A stretch of DNA of 63,455 nucleotides, filler included, from Dirinaria sp. TL-2023a (lineage: Eukaryota), in assembly GCA_051941275.1 (NCBI GenBank). It is 17 parts of 17 records of this genome, joined end to end, with 100 filler letters (N's around TTAATTAATTAA, not from the genome) between each part and the next. Parts side by side here need not be neighbours in the genome. Positions count along the whole stretch, not along the records: positions 15,062 to 18,718 come from JAVEBF010001995.1; 16 more parts are not named here. One strand, 5' to 3'. A program made the position numbers and the translations under genes. The notes beneath the pieces are model-generated. The model made no database searches and was not told where the DNA came from. It worked only from the letters and a program-made list of their open reading frames with translations. How positions within the stretch are numbered: the stretch's first letter is position 1; each line of letters starts with the position of its first letter. Shown one piece after another: positions 1-63,455 of this stretch.

Positions 1-30
1 CATCTCCATCTCCCCAAACCCCCCCCAAAA

Positions 31-848
31 ATGCCTCCCATCTCTCCAACCATATCCTCAATCCTGGACTCCCACCCCTCAAACCCAGACACCTCCGAAA
101 CCGACATCGACATCGACAGCGACATCGACAACCTCCTCGACACCGAAACCGACCCGACGGAAACCGCTCTCCGGGAACACCGTCTGCAGCAACTGCACTC
201 TGAACTTTCGCGCGCGCGGGACCTGCGCAGGGATAAAACCCACGGCTCGTATGTGGAGGTGACGGACGAGAAGGAGGTGCTGGAGATCACGACGGGGACG
301 GGCTGGTGCGTGGTGCACTTCCTGAAGCCCGAGTTTGGGCGGTGCGCGGTCATGGATGGGAAGATTGAGGTATGTATGTTTACTTACTTACTGCTGAAAT
401 GCTGGTCCGGATCTTACCATCCACCTGATGAACGTGTTTGTGTGTTTATGATCAACAAGAAGAAGAACAAAAGGGAGGAGCGTTTATGTATGAGCTGATG
501 ACAATGAGTCAACAAAAATAGTAGGCCCTAGCACCCCACCACATCGAAACCCGCTTCCTGCGGATCAACGTCGAGAACGCGCCTTTCCTCGTCGCGAAGC
601 TGAAGATCCAGGTCCTACCCTGCGTGATCGTATTCGTGGACGGGATCAGTGTCGATCGGATCATTGGATTCGAGGGGCTCGGATATAGCGAGGATACGTT
701 TACGGCACGGGATCTAGAGGCGAGGCTATTAAAGGCTGGGGTGTTGGCAAGATTGAAACTTTCCCGATTGGATGACGGCGGTGAACCTCGACAGCGGCTC
801 GATGAAGTTGTGCATGATGGTGAGGAAGATGATGATGATTGGGATTGA
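31..848 (+). CDS. PLP1: Phosducin-like thioredoxin-fold protein (Plp1/TXNDC9 type), 2 exons (31-369, 525-848)
   Basis: GTATGT donor at 370 and TAG acceptor at 524 join ..VVHFLKPEFGRCAVMDGKIE to ALAPHHIETRFLRINVENAPFLVAKLKIQVLPCVIVFVDG..DRIIGFEGLG. Acidic tail ends DDDDWD. Confidence 0.88.
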
Positions 849-1649
849 AGAAGCTGCTGGCGGTTTTGATGAGAGTAGGGTTTTGTGATTAGGATGCATT
901 TTGGAGGGCATGGAAGGCTTGGGACTGATACGTCCAGCGGGTTACAGAATAGGGAGCCCAGAGAGCAATCAGCCTGTTAATCAAGGTGGGAGATTACCTA
1001 GGAGCAATACAAGTCCTAACCTCCAAAAATATAGCAAAGGAAAGCTCAATCTATTGTTTCGAGAATGGGCATTGGACGCAAAAAGTAATTTAACATAAGA
1101 TAGTTCAGAACTGGGTCAAAGGTTGGGGTAGTACCATTGAAAGCATGCCGCAGCATCAGTAGACTACTTCTTCCTGTTTCATTCAGTTAATAATGCTGTG
1201 CGGCCTTTCATCCATAGCCTTACGAAGCAGAGCAAATGTGCGATAATAGATAGTAGTATGAGAGTGTGCTTACGCAGTAAGGTAGTAAGCCAAGTTCGTA
1301 TTGATTTCTATCGGGTATGATTTGATTGATGCATGCAACGCGCGCCCAGCTCGAAACTGTTTCAAATAGAATTCAAGCCATCCAGCACAAAATTTGTTTG
1401 TGCAAAACTCGCTCGACTCGTGAAAACCATGTGTGTGTGCTTTAGAAATACATTTAGCGGCCATTGTTGCGGAAACAAGCTGACTTATGCAGGGCGCAGA
1501 TGAGGTCGTGGGCCCCGAAAGTGTGGGCTGCCTCCATGCGTCTCCAGGATCAAGAACTGAATCAGTGACAGACCGACCCCACGGCCAGATATCTCTGCTC
1601 TCTATGCCCTTCTTTTGGATCCGCCATCGATTGTGCCAATCCTAGGGCT

Positions 1650-3343
1650 TTAAATGTCTACGCTCTTCATCCCATCCAATCCATCGACACCCAAACCTGT
1701 TACCGATGGCTTGGTATGGTTCTCCTTGTTCGCTTCGTCTTGCGACGTAGTAGACTCGACAGGTTTGTGCATACTTTCCGGTCGACTGTCAGGCAACTTC
1801 TCGAAGCGTTCAGAGATTGGGGTTGCAAGCTCGACCAGCTTGCCTTCTGAGTCGTTCGGGAGATCAATAGTACTGTCTTTCCTGCCACCAGTATAGATCG
1901 GCTTCGGAGCGGGAACCTCAGAAACCTGGGCAAGTGGGCTTGGTTTGGCCTTGACACCTCGCGGACTTGAAGACAAAGGGCCCCGGCCCGGCAATCGCTG
2001 TGGAGAGCGTCCCCTCTCCTCGACCGGACTACCGTATGGTGACCCGCGGTTAGAGCCACTGGGATGCTGAGTATTGATGGCGAGACCCGGGCTTTGCTTT
2101 CTCTTCGGCATCCTTCGGCCAAATTTTTGGTCCATCCTCCATCTCAGAATATCGAGATACGCAGGCTCGACTCCAGCAGTTCTGAACTCACGAAGCTTCA
2201 ACTCCTGCGTCTCTTCATCGACAAACACTTTCTCACTAGTCATGTCGTCGGCGACTGTCGCCAAGAATGCAGCCCAAGATCGAGCTATAACATACTTGCA
2301 GTCGTAGTCCCGCCCAAAGATGATGATTTGGCCCCACTTACCCACTGGACCCGGGGCAAGATCTACCGCGATGTTGTTCCCACCCCAGTCACGGGCAAGA
2401 GGAATCCAGCCAGGGTGCGCATAAGCTTTCTGTATGGCCCTGGGCGGTTGTGAGTCCTGTCGATCGAGGAGCTCTTCCCTCCAGAAGGGGTTGGTAGCTG
2501 TCTGTGATGATGTTTGAGATGAGGTTGACGGGGCACCACCAAAAGCTTTAAGCGTCATTTGGCCGTCGCGGCTGGCGGGCTTTGTGAGATATTCTTCATT
2601 CACGACTTTCCAATTCTTCCATTCCTGAACAATCTCCTCGCAGTCCAACAGCATGCACCCAAAGATGATGCCGGTAGGTCTGCCGCCCCTCTCTTGCCCA
2701 TCATGAACCTGCAAAGATTCTCGGACCTCCATTGGTAGACTACAGTCCAATTCGTGCTCCAGCTCATTGACGTCATTTTGCGTACTTCCCTGTGATAGCT
2801 GATCCCACAGCTCTTCGTAGTGATCCTCTGCCCAACGATCGATCCTTTTCCAGGAGTGAGAAACTGGAGGAGGTGGTGGAAGCCCTTCCTGAAAACTTTG
2901 CATCTGGATTTCTCCAGGAGTTGCATTTTCGAGCGGGATTTGCTGTTCGGCAGATTGCTGCCGTTGCATGGCCGACCTCATGCCCGGCGAATAGGGAGAA
3001 CCAGGAGATTGCATAGTGCCGGCACCAGGCGTGCCGGGCCAGCCGGCTGCGCCATTCTGTATCGGAGTGGATGAGCGAGGGCCGTCGGCGAAGGGAGAGC
3101 TCAGGTCGGCCTGCGAGTCCATTGCGCTGGTTGCGACGGATGTGAGAGGGGCATGGCGGCTTTGGTTGAGCGGCATGTGCGCGCCTGTACGGTAGGGGGA
3201 ATCATGGGATGCGTGACGGTCATTTGAGGTCAAAGTGTGCCAAAAGGAGCGCCAGGTCGCCGCGAGCCTGGAAGTGTGCGCATGTCAGCCCTCAACTCGT
3301 GACTGCAGTAAATAGCTGAGCGGTGTGCTCACCCAGGCGCCAT
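1650..3343 (-). CDS. SMI1: Knr4/Smi1 glucan synthesis regulator, 2 exons (3343-3333, 3267-1650)
   Basis: Splicing gives MAPGLAATWRSFWHTLTSNDRHA. SMI1/KNR4 motifs: SWKRIDRWAEDHYEEL, ESLQVHDGQERGG, AYAHPGWIPLARDWGGNNIAVDLAPGP.GKWGQIIIFGRD. Confidence 0.93.
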
Positions 3344-3671
3344 GGCGGATTCAATTCTCAGCCTTTTGTTGTGTAAACAGGAGGTTCTGGAGTTGGGTGA
3401 ATAGCAGGATTGGCAGGTGGATGAGAAGAAGTAATGTATTGATTAGGTACTAGTAATGGAGGTGGTCGAAAATAGAAGGTAGCCCAGGTTTTACCTTACT
3501 TCCATTATTATTCATTTCACGTTCTAGTGAGATTATTGGGGAGAGTTTAAGGGGAAGCGCGTTCGGGCAAGAGCGTATTATTACTTGCACAAAGCGCAAC
3601 TTAGCGCAATTTCCCAGTCTTGGCATTCAAAAGAAGACCGAAATTTGCACCCAGCCGATGAGCCGAGCCAG

Positions 3672-3771
3672 NNNNNNNNNNNNNNNNNNNNNNNNNNNNN
3701 NNNNNNNNNNNNNNNTTAATTAATTAANNNNNNNNNNNNNNNNNNNNNNNNNNNNNNNNNNNNNNNNNNNN
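3672..3771. other. Artificial contig linker (44 N + TTAATTAATTAA + 44 N); first of 16 identical linkers
   Basis: Identical 100-nt spacers start at 3672, 7441, 11204, 14962, 18719, 22467, 26215, 29960, 33701, 37432, 41161, 44888, 48614, 52337, 56047 and 59757. TTAATTAATTAA gives stops in all six frames. Confidence 0.99.
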
Positions 3772-5376
3772 ATCAAAAATGGTGAATGGTCAAATCCGTT
3801 ATGAACTTAGCGCAAAAGCCCTTTCGAGGTATACGGCGTTATACAATGCGCCTTAGATTTTTTGATCTGGAGTTCTTCTTGCACTTTTTGGCGTTTGGGC
3901 GTTCCGTGAAGGACCAGAAGCTGTACCTAGATTACTTGTACTTGTTTTTCGAAGTGAGTTGAGGCGGATATCGCCCTGTTTAGTTGCTTTGGCTGACTTC
4001 GCTTGATATGTGTGTCTGGAGAAATCTTTCGTTTCATTATCTTGTAGAAGCCACTCAGGTCTCACGGTACGCACAGTGCACAACCACTTGGACGCTCGAT
4101 CATGATCTCCTGTTACGATCGTGCGAGAAGACTGACTTGTGGCGTGTGACGTGGCCATGTAGCGGACCTGGGGATATGGCGCGAGTCAATATTGGAACCT
4201 GACCGATATTGATGACTCGAGTTTAGTTAGGTAGACTTGCCAGGAGGATTGTGGGTTTACACACATGCACATGGTGATGCCCAGACGCTCTGCAGAAGCG
4301 AGCTCCAACAGTCAGAAAACCATTCCTAATTTCATTTGTTGCGTGTATAGGTATTGCAACATCTTGATACCTGAGTCAGGTAAATACTTTTATTGAATTC
4401 CTCTGTAAAATACTTGGGCCAAGCTTGTCAGCCATATAAGGCGGCCTACCAGAGAAGCTACCTAGTAAGAAGCTATATCACTATGCCTTAGGTACCCTTG
4501 GTATAGAAAAGGGAACAACATAATTGATTAAATGCTTGAGTCTGAAGTGTGCCCTCTTTCATTATACGCAGGTGGCAAACCCGAAAGCCGACGTCGGTAA
4601 AGATTCCTCAGCGTTAGCTACTACGGTCCTCGCTGCCACATTGCACTCTTGGGACGCGAGTAATTAGATTGACTCTCAGAGTCATTTTAAGATTTTTTTG
4701 GATTGGCTGAAGGGATTATCGCATAGAACTCGACATCAGAGAAGCTGTGTATTGTAGATATACTTTGTAAGACAACATTTGACTTCGCATTATATTCAAT
4801 GACGGGGGCGGAAATTTCGATGTTTGTCTTACCAGACGTTTACTGGTGTGGGAGAGAATGCTTGTAGAGTCTCCCTTTTAGCAGATCTGGGGTGGAGTGT
4901 GTTGGAAATTTCGCTTATACCTAGCGCCTTGGCATTGTTATGTGTGTTTAAGGGGCGCCAAATCCTCCTGGCAAGTCTATCTTCAGTGTCATCAAGAATG
5001 TCCATTTCCAACATTTTGTGGAGTTGACGACTTGTGGATTATGAGTCCGAGTAACTCCTAGTCTAATAATGTTGAAAAAAGCTGACTTTGGAAAGGGACG
5101 CTTGAGGAATGTGGCTCCGTTGCAGTGAGTAATAAGGATGGACGCAGATGGACATAGGCGTCTCATCCTCGCTTTCGCATATTTTTGGCCAAGCGTGGAT
5201 TATCCGCACGCATTCGTCAAGTGAACAAGCGCCAGCTTTTCAAGCGATCGGTAAGATGGATGTTGGAACGTAAGCGCACGATTCATTTTAGAGTCCCACA
5301 TAGTTTTGCTTATCAGATCTCCTCTCCTTGCTGCGCAAAATCTTTATCAATCTAGATCGGTGAAAGAAAGAAAAAC

Positions 5377-5976
5377 ATGCTCTCATCCCTTCTTCTCCAC
5401 TGGATGTTTATGCTCGCAACTTTCTGCGCTCAATCTTGGGGGACCGAATGTTTCCACACCCGGAGCGCCTTGCCCGTACTTTTCCACTGCCGCGACCTCA
5501 CGAACGCAATCGCCTGGCTTGCGCACCAGCCGGGGGAAAACGACCTCAAGTCATGGGGGCGGCACCTGCCAACGACGGCACGGACCCAGAGCCTGCCCAA
5601 GCTTTACTATATTGTCGGCGCTGTCCTTCGGACGACCTGCGCTGTCCAGGTCGACGTTGACCAGACCGACGCTCTCGCTGTGGACTCGTTCCGGCAGAGC
5701 GATGTTGCGGTGTCGGCGTCAAACGTGGTCGACCGGTGTTTGGTGAGGCAGCAGTTGCTCGGATCCGACTTTCCCGGTGAGGCTGCACATGTGTATGTCA
5801 TGATCCTCAGGATCGATGCCTCGGCTCGACTAGAACTCTCTCGCGCACATGATGTCCAAGACGTAAAACTACCAGGCTCGGCGGATGTGTTGCGAATCCT
5901 CACGGGATATCATCCGATATATGGGATAGGCGTATATAGAGGTAACAATTCGTTGAGTCGGGTAGATGACCAATAG
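5377..5976 (+). CDS. Putative small secreted Cys-containing protein (effector-like)
   Basis: 199-aa ORF with a hydrophobic N-terminal signal-like segment (MLSSLLLHWMFMLATFCAQSWG) and four further spaced Cys. GC-rich coding-like island in AT-richer flanks. Confidence 0.6.
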   Translation: MLSSLLLHWMFMLATFCAQSWGTECFHTRSALPVLFHCRDLTNAIAWLAHQPGENDLKSWGRHLPTTARTQSLPKLYYIVGAVLRTTCAVQVDVDQTDALAVDSFRQSDVAVSASNVVDRCLVRQQLLGSDFPGEAAHVYVMILRIDASARLELSRAHDVQDVKLPGSADVLRILTGYHPIYGIGVYRGNNSLSRVDDQ

Positions 5977-7110
5977 CGACCTCGCTCATACCTTTTGGGG
6001 TCAGTCTTCACAGATTCGACTGCGATACTGAAATCAATCAAAACGGACACACTTTACTTTTCCATATCTTGTTTCGTTTCCACTGCACTCATCTCCACCG
6101 GAGGCGCTCAACTATTCAAAAGGACTCCTATCATGATCAGCAGACGACAAGAGAAAGTAAGCGAGTAACTTGACTTTAGTCATATAGTTGAAGGAAATGA
6201 AACGGAGCTCACTAGATCTTCCATCAGAGCGCGAAAAGTATTACACGTCCATTGCATCCGGTGAACAATAAGAAGCAGGTACTACTAATTTTCAAGAGCA
6301 AACCATCCAAAGTCACCCAATGTTGCCCTTCCCGTCTTCCATCCCGGGGGGCGAAACTGTGGTGATCTAGTGTTGAGGAGGCTCGTTGTACTCAAACGAC
6401 AGAACAACGAGCTACTGAAAAACGCGCGTTTCGGTTAATTCGACTGTTTCCTTTACTTTCTTTAGGCATTTCCGCGCATGTTGACTTAGAAGTCCGAGTA
6501 TCTTCGGTTCAGAGTCACCTATCGAATCGAAACTCGACGCTAAACCTAATTTAGCAATATTGACTACCCTTGAGGTGCACAAATGGTAGTGGCTTACTTA
6601 TATCTGCTCGCTCGATATTCATATAAATTTAACAATGCTAGTCTGAGAAGACATTGAAAGCGCTTTGCGGACATGATTTGGGCCTCTGATTGCATAACAG
6701 CGTGCGTGGGTCAAACAGCCACGGCCTACTGTGTCAATCTACAGTCCCGGTGCAAGCAGCGATTAGTAGTCGTCTTTTGCAACTCTTGCCTGGATTTTTC
6801 CTTTGCTAAAGACTAGCTTGTGTTTCTCAAGTAGATACAGTCATGAGTATCGCAGGTTTTGTCACAAAAGATTTCACCGTTAAACATGATCTACAATCAC
6901 TATCACCCAAAACGTTCGGTCACGAAAAATGGTCAGAGTTAGACAAAAGTAGAAGACTTGATATTTAAATGAGTGTGAATCAGTCTTCTGAAATTAGGAA
7001 CATGCTGTATGACTTGTATGTCATAGCTCTATGGGTTTCCACCACCACCAGCAAATACCTCACCACAACAAACCGTCAACCTGGGCTTTTCCGACAGAGT
7101 AGGAACTTTC

Positions 7111-7440
7111 TCATGTATTTCCGTAGTGTCCTGCGCTCTCGTTAGTAGTAGTCGACAGACAAGACTTTACCAAACAAATTCAACACATGAGGGGGAAGAA
7201 ACATACCGTCGTGGCCACCGAGCCAGCCACAGTAGACACAGCGGATTTTCGGCGTATATTGTTGGCATTGGTAACATACATGGCCCAGCACAATCATCCC
7301 CGGGACGTCCGTTGAATAGCCAGAAGAAGGATCAATGCAGCCGCCTTCAGCACCGACGTGGGTATTGGGTGTCGCATCGTATTCAGCGTCGTTGGAACGA
7401 GGGTCCCCGTAGAAGGAGGAGTTTGTAGCGCCAGGGAAGA
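7111..7440 (-). CDS. 3' end of a hypothetical protein with a CxxC-x8-CxxC zinc-ribbon-like motif (5'-partial, intron 7206-7131)
   Basis: Open frame from the contig end reads ..VLGHVCYQCQQYTPKIRCVYCGWLGGHD. GTATGT donor, CTAAC branch and CAG acceptor lead to GHYGNT*. Not in the ORF track. Confidence 0.5.
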
Positions 7441-8274
7441 NNNNNNNNNNNNNNNNNNNNNNNNNNNNNNNNNNNNNNNNNNNNTTAATTAATTAANNNN
7501 NNNNNNNNNNNNNNNNNNNNNNNNNNNNNNNNNNNNNNNNGGGTGTGAAAGGGAGCGATTGGCTCGATTAAAGGCAGGCTAATGAAGGATTAGTGCAAAG
7601 AATTGGACTTGGCTAAGTTGGCTGGGATGACTGTCAGAGTAGCCTATGAATGCTACGAGTTGCCGGGCGCTTAGAAACATCTCAGGGAAGCAGTTGAAGG
7701 CGACCCTGATTGGCGTGACGCGAAGCCGCTAACCCGAAACGTGGCGTCATGCTTGCTGCACCTCTCAGACTCGAATGCACAAGCTTGACGAGGAGAACGA
7801 GCTACCTATTAGCTATTCATCCCTCTTGGGCCTCTTGGGTGCCTCTTCATCACTCTGCACGCTCGAGGATTCCCACCGTCCACCCACTCGAGCCACTCAC
7901 CCAGTCTCCCAGAGCTTAGTCGTCCCTTTGGAACCAAGCTAGTCAAAAGTACCCGCCGAATGCCCATCACTCCCGTCTGCACAGCAAGTAGTCGGCGTCT
8001 CAGAGGTACATACAGATCGTGGCCCACTAGAGCTCTGGCCCTCCTTCCCAACCACTCCCCCAAGGGCCCCAGCATGGACACATTCTACAAAAGCGCATCA
8101 GCCGCCCACCGCCCGGCGGGCCTTCGTTTCCTCCTTTTTCGTCATTCCGCCAACCTTGTTGCCTGATTACTATAATTGAAAGAGGTGCATACATCGCGGC
8201 AACGCATACTCGTCATCGTCTATCTCGCTTCAATTCTCTTTCGTCTTATTGCTGGTTACCTTCCATAGCTCGCC

Positions 8275-10602
8275 ATGGTAAGTCCAATGCTGCGCCCTGC
8301 GCCAATGGATCCCCATTGAAACCCATTCTAGGCGTTCATGGCATCGGCTTCACGCCGAAGTGATGCGGAGATGTTTCAGAAAGGTCACGGCAAACCACTC
8401 TTCGCCGCGACAAGCCTGTCAAGGCCGATGTCCGAGGCGTCAGAGTTCTCGGATACCGAATTCGAGGAGGACTTCAGTGATGGCGAAGGGTACTCTGGCC
8501 GGCGCAGCGAGGAATCGGTAAGCCGATGGAAGCCCTACAATTGGACCTCCCTGCTCACCTACTCCCAGTTTGGAAAACAGAGCGACACCTCCCTGTCTAC
8601 ATCTGATGAATTGCGCACGCCGGCTTCCAACGACTTCAGTGGATTCAAATTTCAATTGCCCGAGAAGCCTGCGCCATCAAAGCCAGTTGAAGGACCTGTT
8701 GGGCCTCATCTGTTCCGCATGTCGCAAGACACTGCGCAAGACGTCGATTTCTATCTCTCCATGTCTCCAGTTGTTTCTCCTCATCATTTCAGGGCCGGAC
8801 CCATCGCGACTACGGATGTCTATGTGCGCCAGGAACAGGAGACTGCGCCTTTAAGCAGCATACCATTGCGGGCGTGGACGCCACGACAAGTCACCGAGTG
8901 GATGGTTGATTTTGGATTCGAGGAGTCGTTGGTAGAGAAATTTCGCTCCCACGACATCTCCGGAGCGATACTGGAGGATCTGCAATTTGGAGATCTCAAA
9001 GAGCTAGGCGTTCATTCGTTTGGCCAACGCCATCGACTATGGAATGAGATTCGAAGTCTCAGAGGGAGCGGACTGGGTGCCACAACCATGGTCCCCGCGC
9101 CGGAGAGGAGCCCTTCGCCAAGGGGTGATGGTCAGCCACAAGTTCGTGCAGCGCTCTCGCCCGTTTGCTCAACTCCAACCACACCCGAGGAAGAGAACAC
9201 CCGATCGGCTTTTCTGAGCCAGCGACGCGCTCGACGGGCGAGAAGGCCTGACGATATCATATCCCCAGCAGAGTCAGCCTCAATAGTAGCAATTGAGCAA
9301 CTTCTTCCGAAGCCGCATCACTGCTCCAAAGGCGAGAATTGCTCGAAATGGCAGAAGCAGCAACGTAAATTGGCGAAAATCGCAAAGGAATTCCCATTAG
9401 AGCTCCAGCAGATTGGCGAAGCAAACATTTCACCTACCGAGACAGCGTTCCGGCCGGCCTCTGAGGCAGTACCTTCTGTCGTTGCATCATCTGCTTTACT
9501 AGGGCCAGGAGCAACACCCGTACTTCGCCTCGATGAGAAAGTTCTCAAGGTCGTCCAGTCACGAGACCCGCAAGAGAATGTGCGCCAATTCCTCAACTTT
9601 CAGCATCTAGAAGGGCCCTCGGATGAGGTTACAGCGCCTCCGTACGAGATGTTCCCTCCAACGTCGCCTCCAAGCAATACACAGGCACCTCACGGGAACT
9701 TGCGGAGCCTACCAAAGCTCACTATTCCGGATGCTTCCCTCACTGATGCTGGCTCTTTTGATCGCACTATTGTCCGAGAGACCCGCACTCCGATCACCGC
9801 AATGGAGATTGGAGACCGAAGCGCGGCGGACGGTATTTACAGGCTCGGAAGCCCGGCCTCTGCCATGGACGTGCCAGTGACGGCGATCCCGCCTGGCCCT
9901 ATCGCGCGTGACGAGTCCCAATCAGTTCCTCCTGATATGCGCTTCGGCGGCGCTGCTTTTTCCCGATCTTTGTCGCGAGCCGGCCACCGGCCGCAATTCT
10001 TTGAGCCCATCGTCCGACCTCAAACCAGCGCTCCCTGCCGATCCACCTCCCGAGCGTCGCAGCGCCCCCGGCCAAGCTTCGCCATGCCACCAGTCGAGGA
10101 GCGACGGGAGCAAGTCCTGAGCCCCGTTGACCGCACGGATGAACTGACTCCCACCGTCACCGAAGTCTGTCACGCGGGCTGGATGAAGAAGCGCAAGACC
10201 AAGATGTTGCGGCACGAGTGGCACGAGAACCATTTCCGGCTCCACGGGACCCGCCTGGCCATGCACCGCGACTCCAAGGCCCTGGACGCGCTCGAAGCGA
10301 TCGACGTGGACGAGTACGCGGTCGCCTGCTCTTCGCTCGCGTCCAACAAGCTCGGCGCGGCCTTCAAGTCCTTGAAGATCAGCAGCAGGAAAAAGGACGA
10401 TGATCCTGCAGCCTTCAGTTTCCAGCTGGTGCCTGCGGCCGAGAAGAAGGGCATGCTCCACGCCGCCACGGGCAAGACGCATCATTTCGCCGTCAAGACG
10501 CGCGACGAACGCATTGACTGGATGCGCGAGCTCATGCTTGCCAAGGCTATGAAGCAGAAGAGCGAAGGTTGCGAGGTCAACGTCAATGGCAATGCCATGT
10601 AG
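8275..10602 (+). CDS. SAM- and PH-domain protein (Boi-like, no SH3 visible); exons 8275-8277, 8332-8517, 8569-10602
   Basis: SAM: WTPRQVTEWM..FRSHDISGAILEDLQFGDLKELGVHSFGQRHRLWNEI. PH: HAGWMKKRKTKMLRHEWHENHFRL..HHFAVKTRDERIDWMRELMLAK. Canonical GTAAG introns. Confidence 0.85.
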
Positions 10603-11572
10603 CCTCTCTCCCTCGTCCACGCCCTCTGGCTTTCTGTGGCCGGAAATCACTCCACAGCAATACGTATTTCCTTTTCTCTCCTTTTTATCTGGGGAGGCAG
10701 TTTTGCATAGCGAGTCTCGGGATGTCGATTGATTTGACTCTTTTCTTATGTCCCCCTCCTTTTTTGGGTTTCCTTTTGGGAGGCATAGCGTGTGGGCCTA
10801 AAGGTCGGTTTTTCAACACTCTTCTATATGATTTTCAGGTGTGTGGAAAAGAAGAAGAAGAAGAAGAAAAAGAAGAACACCGCGCTGGATCCGCAAAGAA
10901 AAACATTGAGACGTTTTTCCTAAAAAATAACTTTTATAACGATACCCCTCCCCTTTTTAAAGGAAAAAACGGGATTTCTTTTTTCTTCTTCAGGGAGTTT
11001 TCGAATCTTGTATGTACGTAGCTAAGGTTAAAGTCTAGCTAGGTGTGATAAGGTAGATTAGGATCAAGAAGAAGAAGAATATATCATACACCAAAGTTCT
11101 TTTTTTCCGCGCAATAGCTATCCACAAATAAAGTCCAGGGGCTTAGAGAGAGAAAAAGAAAAAAAGAATGGCATGAGAGAATGTCCCTCTCCCCTTCCTC
11201 CTCNNNNNNNNNNNNNNNNNNNNNNNNNNNNNNNNNNNNNNNNNNNNTTAATTAATTAANNNNNNNNNNNNNNNNNNNNNNNNNNNNNNNNNNNNNNNNN
11301 NNNAACATATACCATCTAGGGCCCACTCAGGGCTCTCAGCTACTCCACGACCTCCATCCCAGCATGCAAAAAAGGGGCTATTATTAATTATCAATGTTCA
11401 AAAGGTGTAGACACCACCCAATTCCTGAAAATATAAAAATTGAATAATAAACAATACGACTAGCCACCACCCACCAACCCAGAGCCCTACGCTAAATGCC
11501 AGTACAAGAAAATGCAAGCATTACCAGCAAACAATTGGGGGATTAAAAAAAAAAGAAGGGAGGGGGATGCAA

Positions 11573-13258
11573 TCAATGCACCCTGCGAACGGCCTTCCCA
11601 CCCTCCTTCTGCCGATGAAATGGATCTGCCGGGTTCACCCAACCCCGCACCGTCTTCGCGTTCCTCGTTTCCCCCTTCTGCGTGCTCGGGATCCACTCGT
11701 CCCTCGGCTCCAGCACCTTCATCCGCGTCAACGCCGCCGGAGGCCCCACGTCCACTTTCCAGCTGTGTTGGCCCGGGAAGGATAGATCCTTGGCCAGCAT
11801 GTTCAGGTACCAGAGCGCCATGCAGGCGGTCAAGCCTTCGGTAGCACCCGTGCGAACCGCAGGCGCCAGCTCCAAGAACCCGAAGTAAGGTGCCGCGTCC
11901 GACGGCTCGGTACCGGCACGCACACACACCAGCTCGATTTCGGTCAGGATGAAGCCGTAGCGGCAGGAGTGCTCGCGCATCAGGCGCTGCAGGTGGGCGA
12001 GACCGGCCAGGTAGAGGACTTTCTTCTGTCCAACCTCGTGTCTCATGCCGGTGTTCCAGCGATGGTACGATTTGACCAGGCCGACTACGCGCCCACGGCC
12101 GTTGCCGTAGAAGGTTTGCTCAATGTCACTTTGGTAGTTGGAGACGAAGTGTGGGCCGTCGGACGAGTAGGGCTGAGCGCGCATGGATATGCAGTTGCGG
12201 CCATCGGCGGTTAGGGAGGAGATTTTGAGAGCTGCGTTGACTTTACTGGCATAGTAGTCCCTGCAAACCTCAAACAGCTGCGACTCGGACGATGGCTCGA
12301 GACGCTGTTGGGAGATGTGTGGCTCTGCAAGTGCAGTCGTCGGAACAGGAACATCGAGCAGCCGGGGCAAAAGTGGAATTCGGTTGATGGTCTTGACTGA
12401 GAAGTCCTCCCAAGTGCGAAGATTGCGGATATCCCACCAGAAGTGCGATTGTTTCCCATTGCCGGAGTAGTATTTTAGTTCAGGACACAGGTGTACTGCC
12501 GGGTTCGGCTGGGTGAAGTAATCAGTCACGGTCATTCCAGGATCGTCATCGTTAGCGTATTGCAAGTAGGATGGAAGTGCAGGGGCAGCCGGCTGCGCCA
12601 CGGTGATTGGCGGTTGGATGAAGGTGGACTGTCCAGGGATATGGGAAGGGGCGTAGCTCGCGGTTCGATATACCGGGTAGTTCCGGTATGTGGGATAGCC
12701 ATAGCGGCGCAGAGCAGCGTCATCGATGACGGTTGAAGACGACGAGGACGATGTCCTCGAGTGACTACTTAGCCGAGAGGCAGAGACCGACCTGGCTTGG
12801 AGGGATGGTCGAGTGAGATGATTCGAATACACCGTCGGTGACTGACGGGTGTCAATGTTCCACTGGTCGACTGTCGAGGTCTTCGACACGGACGGAGAGA
12901 CCAAGCTTATGTACTCTGGAGGAGAGGTTGTGCTTCGTTGATATCCCGGTCTTGAGGCAGTCGATTGCGGCGGTGGGGGTTGGGCACAAGTTGAGTGAGC
13001 GCGTCGATGAGTCCTGACCACGGACGGGGCTTCGAGGGTCTGCTCTTGGTTGCGAATTTTGGGAAGAAGTGTAGGCCCGTAGTGTCGGACAGGAGAACGG
13101 GACGGTGTTGAGGCGCGAGTCTCGATGGATTGAGACGGAGATCCATGACGTGACCAGACGGAGGATCCGGAAGTATTACGACTATGATTACTGAGGGGGC
13201 TGGCGTTGGGCTCTGGGGGAGGGGTTGCAGGCGTATAGTAGTATGGTTCGAGAGGCAT
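11573..13258 (-). CDS. Conserved-looking fungal protein: Ser/Pro-rich N-half, C-terminal domain with a restriction-endonuclease-like motif pattern
   Basis: 561-aa ORF. The C-half has GPHFVSNY..GRVVGLVKSY..YLAGLAHLQRLMREHSCRYGFILTEIELVCVR. The fold assignment is inference. Confidence 0.75.
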   Translation of the reverse strand: MPLEPYYYTPATPPPEPNASPLSNHSRNTSGSSVWSRHGSPSQSIETRASTPSRSPVRHYGPTLLPKIRNQEQTLEAPSVVRTHRRAHSTCAQPPPPQSTASRPGYQRSTTSPPEYISLVSPSVSKTSTVDQWNIDTRQSPTVYSNHLTRPSLQARSVSASRLSSHSRTSSSSSSTVIDDAALRRYGYPTYRNYPVYRTASYAPSHIPGQSTFIQPPITVAQPAAPALPSYLQYANDDDPGMTVTDYFTQPNPAVHLCPELKYYSGNGKQSHFWWDIRNLRTWEDFSVKTINRIPLLPRLLDVPVPTTALAEPHISQQRLEPSSESQLFEVCRDYYASKVNAALKISSLTADGRNCISMRAQPYSSDGPHFVSNYQSDIEQTFYGNGRGRVVGLVKSYHRWNTGMRHEVGQKKVLYLAGLAHLQRLMREHSCRYGFILTEIELVCVRAGTEPSDAAPYFGFLELAPAVRTGATEGLTACMALWYLNMLAKDLSFPGQHSWKVDVGPPAALTRMKVLEPRDEWIPSTQKGETRNAKTVRGWVNPADPFHRQKEGGKAVRRVH

Positions 13259-14556
13259 GGCTTCCAGACTGGATTATATGTTAACGGTAGGCCGGGCATG
13301 AGTGCAGAGATACGTACGCGCTGTACCGGGAGGAGTATCGGCGAGCTTGCGCAATTATGCAGGAGACCGGCTCCGTGTGTATAGTCTACTCTAAAGACAA
13401 AAAGGAAAGAGGACAAAAGAGATTCGTTGGGAACGTCTCTAAGGCCGTTTCATCGAAGGCGTGTGACTTGGGAGAATGAGAGAGAGGAAGGAGAGATATC
13501 CAGAGGCGCGAGAGGGATACTTATCCTCCACGAACACTCCTTAGTGCATGTATGCAGATGAAACACGGTGGAGATGCCATTGCGATCCATGGCAAGAAAA
13601 TGACATGAAACAAGAGCCAACAGTATAGAGATGGCCGGGGCCAGAGGTTTGGGGAGAAACGATTCACTCCGTAGGCATAGGTGAAACATGGACTCGCAGC
13701 GGGGGGGAGTTAGGAGTTTGGATGTGTTGCGCGTCAGCGCGAAGGCAAGTCATATGCAACGACCCTCGATCAGGAAATGCCCAGGTCGAGAGTTAGGCTG
13801 CGTTTTCCCCAGATCGGAGCTCTCGTGGTGGCGCTCGAAGGGCATCGACAGCCCTAACCGTTCGAGATGCGGCTCAAAAGGCGGTTACACAGTATTTTTG
13901 GAGGCAGTTCATCTGCGGTGCCGCCGACCGGAGATGAGGCCCAAGCAGGTCTGAGGCGAAATCTCTGCCAGCGTCAGTGTCAGGGTAAATTTGGGGCAAA
14001 TGGCCCATGGGTGGGGAGGGTAGGCGCTTGGTAGCAGAGCAAGTGCAGAGAGTCTCCGAGGTCAGAAGATGGAGGTTGGGCGCGTAATCTTCGCGAAAAG
14101 AACAGGGCGACTTGATTGGTCACCGAACCACGAAGCCTAAAAGGGGAAAGGCGCTACATCGGATACGGTAAAGTACGAGTCCATACCTAAACACGTCGAA
14201 CATGCAACACGTTCACACGTCGGTACGGAGTACTTTCCCTTCACGCATCACCATCGTAAGAGTCATACTCAATTGACTACTACGATTGGCTGCTGCTTGC
14301 TTCCTCTAGATAATCTGCCGCAGTAGTGAGTGACTCTTGGGCCTGACCTGGACCTTCTACCTTACAATACCTTACCTTACCTCTCACCCTACGACTAGCC
14401 CGAAGGAGTCTCGGATCCATTAGATAATATTAATGAGATCAATAAGTCTAGAAGTATCTAAGTACATGTAGTTTTAGCTAACAAGAGGATATCGCAGCGG
14501 TAAGTCATCTCAATTCAGTATCATAAGTCATAGATTCATAGAGCTTTCGTGCACAT

Positions 14557-14961
14557 TTACTTTCTCTCATCCACTCGCGTGGAAACATTCCGATCCCACC
14601 ATTCTCTCCAGTCCACAACCTTCCTCTCCCGTCTTGCTTCCTCTGCAGCAAACACCATGGCGTGGCTGCGTATCACCTCTTCCAAAGTGCACCCAACGTG
14701 CTCCTCCTGCGCCGCTGCAACGTTGGCCCCCGTCATGGCCGCCTCAACAGCCTTCACGTACTGTCTCGTGAGACCATCGTCGCCGCCTCCGTGTCCGCCT
14801 CCCGCTTGATGTGGATGATAAGCCTCAGTTTTCCTCGTCCCAAAGTCGTAGACTCGGATTTCCTTGTCGTTGTAGGAGATCTCGCCTCTGCTGCCATACA
14901 CCCGCCCTCTCCGCTGACATTGTGCTTCGGTAAAGGCTACCATATGGAACGTTGCTGTCTT
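14557..14961 (-). CDS. Gfo/Idh/MocA-family oxidoreductase, C-terminal part (5'-partial)
   Basis: KTATFHMVAFTE..RRGRVYGSRGEISY..GGGHGGGDDGL..CTLEEVIRSHAMVFAAEEAR. The frame is open to the contig end. Confidence 0.85.
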   Translation of the reverse strand, partial: KTATFHMVAFTEAQCQRRGRVYGSRGEISYNDKEIRVYDFGTRKTEAYHPHQAGGGHGGGDDGLTRQYVKAVEAAMTGANVAAAQEEHVGCTLEEVIRSHAMVFAAEEARRERKVVDWREWWDRNVSTRVDERK

Positions 14962-15061
14962 NNNNNNNNNNNNNNNNNNNNNNNNNNNNNNNNNNNNNNN
15001 NNNNNTTAATTAATTAANNNNNNNNNNNNNNNNNNNNNNNNNNNNNNNNNNNNNNNNNNNN

Positions 15062-15439
15062 GTGTGGGACGTGCAGACGGGTCAATGTCAGCACACTCTA
15101 GAAGGTCATTCAGTCATGATCAGCAGAGTAGTGTTCTCGTCTGACGAGTCACGAGTGACATCGAACTTCGATGACAACACGGTGCGAGTGTGAGACGTGC
15201 AGACGAATCAATGTCAGCACACTCTGAAAGATCATTTAGACAGAATCAGCAGGGTAGTGTTCTCGTCTGACGGGTCACGAGTGGCATCGGGCTTCGATGA
15301 CAAGACGGTGCGAGTGTGGGACGTGCAGACGGGTCAATGTCAGCACACTCTGAAAGGTCATTTAGACAGGATCAGCAGGGTAGTGTTCTCGCCTGACGGG
15401 TCACGAGTGGCATCGGGCTCCGATGACAGGACGGTACGA
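15062..15439 (+). repeat. Three 126-bp tandem WD40-coding repeats
   Basis: Units start at 15062, 15188 and 15314, with a partial fourth at 15440. Confidence 0.95.
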
Positions 15440-15784
15440 GTGTGGGATGTTATCAGCTCGAAAGAATTATCATGTTTCGACACTGACACACCTCATCCGA
15501 CTATCGCATTCAGCGATGACAGCTCAAAGATTCTAGTAAACAGAGAGTTGTTAACTATATCAACACAGACGTCACTATCCAGCGCTACAGCGAGATTATC
15601 TGGGTCTTCTTCAAATTTGCCTGCTAGCAGACCTGGATTCAGGGATGAGTGGGTCACTTCGTCTTCTCAAAGGATCTTGTGGCTTCCTCCCGAACTCCGA
15701 CCCGGAGTCTGGGCAAGCAACAGCGACACGATTGTCGTAGGTAGTTCTACTGGTCGAGTCACTTTTGTGCGTCACATCATATGA
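15062..15784 (+). pseudogene. C-terminal WD40 array of a HET-E/NWD-type NLR, with an in-frame stop
   Basis: Near-identical WD40 units (VWDVQTGQCQHTLxGH..VVFSPDGSRVASGSDDxTVR) and the typical NWD tail (ILWLPPELRP..IVVGSSTGRV). TGG>TGA at 15191-15193. Confidence 0.85.
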
Positions 15785-18194
15785 CGCTGCGTCATGCTTC
15801 TCGTTCTTATAAACATCCTCTGCCACCTCTAGAGCGTGGACGCGAATATTTGTCTACGACAGAACTCTGGCCCTTTCTGTAATGCTGATTACTTTCCTGA
15901 ATATTTAACTTAGTATCTTCGTCTTTTTTTGAACATGCCGTGTCTACGTCGACAGTGTGACCCTGCTATTCTTGAATTCGAAACAGTCTTTATGAGATCT
16001 TATGACCTCTTTTCGCCAGGGAATCGAACAGTAATATGATAAAAGGGATCGAGAAGGTAGCTTCAATATCACTAGGGCGCGAGAAAATACAATCGTTCTG
16101 ATAGAGAGCATATCGATTTTCGCACACGCGCAATGTGAAAGTTTGAGACTGTCATTCAACCGCATTGTCTCTCTTTGAAAATTTGTCATGAAGTTCGCAC
16201 CGCCAGCCAGCAGATCTTTAAAGGTCTTCTCGCTATTAGTGGATTAATACGTATTTGGACGATCGTAGCCGACAGATCCCAAACGAAATTATAGCTACCA
16301 ATTGTTGGAGTAGTTGACGACTGGATTCCTGAGTATTATGAAGGTGTGGTCAGCTGCAATACGTACGAGTCTTCGCATGGGGCTGAGAGTGTTGTTTCGC
16401 TGATATCAGCAATCTTTCACCGTTCTAATTACGCCTATTATTGTACTTTACAACCCATCGCTCCGGCTGCTATGAATGAGTCGCTAAATTTGCTAGCATT
16501 AGGTGAGCGACTTTGCATTATCCCTATCCTAAGCTCTGATCGGTTTACAAATGTTGGGGATATCCGAGACGTGCCCACACTTTTTACACTGGATGAAATC
16601 ATGAGACCGGTGGAAAACGATTAGGGTCTCACAAGCTTACGCTGACCGTGCGAGTACTTTAAGTTGATCGGTGGGTCAAGCACAGACAGATATATTGCAT
16701 CTTTATTTATGGGGGGCATGACTTACTATTGATCAACTATAGTCTTGTTGCCTCAACGCCGGGAGAGATAGCGACGAAATGTGCTTTACCAACGCTCAAC
16801 AAGCTTGCAAGTTCGGTCTTTGCGAGGCTAATCGAAACTTCTCTTTCGAGGATGAAGCCTTCAAGGCAGCAACATTCGAGACGGAGGTCTAGAACTCGAT
16901 GACCGCGAATGAGCTAGAAGAGTCGATGTTATCTCGCAGTGACGTTCTACCTTATCGTCTACCTGAACGCGGTAGTGCTCATCGACTGAATTCTAACACT
17001 GTAGCTTCTTATCCCTGTGCCAAAATAGCGCGACCCCGGCGCATCGTTGGAGGATAGCATGGACGAAGCAGCCTGGTTCCGCTCGACAAGGACGAACCCA
17101 AATCGTAACCCACTGATTTTCCTGATGAGCGGAGATAAGCTTGTCGGATCAAGAGAGGGTAGCCTCTCAAAAAGTAGATTGGCTCCGAGCAATGAGGACA
17201 TATTATGAGTTATAATCTAGCATGGAGGTGCTTTGGCAACACTATAGATGCTACTACAGAGATATATTCTTGAGATTAAGATGCTCCATCACTCCAGTAT
17301 AATGACTACCGGTTGTACGAACGAGATCGATGGGTTCTGCAGTGACGTGTAGATGCATCAGCAGCTTCTTGTTGTCTCAGCAGCATAGGATGATGAGTGT
17401 ATACAGCATCGCCAGCGTTAACCCAGTGATCAGATGTTATGGATAGAATTAGAGTGATACTCTACCTACACTGTATTATAGCTACGCTTCATAATCTAGC
17501 TGGCCCGACCAATCAACAACCCAATCGGTCTTTGATCGAATCCGCTCAGCTCCGCCTCAGCTCCTCGCTCGAGCTTATACACTACCGGTCAATGACTAGA
17601 CGGTTGGCATCCTGGTGCCCGCCCTACACTCCTTTACCCTTCTACTCCGCCTCCTTCTCTGCCTCCTTCTCTGCCTGACGAGACGCTGCTCGGCGAGCCT
17701 GTCGACTTGATTCAGCCAATGACGTAGCTTTCGCTTAGTCGATATAGTTAGGCGAGCGGGAGAAGACCACAAGCACGGCCGCAATCTCGTGATTATACTG
17801 ATGGCCTTGATCCGCAAAATGCTGCTTGCTCAGAGTAACGTAATCACGGATGAACCACTGAATCTGGTCGCTGGTGAAAGGCCCAATCAAAGTCAGCGGT
17901 CGACGATGCGCGATCCAGTCTTGCGCTTGAGCCCGCTTGCCAATGATATTGCTTGCTGGACGTTGTGCTAGCATGTCGCTCTCGATCTGCAGACCGCTAG
18001 CTTGGGCCAAGGTGCGAGTTATACTCGCGGCATTTCTCCCAAACGTCGTCGTCGAACAACCGACAGTAGACCTTCTTTGCCGGTCAAGCATCCATAACTT
18101 GGCCATTTGGTCTTCCGACCCATTCACACGCAACATGCCGTCGTGATGGCGATATACCTATCACAAGGCGGCAGCCCTCGAATCCCAACGCCAT

Positions 18195-18698
18195 TCAATT
18201 TCGTAATGTGTTAATAATTTGGTCTTGGCGCATGTTGAGAATCACTTGCTGTGCGGTGATCAGGTTGGGCAAGGCTCGATTCTCGAAAGTTGCCTTGATG
18301 GCCTCAAACTCCATGTACGAGCGGACCGAGGTGAGCGCCTGGTGGCTTTCGAAGAGCAGAGTGATAGCGCCTGTGTTGGCCATCTCATGTTGAATCTTGC
18401 GAGTTGCCTAATACAGCATGTCAAGGATCAGGTCGAGGAGCGCCATATTATAATCGCTGCGTCGAACGGTCACCCACATACTCTTAACTTCGTGTTCCTC
18501 GGGCGGTGCCGTTGCACGGTCCCTCTCCAGGAGTGATTGAAGTTCCCTTCAGCTGTTGAGCTCTTTGTCATTTGCCCCCATGACACCACTTTTTTCTAGT
18601 ATGTCTTCGAATTCATTATCATAAGCTGTGACAGACTTGTAGTTCGAGGAGAGAAGGCTTGCGTTCGCTTTTCGCTTGCGGTCGGAATAATCCGACAT
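18195..18698 (-). pseudogene. Decayed ORF with multiple in-frame stops
   Basis: From ATG 18698: MSDYSDRKRKANASLLSSNYKSVTAYDNEFEDILEKSGV..NS*RELQSLLERDR. The same frame continues through stops at 18549, 18408 and 18195. The AYDxxFExxL..W.EL..L...R pattern resembles a repetitive fungal hypothetical family. Confidence 0.45.
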
Positions 18699-18818
18699 TG
18701 ACAGTGCTCCATATTGACNNNNNNNNNNNNNNNNNNNNNNNNNNNNNNNNNNNNNNNNNNNNTTAATTAATTAANNNNNNNNNNNNNNNNNNNNNNNNNN
18801 NNNNNNNNNNNNNNNNNN

Positions 18819-18856
18819 GATGCCAAGGTTTCGCAACACACATGCACACCCCAAAT
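18819..18856 (+). repeat. Third copy of the 38-bp terminal repeat, at the contig start
   Basis: GATGCCAAGGTTTCGCAACACACATGCACACCCCAAAT is 37/38 identical to 21807-21844. Confidence 0.9.
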
Positions 18857-19101
18857 GTGGGGATGGAGGGGTTCTACTCCGCCACCAGACTGCACGCTTT
18901 GGAATTGTACAACATGGTAGAAGACTTTTGACGAATTTTGACATCGTCACGCATTGTGAGAAAGGTGAAGTATATTGATACATCAAGGTACAGGATAGGC
19001 GCTGGTCTTTTTAATTGGCCCCAACGGATTCATCATCTCCCAAATTCCCTAACAGGAACGTTTAGACTTGTCTCTTTTGCATCTTCACTCCAACAAAAGG
19101 C

Positions 19102-20544
19102 ATGGCGAGCCTGCCGTCCAGGGACTCTACTGCCTCATTTTGGCACAGTGAGCCATCTGAATTTCTTCTAGGTCATCGCACCACTCAGAGACTGCCGGCG
19201 CGTGCGAATATCGTCATAGTGGGCTCAGGTATCACTGGTGCTTCTGCAGCGAGGTTTCTTGCTGAAGACCAGAGAGCAAGCGATTTGACTGTTGTAATGT
19301 TGGAAGCGCGAGAAGCTTGTTGGGGTGCTACTGGCAGGAACGGAGGTCATTGCCAGCCTCTTCTTTTCGATTCCACTCCAGATGTTGCGGCGTTTGAGGT
19401 ACAAAATTGCAACACTGTAAGATCATTCGTTGAAGAACACAAGATTCAATGCGAATGGCGTAGCCTGTCAGGCTGCCGAAGTTTTTGGACAAAGCCATTG
19501 GCGGCTGCAGCTACACAAGAGGTCGAGCATTTGAAGCGCGCAGCGCCAGACTTAGGCAAAAATGTTACCTTGTTAGATAAAGAGGAAGATATTCGACGAT
19601 ATCGGGTTAATGGAGCGCCTGCGGCCACTATCACCGCCTCCGCGGGTTCCTTATGGCCTTATAAGCTCATTACATTCATCCTCGAAAAGCTCGTTAGAGA
19701 AGGCAAACTAAATTTGCAAACAAACACCCCGGTCACGAGTATAGAGACATGTGAGCAGGATGAGGCAACGTATATCCTGCGTACTCCTCGTGGAGAGATT
19801 AGAGCGCAACATATTATCATGGCAACGAACGCGTACACGTCCCACCTGCTTCCCGAGTTCGCCGACCTCATTGTTCCAGAGAGGGGTACAATGACAGCCC
19901 TGATTCCACCAAAGAACATGAAGCCGTTCGAAACCTCCTACGGCTTTGTCGGCGCAAACGGTGCCAGCGCTACCCACGATGACTATCTGAACCAACGACC
20001 CTCATCAGGAGTCCCCAATCCAGCCGGTCACCTGATGTTTGGAGGTGGTCGAGTGGCCGCCACTCTACCAGCTATGGGCGAGACAGATGACTCTGTCTTC
20101 GACGAGGACTCAGCCGTCTATCTGCGCAAAGCTCTCCTTACCCTTCTTGACCTTGGTGGCGATGTTCAAGATCTCGAAGAGCTGAGAGCAACCCATAAAT
20201 GGTCTGGAATTTGGGGCGTCTCAAGGGATCGTCACCCTTGGGTTGGCGCCGTTCCCGGGCGCCCAAGAGTTTGGCTTGCTGGTGGGTACTCTGGGCACGG
20301 CATGCCTAACGCCACGCTGTGTGGCAAGGCAGTGGTGGAGATGCTGCTTGCCGACGAAAGCGGTGCACCTGCTGATTACGTGGCCGAGAGGCTGATCAGG
20401 ACTGGTAATTTGCCTCAGGCCTATGTGATCACCGAGGAACGGATCGACAGAGCTTCAAAATTGGCGTCAGTACAGGAGCAGGATCAAAAGATGTGGGCGA
20501 GCAGCCGAGACCCGAAAAATCCGGAGGCCTTGAGGCTCCTTTGA
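19102..20544 (+). CDS. FAD-dependent oxidoreductase (DAO/PuuB-like)
   Basis: IVIVGSGITG Rossmann motif, LEAREACWGATGRNGGH, HIIMATNAYT, WSGIWG, AGGYSGHGM. Confidence 0.92.
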   Translation: MASLPSRDSTASFWHSEPSEFLLGHRTTQRLPARANIVIVGSGITGASAARFLAEDQRASDLTVVMLEAREACWGATGRNGGHCQPLLFDSTPDVAAFEVQNCNTVRSFVEEHKIQCEWRSLSGCRSFWTKPLAAAATQEVEHLKRAAPDLGKNVTLLDKEEDIRRYRVNGAPAATITASAGSLWPYKLITFILEKLVREGKLNLQTNTPVTSIETCEQDEATYILRTPRGEIRAQHIIMATNAYTSHLLPEFADLIVPERGTMTALIPPKNMKPFETSYGFVGANGASATHDDYLNQRPSSGVPNPAGHLMFGGGRVAATLPAMGETDDSVFDEDSAVYLRKALLTLLDLGGDVQDLEELRATHKWSGIWGVSRDRHPWVGAVPGRPRVWLAGGYSGHGMPNATLCGKAVVEMLLADESGAPADYVAERLIRTGNLPQAYVITEERIDRASKLASVQEQDQKMWASSRDPKNPEALRLL

Positions 20545-21399
20545 TACCTGGACACATGATTGCGTGGCGAGGAAACGAGTGTGGACCGAAGTATGACTCT
20601 GAATGGCATCAATAGAGGAAGTGCTTTGTTGAGTCTGGCGTTCAGTTGTATTACCCAGGCGCTTCTCCCTGTAGGCAAATTTCGTGAACTGTAAAAGATC
20701 ATTCCAAATCATCACACTTTTCGCTTGTCTTCCCAAAACATCTCTCCTCACCCATGCCCTATAAGCGAAATATTCTAGTCGTAGCCATTGATGCCTCGAA
20801 AACCGAAGTATATCACGCATCGTTCATACGAGGTTCGATTCATTGACCAGACCTCAGACTTGACGAATAAAACGGCACGGAAGCATGAGAGATATACAAC
20901 ATCGAGGGACATTGCAATGCTGATGCTTGGCGTACTACGAGTTACGCGATATATTGGGTACGAGGGGACGAGATCATCATCCCCCTCAGTTCGGGAATGT
21001 GTCGAAATGGGCATGAGACGAGGAGGAGTTTCATCCCAAAGTATTTTTGCGTCATAAGGTATTACTCGACTTGATGATTATCAGCCTTTCCAGCCCTCGC
21101 CAGCTTTGTTGCGTCTTTTCAGCTAGTACTCCGTACGTATGTCGCCTTGGCATACGGAGGACCACATCGTAAGTCCTGGCTAGTGCCATGTACGCCAAGA
21201 CTGTGTTGCCTACCTAGGTGCCTACAGTTGCCTTTTGGTGAGCGTGACTGCCTCCCAGGTAGCAAGTTGGCCTGTCGGGGCGATCATCTCGGGTGGTCTC
21301 TCGGGCGACTTCCAGCTGACGTTGACAACACTAGCCAGGATTTGTGATGTGGTCCTCCGTATTCCAGGGTACCTCAGTCCGCAAGCGCTTTGCTTCTGC

Positions 21400-21844
21400 A
21401 TTTGGCGTGTGCATGTGTGTTGCGAAACCTTGGCATCTCGAAATTCTATCCTTCCCTACATTCGCAGTCTACAAGACAACTTTTTTTGGAAAAATATCAC
21501 TGTCGTCACATCCCTCTCGTTCAGTGGCAACAATTCTTTTCATCTATCAAGTAAATTCTCTTCGATCTTGCTGTCTCAGGATTCAGATTTTAGCACAATA
21601 ACGTTTTCACGAAGTGTCGATGGAACGATTCTCCATGAAAGTGCCACTGTCAAATCGACAAATCGTTAAGTGTTAAAAGACGCTAGAAAAAGGATGATTT
21701 TTACAGTCTTAATTCTGAAGCATTCACTTGAGAAAAAAGACATTGATAGACGACAGTAAGTACCTGAATGACTAATGCGACATGTAGAGGAGAGAAAGAA
21801 ATTTTGGATGCCAAGGTTTCGCAACACACATGCACACGCCAAAT
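21400..21844. mobile_element. MITE-like 445-bp element with perfect 38-bp terminal inverted repeats
   Basis: 21400-21437 (ATTTGGCGTGTGCATGTGTGTTGCGAAACCTTGGCATC) is the exact reverse complement of 21807-21844. Imperfect symmetry continues about 30 nt inward, and the interior is AT-rich. No TSD is evident. Confidence 0.7.
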
Positions 21845-22568
21845 TAAGTAGCTTCCACTTTCCAAGGTATCTTCCTCAAAATACTTGAGGTGGTACACCT
21901 CTCAACACTTTATCTACGCATTCGCTTTCGGCGTTGATCTATCGTAAAGCACTGGCCTGTTCTTGGCAGAGCCTTGCCCTCCTTTCTGACAATCTCGAAA
22001 CGCTGGGCCTCGAGAAGAGTGCCCGAAAAGGTGCATTGCATGAGGATGATGTAACGGTGCTCCGATCCCTGCAAATCGGTGTATACAAGCACTAAAGCCC
22101 AGCCTCGTCTCGATGGATGTCGTGGTAATCATCCATCTGTTTCTACGGATGCTAGAGATTACACTCTTGTCTTGGAGCATTACCTTCGAAGCACTACCAC
22201 TGCACAACATCTGCTTGTCGTCCTAAGTGACGGCCCATTAGGACTACTGTCATATTTATTGTCAGGCTCCAATTTGATCCGTGTAAAAAATGCCAGAGGA
22301 TCCGGAAAGCCATGAGCTATCCGATCGCCCTGGTGCAGATTGTTGGAGTGAAGTCAAGAAAGAGACAGGGTTTGCGACTTACAAGGAGTTTCTTGACGAG
22401 TATATTACTGGCTTGCAGGGCAAAGGAGACACTGAAAGCTTAGAAGAGTTTCGAGCCATGCTAGATNNNNNNNNNNNNNNNNNNNNNNNNNNNNNNNNNN
22501 NNNNNNNNNNTTAATTAATTAANNNNNNNNNNNNNNNNNNNNNNNNNNNNNNNNNNNNNNNNNNNNCC

Positions 22569-22982
22569 CGCTGCATCATTCGCCAATGTGCATGGATCGC
22601 TCACGGGCCGGTAATATTTGAATGGGAGCACTGGGCTAGTGTCGCGAGGCAACAGAGCGGGAACACTTGTGGTGTCCATGTTATCCTCAATGCCTGGGCA
22701 GATATTCGCAAGCTGCGAGTCAATCCACTAGGCCGTCCTCGTCGGCGAGCGGAAGCGTTTTACTCGGAGGCCATGGCACTAATCAACAGGGCTATGGCTG
22801 GGGCAGTCAGCGTCAGGGAGATAGAGGTCTGGCTGTACCTCAAGGAGTACGTCGTTGGCTCCACTGTCGACAGAGCTCAGCAGGTACTCGGTGATGCCCA
22901 GCTCGAAGCAATGCTGCAAGCTAAAACCGCGCGGATGAACTACCAGCGGCTACGGGTATATCTCGAGGCCGAGCAATCGTGA
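22569..22982 (+). CDS. C-terminal fragment of a Ulp1/C48-like cysteine protease (5'-partial)
   Basis: The frame is open from the contig start: ..WASVARQQSGNTCGVHVILNAWA..AFYSEAMALINRAMAG. Q-x4-CG-hydrophobic resembles the CE-clan oxyanion Gln and catalytic Cys motif. Confidence 0.55.
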   Translation, partial: RCIIRQCAWIAHGPVIFEWEHWASVARQQSGNTCGVHVILNAWADIRKLRVNPLGRPRRRAEAFYSEAMALINRAMAGAVSVREIEVWLYLKEYVVGSTVDRAQQVLGDAQLEAMLQAKTARMNYQRLRVYLEAEQS

Positions 22983-24140
22983 CGGCTGCTGATGCCTTCC
23001 TTGCCAGCCAGGAAGCTATGTCGATTCTAAATGTGCCGGTGTCGTAGGGTTGACAGGCAACACGGACGGAATGAGAGCGTTTCTCGGCCAAAACGGCCAT
23101 CTTCACTTCATGATGCTCATAGGAGAACTGTCAAAGCAGTGACACGGATGAAAGTACTCCGTGGTCGAAATATGGTTGGTCGCGTCTGATTTGAGGACTT
23201 TATTGGGCGGTGATGGACGTAAGGAGGTTCGAAGATGATCCGCGTTGTTGGAGATGGTATAGTAATTTTGTAGTGTAGAGGAATATTTCTTGCCTAGCGC
23301 GGGACGCTGGATGTTCTCGAGAGGAAGGACTATCATTCACATATAGGAATCCGGTGTAGAGCGGAGTGACTAGAAATCCTTAAAATGATCAAGCTATTTA
23401 AAATGGATCCCACTGCCGCAACACCACCCTACGCTACTGGCACATCACTGTTCCCCACGAATTACTACTTATTCTGGGGTGATAATGCATCCGATCTCTT
23501 TCATGCTTCGAGCTTAAGATCTATCGATCTCTCTTGCTCTGACAGAGTACGAGTTTCAAGCAACGACGATTTCACGAGATGACGATGAACTGATTTTACC
23601 ACGAACGTGCCATCGTCAAATAGGCAAATCGTTAAAGCAGGTTGAAGATGTAAAAAAAATACTTGAGAGAGGCATTGATAGATGGAAAACAATAGGTAAG
23701 GAGGGCCGCGTGGACAGCAAAAGTGGAGGCAGTGTGTCAGCAAAGAACCTCAGGGTGGTGTTGTGGCAGTGTAATTGAGAAATCTTCAAGAGCCACTATA
23801 GGACTCAAAAATTCCACCATTCCAAGTGCAAAGCAAAAAGTCTGATTGATTTGCCGATCAACTGACACATTATTTCCTGGAATCCATGCAAATAAAGAGC
23901 CAATAGCGTGCTTGGTGAGAAGATCAATAAGAATGGGTTCGTGGCCTGCTCTACATAGTATTTTCGCTTGTGTGCGCTAAGACACGCTAGTGTCATTAGG
24001 GCTTGTGCCAAGTCACGTGGTTCGCACCCACAGAGGACTGCGTCTTCTTCTACTTCCTCTTTCTTTTCTCTTCTCTCTTCAGTACTCCGATTCGTTCAGA
24101 TATAACCACGGTTAGACCTTAAGAATTGTTCGACCTATCA

Positions 24141-24270
24141 CAGAGACCTTGATCACGGTCAAGTCTCGTCTTTATATTCTATAACAGAGATCTCGATCAC
24201 GATCAAGGCTCGCCTTTATATACTTCTATAGAGAGATCTTGGCCATCGTCAAGACCCGCTTTCGCATTCA
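24141..24270. repeat. Three imperfect ~45-bp tandem repeats, each with a hairpin core
   Basis: cagagaccttgatcacggtcaagtctcgtcttt (24141), cagagatctcgatcacgatcaaggctcgccttt (24185) and gagagatcttggccatcgtcaagacccgcttt (24231). Confidence 0.75.
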
Positions 24271-24362
24271 CTTGTAAACTCGTACATCGCTCTTTCCCCT
24301 TTTACTCTTTTCACTTCACTCTTCCCTCGCTCTTAGTCCTGTCATCTATTTTTGTCGATAGA

Positions 24363-25100
24363 ATGGCATCATCCAATCCTGCTCCTGCATTGTCTGCCTC
24401 TGGTGCGAAGAGAAGTGGCAACGCTACTGCTTCAAGACCCAAGAAGTATAAGATTATCAAATGCTTATTTGAGTTCACTCTGAAAGAAAGCGAGCAAAAC
24501 ATTAATCTCGTCTCGTCGAATGTCTGATCAACTCTCGAAATAGTCGACAAATATGACTAGGATGCAAATGTTGACTCGATCGTCTTCGAAAACACTGTCA
24601 CAATCACTCAAAAGAGAAGAGGCTGCAAATGCGTTCCGATTTTGTCTTCACATCAGTACACGGCCTTGGCTGTAGAGAAAGACTCGAGTCATACAAACTC
24701 AATCTGAGCTCAACTCAGATCTGACGACGAACGATCAATCAGTCTCAAAAATGACGAGACTGTCGCACGAGAGTTCTTTTTGATCAAACACAGCGGAAGC
24801 TGCAATCACATAAGACTCAGCATCTCAGGGGCACACATGAATCGATCCGACGAATCTATGTCTCACACTTAACAAGGCATACGGGATCACTTAAGAGTTA
24901 GTGCACGCCCCTGACTTCGCATTCACCACTTGTGGATATGCATTTTCGAACGCTCTAACGCAAGCAAAATTTCTCACTTGACAGTTTCTTCTCGGCAAAC
25001 AAAAGATCTTCAAAAGGGTTGATCAAGGTTCAGCCATCGTCTCGTCTGCTGCCGCGACTCAACCCCCTCACGCATCATCATCAGCAGAAGTAGAAACGAA
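24363..25100 (+). pseudogene. Hypermutated ORF remnant with a probable intron (~24897-24964)
   Basis: MASSNPAPALSASGAKRSGNATASRPKKYKIIKC.. continues in one frame through TGA 24525, TAG 24558, TGA 24705 and TAA 24870. The region is poor in CC/GG. Confidence 0.55.
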
Positions 25101-25882
25101 GAGGAAACGTGAGGAAGTAGTCGTGGACGAAGACAATGATTCGACTTTTCTCGAGACACAGATTCAATCTCTTCGACAGCGGGTGGATGACTTAGAAGAG
25201 GCTTGGATTCAGAAAAAGAAGGAAGAGGCTGATGCGCCCATCCAGCTTTCCTAAGGGCAAGACGAGAATTGGAGCATTTGATTGGTAAAAAGCCCCGTCG
25301 CAATGAATAGCAGATTTTGTTTACTGTTTCTGCTGTATCTCCTACATTTCCCCCTTTTAAAAACACCGAATAGACCTGCTCCCCATTTCCCAAAATCAAA
25401 ACACACGGCGTCGTTGTCGTGTATTGAGGTCCTTAAGCTGTGTATATCATGATTCAAATTCTTACCGGCTCCCACTGCCACTTCACCCCACTTCTTACTA
25501 GGTTTAATGAGATAGGATTGTTGGCTCGGAATCAAAATCTCTGAAAATTTTTTGACCTTTTTAACATTGAACGACTTGCTGATTTGACGATGGCGCTGTT
25601 ATGGTGATTCGGCCCATCGTCACTTCTTCATACCGTCTTTGCTTCAAGCTCGTACCCTGTCAGAGCAGAGAAAGGGATGCACTATCCTGTGGAATTGATA
25701 TAGTGAGAGGGTTGGCGCGCCAGTAGAATATGGTGGTGTGGTGCTATTTATATCATTTACATAAGTAGACTAGATTCATCAAGATTCAAGATCGACCATC
25801 ACAAGACAATAGGAAAAGCAACGAGGTTGCGGACGATACCCAAGAAGCGGTATTGCCCAACGGACTCCAAACCTTCCCCAGT

Positions 25883-26175
25883 TCAGTAGGCCTCCTTTGC
25901 AACCCCTTCAAGCGCTTTCACATACTCCGCTACTTCCTTTGCACCTTCGAGCGTAAAATCTCTTCTCTTCCCCTCGATGATAATATACGGCACGCTGTCA
26001 ACGCCATTGCTGGCTTGCTCACGGATCAGCATCCTAGTCTCTGCCAGCCCCTCGAACTCGTCGCTGATGAAGGCTTCGGCATCTTGTTGCGGTATGTTCG
26101 CATCGAGCGCTGCTTTCAGAAGCGTATCGTAGGAGGAAGGATGAGCCGCGGCGGTGAAGTATTGGGCGTAGAGTG
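25883..26175 (-). CDS. Last exon of a DsbA/FrnE-like thioredoxin-fold protein (5'-partial)
   Basis: After a CTAAC..CAG acceptor: ALYAQYFTAAAHPSSYDTLLKAA..MLIREQASNGVDSVPYIIIEGKRRDFTLEGAKEVAEYVKALE. GVxSVP matches the DsbA cis-Pro loop. Not in the ORF track. Confidence 0.8.
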
Positions 26176-26314
26176 CTGAGTCGGTTAGCCGCTTGATACG
26201 AAACTTGCGAAGAGNNNNNNNNNNNNNNNNNNNNNNNNNNNNNNNNNNNNNNNNNNNNTTAATTAATTAANNNNNNNNNNNNNNNNNNNNNNNNNNNNNN
26301 NNNNNNNNNNNNNN

Positions 26315-27241
26315 CGGGTCATCTTTAGGGGAGGTTGTGACCGACGACATCCTTGGTCGGTTGTTAGACGTAGGAGCTTCGTTAAGGGATGAATTCCGCG
26401 AGGTAATCTCATCTTTGAGAGGTGACGCTGCTCGTTGATAGCTATTTACTTGTGATGCGCTGAATGTTGCTTGATGCGGCGACCTACCTATGGCTGTAGA
26501 GGCACGGTTCCACGGCGGAGAGGCGGCTTCTGAGGAGCTGTTTGCTCGGAAAAATTTTGGCCTTTTATCCTCCAAGGGCGGGCTAGTACTCAATGATGTC
26601 CTGCTTCCGTCGTCATCGTTATGGCCATCTTGAGTGTACCCCGAGAAGACGGTTCGGAGAGCAGGGCGCTGGTCTGGTCTGGAGGGGACCCTTGGTTTCG
26701 CCTCGTCGGCACGGAAAAATCCTAGGGAACTGTCTGGACTTGCCACCCTTGATTCAGCAGGACCTGACTGAACGGACAATGGCCGAGAATATATTTTTCG
26801 ACTCGGAACATCGCTCGAAATGCTTTGCGCCCGCTTGGTTCGTCCATCCACACCTTGTATGCCCAGGACTGCCATGCCATCTTCTCTCCCTGCAAGTCCA
26901 TCGTCCCATCTCTCGATCATGGATACCGGGCGCGCACTTTTCGGAGTGCCATTGGGCGTCCCATTGGGTGTTGGAGAGGCACTGTTCAATCTGGCTTTCC
27001 TCGAGCTCGACCTAGGAGTAATGTTGGAATTCAAGAAAGCTTTGACCGGTGTTGACACTTCTTCCTCCGATTGCCCGTTCGGCGTCCTCGTTCCATTCGC
27101 TTTTGGGGCCTTTGGAACAATGGAAGAGGTATTTAATGCTGGCGATCTAGCAGCTCGTGGGAGTGGAGTACCTCCGCCAGCTAATCTGGGATTCGCGACG
27201 GACTTTGCATTTGCGGTCGATTGTTTATCGAAAGCCATCAT
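26315..27241 (-). CDS. Ser/Pro-rich hypothetical fungal protein (3'-partial)
   Basis: More than 300 open codons containing STPVKAFLNSNITPRSSSRKAR. Runs into the linker and is divergent from polymerase kappa. Confidence 0.7.
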
Positions 27242-27789
27242 TACAACTTCCTCCTAGTTGGGATTTTCAGAACAGACCGGAGCTGCGGGTAGCGCATCTT
27301 CATCTTGTACGTCTTGCGATGGCCTCGGTCCAAGGGATTGTAGGTATCGGGAAAAGCTTGTTCATTTCGAGAGTGGCACTCGGGCAATAGTAGGGATGGA
27401 GGTGTTGAGATCATCAAATAGCACTAAACATATAATCGGTCTCCGATTGGTTGCTTTCGCCCGCTTGCGACCGCATTCGCCAAACAAGCGCGACGATGAT
27501 AGGGCTGAATGCCAAGCACTCACGGTCACATGATCGCGAACGACCTCGGATCGTGAACCCGTTTGAGATACTTGTGATAAGGTCACGGCAGCAATGCAAG
27601 ACACGTTGGCAAATCCGAATTTGCAGAAGGTTTTGGAAATGTAACGTCAAGAAGTCTACTCCGTTATGACACTTTTCAGCAGGACATGACCTGAAAGTCG
27701 GTTAAGGATTGGAATATGGAACGCGTTGCACGCGTAGCTGTCAGTTTTTGGATATCAACGTTGAAGAATGAATTCTCCCTATCATCATC

Positions 27790-29739
27790 ATGACCCAAGA
27801 TGCGAAACCGCATTCTAATCCTGAGGATGCTGCCATAACCGCAGCCATCGAGAAGGCTAAAGCTGCCGAACATGATACCCTCAAATACCATCTTCTGGGC
27901 CCCTCCCTGACGAAAGCAGGCCAAGACTCAGTAGACCAGCAGAAAGTTTCCGAGATCATCTACAATGCGTCCAAGGGTTCGAAGTTCTTCGACAACGAAG
28001 AACACAAGGACAAGAACCTCACCCAGAAAATCGAGAAAATCTTAGCGCGCAAGAAGCAGCTGGAGAAGACCGATCTGGCGTCTGATTTACGCCGGGCAGA
28101 AGAGTACATTGCTACGCTGGAACTGTCTCGGGACCTTTCCCAGACGGTGGTGCATATTGATTGCGACGCATTCTATGCTGCAGTCGAAGAGCTCGACCGG
28201 CCGGAGCTTAAAGACGTACCCATGGCGGTAGGCAAGGGTGTCCTGACTACTTGCAATTACCATGCAAGGAAATTTGGGTGTCGAAGCGGAATGGCCGGCT
28301 TCGTGGCAATGAAGCTGTGCCCGCATCTCATCTGCCTGCCCCTCAATTTCGAGAAGTATACGGCCAAAGCGCAAGAAGTACGAGCTATCCTAGCAGACTA
28401 CGACCCTCGCTTCGAGAGCGCCAGTATCGACGAGGCGTATCTCAACATCACTGACTATTGCGAAGAGCATCAGATCGATCCCGAAGAAGCTGTGGTACAG
28501 CTTCGCAGCCAAGTGGCCGAGCAGACCAAAATCACGATTTCCGCCGGCATAGCAGCGAATGCGAAAATCGCGAAAATAGCTTCCAACAGGAACAAACCAA
28601 ACGGGCAATTCCGAGTCGCGAATGATAGAGCCACCATTCTGGCTTTCATGCGCGACTTGCCAACCCGCAAAGTCAACGGCATAGGCCGCGTCTTCGAGCG
28701 CGAGCTCGACGCTATCGGCGTCAAAACTTGCGGCGATATCTATGCGCAGCGTGCATACCTCTCGAAGCTTTTTGGGCACAAAGCATTCCAATTCTTGATG
28801 CAATGTTACCTTGGCTTGGGACGGACCAATGTCCAACCCGCCGAGGAGCACGAGCGGAAGAGCGTAGGAACCGAAAGCACCTTCCGGGACATGAGCGACC
28901 GGCACGAGTTGCGTGCGAAACTGCGCTGGATCGCCGAAGAGTTGGAGAAAGACCTTGCGCGAACTCAGTTCAAAGGCCGGACGCTGGTGCTCAAAATCAA
29001 ACTCCACACCTACGAGGTCCTGACGCGGCAGGTCGTGGTCCCCAAAGCCGTCAGCTCGGCCGATGATTTGTATACCTACGCCTTACCCATGATGTCGAAG
29101 CTCGAGCGCGAAATTCCCGGCATGAAGCTCCGGCTCATGGGCCTGCGGTGCACGCATCTGGTGAGCACGAAGAAAGGCGGCGACGTCGATTTCTTCGGCG
29201 TGAGACGGCTCGAAAGTCACAGTACGGGGAGCGCTGCTTTAAAGCGCGCGAACACAGACGACGAAGGGTGGGAGATCTGGCCGGAAGAAGCAGAGTTCGA
29301 AGCGGCCGCCCTGGAACAGGAGCAGCAAGACGAGATAGAGAGTAACGAAGAACAACCGTATCAACAAGACACCCCAACCAAAGCAGAAGCAAAAGAAGAA
29401 GATCAAGAAGAAATAAACATCGAAGACCGCAACCGCCGCCTCAAACACGGCCGCGAAATCCGTCCCAACCCGGCCCCCTCCTCATCATCACCCGCCTCTT
29501 CGAAACCAAAGAAGGACGAGCCGAAAGAAGAGGCGTCGTGGCCATGCCCTATCTGCGGCCTCCCGCAGGCAGCCCAGGACCAAGCATTCAATACCCATAT
29601 CGACTTCTGTCTCTCGCGGCAGACGATCAAAGATGTGGCTCGGGGCGATACTACTTCCTCCGCGCCAATGAAGCGGAAGGTGAGTGCAACGGGCAAGGAG
29701 AAGGAGGGTGGGAGGAAGAAATTGTTTTTTGGGAGGTGA
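27790..29739 (+). CDS. POLK: DNA polymerase kappa (Y-family, DinB-like)
   Basis: VHIDCDAFYAAVE, TCNYHARKFGCRSGM, ASIDEAYLN, ISAGIAANAKIAKIASNRNKPNGQ and ERKSVGTESTF motifs, plus a C-terminal UBZ (CPICG..NTHIDFCL). Confidence 0.96.
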   Translation: MTQDAKPHSNPEDAAITAAIEKAKAAEHDTLKYHLLGPSLTKAGQDSVDQQKVSEIIYNASKGSKFFDNEEHKDKNLTQKIEKILARKKQLEKTDLASDLRRAEEYIATLELSRDLSQTVVHIDCDAFYAAVEELDRPELKDVPMAVGKGVLTTCNYHARKFGCRSGMAGFVAMKLCPHLICLPLNFEKYTAKAQEVRAILADYDPRFESASIDEAYLNITDYCEEHQIDPEEAVVQLRSQVAEQTKITISAGIAANAKIAKIASNRNKPNGQFRVANDRATILAFMRDLPTRKVNGIGRVFERELDAIGVKTCGDIYAQRAYLSKLFGHKAFQFLMQCYLGLGRTNVQPAEEHERKSVGTESTFRDMSDRHELRAKLRWIAEELEKDLARTQFKGRTLVLKIKLHTYEVLTRQVVVPKAVSSADDLYTYALPMMSKLEREIPGMKLRLMGLRCTHLVSTKKGGDVDFFGVRRLESHSTGSAALKRANTDDEGWEIWPEEAEFEAAALEQEQQDEIESNEEQPYQQDTPTKAEAKEEDQEEINIEDRNRRLKHGREIRPNPAPSSSSPASSKPKKDEPKEEASWPCPICGLPQAAQDQAFNTHIDFCLSRQTIKDVARGDTTSSAPMKRKVSATGKEKEGGRKKLFFGR

Positions 29740-30061
29740 AAATAAAAAAAATAGAGGGGAAAAGGGATGATGCAATGACCAAAGGTGTCCAAAATACTGT
29801 ATATGCCAAGCAACTACAGTACATATTCAAAGTACGAGTTTACGAGGTCCCTTTTTTCTTTGCCTTTCTTTTCTTTCAGCATAGCAGAGAGGAGGAAATT
29901 TCGGAGTATAGGATAGGGAGTAAGACAAATATGCATTAATTAATGTAGATAGATAACTANNNNNNNNNNNNNNNNNNNNNNNNNNNNNNNNNNNNNNNNN
30001 NNNTTAATTAATTAANNNNNNNNNNNNNNNNNNNNNNNNNNNNNNNNNNNNNNNNNNNNGG

Positions 30062-31549
30062 TATGCGCGGGAGATTGAGGTTGCTTCGCAAGGGTATTTT
30101 GAGGAAGGGGGAAAGTTGGAGGGGTGTGGGGTTTTGTTTGGGTATCAGTCTTTGGTCCGGGTTCGGGATGTGATTACGCAAGAAGTTGATGGTCGGTTGG
30201 TTCAGACCATCGTCCTTGCTCCGACTGATGGCGTGCTGCCGGAGGGAATCAATCTTTGGATGTTTGCGTGGAACCCTGCGAAACCCGGTGAAGTCGTTTT
30301 TGCGAATGCTTTCATGGGCAGCAGCCCCGTGTGTCTTGCCACCGCCTTCATCAACACGGAGATGGAGCAGGATCTGCTGCGCACCATGTGGCGGACTGTG
30401 GGGCACGCTCAGAAGGCGCAGAAGGCCGGTATACCTCTCGAAGACTGGCTTGCGAAGGAGGACCCGGCGATACTCAGGCGAAGACGCGTCTACCAAGGTT
30501 TTGAATTCTTCCCGCAGCGTGCGGATGAGATGCGGAAGTACGCTGTGGTTAGCAACCTGGTGGTCAATCCAGATGTTCCGGTCAAATGTTTTGTCGACAC
30601 TTTCGAGAGTAGCGGGGACAGATTCGGACGGCTGCTTGTTGATGGCGAATTCATCAATAATCTTCCCAACGCAAATGAGCCCCCTGGATTTTCAGTCAAT
30701 GGAGAACCGATCACTGCAGACAATTTTCTGTTCCTTCGCAAGTGGGACGGGATATCAGGGTCTTCCTTGGATCGGCTTTCATCTGCGGAGCTTGCATTGG
30801 TCGAAGATCGACTCAAATCACACTGCGGCAGGAAAGTCGTGGAAGAGACTGTAGGCAGGGTCCTAAAAATGCTGGATCCTCTGTACGATTCACAGGTGGA
30901 TGTCAGCCAGGTAGACAGTTACGAACACAAGTACAACTCTGTTGAGAGCACGACTACCTTGAACCTGGTCGCAAAGGACATTCTGTGCAATCTCCTTCTA
31001 AAAGATTATCTCGACAATGTCGCGCGTGAGCTCAACAGTCATTTTCCGAGATATGGTCCTCTTGATATGCGGATCGTCGTCACAAGGGTGGCTACCCATG
31101 CCATATTTCTCCCGCTCATGCGGCCTCGTGGTCTTCTGGCTCAATGCGGGTACCAGAGAATCAGAAATCTGTGCATGCCGGTCTTCACGAAGATCGCAAA
31201 TAACCAGCCATTGGACCCGCAGCTGAAGGACTTGGAGGAAACCAAATCGTACACTCTCGAACGAATCGAGGGGATACGGAACAAGATCCAAAAAGACGAG
31301 AAGACTGATCCGGTGCAATCAGAACATCAGAAGAACCTAAAAGCTGCAGAGAAGACTCTGGAAATGATCACTAGAAAGCAAAGCGGTTTGGAAACCGTTG
31401 AGAGGGAGTTGGACGACCCAGATAGCGTTTTCGAGGAGCAAAGACGGTCAGAGAGCGAGGTCAAAGAACAAGTAATCGAAGAGCTGACGACATATGACCT
31501 GGCAAGATTGAAAGACTGGGAGACGGAGGCGGCCAAGGTTGCTAGTTAG
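30062..31549 (+). CDS. Hypothetical protein with a coiled-coil C-terminus (5'-partial)
   Basis: The frame is open from the contig start for about 495 codons. No family recognised. Confidence 0.75.
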   Translation, partial: YAREIEVASQGYFEEGGKLEGCGVLFGYQSLVRVRDVITQEVDGRLVQTIVLAPTDGVLPEGINLWMFAWNPAKPGEVVFANAFMGSSPVCLATAFINTEMEQDLLRTMWRTVGHAQKAQKAGIPLEDWLAKEDPAILRRRRVYQGFEFFPQRADEMRKYAVVSNLVVNPDVPVKCFVDTFESSGDRFGRLLVDGEFINNLPNANEPPGFSVNGEPITADNFLFLRKWDGISGSSLDRLSSAELALVEDRLKSHCGRKVVEETVGRVLKMLDPLYDSQVDVSQVDSYEHKYNSVESTTTLNLVAKDILCNLLLKDYLDNVARELNSHFPRYGPLDMRIVVTRVATHAIFLPLMRPRGLLAQCGYQRIRNLCMPVFTKIANNQPLDPQLKDLEETKSYTLERIEGIRNKIQKDEKTDPVQSEHQKNLKAAEKTLEMITRKQSGLETVERELDDPDSVFEEQRRSESEVKEQVIEELTTYDLARLKDWETEAAKVAS

Positions 31550-32569
31550 GATCGAAAATCTTCACACAAGACACTCATGTACCACTTTCCATCTCGAATT
31601 CTTCGAATTCATCAAAAGTTTCGCACAGTGCCAGCCAAGAAGATCATGACCAGTCTGTCCGGAATTGCCAGAAGCAGTATCGACCCAATGGCACAAGCTG
31701 TAATCGCTAATAGGAAAACGCAAAGAGTATCACCAAAGTGCTTTCGATGACCCCCTTGAGACCAGCAGTGTCGCTAAACACAATCGCGTGTATCCGATTC
31801 GGGCCTCGCTAGCGCCAGATGCGGCTCCATGCAAGCAATCTCTGCATTGAAAATACTGCCTCTAGTGTCAACAAGTATCTGTTCTTATGCGACTGCTACC
31901 TCAAATTTCTGGAGGTAAGCATACGAGTGCTTCCGCTATGCGATATCGAATGCGATACGGGATTGACGAGAATTCTCTACTCGGCGCCTGCACCCTAGAG
32001 ACTGGTCCTCCTTTAGGGACTTCTAGGCTGCGGGCGCCGAGTACATGCTTAAGTCTCCTACACAGTGTCCAAAGCACTGCTTACTGCCTTACAGATTTTT
32101 ATTCTTGCCCGTCGTGGAATAGCATATCGAGAAGATTCAAAGAATGAGTCGATATAACAGCGGTGTTATATCAGCTGACTTACATAGATGCGATCACATG
32201 TTTATAGAGACACATGAGATGACGGTGACATCAATGATCTCAATGAACTTTGAAATACTCGAGATCATGTAGCTACATAAAGTATGTAGGTACCTCGGTA
32301 CTCGTGATTAAGACGGACCGAGGGACCGAGGGACCGAGGGTTAGAGCCTTAAGTAGAGGACTTCTTGTGCCGCCAAGAGTTTCTGGAGGTAAGGTTCCCC
32401 TGCAGCCCTAAGGCTAGCGCCGATTCGCGTCCGCGCCTTCTTTTCGCGATTTGACTTCTTCCACCAAATCCCTCTTTTACCCCCATGTCAAAGCCAGCGT
32501 CTTTGAATTGACCAAAGTTTTCCCCGTTTCTAAGGTTTCAGTCGCTCCTCTATCTCTCCTCTGAATACC

Positions 32570-33056
32570 ATGGCCGACGGAGAACAACTCAATGCTACCG
32601 CAGGCGGCACAGAAACTACCGCCAACCAATCCGCTCCTGCGCAAACCGTCGCAGCAGGAAAGGGCAAGGAGAAGGCACCACCGCCAACAGATGTGAGCAT
32701 GGATGAGGACGATGAGGATTCTGAGGAGGAAGAAAGTGGTGCTGAAGGGGCGGTGCGTCTCTCTCAATCTTTGCGCTGACTCGATGTAGCTGATCGGACT
32801 ACAGGAACCAGAAGGTAGGGCGAAGCATCTGACTTAGGAATCAGATAAAGATGCTGATGTCTATTTTAATCGAATAGTCGAAGAGGATGACGAGGACAAC
32901 ATGGAAGAAATCGACAGCGGCAATATCGTCGGCAGCCGTACGCGCAGGAAGGCGATCGATTTCGTGAAAGCCAACGAGGCAGACGATTTGCCCGAGTCGG
33001 ATGAAGACGATGAGGATTTCGAGGAAGACGATGACGAGGATGCGATGCAGCAATAG
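32570..33056 (+). CDS. CHZ1: Histone H2A.Z chaperone Chz1; exons 32570-32752, 32805-32814, 32878-33056
   Basis: Acidic protein with the CHZ motif MEEIDSGNIVGSRTRRKAIDF. Canonical splice sites keep the frame. Confidence 0.88.
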
Positions 33057-33800
33057 GCCATGCGCCGACCGCAGCCTGGGCCCAAGCTACTTTTCCTTCA
33101 ATTCCTACGTTACTGACTGGTGGCTGCCATTGGCTCCTTGACTCTTAGGTCGACGCCCTAGATTACCGGTGGCTGAAAGGACACAAGGTCGACCGGTTCA
33201 AGCATATACCAAAGCAAGATTACAAAAGTAGAATGAATATACTTGGTGCGCTGGTTGGCGGTGGCACTCCAAGTTTAAGTACAGACGGGATGCTCTAGAT
33301 CGCAGGGTTGCAATTACTGTGCCAACCTACATATGTACTCTTAAAAGTCTTGCTCATGCTTCTCATTCACAATAAGTAAATGACCCAACAATATTGTGAA
33401 GGACCCATCAGTAGTGAAATCGTTTCATTCTTCGCATTTTCCAGTTTCAAAGGAAGTCGCCCGAAAAGGGAAATCCCTCCCGCAAATTCCGCGCAATCTC
33501 CATTTTATCCAACGACCACCAAAGGAATCCTTTCATCATGACGCACACTGCCAACTCCCCACCACATGCTCCACCTTCGCGAACAATACTCTAATACCTT
33601 CCTCCCTGACTCCATAACCACCATAACCTCCACCCAACCCACGCCTTTCCCAGAAAACAAGAAAACCCCTTAGAACCATCAAAAGAAGCCACCTCACCCC
33701 NNNNNNNNNNNNNNNNNNNNNNNNNNNNNNNNNNNNNNNNNNNNTTAATTAATTAANNNNNNNNNNNNNNNNNNNNNNNNNNNNNNNNNNNNNNNNNNNN

Positions 33801-34310
33801 TGGGGACCCTGGGCGGCTGCTGGGGGTTGGTGTTGAGGTTGTGGATGAGCTGCTTGATGACGTTGTTGATGACTCGTCGTCGTCGACGGCGGTGTGCGAT
33901 TCCGGCTCTGGAAGAGCGCTGGCTGCGACTTGATATGCTTCTTTAGCCTGCTCCAGAAGCACAAGTTTCGATGCTGAGAGATTGTGCATCGCGCGAGCTG
34001 TGCTTTCGTTCGACATCGCTAGGTAAAAATTGAGGAATGTCACGTTGAGAGGATGCGTCTGGAGAGTTGAGCACATTAGTCAAGGGGGTAATTTGAACAT
34101 ATTTGGGTTGGTTGGTTTCACCGAGACTGAAGTTTGCTGTAGGAGCTCAGTGCAGCGAGCTGCACATTGCTTCCATTGGGTTTTCAGGTACAGCGTTTTC
34201 ACGCGGCGCAGAGCGGTTTTCCATTCTTGCGCCGTTTGCGGCTCGGAGGGATTTAGGATTGCTGTGGAGGTGGAAGATGGAAGCGGTTTCTTCGTCTTTG
34301 AAGGTGTCAT
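33801..34310 (-). CDS. Hypothetical fungal protein, 2 exons, 3'-partial; start uncertain
   Basis: EWKTALRRVKTLYLKTQWKQCAARCTELL is spliced (GTGAAA..CTAAT..CAG, ~34120-34059) to THPLNVTFLNFYLAMSNESTARAMHNLS. Confidence 0.65.
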
Positions 34311-34704
34311 TTTGCTTGAGTGAGTGGAATGGGTCCTCGATAAGGAGTATGGGGGAGGATGGGTGTGCTATTCTTTACAGAAAGCTTAGGAGCGAGAGGA
34401 ATGAGATCAAGGTCTGAAGGGAAAGGAGTGAAAGAAGATATCAATTGTAAATGAGAGGATTGAAGATCAGAGGCAGATGAGGGGACGAGGAAAATAAACA
34501 AAGAGTATAAGTGTTGTTGTCATCTGATCTAGATCAACAAAACATTGTTGCTCGAGACAGCACAACAGTGACTGTCACTCTGGCAGCACTTCATGTGGAT
34601 GGAAATTCGATAAGGGTTTCATGATCGTTGTAAACTTGAATTGATTAGCATGTTCGTGAACTAGTATCTGTACCGTCCGCAACACCTCGCCGCTTCCCAG
34701 CAGC

Positions 34705-36669
34705 TCATGGCCCTCTCGATACCTTTGAAGAGATCCCTGGTAAGCGATAGCATTTTAGATCAGTAAGTCGCATCGTCGTCGTTGCTGAGCCATCTACAAA
34801 ACCCACAACATCGACCAGCCTCTGCTGAATACTGATCTTGATGCCCGGACTCATCTCCGCAGATATTCCGTGATGTCGGAATTCCAGATTTTCGCTGACA
34901 ATGCGTGCACCACCCATGCCTCCGTCACCGCTGCTTGATGATATAGCCACTTCTGGCAGCAACTGCGTTACAGAGCTTCGCCACTCGTACGCCACCTGAC
35001 GACTGCTGTCGTCTTCTTCGGGCCACATCACGTGTCCTGGAAGACTCAAAAACACCGCAATAAGTCGCTCTTTGGCTTCTGAGAATCTTTCGCCCTCTGC
35101 CGGATCTTCTCCTCGGATCAGCAATATGTGGAAGCGGTTCCTGGCTGTCAACATCTTGTTCATCTCGATCTCATCCATTTTAGTTTCTGCAGTGAGATCG
35201 GCCACGAGGGTCGAGGCTTGCAGATCAAGCTGAAGCTGCCGCTCGTTGTCGTGGAAGCGGTGTCTTGGCGAAACCTCCAGGTCGGTTTCAAATTTAGCAG
35301 CAACTAGCAGGCAGAGCATGTTGGCGGTGGCCGTTGGTAGGAGGGATTCATTTGAGTACTTTGAGGGATTGGCGTTGGGGGCAAAGATACTAGCCCAGAG
35401 TTGGAAGAATAGGTAATCGAATGCAGGCTTAAGGGACGTCAACTCATGTGTAGCGTAATTGAGGTTTGTGCAGAGAAGATCTTACGTAATTAGAATACCA
35501 TGTCTTGAATGAGTCCCATTCTATACACTCCACGTTCTTTGGAAAGAAAGATCTCGTAACAGCGGACACAAACTCGGACGTTTGCGGTCCTTCGTCAGAC
35601 GAGCTAGTCAAAAGAACGTTGTCGACATCCGCGGATCGTTGCTGTGTTTCATGCCTGAAGAGCCCGTCTCTCCATCGGCTAGGTTGTGGGCGCAGTAGAA
35701 GAAGCAGCTGGAACAAATTACTCAATTTGGTCTTAGGAATAACCCTTGAGGATGCAGATTTCGTCGGTTGTTCACCATTCGGACGACGTAGTAAGCGGTT
35801 CGCCGCAACTTCAAATTGGCCGCCGTCTATGGATGGTCCATACGGATATGGATCATACGTGATAGGCTGCGTGAAAACCATTGTGTCTCTGACATCTTGT
35901 AAAAGCATGTCCTCATGCGTAGAGTGAGAGTGGGAAGATGCTATCATGAACCACAAGAGTGAGCTCGATCCAAAAGCACAACCGTCAAAAGGTCAAATTT
36001 CCGTGATTACTGACCTCCCGGTGAATGGATATTTAAGCATTCGAAGACGATGCGGGTGAGTCGCGGAACTTTGTCGCTGTATTTTATCTCGATGTTGCTT
36101 TGCGGCGACCATGGACTTCCATCTTGCTTAGCGCCTAGAAGGTCGAAGCCGCGCAAGACCAGTAGAGCAAATGCTCGCCTAAATGCTTCGAGACCGATCT
36201 CTGGTTTTTCTAATATGCCTGAAAAAGGAAAATATGCACAGTGGAGGAATATGGGCCATAGTAAAGATACATGAGCAGCTATGATTTCGTTATCCGGTAG
36301 TTTGGCGCCGATATATTTGGCAAAATTGCTCTCTCTCCAGATGCCCTCGCCTCTATTGGCAGGTGTTGCGAATTGTGCAAATACCTCGTTGACATGGTTG
36401 GTGCCATCCAACAATTGCTCCAGTGCGTGATGGAGATCGTTGAGGCAGGAGTCGATGTCCACATCTCGAAGATATTGTTGCGTCGTCCTACTCGTGAATC
36501 AGAAATTTAGCTCTGTCCATACCTTAGCAAAGGCGTCAAGCCAGAAGAATTAAGGTACTTTATGTCGATAGAAGAATTAGACGAATAAGACCGACCTTTC
36601 CGCAGACGCTACCCGGACGCGATCCGCGAGAACCCCAAAGGGAGCTAGGAGAGTTTGTTGCCAGTTCAT
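34705..36669 (-). CDS. Multi-exon hypothetical protein, possibly a divergent Rtc5/TLDc-like protein
   Basis: Three consecutive same-strand ORFs (36462-36007, 35956-35444, 35442-34705) are separated by short intron-like gaps, with small upstream exons. LWPIFLHCAYFPF..GLEAFRRAFALL only weakly recalls Rtc5. Confidence 0.6.
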
Positions 36670-38222
36670 TTTCTTACCTACGTGACGAGTAGTATTTGAG
36701 GAAAAGGCAATCAGTGCAGATCAGCTCTGTCGTGAATCCAAGACCATCATTCGCCTTGACTATGGACTTGCACTGGACAGAAGTTGCATGATGAACTACT
36801 ACAGCTTTACGCTGGATCAGGATTCCTTCCTACACAAGAACTGCTGCCTTGCAAGAGAATCACGTGATGCGGATGGAAAGCTGTAGAGCAAGACACAGCT
36901 CAATGGTGGCCAGATCCAGGATCTCCATCGACCCTTTGCTGCTCATTTAATTGGCATTCTGGCATGTGGAATCGTGACAGCTGACGACAATAATGATTCA
37001 GCCTCAGCGGAACAGGCACCATCTGCTCACTGTTGAAAGGAATGGAACAAATCTAGGGTCAAAATAGGGCTTGGAGACTCGGACACGGCTTTCTATATCT
37101 TTCTTACCACAAGAGACTGCCTCCTCACCATTATCAGTCGTTCAGAAAACTTCTAAGCTATGGGCCTGGATTCTCCCTATTCAGGTTCTACGCTCATAAG
37201 TCACGGCCTCCCTAAAACGAGTCAAGGGTTTCGGCTGCGACAGAATGATGTACTAGGTGAGGGCCTGGAATACTACAACGACATCCATCCATGGACGGAA
37301 CATTCTAGGTTACTATGGCTTCAGCCAGTCACTCGCTAGTTACTCGCCCCCTTGACTCCGATGCAATAGTAATACCCCACGAATAGCTCCGTGTTACAAT
37401 TTGCTCCGTTCGGACCCAGCACGGTGTTCCANNNNNNNNNNNNNNNNNNNNNNNNNNNNNNNNNNNNNNNNNNNNTTAATTAATTAANNNNNNNNNNNNN
37501 NNNNNNNNNNNNNNNNNNNNNNNNNNNNNNNTGCTCGCGTACCCTTTCCCGGTCGAGCTTGGTCTGTCGGCATTGTAGCTAAAGCCGAAGTATCCGATGA
37601 GCATAACCTCTAGAGGATGATGAGGAATGCTTGGCTAATACTGATGAAGGCTTGTGGATCGGATATAGTATAATCATGGTTGCCGGCTGCTGAAAAACGT
37701 GCACAACACAAGTCTTAAGATTCGCCGAGCTAGCTATTTCAAATCTTTGGTAAAGAACTGCAAGTATAACGCAGATTGATTGATATTTAGTAATGACCTG
37801 CTCCTGTAAAATTTCTAATGAATCCGATTGATATATTATAATTTTAAGTCTTGTCCATAACAATGAAAAAATGTTTGTGATGTTGCAGATCTGCTATGCA
37901 CGTGATTCGTCAAGAAAGTCTGAATACTTTTTTGATTTGCTGATACATTGTCGGCTCATCATAACAGTCACTGGTTGTTATGGATTGATCCAAGGGAAGG
38001 ACTCTATACGTATGGACGGGAGGATGACTATATATGCCTATTTAGGCCTAGTGTGGTCCAAGAGGCTCCACCAAATCAGGTCTAGCTCTGTACGCGTATC
38101 TCCCACACATAAGGTAGGTAAGGTATCTGTCTTGACTAATTCCTGGCACATGATAGCGGCAGTAATCGTGAGCGGATCCAGCATAATTCTCATCTGTGGC
38201 CCATGTTGGGCTTGGGCGATGG

Positions 38223-41160
38223 TTAAGGAGTGTTCAACAGGGTACCAATGATTATGGTTCGTTCCAGGACTGTCTTTATTTCCTGGTGTTCTAATTTCTT
38301 CTGCAACTTCTTTACCTGCTTCTGCAAAAGGCTGACAAAGTCCTTCAATTGTTTCTTGTGCAGACCTGTGTCTTGAAATTGTCGATATCGGAGTTGGTAC
38401 GAGCTGTCCGGGAGTTGGGGGAAGAAAGCTTGTTTCAGACTGAGGGGAAGATCTTCTATTGAAGCAAGATCCATTGCTTCGTACGTACTGTCGTCAAACA
38501 TCGTTATCTGACACATCTCCTGATTCCAATGCTTCAAGTTTTCATTTATAATATCATGTATTTGAAGATGGCCAGCAATAACCCGCCATTCTGAACGATT
38601 TTCATTAGGGCCTTTCGATTGAAATTTTGATATGTGCTTGGTATTCTGTGTCCTACATTCTTGTAAAGTCCGTTTATAATCAGGATCCCACAAACTGGTA
38701 TTGCGGCAATTGGTCTCGAGTTTCTTCCCTTGAATCATTCTCGATTTTCCTCAGCATGATGTTCAAAGCTTCTAAACGTTGTCCTCGCTTTATCGAGCTT
38801 GGATATCGTGACCAAGATATTTGGATAGCAGCGGCTTCAGACATCTCTTCCAAGTCTTCTCACCACTTCCTCGGATTTTCTAGTTGCCAGATGAGATTAC
38901 TTGAATATGTGGAAGTAGTCTATGGGTGCGCACTGAGACTTGAGATGAGTTTTTCTTTATCTGCCTGACATTCATCCTGTCTTGGTCGATTCATCGACAT
39001 ATCGTCCAGTGTAACGATGTCTACGTTACCCAGCAGCATGTTTGCCTCAGGCTGCTGACCAGAATCTGCTCACGCGATCGTAATAATCAGAGCGTTGCTG
39101 ATAGAGGAAAACAACATCAACTATGCCGCTGAAGAGAACGGATTACGAAGATAGAGATAGTGGATGAAGATCTCAGAGCATTTCTGATTGACGAATCCTC
39201 TTCCATCATCTCTCATTTCGAAGTTTTATGGTGGTATCTTCCTTCTAGGTTCTTTTGCCAGTCTTGACTGTTCATATATGCGGACTTTCTCAGACCTTGT
39301 TCGTCTTAAAGAGCTCCATGTCCGCAAAGAATTGAGACGAGTGCCTTGTACTTAATTTTGTCCACTGCTATCCATATCTTATCAAGCGAGTAAATTTCCG
39401 CTTGAGCTGCATCTTGAGGATCGTCTGATTGCTCCTCAACAATCTTTCTCCTCAACTCCTCATCTTGTTCCTGATGATGCTGACATCTTTCCACGGTTCG
39501 GCTTCATGTGTGGTTTTGATATGAGAGATATGGTTTTATCACCTAAGATGGATCAGTGGGACATATATGATAAGTGGAAAGATGGATGATCCTACTATCC
39601 AGCTTGGACCAACTACCGGTAGTCCGTTCAGGGCTAGCTCAACTAGCCATCTACCTAGGCAAACATTCTGGACCAAACACTAACATCTGGCGACAACAAC
39701 ATATTTTGATGCTCTGGTCTATGTGTCCTTTGAGCGTTTGAGCTAGATGTAGTTTGAAAGAAAAGAAATTAGCTGACCTGCTTGAGGTGATCTTATCCGC
39801 CTCCTTTGTAACAAGAAATTTCAACGGTGTTGCTGACCTGTGTCCTTTGTGGTCTGTCCAGGTGATCTTATCTGCCTGAATGTCATTCATTTGGTCTCGC
39901 GCTTGCTGTATTCTGCGTCGGAATGTTTATCACAGTCTGAACCACTATGTTTTTCGTATCGTATCTCTCCAGCTCTGCTGTTCAGTTGTTTTGCAGTGTC
40001 AGGCGATTAAAGAGTTCCTTGAATCATTCTTTAAAGAGCTCCTTGGCCGTCTTGATATACCATTTCTCATATCCGTCGAGAGTATCTTGATGAATATTTG
40101 AACTTTCTCATGACTCGGTGATATATCATATGCTCATACTCTCTCTGTGTATTTGTCGGAAAAATGATGATGGAAATTTTGTAATAAGCGCGAGAACACT
40201 TCCATATATGTTCCCTCTGATCCATTTTAGGTGCAATCATATTTCTCGTATCAGGTTCTTAGAATATGTAGTGCTACATTGGAGTCCAGACACTGTAGAT
40301 GGAGCTCTTGTAGTTTTCGGGAGTAAGTTTGCTATTAAAAGATTCGTTACGTGCTTTTAACGATCTCTCTTGATCTTGATGGTAGGAAAAATAATATGAC
40401 AACAAACGTTAATTAACGCACGAATCCTGGATCTGAGCGTGACATCGTTCACGTAAATCGAAACCATCATCTCTGTTTGTTCAAGCAAGGCAGCAACTTT
40501 TCTCTCAAAACGCAGCGGCATTTGCTAGCATTTTTCATACGCATCAGCGCATCGAGGATATCGTCTAGTTTTTCTTTTTCCCACACTAATATCGTTAGTC
40601 AAATTCCATTCAAGTATCAGAAATATATCACGATACTCGAGATTGTTGCTCAGCTGTCAAAATCAGCGCAATTTCTCGAAGATGCTTATTAAGACAAAAT
40701 TTTTATTCGACTGATTGAGATCGAACAGAGAAGGATTGAATTTTTCTGTTATCACTCAGCTTCGTGAGTTTCATTAAAATAGTGTCAAATTAACATTTCT
40801 TGATAAACTCTTTTGTTAAAAGTTCGTGAGTCTTGAATTCGTCGCACAGCATCAATGGAAACGCGTTAAGATAATATTGTTTTAACGAATTTATCTCTGT
40901 ACTTCTTTTGAATATCGATATCAGTCGTCTCTGATTTGTCTCTGCATGGGCTTTAAGTCTCTTCAACTTCTTTTTCTAAGCTGTCAATTTTTCTTTGATA
41001 TCTTCTGATTCTCTTTCGATATAATTATCATCTCTGTCAAATTGCGTGATATTTTCTTCGTCATGGAAATAAAAAATCTTAAAATGCACGAAACGATCAT
41101 AACTTTTCTTGTCGAAATTGACGAGATAGCTCTCGTCGTCGTTTGACGAAATCTGACACT
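38223..41160. other. AT-rich decayed repeat/ORF remnants, increasingly CC/GG-depleted toward the contig end
   Basis: Only fragmentary Lys/Gln/Glu-rich minus-strand ORFs (e.g. 38738-38223). By hand count, 40621-41160 has 0 CC and 5 GG. Confidence 0.6.
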
Positions 41161-42076
41161 NNNNNNNNNNNNNNNNNNNNNNNNNNNNNNNNNNNNNNNN
41201 NNNNTTAATTAATTAANNNNNNNNNNNNNNNNNNNNNNNNNNNNNNNNNNNNNNNNNNNNCTTGGGGATGTGTTATGGGTCTGGCCTTTTGTTCTTGATT
41301 TACATCTTGAAACTAAGGTAGTTGATATTAGAGGCGTGAGGATACACGACTACACGTCACAGGCGAGCGACTCTAAGCTAAGGTAGGTCCCCCTCGGTCC
41401 CTTAAACACCGCTCCTCGCTTCATTCCGTAGGCTATGATTGGATCAGCTCCCCCCTAGTAACACCTCCTTTTTCTCCGTCGGAGTTCCTTGAATCGAGGA
41501 CGATGAAGGGATTGGATGTTGGAAGATCTTTAATTATCTGAAGATTACGAGTTGTCCTGAAGAAAAATGATGACAAAGGCTTGGCAAACAAGAGTTCCGG
41601 AGTGAGAAAGTCATCGAATTTGGATAGATTGCGCACAGAATAAATGAGTCTATTTTTTCACAGTCTACAAGCAATATAGAAGACTAGATATCTCACGATC
41701 AATCGAGGGTTTTTTATGCGATTCAGCTTTTCTTAAATCTGAGTAGTAATGCCCCGAAAGTTGCAGACAGACCTGATCATTGCGCTAAGCAATCGGTAGG
41801 CTTTTGCACACGCTAAATTTTCCAAGACCAGCTGTACTTCGCGTACTTGACACTAGAAAATCTGTACATCTTGCCAAACTGGTTCCGACAATTCCTCGAA
41901 AGTATTTCTGCTGGACGAGTTGCCCACAATTTGTATCGACATCCATTTCCAGTCTACCGATAGCCAGTCCTTATCGCTCGTTCACCATATCGTTCGCGCA
42001 CTCACAGCTTTACAATTCCCCCCTTAAGCTTCGGTAAGGAACCTCAGACCACAGCCAGCCACCACCGCGGCCCACG

Positions 42077-43395
42077 ATGGCGGAAGACAAAAAGCGAGAC
42101 GACGTCGCGATTGAGCTGGGAGAGCGCCGAGGGACTGGTTTCGAATCTCCAGTCAACTCGCCTCGAGGAGCCCCTCCTGCGCCCATGGCGGCAGTCGCAA
42201 ACAATCCTATATTACCTGTCATCAGCTATTGTGGTTCTTCTATCATGATGACTGTAACAAACAAATTCTTGCTCTCCGGGACAGGATTCAACCTGAATTC
42301 CTTCCTCCTCGCCGTCCAGGTATGTCATATTCACAACGGGAGACTCCTGAGTCAAATGCTGATACGGATTCAGTCCGTTGTGTGCGTGATAGCCATCCAG
42401 ACTTGCAAATCCTCGGGCCTCATAACGTACCGAGACTTCAACTCGGACGAAGCTAGAAAATGTACGTGCCATCGCAATTGAGGAGAGGCATCAGACGTCG
42501 CTCACCTTGTTTAGGGTTCCCTGTTTCTCTCCTTTTGATCGGTACAATCTATACCAGCACCAAGGCTCTACAGTTCCTATCGATTCCTGTGTACACCATT
42601 TTCAAAAACCTCACGATCATTCTGATTGCGTATGGCGAGGTGCTATGGTTTGGCGGATCAGTCACTGGAATGGCACTGTTTTCGTTTGGCTTGATGGTGC
42701 TTAGCTCTGTCATCGCAGCATGGGCAGATGTTCAGCATGCGCTTCAAAGCTTCGGGCACGCAACCGAGGAAGCATCGGCCAAGGTCTCAACTCTGAACGC
42801 TGGATACATGTGGATGCTGTTGAACTGCATCTGTAGTGCGGCATATGTGCTGGGGATGCGCAAGCGTATTAAACTGACTAACTTTAAGGATTTTGACAGT
42901 GAGTTTGCTACCGCATTGTTTTGGGGTGAGGATGCTGATCTTATTACTATAGCAATGTTTTACAATAACGTCCTCTCCATTCCTGTCCTTCTGGTCTTGT
43001 CCATCGTGGTAGAGGATTGGTCTTCCCAGAACATCAACCAAAATTTCCCTCCAGACCGCCGAAACAACCTAATCTTAGCCATGATTGTGTCCGGCCTTTT
43101 ATCCGTTTTTATATCATACACTTCTGCGTGGTGTGTCCGCGTCACTTCCTCAACCACATACTCCATGGTTGGAGCGCTCAACAAATTGCCGATCGCACTA
43201 AGCGGCCTTGTCTTCTTCGATGCTCCCGTCACGGTGCCCAGCGTCTCAGCAATTGCTGTTGGGTTCGTCAGCGGTATCGTGTACGCAGTTGCGAAGGTGC
43301 AGCAACAATCAAAGCCAAAGACCGGCGCTCTCCCCACAACCAATCCCCCTATAAGCGCCAGCAGCCAAAGCGCTAGGGACTCCTTCAAATCATAG
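42077..43395 (+). CDS. VRG4: Golgi GDP-mannose transporter, 4 exons
   Basis: [41 protein letters not shown] and [16 protein letters not shown] (GALNK motif). Introns near 42320, 42462 and 42899. Confidence 0.95.
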
Positions 43396-44101
43396 TACGC
43401 CGAGATGGTGCAAGTGGAATCTTCCATTTTGCTCTCGCACATTCTACGCAACGTTATAGAGGAAGGATGGCGTTGGCAAGTAGCAAGTCCGAGGACGTGT
43501 TCACGGCTGCTGGATAACTGGCTTTCTCTTCCGAACGCCGAGCATGCCGACCACATGTTGAGCATCTGGTTAGGGATCTTCTTTTGCAGGATAGTATTGT
43601 TGCTACGGGTCTTGTTCTGCTCTTACTGTAACTATATGCTTCGGAGACTTGGGCGCGTGGCATTTTTTAGAATCTTTGTTGTTATTCACATACAGGTATT
43701 ACAGCAGTCACGAAATTCAAATGAGCAATGCTCTATCAACAACTTGCAGAACTTCAATTGCCGCCCTACAATAGTGACTGATACTGAGTTTCTTACGATG
43801 CTCTCTGTTACCTTGCTCATAATTCAAGCTATCAAAAACTGAATAGTAACATTAGCTGTGTGGTGGCGCAAAAGGTGGAATTTTAAGCGGCGCGCAGCAG
43901 CTTCCTCGGCTTCTACCTTAAGCTCCTCCCCCAAACATTTATCTGCAAATTCTCACACTACACGGCAATCTATGCCAGCCGTAAAGGGATGGCGCCTCAA
44001 TTAGATCATCCTTGTCCTTGTCTTTACAGGCGTTGATAGCATGACATCGCTCCCAAGTATGACCATAGGGCGAAGAGCCAAAGCAAAGACTGGCTAACAA
44101 G

Positions 44102-44887
44102 ATGCTTTCAGATGGACCAACCCAACCTCTACCGCAACAGTCATCGTACGTGCTGGCCATTTGGGCTTTATACGATAGCCTTTTGACCTGTCAATAGATT
44201 GTCGTTCACGGAGGGGTTTCTGCTCGGTCAATTATCCGTCGTGATTCTGATCGGGGCTTTCATCAAGTTCTTCGTCTTCGGCGAACCCCCAACTGCAGAG
44301 TCTATAGCCGCAAACCGCGCCCTCACTCGCGGTGACAGCAGTTTCAAACACAGACCATCTTCCTCGATCGGTTCCTCCTCCTCTCACAAACATGAAAGCC
44401 AGAGATCTTCCTCCAACATCCTCCGCAACCGGCCTCCTTTGACTGCCAGTACAATACTCTCCAAAACATACTACAATGTCAATTCGCATCAGCCCGAGTC
44501 GTTGGATTGGTTCAACGTTTTAATCGCGCAGACCATAGCCCAGTTCAGGAATGATGCGCAACAAGACGAGGCCATTCTGGCTTCCTTGACCGACGTCCTG
44601 AACGGGTCTCAGAAGCCAGACTTTCTATCAGCCATCAATGTCACGGAAATTAGTCTGGGCGAAGACTTTCCAATATTGAGCAACTGCCGGGTACACCCTG
44701 TAGAAGATGACGGCAGCGGACCAGAAGGGGGACGATTGCAGGCACGGATGGATGTGGATCTCAGCGATTTCATCACCTTGGGCGTAGAAACCAAGATCAT
44801 CTTAAACCATCCCAAGCCCATGACGGCGATCCTACCCATCGCACTCTCGGTATCGATCGTGCGCTTCTCGGGGACATTGTCCATCTC
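44102..44887 (+). CDS. MMM1: ERMES subunit Mmm1 (SMP domain), 3'-partial; start approximate
   Basis: [60 protein letters not shown] and [15 protein letters not shown]. Intron 44146-44197. Confidence 0.93.
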
Positions 44888-44987
44888 NNNNNNNNNNNNN
44901 NNNNNNNNNNNNNNNNNNNNNNNNNNNNNNNTTAATTAATTAANNNNNNNNNNNNNNNNNNNNNNNNNNNNNNNNNNNNNNNNNNNN

Positions 44988-47154
44988 AACCGTAGTTTGA
45001 GCTCTTCTTTTCGCTGGGCATTGCGCTGTCGTTCTCTTTCTATAGCCAAGGCAGGATCCTCGTCAGACTTTTCGTTTGCTATATTTCCATCCTCATCGTC
45101 ATCGGCTTCAAGATCCTCGAAATCGCCATCACCTTCCTCTGAGTCAACCGCGTCTGAATTGACGTCGCCATTGGCGCTCTTTTCTTTGAGCAGGCTGGCG
45201 CTTGCGAATCGTTGGCGCAAAGCCTCGAGGTTGGCTGGATCAGTCCACTTCTGTGCGAGGGCAGTGTAATCATACTTTGGTATGATCCGGTCTTCAAGAT
45301 CCTCTTCCTCCTCTCCCCGAGCTTTCCGAAAGAAGTTCTCGTCTTCAGCACTATCACCTTCATTCTTGCTTACCCGCGGCGTCGAGACAGCTTCGCCACG
45401 CCACTTCCTGGCTACATCTGCCGGTGTCAGTGAGTCATCATAGAGCATTCTTGCGAGATCAGCTGCGCGGTAGCTACGGCTGGCTTTGTGTAGCTTCTCG
45501 GCATCCGCTTTCAGATCAGATTTCCACCGAAGGGTAGCAGATTCCTCATCCGAGCCCTCCGATGCGGATTCTGAGGCAGACTCGACTTCACTCCCTTCTT
45601 CATCTGATAGGGAACCTAGATCGGAATTGCTATCTGCATTCGGAATTTCTTGCTGGATAGCTATTTTATTATCGTGGAAGTCTTGCAGACGCCGATTGAC
45701 CTTAGTCCCAGACGCCTGTGCAAGCATGCCGTTTTCACCGTCCTGATAATCTGCAAGGTCGCCTTGGTCTTCCTCATCGCTGTCCAAAGAGCCGTCTTCT
45801 TCCCCTGAAGCCCATTGCCCTTTATCCTCGTCCTCTGGCATCCTTGCAATTCTTTGCTCCTTTCGTCCCTCTCCGCTTTCGCTCAGTAGATCAGTATCTG
45901 GATGCAGCGAGTGCCCGCCAGAAAATAACCGTACACCTTCCTCTGCAGCTCCGAGTAGTCTCCGCTCCCCCTGCAAACCTACCACCATCTGCTCCCCTAG
46001 ACCTCTCTCCTGCCCATCGGCAGCGTCTCTGTCGAAAGTGGATGTCTTGACGTCGATGTAAACCGCGTCTTTGTCGACCAAGACTCCACCAACGTCTGAC
46101 ATTGGCGCAAAGAGCAGTTTTTGCTTGTCTCCCAGCCTTCTTCGCCCGGCCTTGCCCGTAGCTTTTGCAATTGCTTGGTCCATGTACGGGGTAGGGCAAG
46201 GGTCCGGAAGAGCTTCCATAGCCGAGACACTTAAATCTCCAACTCCCGGTACATGGACTTGCGCGCCCTCAGCAGGAAAATTGGTCCCTCGCAGGTACCC
46301 ATAGAGCGCTATCGTCCGGTCGCACTTAGGGTCTTCTTCAATTTGACTGGGCGGGGTAACGTCCAAAAACCGATCAGCTATGCAATACGGGTGTGAATTT
46401 CTCCAAACGAGCGGTCTAGGGTTTTTCATCACACTAATAAACCTTGACAGATTATGTATCTCCCGGTCCGGATAGCGTCCATTAATGACACCACTCAAAT
46501 AGAAAAGCTTTGCGCCTTGGTATAGCTCACCCCAGAACCGATGCTTCAGCCTCTTCTTCGCGTCCTTGAGTGTACTTGGCTTCCGAAAGAGATCGAGGTG
46601 TGTAAGAATCCCAAAGACATTTCCTGGCATCCCAGAAGCTGAAAGGACGTTCAGAAATTCCAACGTCTCCATCTCGAACCCGAAATTGCCGTCGATCATT
46701 AAGAGAACGATGTCCGCAATTTTGCTCGCATCAATCATAGCCGCCAGGGAGTCGGCAGGGCATTCAATCAGTGTCAAGCGCCGTCGTTTCGATGTCACAA
46801 CAGTGAGGGGTCCGGTTGGTAACGAGAGACTGTGCTTGGCGTAGCGCTTGATGAGCGATTTGATGAGAGTGGTTTTGCCCACTCCTGGTGGGCCAACGAC
46901 TGCGACGATGAGTGGTGGAGCTTCTTCAGGAAGACGATCGACCAAGGGGACGTGGAGGCGCTTTTCCTTAACCTATATGCACGTCAGGCACGGCCACATT
47001 CAGTAGGAGAGTGCGCGAATACATCGTGAGAGCGAGCGGCTTGCTTCTGTAAGCGGCCTGGGTTTGCGTAGGCATATGCTTTTGGGTTTCTGTCTGAGGA
47101 ATGCTTTTTTTTGACTTTCGCCGGCCGGTGCGGGCGATTGACCTGATCGTCCAT
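44988..47154 (-). CDS. BMS1: Ribosome biogenesis GTPase Bms1, 3'-partial, one intron near 47022-46973
   Basis: MDDQVNRPHR..NPKAYAYANPGRLQKQAARSHD/VKEKRLHVPLVDR, GPPGVGKTTLIKSL, LMIDGNFGFEMET and AARP2CN region (PLVWRNSHPY). Confidence 0.96.
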
Positions 47155-48713
47155 CACAGTAGGGAAATGTGTGTTAGGAAGAGAACGCGCAGAGCCGCGA
47201 AGCCTGCAATACTAGATTGGCGTTCAGATGCTTGGGGAAAGTTTTTGATAGAGGTTCGGAAGTGGGAAAACGATGTGCCGAATGAAAGTGCGTCATTTCG
47301 CATATCCGAGGACCTTGAATTGAGATGCGCCAAAACACGTTATCATGACATGAGCAGCTTTGCCTTCTCACAATATCAAATATTCGAACTCGGGTCGCTT
47401 CAACTAGTCTCTCGCGATTTCGTTACAACTGGATTTCAATGTGTCAAAGCATTCGTGATAAGTTTTAGGTGATGAGTCTAGTTGTTCTACTATATGCTCA
47501 GTGATTTCATATCATCATTCTCTACGAGTCTTTGATAATGGTCACTGTCGCTTTTCTCACTTAAGCGTTTACGGAGTATCCAGAACGCTTTTTGGTTGAA
47601 CCATCTTTCCACTGCTCCAGGAACATAGGCTATGATCTACAAGAGAACGTCCCACAGCTCGCACATGCCTTGTCTGCATGCGCTTTTTTGACCCGTAACT
47701 TTGCAGGTGATCAGGACTCTATTTCGGAATGTAGTATTATGTTTTTTGCTTTCGCAAGCGGCAAACATGGAAAGGGTATGGAATATTTGATTTGGTGCAA
47801 GACTGATACAATGTCATGGGTCTTCGCAGGGAGACCATATTAGGGCCTTCTTGAAAGAGAGGCCGTGTTAACCTGAAAGCATTTCGACGACCGGAGCCTG
47901 ACTTCCTTCGAGCGCTGAGGCGTACGCACTTTAACGCCGCCTTTCTTCCTCGAGTGAAAACTGCTTGAGAGAAGCTCTGGCCCATAGGATTGGGCCTGGA
48001 CTGTATTGCCGACGTCTTGAGTGATACATTCAGACGTCTCTAAGAGGGTCTGTGTTCCTTCGACTGTCCCTCCATTCGCCTCTTTGGGTATAGAGGATGA
48101 AGGATGAGGCTAACGGGAACTGAAGAACTTTGTGCTCACGCCAAATTAGTGCAAATGATGGATCGCGGATTGTTGCATTAGCAAAATACGTAAAGTACTC
48201 TGTAAGGTGGGATACGGTGTTCTTGGCATGGTGGGGGTTGGTAAGAGACGACATTCTAGATAGTATTCACTATTGACTCCATTACCTTATCGATAACGCC
48301 ATCGCTCATGATTTATTAGTCTACCTTAGATAGACCGAGAGCATTTCAAGTCCACCTTCTTAGGACAACATTGCATATTTCGACTTCTGCTTCTCCAAAG
48401 CAGTGAAGGCTAAAGTAGTTTCCCCCGTCGCACCTGACCACATTCAACAAACCATCTTTTCTTCTTCGGATCCATCTTCTGCTTACTCAGACCTCCGTGG
48501 AGCTTAGCGATTACGAGTTGCAGAATGCCTCTCTATAATGTACGCCTCACGTTCCCTCGATATCCACGGTCCTTCTAACGACCTGCAGGTCACATTGAAG
48601 GATGGAGCCAGCCNNNNNNNNNNNNNNNNNNNNNNNNNNNNNNNNNNNNNNNNNNNNTTAATTAATTAANNNNNNNNNNNNNNNNNNNNNNNNNNNNNNN
48701 NNNNNNNNNNNNN

Positions 48714-49891
48714 GTCGGCAGGGCCAGAGATAAACGACGTGTGCGAGGCTTCCGACTGTGCATACTGTGATTTGGCTGCAAGGGTAGTGCCAATCCCAGA
48801 ATCATGGAATAGGGTCGGAGGTTGAAAAATAGAGCCTGCAATCGCTCCTTCTGCCTCTTTACTTCCGTCTTGTCTAAACGACCCTGCTGCATGTTCTATG
48901 CGCTTTCGTATGTTTATATGTCTTTGCCAGTTGGCTTCGCCCAGACGCTCGATCAAACGATTGTCGGCCTGTGGAAACTTGTCGCGCACCAATGAGATGT
49001 AGATACTTGCAGGACTTGAGGTATGGAACGGTTCGGTGATAAGCTTAGACTGCTTTTGAAGTCTCTCAGAGTGCGCCAGTGTCGATTCTAGCGTGGGCAC
49101 AAGGTCCAATGTCATCTGGACTCGAGACCTGAGGTCCTCTTCAAGGTTGAACATTTCACTTGTGGAGCTGTCTTCGTTCTCATCCTCCACATCTTCACTG
49201 TCACTGCCATAGGTGGCAAGTACATTTGACACAAAAGATGCAGACTGCTCTATCAGCGTTTCAAGCTCCTTCAGATCTTGTGTACGTGGATTATGAGATC
49301 CTGGTGCGTCATAACCGACTCGTGGTGCAAGATCTAGTAGGCTAACGTTAGATTTTGGGACAGTATTGACGCTTCCGATAATCTTCGACTTGGATCAAAT
49401 TTCTCAAGTTTACGCCCGTAACGTTGGCAATCAGTAGTCATGGACGGCTCAGCCATCCTTCTCACCTCGATGCTTAGGTAGAAGCAGAACACATAACACA
49501 GTAAATTGCACTCACTTCGAGCCAAAAGAATGCCAATGCCGGCCAAGATTTCCACGATATTTTCTCTAAGCTCATCTGCATTCTCAAGGATTCTGTCTAA
49601 TTTACCATTCTTGAAACTATCGCCAAACAAGGATAACCGTCCTAATTCGTTTTTTAACATCCTTGGGTTCACGGCCGAGTAAGATAGCCCAGGATCAGAT
49701 GCCTGGTAACAGATGCCTCGTAGGACCTGTACACAGCTAGCGTAAAGCCGGGCAGCTAGACAGCTATCGGCATCTTTGCTGACGACTGATTTAGTTTCTG
49801 CTTCCTGCTCTGCAGACGTATTGTATATCCAGTTATGGACATATGCCGTGTCAATCATCGAATCTTTACACTCCTTTGAGTTTGAATCCAT
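48714..49891 (-). CDS. Hypothetical fungal protein, intron-containing, 3'-partial
   Basis: Exon 1 ..LKNELGRLSLFGD..LDRILENADELRENIVEIL ends at a GTGAGT donor near 49515. The downstream exon reads YISLVRDKFPQADNRLIERLGEANWQRH..LFHDSGIGTT, a pattern I associate with fungal C2H2-bearing proteins. Confidence 0.7.
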
Positions 49892-50242
49892 GAGGTCGGA
49901 TCGTGGACCCGGCGATTATCCTCTAAATACGGAATGCCTTGAATGGCCAGTTCTTTCCTTGATTGACCTGCTAGTTCATGGAGATTGTGAAGTATCCTGC
50001 TCTCTGTATGCAAAGAAGTAGAGCCGGTGAGGTGGGTATCCCCATAAGCAGTACTGTACTGCGCCCATGCAGGCATTCGGCAAGGCATACTTGCGTCGGA
50101 GCCTCGCACAAGTCGAACGCCTCTCGGAGAATAGCAAGGCTTTGACTTGTGGAAACTTCCACATTCTTCGACCTTCATCAAATGAAGCAAATCTGCTATA
50201 CGTCCATGTCCGTTGATGGTGTGGAGACGAACAGAGTAGAAA

Positions 50243-52130
50243 ATGTCGGGGCTTGAGGTTGGCTTTGGGGTGCTCGGAATTCTGCCCCTCATCGTCTCGG
50301 CAGCAGAGCACTACAGCGATTGCTTCCGTCCCTTCAGCCGATATCGCAAATTCTCCGCCGAGATTGATCGTTTTCAACGGCAATTGAAAGTCCAGAAGAC
50401 AATATTTCGACACCATTGCCTTATTCTCCTCGAAAATGTCACCCTGCACGATGCCGCAGCATCGATGCTGGGCGACCGGAATCATCCTTTATGGGCAGAC
50501 CAGGAGATTGAGCGGCAGCTGGCTAGATACTTGGAAGATTTGAAAGAGACATGCATCGAGACTATTGAACTTATTCAAGAGAGACTTCAAGAAGTGGAGA
50601 AGAAAAGTCAGGGGTTTGGCGTTGTGCTAAAGGACGAACAAGAAGTGGGTTGCTATCCGCTGTTGCGGCAACAATTGATGTGCCTCAATCGAGACTGACG
50701 ATATTTGGTATGCAAAGAAACCCTCGATCGGCGGCAAGGCTTGGCGACACCTGGTGGCAGAGAAGATCAAATTCAGCTTCTCTAAGTCACAGTTGGATGA
50801 AGACCTCGTCGCCCTTAGGTCGCTCAATGACGATTTTCGGATTCTTACAAGCCAGACTGGAGCAAGCACCACAGAAAATCAAGGTTCACGAAGAGCCCCT
50901 CGGCAACTGAACAAGGATATCGAAAGATGTCAGGCCATCCGACTGGTATCTCAGCAAGTTTACAACGCATTGGGCCGGGCATGCACAAAGCACACAGAAC
51001 ATTTGGCCCATTTCAATTTGCATGTCGAGCAGAAAGAGGAAATCCAAAGCGGCCATAATTCTCAGATCAAGTTCAAAATAGCATTCAGCCACGTCAGTCT
51101 AGTTGGTTCTGGTTCGGGTGATCCGTTGTGGTTCATGGTTGATTCAATCCTTCATGGTTCAGGTGATAGCGGATCCACACAGGACACCGATGAGCTCGAC
51201 TTACTCGGCATCTCCTTGAAACGAGGATTTCAGCCCCAGACATCCTGCGCTCCAAAATCTTCAGCCAAGCGAGTTCGGTTTCAGAGGCAACTACCCGCCA
51301 CGCTACCGACACTTTCACCGCGCGATGCTTTGCCTTCTAATGACTTGCTGTCACCTCCAATAATGCGCAGAGATTTCTGTGACCATCTGCGCAGGTACAA
51401 TTGTAAAACTCGGACAAAAGAGAATACCTGTATAGGCATGCTGGAGGCCACAGAAATGTGCAAACACCTTGTCTACCCTTTACCGCCCATGTTCGATGGC
51501 ACAGACAAGCATGGACTTTCTCTGGAGGGGTTCTTGACGTCAATGTCGAGCAAGAAGGAGCCTTTCGTTTTCCCTCATTACGAGCGACTATGTCTGGCAA
51601 AGAATCTTGCTCTTGCTGTCTTGCAGTACTATGCTACGCCTTGGCTTAAGATCGCTTGGCGGAGTCAGGATATAGTATTCTTCCGTGAACAAAAGGAGAG
51701 TCTAATAGCATCAGCACCAAACCTCAGCGCTCCTCACCTGAATGTGAGGGTCATAGGGGCTGACGGACAAAATACTGATGGGATGCAACATTCACGCAAC
51801 CTCGCTCCGAATCCTATACTCTTTGGGCTGGGTGTCGTTCTTCTTGAGATCGCATACTCAGCTCCTTTGAAAAGCTTGCAGAAGCCATGTGATCTGGAGA
51901 ATGGTATTCAAAATCAGTTTAGTGAGTTTTTTACCGCACGAAGACTGGCGAGTTCCATTGGGCGCGAGATGGGCAGCTCCTACGGCACGATCGTCAAGAA
52001 GCTCCTCCAATGCGACTTCGGATGTGGTGATGACTTCAGCAGTCACGATCTGCAAGCAGGATACTATCGAGACGTTATATGCGAGCTGGGCAGGCTTGAG
52101 CAAGGCTTCCGCGATTTACAAATTGGTTAG
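50243..52130 (+). CDS. HeLo-like N-terminal helical domain plus kinase-like C-lobe protein; exons 50243-50644, 50718-52130
   Basis: N-terminus MSGLEVGFGVLGILPLIVSAAEHY. C-terminus RLCLAKNLALAVLQYYATPWL..WRSQDIVFF..LFGLGVVLLEIAY..MGSSYGTIVKKLLQCDF. The GTGGGT..CTGAC..AAG intron keeps the frame. Confidence 0.8.
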
Positions 52131-52442
52131 ATTCACAGCTTCCCCTTGACAAATCCGTTCAGTCTCAAACGCATGAAACTTGAAGGGCGACAGCGAATTT
52201 GAAGGAGGCTCAGAATTTACCAAAATGTTTGCTCTAAAGGTATTTCTTCCAGCTGTTATAAGAATCAAGGGAACCACTAGCGCCACACCAGTCTACTCTG
52301 ATGTCACACCACATTTACTTTGCTAACACACCACTCNNNNNNNNNNNNNNNNNNNNNNNNNNNNNNNNNNNNNNNNNNNNTTAATTAATTAANNNNNNNN
52401 NNNNNNNNNNNNNNNNNNNNNNNNNNNNNNNNNNNNCTGGCG

Positions 52443-54043
52443 ATGGGGCCCGCGATTCACCCTGACCGTCGCGGTGAGGTGGTCGCGGTGAGGTGGACGC
52501 GGTCGGCGCGACGCCGACAAGTGGACGAGGCACCATCGAGGCGCCTCCGAAGAGGACGATACCAGAATCGGGTGAAATACTAAATGAGGTCAATAAAATT
52601 GTGAGACTCTATGGGTCTAAGGAAACCAACGCCAGCGGAATGGTGCCGATAACTGAATTGTACAACCTGTTCGGCATGATTCGCGCAAAAACGCGTCAGA
52701 GCGAGGTCACAACTACTGCTTCGACGCAAAACGATAGCAGTGCGCTAGTAGCGAGACTCGAAAAGGTAACCACCAGACTCGAGAAAGCCGCACAAAAGAA
52801 GGAACAAGTGCATGAGAAGGACAGTTGGGCAAAAGTCGCGGCCATCAACACCGCGAACACACAAGGGACGACGCGCGCCAACATCACAGCAACACCACCG
52901 GAGCGTCAATTGAGCAGGGAATTGGAGATTGTAGCCTGGATCAAAGGAGACTCCGAAGTAGAAAGAGTACAAAAGATGAGTGCGGCAGAGGTGATCGCAT
53001 TAGCACAGGGACCCAACAACGGCGACACGCTGCCGGCACGAAAGAACATATTTGGGATCCGAAGATTCAAAGGCATGATAATCTTTCGAGTTGACTCGGA
53101 GACCACGAGGAAAACATTGGAATCAAGCGATCATTGGGTCAAGGACGTGTCCAAGACAGCCACGCTGCGTCAGGAGCGTGCAGGCGTGCTGGTACACGGA
53201 GTACACGTCAAGGGAATGCCAACAGATATGACAAAGGGCCCTAAAGTCATTGAAGAGGCTAGCGCGAAGATACACCCGGGGCTTAAAGTGGACAAGACAG
53301 AATGGCTCACAAGAAACGTTGACAAGAAGGACTACTCATCCTTGATCGTGTGGGTCACGAGTGCAGAGGTGGCAAATCGTTTGATTCAATGGGGCATAAC
53401 GATTGAATCCGATATTAAGACAGTGCAATACTATGACAGAGAGTGCAGAATGAAGCAGTGTTTGAAATGTCAAGGATACGGGCATCTAACCTATGCGTGC
53501 AAGAACGATCAACAATGCGCACACTGCGCACAGGATCACCGCACAGAGGCTTGCCCTAACACGAAGAAAGAGGACCACTGGAAATGCGGAGCATGCAAGG
53601 GCAAGCATAGGGCGTTTGATCCTAGATGTCCCAAAAGACAGACCGAAAAACAAAGAATCAAAAACGCCGAAAGAGTGAGACCGATATTACACGCGGTCCG
53701 CGCCAAGATGACGGGCAAATCAACTGCGAACTTTACCTTGGGAAGCATACCGACGCCGCCAGTAGTACTAGAGAAAGCAGGCAAGCGCAAAGTTCCACCG
53801 ACCGCAGGCCCGGGCAGACCATCAACGGCAAGTAAATTTCAGAACGCTCCAATAGCACCTGGAGACAGCGTGGCCACCAGACTTCTCAAGAAAAATCGAT
53901 CAAACGACTCAATTGGGAGCCAAACGACATTAACGAGTCAAGATGGCAAAAGCGACGATATGGACACGACGCAGGACTCGCCATCTACACGAGAAACGGA
54001 ACAAATTCTTACACAGAGCCCATTCACTAGCGAAGAACTATAA
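52443..54043 (+). CDS. LINE ORF1 (gag-like, three zinc knuckles), frameshifted near the start by a 14-bp duplication
   Basis: QCLKCQGYGHLTYAC, CAHCAQDHRTEAC and CGACKGKHRAFDPRC. ATG 52443 is in frame only if one copy of GTCGCGGTGAGGTG (52468-52481 / 52482-52495) is removed. Confidence 0.85.
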
Positions 54044-56046
54044 TGGAGACGCGCTCAGAGCTTCGAATACTACAGTACAATGTTCAAAAGTCGAGAAGCA
54101 AGGTAATGATAGCTCTACTACAGGAAGATAAAATCAAGGAATATGATATATTGGTGATCCAGGAGCCATGGCGCCACTGCGAGGGAGCGAAGACATATAA
54201 CCCGTGAAACTCCGGCTTCACGCTGGAGGACAACGGAGGAAGGACATGCTTTTACGTCAATAAGCGAATCGACAGCAACAGCTGGCACACGAAGTGGCAC
54301 TCCAAAGACGTGGGTACGATTACCTTACATCTACGTCCTGACGGGGAGAGAAGCGAGAGCGAGGTACTTCAAATTCATGGAATATACAATCCGCCCCCGA
54401 TCAGCCACAACGAGATAAATAACAAAGGAAGCCTACCGGAAGTAAAAGCAGCAATGAGCATGCACGGAGAAAGCATAGCAGTGGGAGACTTCAATCTACA
54501 TCACCCATCATGGGCCGGTCCATCCTATCCTAGACAACATCTCTTGGCGGACGACCTGCTAAATATCATGCAAGATGCCAGGGCCTCGTTGGCACTTCCC
54601 AAAGGCACCATAACGCGGGACTATCAAGGGGCTCAAACCACTATAGACTTGAGCTTCGTCACAGACGGTATTGCCAACAGGCTAATATATTGCGGAATAG
54701 ACGAGGAAGTGGAGAATGCATCTGATCATTTACCAATACGAACAGTACTTGATCTTCGAACACAAGAAGAACCCCCACGTCATCCTCGACGCAACTGGAA
54801 GAAAATGGATGTGGAAAAATTCGACAATGTATTGAGAAATCATCTACCAGAACCACTATCGGAAGCGTCGACGGGTCGTCAACGTATTGATGAGTACACC
54901 ATGGAAATACTAAATGCTCTGGATAAGGCAACAGAAGAGTCCACGCCGTGGGCCAAACCACACGATATAGCCAAAGCAGCATGGACAGATGAGTGCACTC
55001 AAGTGGTGAAAGAGACTAGACGCCTACGTCGTGGATGTCGCACTCCGGCAGATTGGGCAGCATACGTAAAGGCTTGCGATCGCAAGGGAAAGATATTGAG
55101 AAAACACAAACGAAACGAATTCCGCACAGCTATGCAGACCTCGGAAACGACTAGCAAGAAACTCTTCGATAATGCCAAATGGGCTCGAAACGCGGTAGCA
55201 GGCACATTGACTCAGGCGACTATCCCACCGCTAAGTCGAGGGGGAGAAATTGCCGTCACAGCGGCTGAAAAGGCAGAAGTTATGTTTCAAACACACTTTC
55301 CACCCCCGCCGACAGTAGCAATCGACGATATCGAAGGATTTATCTATCCGACACCCATAGAGGAAGGCGGCTCGATCACAGAACGAGAAGTGACGAGAGC
55401 AATATATAAGGCGGCACCGGACAAAGCTCCAGGAATCAACGGAGTTACGAACAGAGCGCTAAGACAACTGGTACGCGTTGCACCAACACAAGTGAAATCA
55501 CTATTTGAGAGGTGTATTCAAGAGGGAATTCAACCGGCGCACTTCAAGAGGGCTGCCACCATAGTGCTACGAAAGCCAGGCAAGGAAGACTATACGGATC
55601 CGTCAGCATATAGACCTATAGCTCTTCTAGACACTTTGGGCAAAGCGTTGGAGTCTATAATCTCGGAACGTCTACGCTACGCAGTCGAGAAGTGTGGCAT
55701 GTTACCGGACACGCAAATGGGTGCCAGAAAACAGCGATCGGTGGATACGGCTCTACAGCTCATAACCGAGAAAGTACACACGATATGGAGCGGAAACAAG
55801 AAGCGAGTAGCATCATTGTTGAGTCTGGACGTCTCCGGAGCGTTCGATAATGTATCACATGCCAGATTGTTACACAACATGCGTAAAAGAAAAGTACCGA
55901 CACGTTTGCTAGCATGGGTGGAAGACTTTTTAAAGGAACGTCGAACTACACTAACGATTGGCGGCTACACGCAAGTGGAGCGCGACGTAACAGTCGGTAT
56001 ACCTCAGGGATCGCCGCTCTCACCGGTACTCTATCTATTCTATAAC
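54043..56046 (+). pseudogene. LINE ORF2 (endonuclease + reverse transcriptase) with one premature stop, 3'-partial
   Basis: LRILQYNVQKS, DILVIQEPW, GDFNLHHPSW, SDHLPI, KAPGING, YRPIALLDTLGKALE, LDVSGAFDNV and GIPQGSPLSPVLY. In-frame TGA at 54205-54207. Confidence 0.93.
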
Positions 56047-56353
56047 NNNNNNNNNNNNNNNNNNNNNNNNNNNNNNNNNNNNNNNNNNNNTTAATTAATT
56101 AANNNNNNNNNNNNNNNNNNNNNNNNNNNNNNNNNNNNNNNNNNNNGAAAAAGGGAGAGAGTGAAACGAGTGAAACGAGTGTTAGCGGCACCATCGCCTA
56201 CTCGAATAAGTTTCTATATTTCGGTTCTCTATATTTGCATATCCATAATCCCCGCCCTCTTCCCCCCACCGGGCAAAAGCTACTTTACCACGCTCGCCCA
56301 AAAAAACAACTCCAGCTTGGTTGGTTGGTGTTGGTGTAGGCAATGTTGCAACC

Positions 56354-57379
56354 TCAAGGGATCAACGCCATACCGTGCGCACCCAGATGGTTGTTCTTCG
56401 CCGGATCAGGCGTGAGATCCACTTCCAAGGTCCGAACGACCGTCATGGAGACCAGATCCACGACCGTGACGGTCCCGCTGAAGATATTCGCCACAAACGC
56501 CGTCTTGCCATCCGCCGCCGCGCGGATCGTCAACGGCCCTTTCTCCACCGCCACCTCCCCCAGAAGCGCGTGCGTGCCCGCCTCGTACAGAGCCAGGCGC
56601 CCTGCTCCCGGCGCCGATGTCGCGGCATCGAAGCTGTACTTGCCCACCATGATCGTGTTGAGGGCGGTCACATAAACGGATTGAGGACCCAGGCCCGTCG
56701 GGAAGGAACCGATGATCTTGTCCGTCGCCGTGTCGATGACTTGGATGCTGGCGTTGGCGGGAGCAGGACCCATTGTTGTGCCCGGGGTGGGGAAGTAAGC
56801 GCGTTTCCCGTCGGGGGATATGCCGGGCTCTTCGCAGCTTGGGACGGGGATTTTGCCCACAAAGGATCCGCCTCCCGTGTGGTGGAGGTCGATGATTGAA
56901 ATGAACGGCTGCGTTTTGTTGCACGTGTACGCCTTGCGGCCGTCGGGCGTCATGACGAACCAGTGCGGTTTGGATTCGCTCGAGATTTTCTGGGTGATGG
57001 TGCGGGTTTGGCGATCGATCTCGATCAAGCCTCCGACTTTTCCTTTTTCCAATTCTTCGACGCTGACATAGAGCGTGTCTCGAGACTCGTCAAGGACGAG
57101 TCCGTGAGGGCCCAGGGCGGGGAAGGTGTCGATGGTGTCGACGCAGGTTTTTGTCGCGCCATCGATGACGCTGATTTCGTGGCCGTATTCGCCGTGAACC
57201 CAGAAATGCCCATGGCGATATGCGTGGCTAACGTAGAGGAGATTCCTCTTCGCGTCGAAGCAAAGCTCGTGCGGTTCGGCATGGAGATTGGGAAGATGCG
57301 CTGTTCGCTCGCCAGACGCGAGGTCGAAGAAGCTGAGGCTTTCCCCGCTCTGACTGACTACTGCTAAGGTGCCTTGCAT
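56354..57379 (-). CDS. YVTN/YncE-like beta-propeller protein, intronless
   Basis: Repeated blades: EPHELCFD, ISVIDGAT, GPHGLVLD, KPHWFVMTPDGRKAYTCN, ISPDGKRAY, IQVIDTATDKII and DGKTAFVANIFSGTVTVVDL. Confidence 0.88.
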   Translation of the reverse strand: MQGTLAVVSQSGESLSFFDLASGERTAHLPNLHAEPHELCFDAKRNLLYVSHAYRHGHFWVHGEYGHEISVIDGATKTCVDTIDTFPALGPHGLVLDESRDTLYVSVEELEKGKVGGLIEIDRQTRTITQKISSESKPHWFVMTPDGRKAYTCNKTQPFISIIDLHHTGGGSFVGKIPVPSCEEPGISPDGKRAYFPTPGTTMGPAPANASIQVIDTATDKIIGSFPTGLGPQSVYVTALNTIMVGKYSFDAATSAPGAGRLALYEAGTHALLGEVAVEKGPLTIRAAADGKTAFVANIFSGTVTVVDLVSMTVVRTLEVDLTPDPAKNNHLGAHGMALIP

Positions 57380-58583
57380 ATTGGAGGGGAGGGGCTGAGG
57401 CCTTGATGTTTATGTTCAAGAACAAATTTCGAATTGGAATATATTGGGAGAGTGATAGAGGAGATACATACACGTACTATGAGCTCGATTGAGACATTGA
57501 TAGAAGATAGTCGAGCAATTTGTACTTCGTTTCTAACGGCTTCAAAAAGATAAATATTGTTGCCTGCTTTAGTCGAGCTTGCCAACGCGCGTCGACTTCA
57601 TAGGAGAGTTGCGTAAGCATGTTGAACAGATGGCTCTCATTACAAAGTGAAGTGCCATTGAGAGAGCGAAGAGCGGAATTAACGACAAGACCGTACAGTA
57701 ACTCTTTCATGCAGCTCGGAGTTGCTTAATCCCGTCGTGTCCGCAGTCTCATACTCACGAACAATGCTTAGGACATGGAGGCAGGCAAAGACCCATAGTG
57801 TAATGATTTTTTGAGATTGTACATTGCTGAGAAGAATTGCAACGCGGTGTATCGTAGTTCGAGGCGTAAAGACGTTACCTTCAATTCTGATGAGACAGTC
57901 ACAAGTGTCAGGTCAAAGCAGCCACTATCGAAATTTCCAAATTGTTTGATGTCGATGCCACAGTCTTTCCGAGCATATCCGGAATGCAAGATACATGTAC
58001 ATCTGGTAAAGAGAAGAATCCTCGCTGAATTCTTAGTGGTTGGTGGTGATGAGGCATTTAGCAGATTGCCATAAATTAAAAAAATCCTACATTAGACCAA
58101 TGTTCGTCAAGTGTGCTGAGATCGAGAGTCCCCCTCGCGATCTTCCATTAGTAATGGTAGCTGGCATATATATTGATGCCTGAAAGCGTTGACGTGATAC
58201 TTCGGTAGCTGTGTAGACACATGTAGGCGAAGTGGCAGGAATATCGCTCGATCATTGTCGCTGGTCCTCAGATGACATTCGATATCGATCTGAAGACCAG
58301 CAGACTACAGATCTCAAGTCAATTGATAGGTTTCAAGCAGCTGGACGAAATCACTGGTTCATACTGTAATGTTGGAAGGCACGCTGAGGCAATTTGACCA
58401 GGAGTTCAAAAATTTATAACAGGACCACGTAAACGCAAATTTGATCCGTAGAGGACTAGGCCAGTCCGCATTTGCAACCGTGATGTCAGCCATTGACATC
58501 CGGACCTTAACTCATACGACTACTTCGAGGATAACTCACTGAATGCAATCAAACTTCCCAATCGGCCTCCAGATTTACGTATA

Positions 58584-59637
58584 ATGTCTTTCCTACGCAA
58601 TTGCCTTCGCCCGCTCCGAGCTCCCCCCGGTAGCCTGCGCCCGTTCTCAACCTCCATACCCCGCACACTCGCGGATGTACCCCCCAGGAACGATAATGCT
58701 CAGGAATGGGAAGACTCGCAAAAGGCGAAGACCAATGCGCCTCACATGACAAACACGAACTCGACCATCGCGAACGAGATGCCCAGTGTCGGTGCGGATA
58801 AGGCACCCCCGGAGCTCCTGACCTCCGTCGACCCGAACTTCGTGCCCAAGGACTCCGTGCCCGAGAACACGGAACGTATGACCGGCGGAACGCAGAAGGG
58901 CGGACCGGACAGCGGCGCCAATGCCGAGCTCGAGGTGGGGGAGATGGAGGGAGCGAAGTTCAAGGTGGAACCCTTGAGGCGGACGGGCGAGGATGGCAAT
59001 ACCATGCGCGCTAGGTTGTTATGTCCGTTTTTTCACAGCTTAACTTCAGATCACCTTCGGAGTGTTTTTAGAAGTTTCACCAGCTAACCCGGGCTCTTTT
59101 CCCCCTTTCTCGTAAACAGATCAGAGCCGGAAGAGGGGAACACTAGAAAGTGATCTCCTCCTATCGACCTTTGCCGACGCCAACCTCCCCACGATGACCG
59201 CCAAGCAGCTCGAGCAATACGATCTTTTCCTCGACGAAAACGACTGGGACATCTACTACTGGGCAACCCAGGAACCGTCATCGACATCTTTGGAAACGGC
59301 CGAGGGCGGCAATCCCGACAGCTCGACGCCCGTTGCCCAAGGGAAAGCGATGGACAAGTCCGAAAAAACGGACGAGTGGAGGAACGGCGCTCCCAGGAGC
59401 GGCGAGTGGGCGCAGACGGTCGGCGCCTTCAAGCCGTCGTATCGGCCCGTCCCTCAGAGGTGGAAGAACAGCGAGATCTTGTCCATGCTGAGGAAGCACG
59501 TCATCGATCGAAGTGCGGGTGGTGTTCATGAACAGCCAAAGGCAGGGGTCGGAGGGAGAGGGCTCGGTCAAAGTGTACGAGGTACAGGAGGCGGAGGATT
59601 GGGCCGCATGCCCCCCGTTCAGAATTTTGATGTTTAG
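58584..59637 (+). CDS. SDH5: Succinate dehydrogenase assembly factor 2; exons 58584-59022, 59120-59637
   Basis: Spliced [42 protein letters not shown]. Arg/Ser-rich mitochondrial presequence. Confidence 0.93.
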
Positions 59638-59856
59638 TGCAGACTACTCCGAGCCTGCTACCATTGGTAGAATTGGCTAGGAAAGCGAGAATAGCCAGCC
59701 CAATACCATTACACGCAGCCAAGAAATGAAATCGAAACCAATACACCTTACTGCATNNNNNNNNNNNNNNNNNNNNNNNNNNNNNNNNNNNNNNNNNNNN
59801 TTAATTAATTAANNNNNNNNNNNNNNNNNNNNNNNNNNNNNNNNNNNNNNNNNNNN

Positions 59857-62800
59857 TCTCGCAGTTGGTCATCCCTGATACCGGCGGCTTCCGCAACTAC
59901 TCCCAAGTGGCATCCGGTTCCTTTACGCTGACTGCCGGTGACCACATCATTCGTCTCGCTGCCGTAGACAGCAGCACAACCGCCACACCGGCGAGCATCT
60001 ACTACTTAGGCGACATGGACTGGCTCAAACTCGCCTCCACAGGGCCGGGCGGCAACCCATTGTCACAGGTCAAGCTCTACAACACGGGTGTCAACGACGA
60101 CGGCTCACTCGTGGTCGCCGACCCGAACGCCTCGGGCGGTACGCCCGACCCGCACTACACGCCTGCTTACGTCATCAATCCCGGTGACGGCGGCGTACCG
60201 GGCGGTTACTGGACGCCGAACACCAGCACTTCTCAGTGGGTCGGCTCACGTAGCGATCAGCCGTTTGGAACGGCGATCGCCGGCGACTTCGATTACACAA
60301 CGAACTTCGACCTTGCGTCGATCGATCCCTCAACCGTTCACATCGACGGGCGCTGGGCGACGGACAACAACGGCGAGGACATCGTCGTGAACGGGCACAG
60401 CTTGGGCGTAACAACTCCCTATCAGGAGTTCCAGTGGCACCGCTTCACGATCCCGTCTGACGATTTGCAACCAGGCCACAACACGATCGAGTTCAAGCTC
60501 CACAGCGGCAGCCCGTCGGACAATGGAGGCTGGGAAGGGCTGCAGACACAGATGGTACTGGCCTACAACGGGACGTTTGGCGGTACGTGGCCTGAGACGA
60601 ACGATCCTCCGACGCTCACCACGCCGAATGCCACTCCGAACCCTGTCACTACGACGAGCACCAGCTTGAGTGAGATTGGTTCCGATGACGGTGGCGAGGG
60701 AAATTTAAAATACACTTGGTCTGTCGATCCTAGCTCTCCCAGCGGCGTGACTTTCAGCAGCCACGATTCGAATGCTGCTAAGACTGTCACGGCGACTTTT
60801 ACACGGCCGGGCACCTACAAAATGTATGTCACAGCGACAGACCTCGACGGCGCGTCGACCACGTCGCAACCGGTCGAAGTCGACGTTGTCTCGACGGTTC
60901 AGCCGTTCTCAATCAGTCCGGCTGAAGTGAGCGTGCCTTTGAGCGGTCAAGGCAACATAGAGTCGCAACAGTTCACCGCGTCCGCTTTTGATCAGTTTGG
61001 GACTCGGGAGCCGATCACGTGGTCGCTCAACGGTGACGGAAGCATCGATCAGAACGGGATATACCAGGCTCCGATGAGTGGCAGCGACGCTACGATTGAT
61101 GCCGTAGCGGGCTCAGTAGATGCAGCACCAGCACATGTGACGCTAACTGGAGGGGGCACAGCTACGCCAACACCGTCGATGGGAATCACCGTTGACACCA
61201 ACCAGTTGCCCGAACAAAGCACGTCGCGCGCCGTGTTCACAATCACTCGCACCGGTGGCGATGACTCGCAGCCTATCTCGGCGTTGCTCAACTTCGGAGG
61301 AACTGCAACGCCTCCATCTGCTACTACTTCCGATGCCGACTACCACATCTACCAGGGCGCAGATAGCACGACGCCGCTGGATGGTTCGACCGTGGTAATT
61401 CCGGCTCACAGCAACCAGGTCCAATTCTCAATCGTCCCGATCGAGGATACGATTCAAGAAGGTGATGAAGACGTCGATGCCTCGATTGCATCCAGCCCGA
61501 ATTACAGCGTCGGACAAAATAATCATGCGGACGTGGTGATCGATGATTCGGGTGGTTCAGGTGACCCAACCTCTACAATGACCGCTTCAGCGATCTCGAG
61601 CAACTGGGTACACCTCGATTGGGTCGACCCCGCCAATGTCGGTACCTATGCGTTATTCCGAGACACCAAGGCCGACTTCACGCCGAGCTTGAACAATCTG
61701 GTCAAGGAGACGAATTCAACGACTTACGACGATGACAGAATCCATTCTGGCTCCTCGTACTACTACAAAGTATTTTCAGTCGGCAACAATGGCGACACTG
61801 TCTACCTAGGGAATGCGACTGTCTCTACTTCGTCCCAGCCGAATGCGTCAGAAGCGAGCTCACAAAATCCCAACGACCTGCCCGGGCCGGTGCCGCCGGA
61901 ATCACCGACCAATGTTCAAGTGTTAGGAATAAACGACCTTGAGATTTTCGTAAGCTGGACGCCCCGGCAGAAAGCTTATTTGAGCGGCTATGACATCCAA
62001 GTGTCGACCGACAACCAAAACTGGTTTGACGCTGGTACCACGTCGCCCTTGTCTACCAACTTCATTGTTAGAAGATGCGGCCCAGCTGGAACCCCGAACA
62101 CTTTTTTGCGTCCGAACACAAATTATTACGTGCGTGTAAGGGCGAAGGTTGATATCGATGAACAATTCTCCTCTAGGCAAAGCGATTGGGCTGAGGCGCC
62201 TGGAGCTGAACAGGTCCGAGAGCCAGATTTGTCGATCGATCAGGGCAAAGACGTGCTTGTTGTAATCGCAGGTAACAATCAGCCTATCGAAGATGTGCTT
62301 AAAGGCATCACCATCGGTGTAAACGGATCCACCGGTCAGAGGGAGCTTCAGGGCATGCAATATTCTGATAGTGTTGGCTACATCTGGGCGAAAGATGTAA
62401 ACGAAGGCTATAATGCATTTTTCTCTGTCGATCCAGCAGACGGAGGTTGCCCAGACGGCTATGGCGGGCTGCCCGACAACAGTCCCTGGATGACCGATGC
62501 GGACAAACTCAACGACGTAATCAATAATGACGGTTCCGGCCTTCTTTATGACGAGATTTTAGAAGAATTTAGGCGGGGGTCGACCGACGTAGGATTGATT
62601 GGATACAGTCATGGCGGCGGGATGATATATAACATTTCTGACAGGCTAGCTAACGATTCGAGCATCCCTCCATTCGCGGGCGTAGTGTTCTCTGGTACGA
62701 TCGACGCTGTCAATTATGGCACTGGGATCGATGATCTCATGTTCAACGATGGTTGGTATCAACGCGACCCACTGCAGTCCAACCCGATGGATCTGTGGAG

Positions 62801-63026
62801 CGGCGGTGCTTCGATCAATTACTTCGAAGAAACAGGTTATTTGTTAGGTGGCCACTTCGGTACTAACGGAGTGCTTGGGGCGTACGTGCATGGCGCGGCG
62901 TTGAACAACGCGGAAAATCACGACTTCGGCTATTCTCTTGATCATAGCGGGATAGCGACCAACTCTGCTGTTCTCGATGGAGTGAGAACCGCGACTGACG
63001 ACTTATTCGGGTCGTTAACATATTAG
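59857..63026 (+). CDS. Bacterial large extracellular protein (CBM-like, jelly-roll, PKD/Ig-like, Calx-beta-like, 2x FN3) with a C-terminal alpha/beta-hydrolase domain; 5'-partial
   Basis: More than 1050 intronless codons. TGGFRNY..TLTAGDHIIRL; GRWATDN; DDGGEGNLKYTWS..TATFTRPGTY; FTITRTGG..PIEDTIQEGDE; LRPNTNYYVRVRA; LIGYSHGGG (62601-62621)..TIDAV..DHSGI. Confidence 0.85.
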
Positions 63027-63031
63027 TCAGG

Positions 63032-63364
63032 ATGCGAGCAGTGATGGAGAACAACGATAGCGAAAGAAGGCGCGCGTGGCTGTCGATTATAGGTCTTCTC
63101 ATGCCTGTCGTGCAATGCGCTTGGTTCGTGACGGCGTTTGCGCTCGAAGCTACGCCTGATCCGGGTGGCATTCAGCATCCAAGTCAACTTGGAAATGTGA
63201 GTGCGATCCTTTTAGTATTGTGGCCGACTGGTTTTGGTGTGCTTTGCTCGTGCATTGGGGCCATCGTAGCTGGCCATAAGCAAGAATTGCTACGAAGCAT
63301 GCTAGGAGTAGCTCTCAACATATCCGTGGGAGTTCTTTTGATGGCTCGATTCCAAGTAATGTAA
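63032..63364 (+). CDS. Small integral membrane protein (about 3 hydrophobic helices), candidate immunity protein
   Basis: Starts 5 nt after the upstream stop. Hydrophobic segments AWLSIIGLLMPVVQCAWFVTAFAL, AILLVLWPTGFGVLCSCIGAIVAG and MLGVALNISVGVLLM. Confidence 0.65.
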   Translation: MRAVMENNDSERRRAWLSIIGLLMPVVQCAWFVTAFALEATPDPGGIQHPSQLGNVSAILLVLWPTGFGVLCSCIGAIVAGHKQELLRSMLGVALNISVGVLLMARFQVM

Positions 63365-63455
63365 TACGGATCGTGATTGTTGTTCGCGCGCGACAAGTTC
63401 GCGCGGCCTGCGTCGCGTCGGCATGATGTCGCGATGCTGATTGTCGAACGAACGC

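Follow-up and report, generated by a model that had tools for sequence, protein, structure and literature searches.

RIP-Like C-to-T Hypermutation with an Apparent CpC Preference in the WD40 Array of a Predicted Fungal NACHT-WD40 Receptor Gene

Introduction

Repeat-associated C-to-T hypermutation is found in several groups of fungi, and its dinucleotide preference varies by fungal lineage; the RIP-like process is directed to CpG in Aspergillus and Penicillium and to TpCpG in some basidiomycetes. We know of no fungal RIP-like system that prefers CpC. The closest described process is the RID- and DIM-2-dependent RIP of Neurospora crassa and other Pezizomycotina, which generates C:G>T:A changes only, densely, locally, and in a strand-coordinated manner within one tract. 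It strikes duplicated DNA, reads its context from the 3′ neighbour of the cytosine, and leaves behind stop codons and AT-richer islands. The changes described here resemble those of RIP in these traits of the mutations, the duplicated DNA being a tandem WD40 array.

Literature on the sequence context of RIP is centred on CpA. The RIP rate in Neurospora depends on the 3′ neighbour, an effect which the accessible part of one preprint ascribes to base flipping by methyltransferases (bioRxiv 10.1101/344036). CpC>TpC is one of the four formal mutation classes of the RIPCAL software, the available text of which reports CpA dominance (PMC2621366), and in the corresponding portion of a study on rDNA, CpA is mutated more often than CpC, CpG, and CpT (PMC5555474). 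While CpC would rank among the less-mutated classes according to these portions of the two RIP papers (PMC2621366, PMC5555474), it is the preferred class at the present locus. For lichen fungi, the available excerpts describe RIP as reported from CpA-based indices or GC content alone (PMC3897900, PMC12542154, 10.1101/2025.11.25.690456 on Xanthoria, PMC13535494), and CpA indices are also named in the accessible part of an Ascomycota-wide survey (PMC7882544). RID and DIM-2 homologues are reported, in the part available of the paper concerned, for one lichen fungus, which is other than the present one (PMC12542154). Our literature search, in which most matches were covered by title-level information, returned no report of a CpC-dominant RIP.

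With regard to the affected gene, the closest counterparts are NWDp1 and NWDp2 of Podospora anserina. According to the excerpt available, these are members of the NACHT-WD40 non-self-recognition type with near-identical 42-residue repeats, which became pseudogenes via C>T hypermutation (PMC1805685); the present locus is like them in all three points. In the Podospora genes, following the same excerpt, CpA is the target and the NACHT part and the flanks are struck, with the WD repeats looking unmutated, whereas CpC is the target here and it is the WD repeats that carry the mark (PMC1805685).

Window and Comparison Material

The window, i.e., the whole stretch of DNA analysed (positions 1-63455; 63,455 nucleotides), consists of 17 unplaced contigs of 3599-3671 bp each, which are arranged in falling order of length and joined by 16 linkers. 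Genes flanking a linker are, therefore, not neighbours in the genome. The locus is located on contig 5 (15062-18718, 3.66 kb, unplaced), the first bases of which belong to the WD40 units; the coordinates of all features are compiled in Table 1.

A BMS1 fragment on another contig finds its best named matches, at 65-68% identity, in Letharia, Imshaugia, Lepraria, Stereocaulon, and Lasallia, with a further match at 83%. From these matches and from the lichen-metagenome label of the related public run described below, the fungus is predicted to be an ascomycete near the lichen-forming Lecanoromycetes. A retroelement of the LINE type is found on contig 15 (52478-56094). It has two long open frames, of which the second (54208-56094) comprises the domains Exo_endo_phos_2 (endonuclease) and RVT_1 (reverse transcriptase) and reaches the contig end. 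Since this element is apparently intact, mutation does not affect every repeat of the genome. On contig 17, an unbroken frame of 1,073 amino acids with fn3 and PKD domains is found (59805-63026); with a GC content of 0.55 and a relative CpG abundance of 1.24, this contig may represent bacterial DNA of the lichen community and not fungal DNA. The 655-amino acid frame on contig 8 (27772-29739), which contains IMS and IMS_C domains, encodes a Y-family translesion DNA polymerase and is an ordinary gene.

The sole public run that was found to share words with contig 5, here termed X1, is labelled as a lichen metagenome. It contains 0.05 of the sampled words and is, therefore, not the source sample. 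Over the whole of contig 5, 52 contigs of X1 were placed at a likeness of at least 80%, with 2-4 contigs per place. Two of them are at least 99% alike, 12 fall between 95 and 99%, 18 between 90 and 95%, and 20 below 90%. They may represent different strains or alleles and need not be copies from a single genome.

Receptor Gene and WD40 Array

At 15062-15447, the program TRF detected a repeat with a period of 126 bp, 3.1 copies, and 90% matches. With the reading frame starting at 15062, the units were delimited as unit 1 (15063-15188), unit 2 (15189-15314), and unit 3 (15315-15440). They are near-identical, 42 residues long, arranged in tandem, and C-terminally located, as is characteristic of the NWD/HNWD type. 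As a candidate duplicated target, the array is tandem, at least 378 bp long, and cut by the contig end.

The unique tail following the array shows 43-51% identity to the C-termini of long NACHT-WD40 proteins, in which the NACHT domain is PF05729, and 81% identity to the metagenome loci L001 and L002, which were retrieved by a protein scan and are one and the same sequence. In L002, the longer locus of the two, a NACHT region is located directly upstream of the equivalent tail. Contig 5 itself does not include a NACHT part, since its very first base already belongs to the array. The tail matches, together with the order of NACHT region and tail in L002, indicate that the start of contig 5 would belong to a fungal gene for a NACHT-WD40 NOD-like receptor, of which it would form the 3′ end, with the array presumably cut by the assembler. 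As the array starts at the very first base, beside a linker, the order of the units could be an assembly mosaic.

L002 contains, at 1642-4080, an N-terminal region and the NACHT region followed by the tail, and is devoid of a WD array, so that no second array is available for testing. Its frame breaks just past the P-loop (frames 2176-2472 and 2370-3752); L002 would be either a decayed gene or one whose array collapsed in short-read assembly. In a comparison aimed at losses of Gly and Pro, the conserved motifs of its NACHT part look intact, the homologues being just 34-39% identical. A second copy of the WD unit was not found in the window by self-comparison, repeats being almost absent from it, and the search of JGI metagenome contigs for the exact WD pattern gave 0 matches.

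Table 1: Positions of the features in the window.
Feature	Position	Strand	Basis
Artificial linker N44-TTAATTAATTAA-N44 between contigs 4 and 5	14962..15061	.	
Three 126-bp WD40 units, 3′ remnant of a longer array	about 15062-15440	+	TRF; Pfam WD40, E 9e-24
Hypermutated tract, 118 bp, across the unit 1/unit 2 junction, 10 G>A at GpG	15127..15244	+	
Premature stop TGA in unit 2 in place of TGG of units 1 and 3 (Trp of the WD motif)	15191..15193	+	
Unique C-terminal tail, 114 residues, stop TGA at 15782-15784	15440..15784	+	
Orphan sequence without homology to the L002 locus, 2-4 X1 contigs per place	16251..18718	.	
CpC/GpG-depleted, TpC/GpA-enriched island inside contig 7 (the second of two)	24367..25166	.	
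Island terminating contig 11 on its 3′ side, depleted in CpC/GpG and enriched in TpC/GpA, GC 0.32-0.40	40332..41160	.	

Changes in the WD40 Units

Among the three units, 20 of the 126 columns are variable. With unit 3 as reference (column 122 set to the majority G), private G>A changes are found in unit 2 at columns 5, 18, 19, 43, and 56, and in unit 1 at columns 65, 85, 96, 102, and 103. All 10 of them are preceded by G, i.e., they are of the kind GpG>GpA. Since 15 of the 45 G residues are in the GpG context, the probability of obtaining five out of five twice by chance is 6.0e-6. Of the 28 C in the unit, just two, at columns 78 (gCc) and 106 (tCc), stand in the CpC context. At both, units 1 and 2 have T; unit 3 has C and keeps the conserved Pro and Ser. 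Being common to units 1 and 2, these two C>T changes are not independent of each other in the two units.

The remaining differences are of a different kind. Unit 2 deviates from unit 3 by two extra transitions, namely at column 115 (ApG) and at column 122, where unit 3 itself has undergone TpG>TpA. Unit 1 shows five extra transitions (columns 38, 39, 49, 115, and 122) and three transversions (columns 52, 55, and 116), mostly in the variable codons after the GH dipeptide. The initial annotation had described seven transitions in each of units 1 and 2, all of them CC->TC or GG->GA. Seven changes per unit do belong to the CpC/GpG class and all of the quoted examples are present; given the extra differences of the units, the word "all" had to be dropped. 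The accompanying claim that CpA, TpG, and CpG are almost untouched agrees with the counts, according to which the 12 CpA, 10 TpG, and 9 CpG sites per unit have undergone at most three changes in total, with none of the 10 private changes at TpG. When the units are written in the purine/pyrimidine alphabet, their identity amounts to 98.9 and 97.8%, compared with 90.1 and 87.6% in four letters.

At the codon level, the changes comprise one Trp to stop, two Gly to Asn, one Gly to Asp (in the GH dipeptide), one Gly to Glu, one Ala to Thr, and two synonymous AGG>AGA exchanges. They are degenerative, not adaptive. Because Gly and Trp codons are destroyed and a stop is created, this copy is a pseudogene. 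The stop is formed here via TGG>TGA, unlike the TAG of RIP. Selection on the variable codons was considered as a cause and ruled out, since conserved residues are destroyed, a stop is made, and two of the changes are synonymous.

The changes are confined in space as well as in context. Ten of the 15 GpG sites within the tract are changed, versus 0 of the 30 in the remainder of the three units (Fisher 9e-7). The 10 private changes all fall on a single strand, as is the case in RIP, where one strand is affected per event. The tract looks like the product of one event on one strand; alternatively, it would be a unit-length piece of a mutated paralogue that recombination or the assembler put in this position. 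On the plus strand, each of the 10 mutated G is preceded by G, and just 5 of them are followed by one. Expressed for the mutated cytosine, the 3′ neighbour is C at 12 of 12 sites of the units. The base 3′ of the cytosine determines the choice of target, and the base on its 5′ side is free.

Related Copies and Orthologue Control

The comparison of the window with the X1 contigs yielded 182 C>T, 181 G>A, 53 T>C, and 59 A>G changes in the direction from window to X1, and between 7 and 19 changes for each of the eight kinds of transversions. In total, 363 C>T-type changes are accompanied by 112 reverse transitions and 92 transversions, which corresponds to the excess of C:G>T:A that is characteristic of RIP. 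Sequence contexts were read at the best-supported 40 of these 567 places, which are not a random sample. Twenty-one of the best 40 are of the C>T type, and 15 of these 21 are at CpC. Measured against the CpC background of 0.192 of C in 15980-18718, the binomial probability of 15 out of 21 among these best 40 of 567 places is 2.9e-7. The 3′ neighbour at the 21 places (best 40 of 567) is C 15 times, T three times, G twice, and A once, and the 5′ neighbour is G 10 times, T five times, and A and C three times each. In the reverse direction, where the window has T and X1 has C, TpC accounts for 3 of 14 places within the best 40 of 567, which is no excess; it follows that, outside the WD units, little of the mark is present in the window's own copy.

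Within the orphan sequence at 16251-18718, 13 of the 18 C>T-type places that are among the best 40 of 567 are at CpC. No Pfam family was assigned to this sequence, and its longest frame gave one match to a nameless 79-amino acid protein. At 15988-16207, X1 is identical to L002 at seven of the eight listed places, from which it is concluded that X1 contains an L002-like organism. With X1 being L002-like, the strong C>T excess must stem from the WD part and from 16251-18718.

Two observations concern the array itself. One X1 contig joins position 15229 back to 15108, a step of 122 bases with three other letters in between, which indicates a different arrangement or number of units in the related organism. 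At 15128, an X1 contig has a loose end, where the GGT is read as GAT in another unit.

L002 served as the orthologue control. It aligns to 15449-16250 at 83.6% identity, the differences being 68 transitions and 42 transversions without a preferred direction. Of the C/T sites, 8 of 31 and 11 of 37 involve CpC, which means that the divergence shows no CpC bias. The preference is thus distinct from the overall mutation spectrum of the lineage, and a general mutation bias was ruled out on this ground. No bias was found for the short repeats (<150 bp) of contigs 6 and 7, where CpC is concerned in 2/4, 0/4, 2/9, and 4/16 cases; these repeats may be too short to be targets. The two contigs share short, MITE-like inverted repeats of 40-140 bp. 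On contig 7, a 44-bp tandem repeat with 2.7 copies (24135-24253) is situated at the edge of the CpC-depleted island.

Composition and RIP Indices

By the canonical RIP indices, every one of the 17 contigs is negative, with TpA/ApT ranging from 0.56 to 0.81 and (CpA+TpG)/(ApC+GpT) from 1.01 to 1.41. Unlike RIP, the process at this locus shows no preference for CpA; CpA and TpA are untouched, and the standard indices consequently stay negative. The CpC-based index of RIPCAL responds where the CpA-based ones do not.

Two islands of about 0.8 kb stand out by their composition. At 40332-41131 on contig 11, CC+GG was observed 16 times versus 49.2 expected and TC+GA 134 times versus 90.6, with values of 39 versus 24.2 for CG and 93 versus 89.4 for CA+TG; the shuffle z-scores of this island are -5.4 for CC+GG and +6.6 for TC+GA. 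At 40532-41160, only three CC and six GG are left, which means that both are depleted. In the island on contig 7 (24367-25166), CC+GG was observed 40 times versus 81.0 expected and TC+GA 151 times versus 97.0, and the z-scores for 24067-25266 are -5.4 and +8.7, respectively. As both CC and GG are depleted in the islands, both strands are mutated over long stretches. CpA, TpA, and CpG are untouched in either of them. This is the trace expected of repeated CpC>TpC mutation on both strands and the opposite of classical RIP relics.

The relative abundances of CC/GG and TC/GA were compared as a ratio in 600-bp windows (n = 186), for which the median is 0.74 and the 5th percentile 0.53. The lowest values are those of 40532-41131 (0.19), 24367-24966 (0.32), and the WD units (0.35). 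The NACHT coding region of L002, which is largely intact, has a low ratio too (0.44-0.51), so that in coding DNA composition carries little weight by itself. A window search in the purine/pyrimidine alphabet retrieved no hidden relatives of the two islands, and Pfam analysis of the 39 longer of the 107 open frames of at least 45 amino acids on contigs 5, 7, and 11 gave just three sub-threshold matches.

Proposed Mechanism and Alternatives

The preferred reading is a locally targeted, RIP-like C-to-T process, with its specificity in the 3′ neighbour as in enzymes of the DNA methyltransferase type; we rate its probability at roughly 0.5. According to this proposal, local C-to-T hypermutation of the RIP kind would have acted on the present ascomycete and on a close relative. 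The process would favour the 5′ cytosine of CpC (CpC>TpC, appearing as GpG>GpA on the other strand) in place of the classical CpA. It would have struck the tandem WD40 array of the NACHT-WD40 gene, hitting 10 of 15 sites on one strand over about 120 bp. Duplication would be the trigger and a cytosine methyltransferase-like protein of the RID/DIM-2 type the putative enzyme.

Two additional lines of evidence and one control speak for the CpC preference itself. Of what the initial annotation had proposed from the units, the bias towards CpC is upheld by the GpG context of all 10 private G>A changes, by 15 of the 21 C>T-type places among the best 40 of 567 in X1, by the two islands, by the negative RIP indices, and by the unbiased divergence of L002. 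The numbers are small, i.e., 12 sites in the units and 21 C>T-type places in X1 (best 40 of 567).

The strand coordination of the changes would also be compatible with a cytidine deaminase. AID/APOBEC enzymes read the base 5′ of their target (TC, CC with 3′ C, or WRC), and the clusters that they leave are strand-coordinated C>T changes as well. A single-strand-specific deaminase, or some other enzyme with single-stranded DNA as its substrate, might have struck a recombination or repair intermediate of an unstable array, giving a cluster of the kataegis type without any premeiotic sensing of repeats. That the 10 private changes are all on one strand within a single 118-bp tract would fit such an origin, as would the frequent recombination that is described for WD arrays of such genes in the available part of the Podospora study (PMC1805685). 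It is opposed by the neighbour bases: unlike in AID/APOBEC clusters, the 3′ base decides here and the 5′ base is free, with C following the target in 12 of 12 cases in the units and in 15 of 21 in X1 (best 40 of 567), and with 5′ neighbours that are mixed in X1 (G 10, T 5, A 3, C 3; best 40 of 567). The islands, where both CC and GG are depleted and hence both strands were affected over 0.8 kb, are likewise difficult to reconcile with it. A deaminase is, therefore, regarded as unlikely. As a 3′-neighbour rule is shared by RIP and DNA methyltransferases, an enzyme of the RID/DIM-2 type would be favoured over one of the AID/APOBEC type.

The same 3′-neighbour specificity, together with the local nature of the islands, would suit a methyltransferase that does not mutate actively. 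In that case, heterochromatic or repeated DNA would be methylated with a preference for CpC, and slow deamination of 5-methylcytosine would do the rest. Ten of 15 sites changed on one strand within 118 bp, next to untouched units of the same array, have the look of an event and not of a slow process, which makes methylation-linked decay rather improbable.

Some doubt arises from the position of the array at base 1 of a 3.66-kb unplaced contig and from the length of the tract, which is about that of one unit. The contig end might be a chimeric path through the WD units of paralogues, and the differences normal variation or errors; the X1 contig with the joint back over 122 bases, and thus with a different unit arrangement, could be taken in the same sense. 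A mosaic would not give rise to directional and context-specific changes, and errors would not recur as the same bias in X1. The destruction of conserved residues, the formation of a stop, and the two synonymous exchanges are not explained by selection on variable codons, and the loose X1 end at 15128, with GGT read as GAT in another unit, also argues against an artefact. This explanation is considered quite improbable.

O6-alkylguanine favours G after a purine, and UV damage at CC dipyrimidines should favour TpC without a following C, too. A damage signature of either kind, as a general bias of an exposed lichen fungus, would account for the GpG>GpA context and for three pairs of adjacent changes (columns 18-19, columns 102-103, and X1 18577-18578 among the best 40 of 567 places), and is nevertheless the least credible explanation, given that the L002 divergence is unbiased and the mark local, that ApG is not enriched (1/13 in the units and 3/21 in X1, best 40 of 567, against a background of 0.28), and that TpC without a following C occurs at just 2 of the 21 X1 places (best 40 of 567).

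Significance

Returning to the preferred reading of a RIP-like process directed to CpC, such a variant would score "no RIP" on TpA/ApT and (CpA+TpG)/(ApC+GpT), so that the extent of genome defence could be misjudged in whole lineages. A natural enzyme with a switched 3′-neighbour preference would provide a handle on the flank specificity of RID/DIM-2-type enzymes, through comparison or swap of the target-recognition region. In the accessible part of the Podospora work, repeat-directed hypermutation is proposed as a source of diversity for the immune receptors of fungi (PMC1805685); recognition repeats of a NOD-like receptor being struck, as at the present locus, bears on this proposal. It is conceivable, and put forward here tentatively, that a lichen-type ascomycete lineage runs a defence of the RIP class that targets CpC, is invisible to CpA indices, and acts on the arrays of NOD-like receptors, where it would feed both variation and decay.
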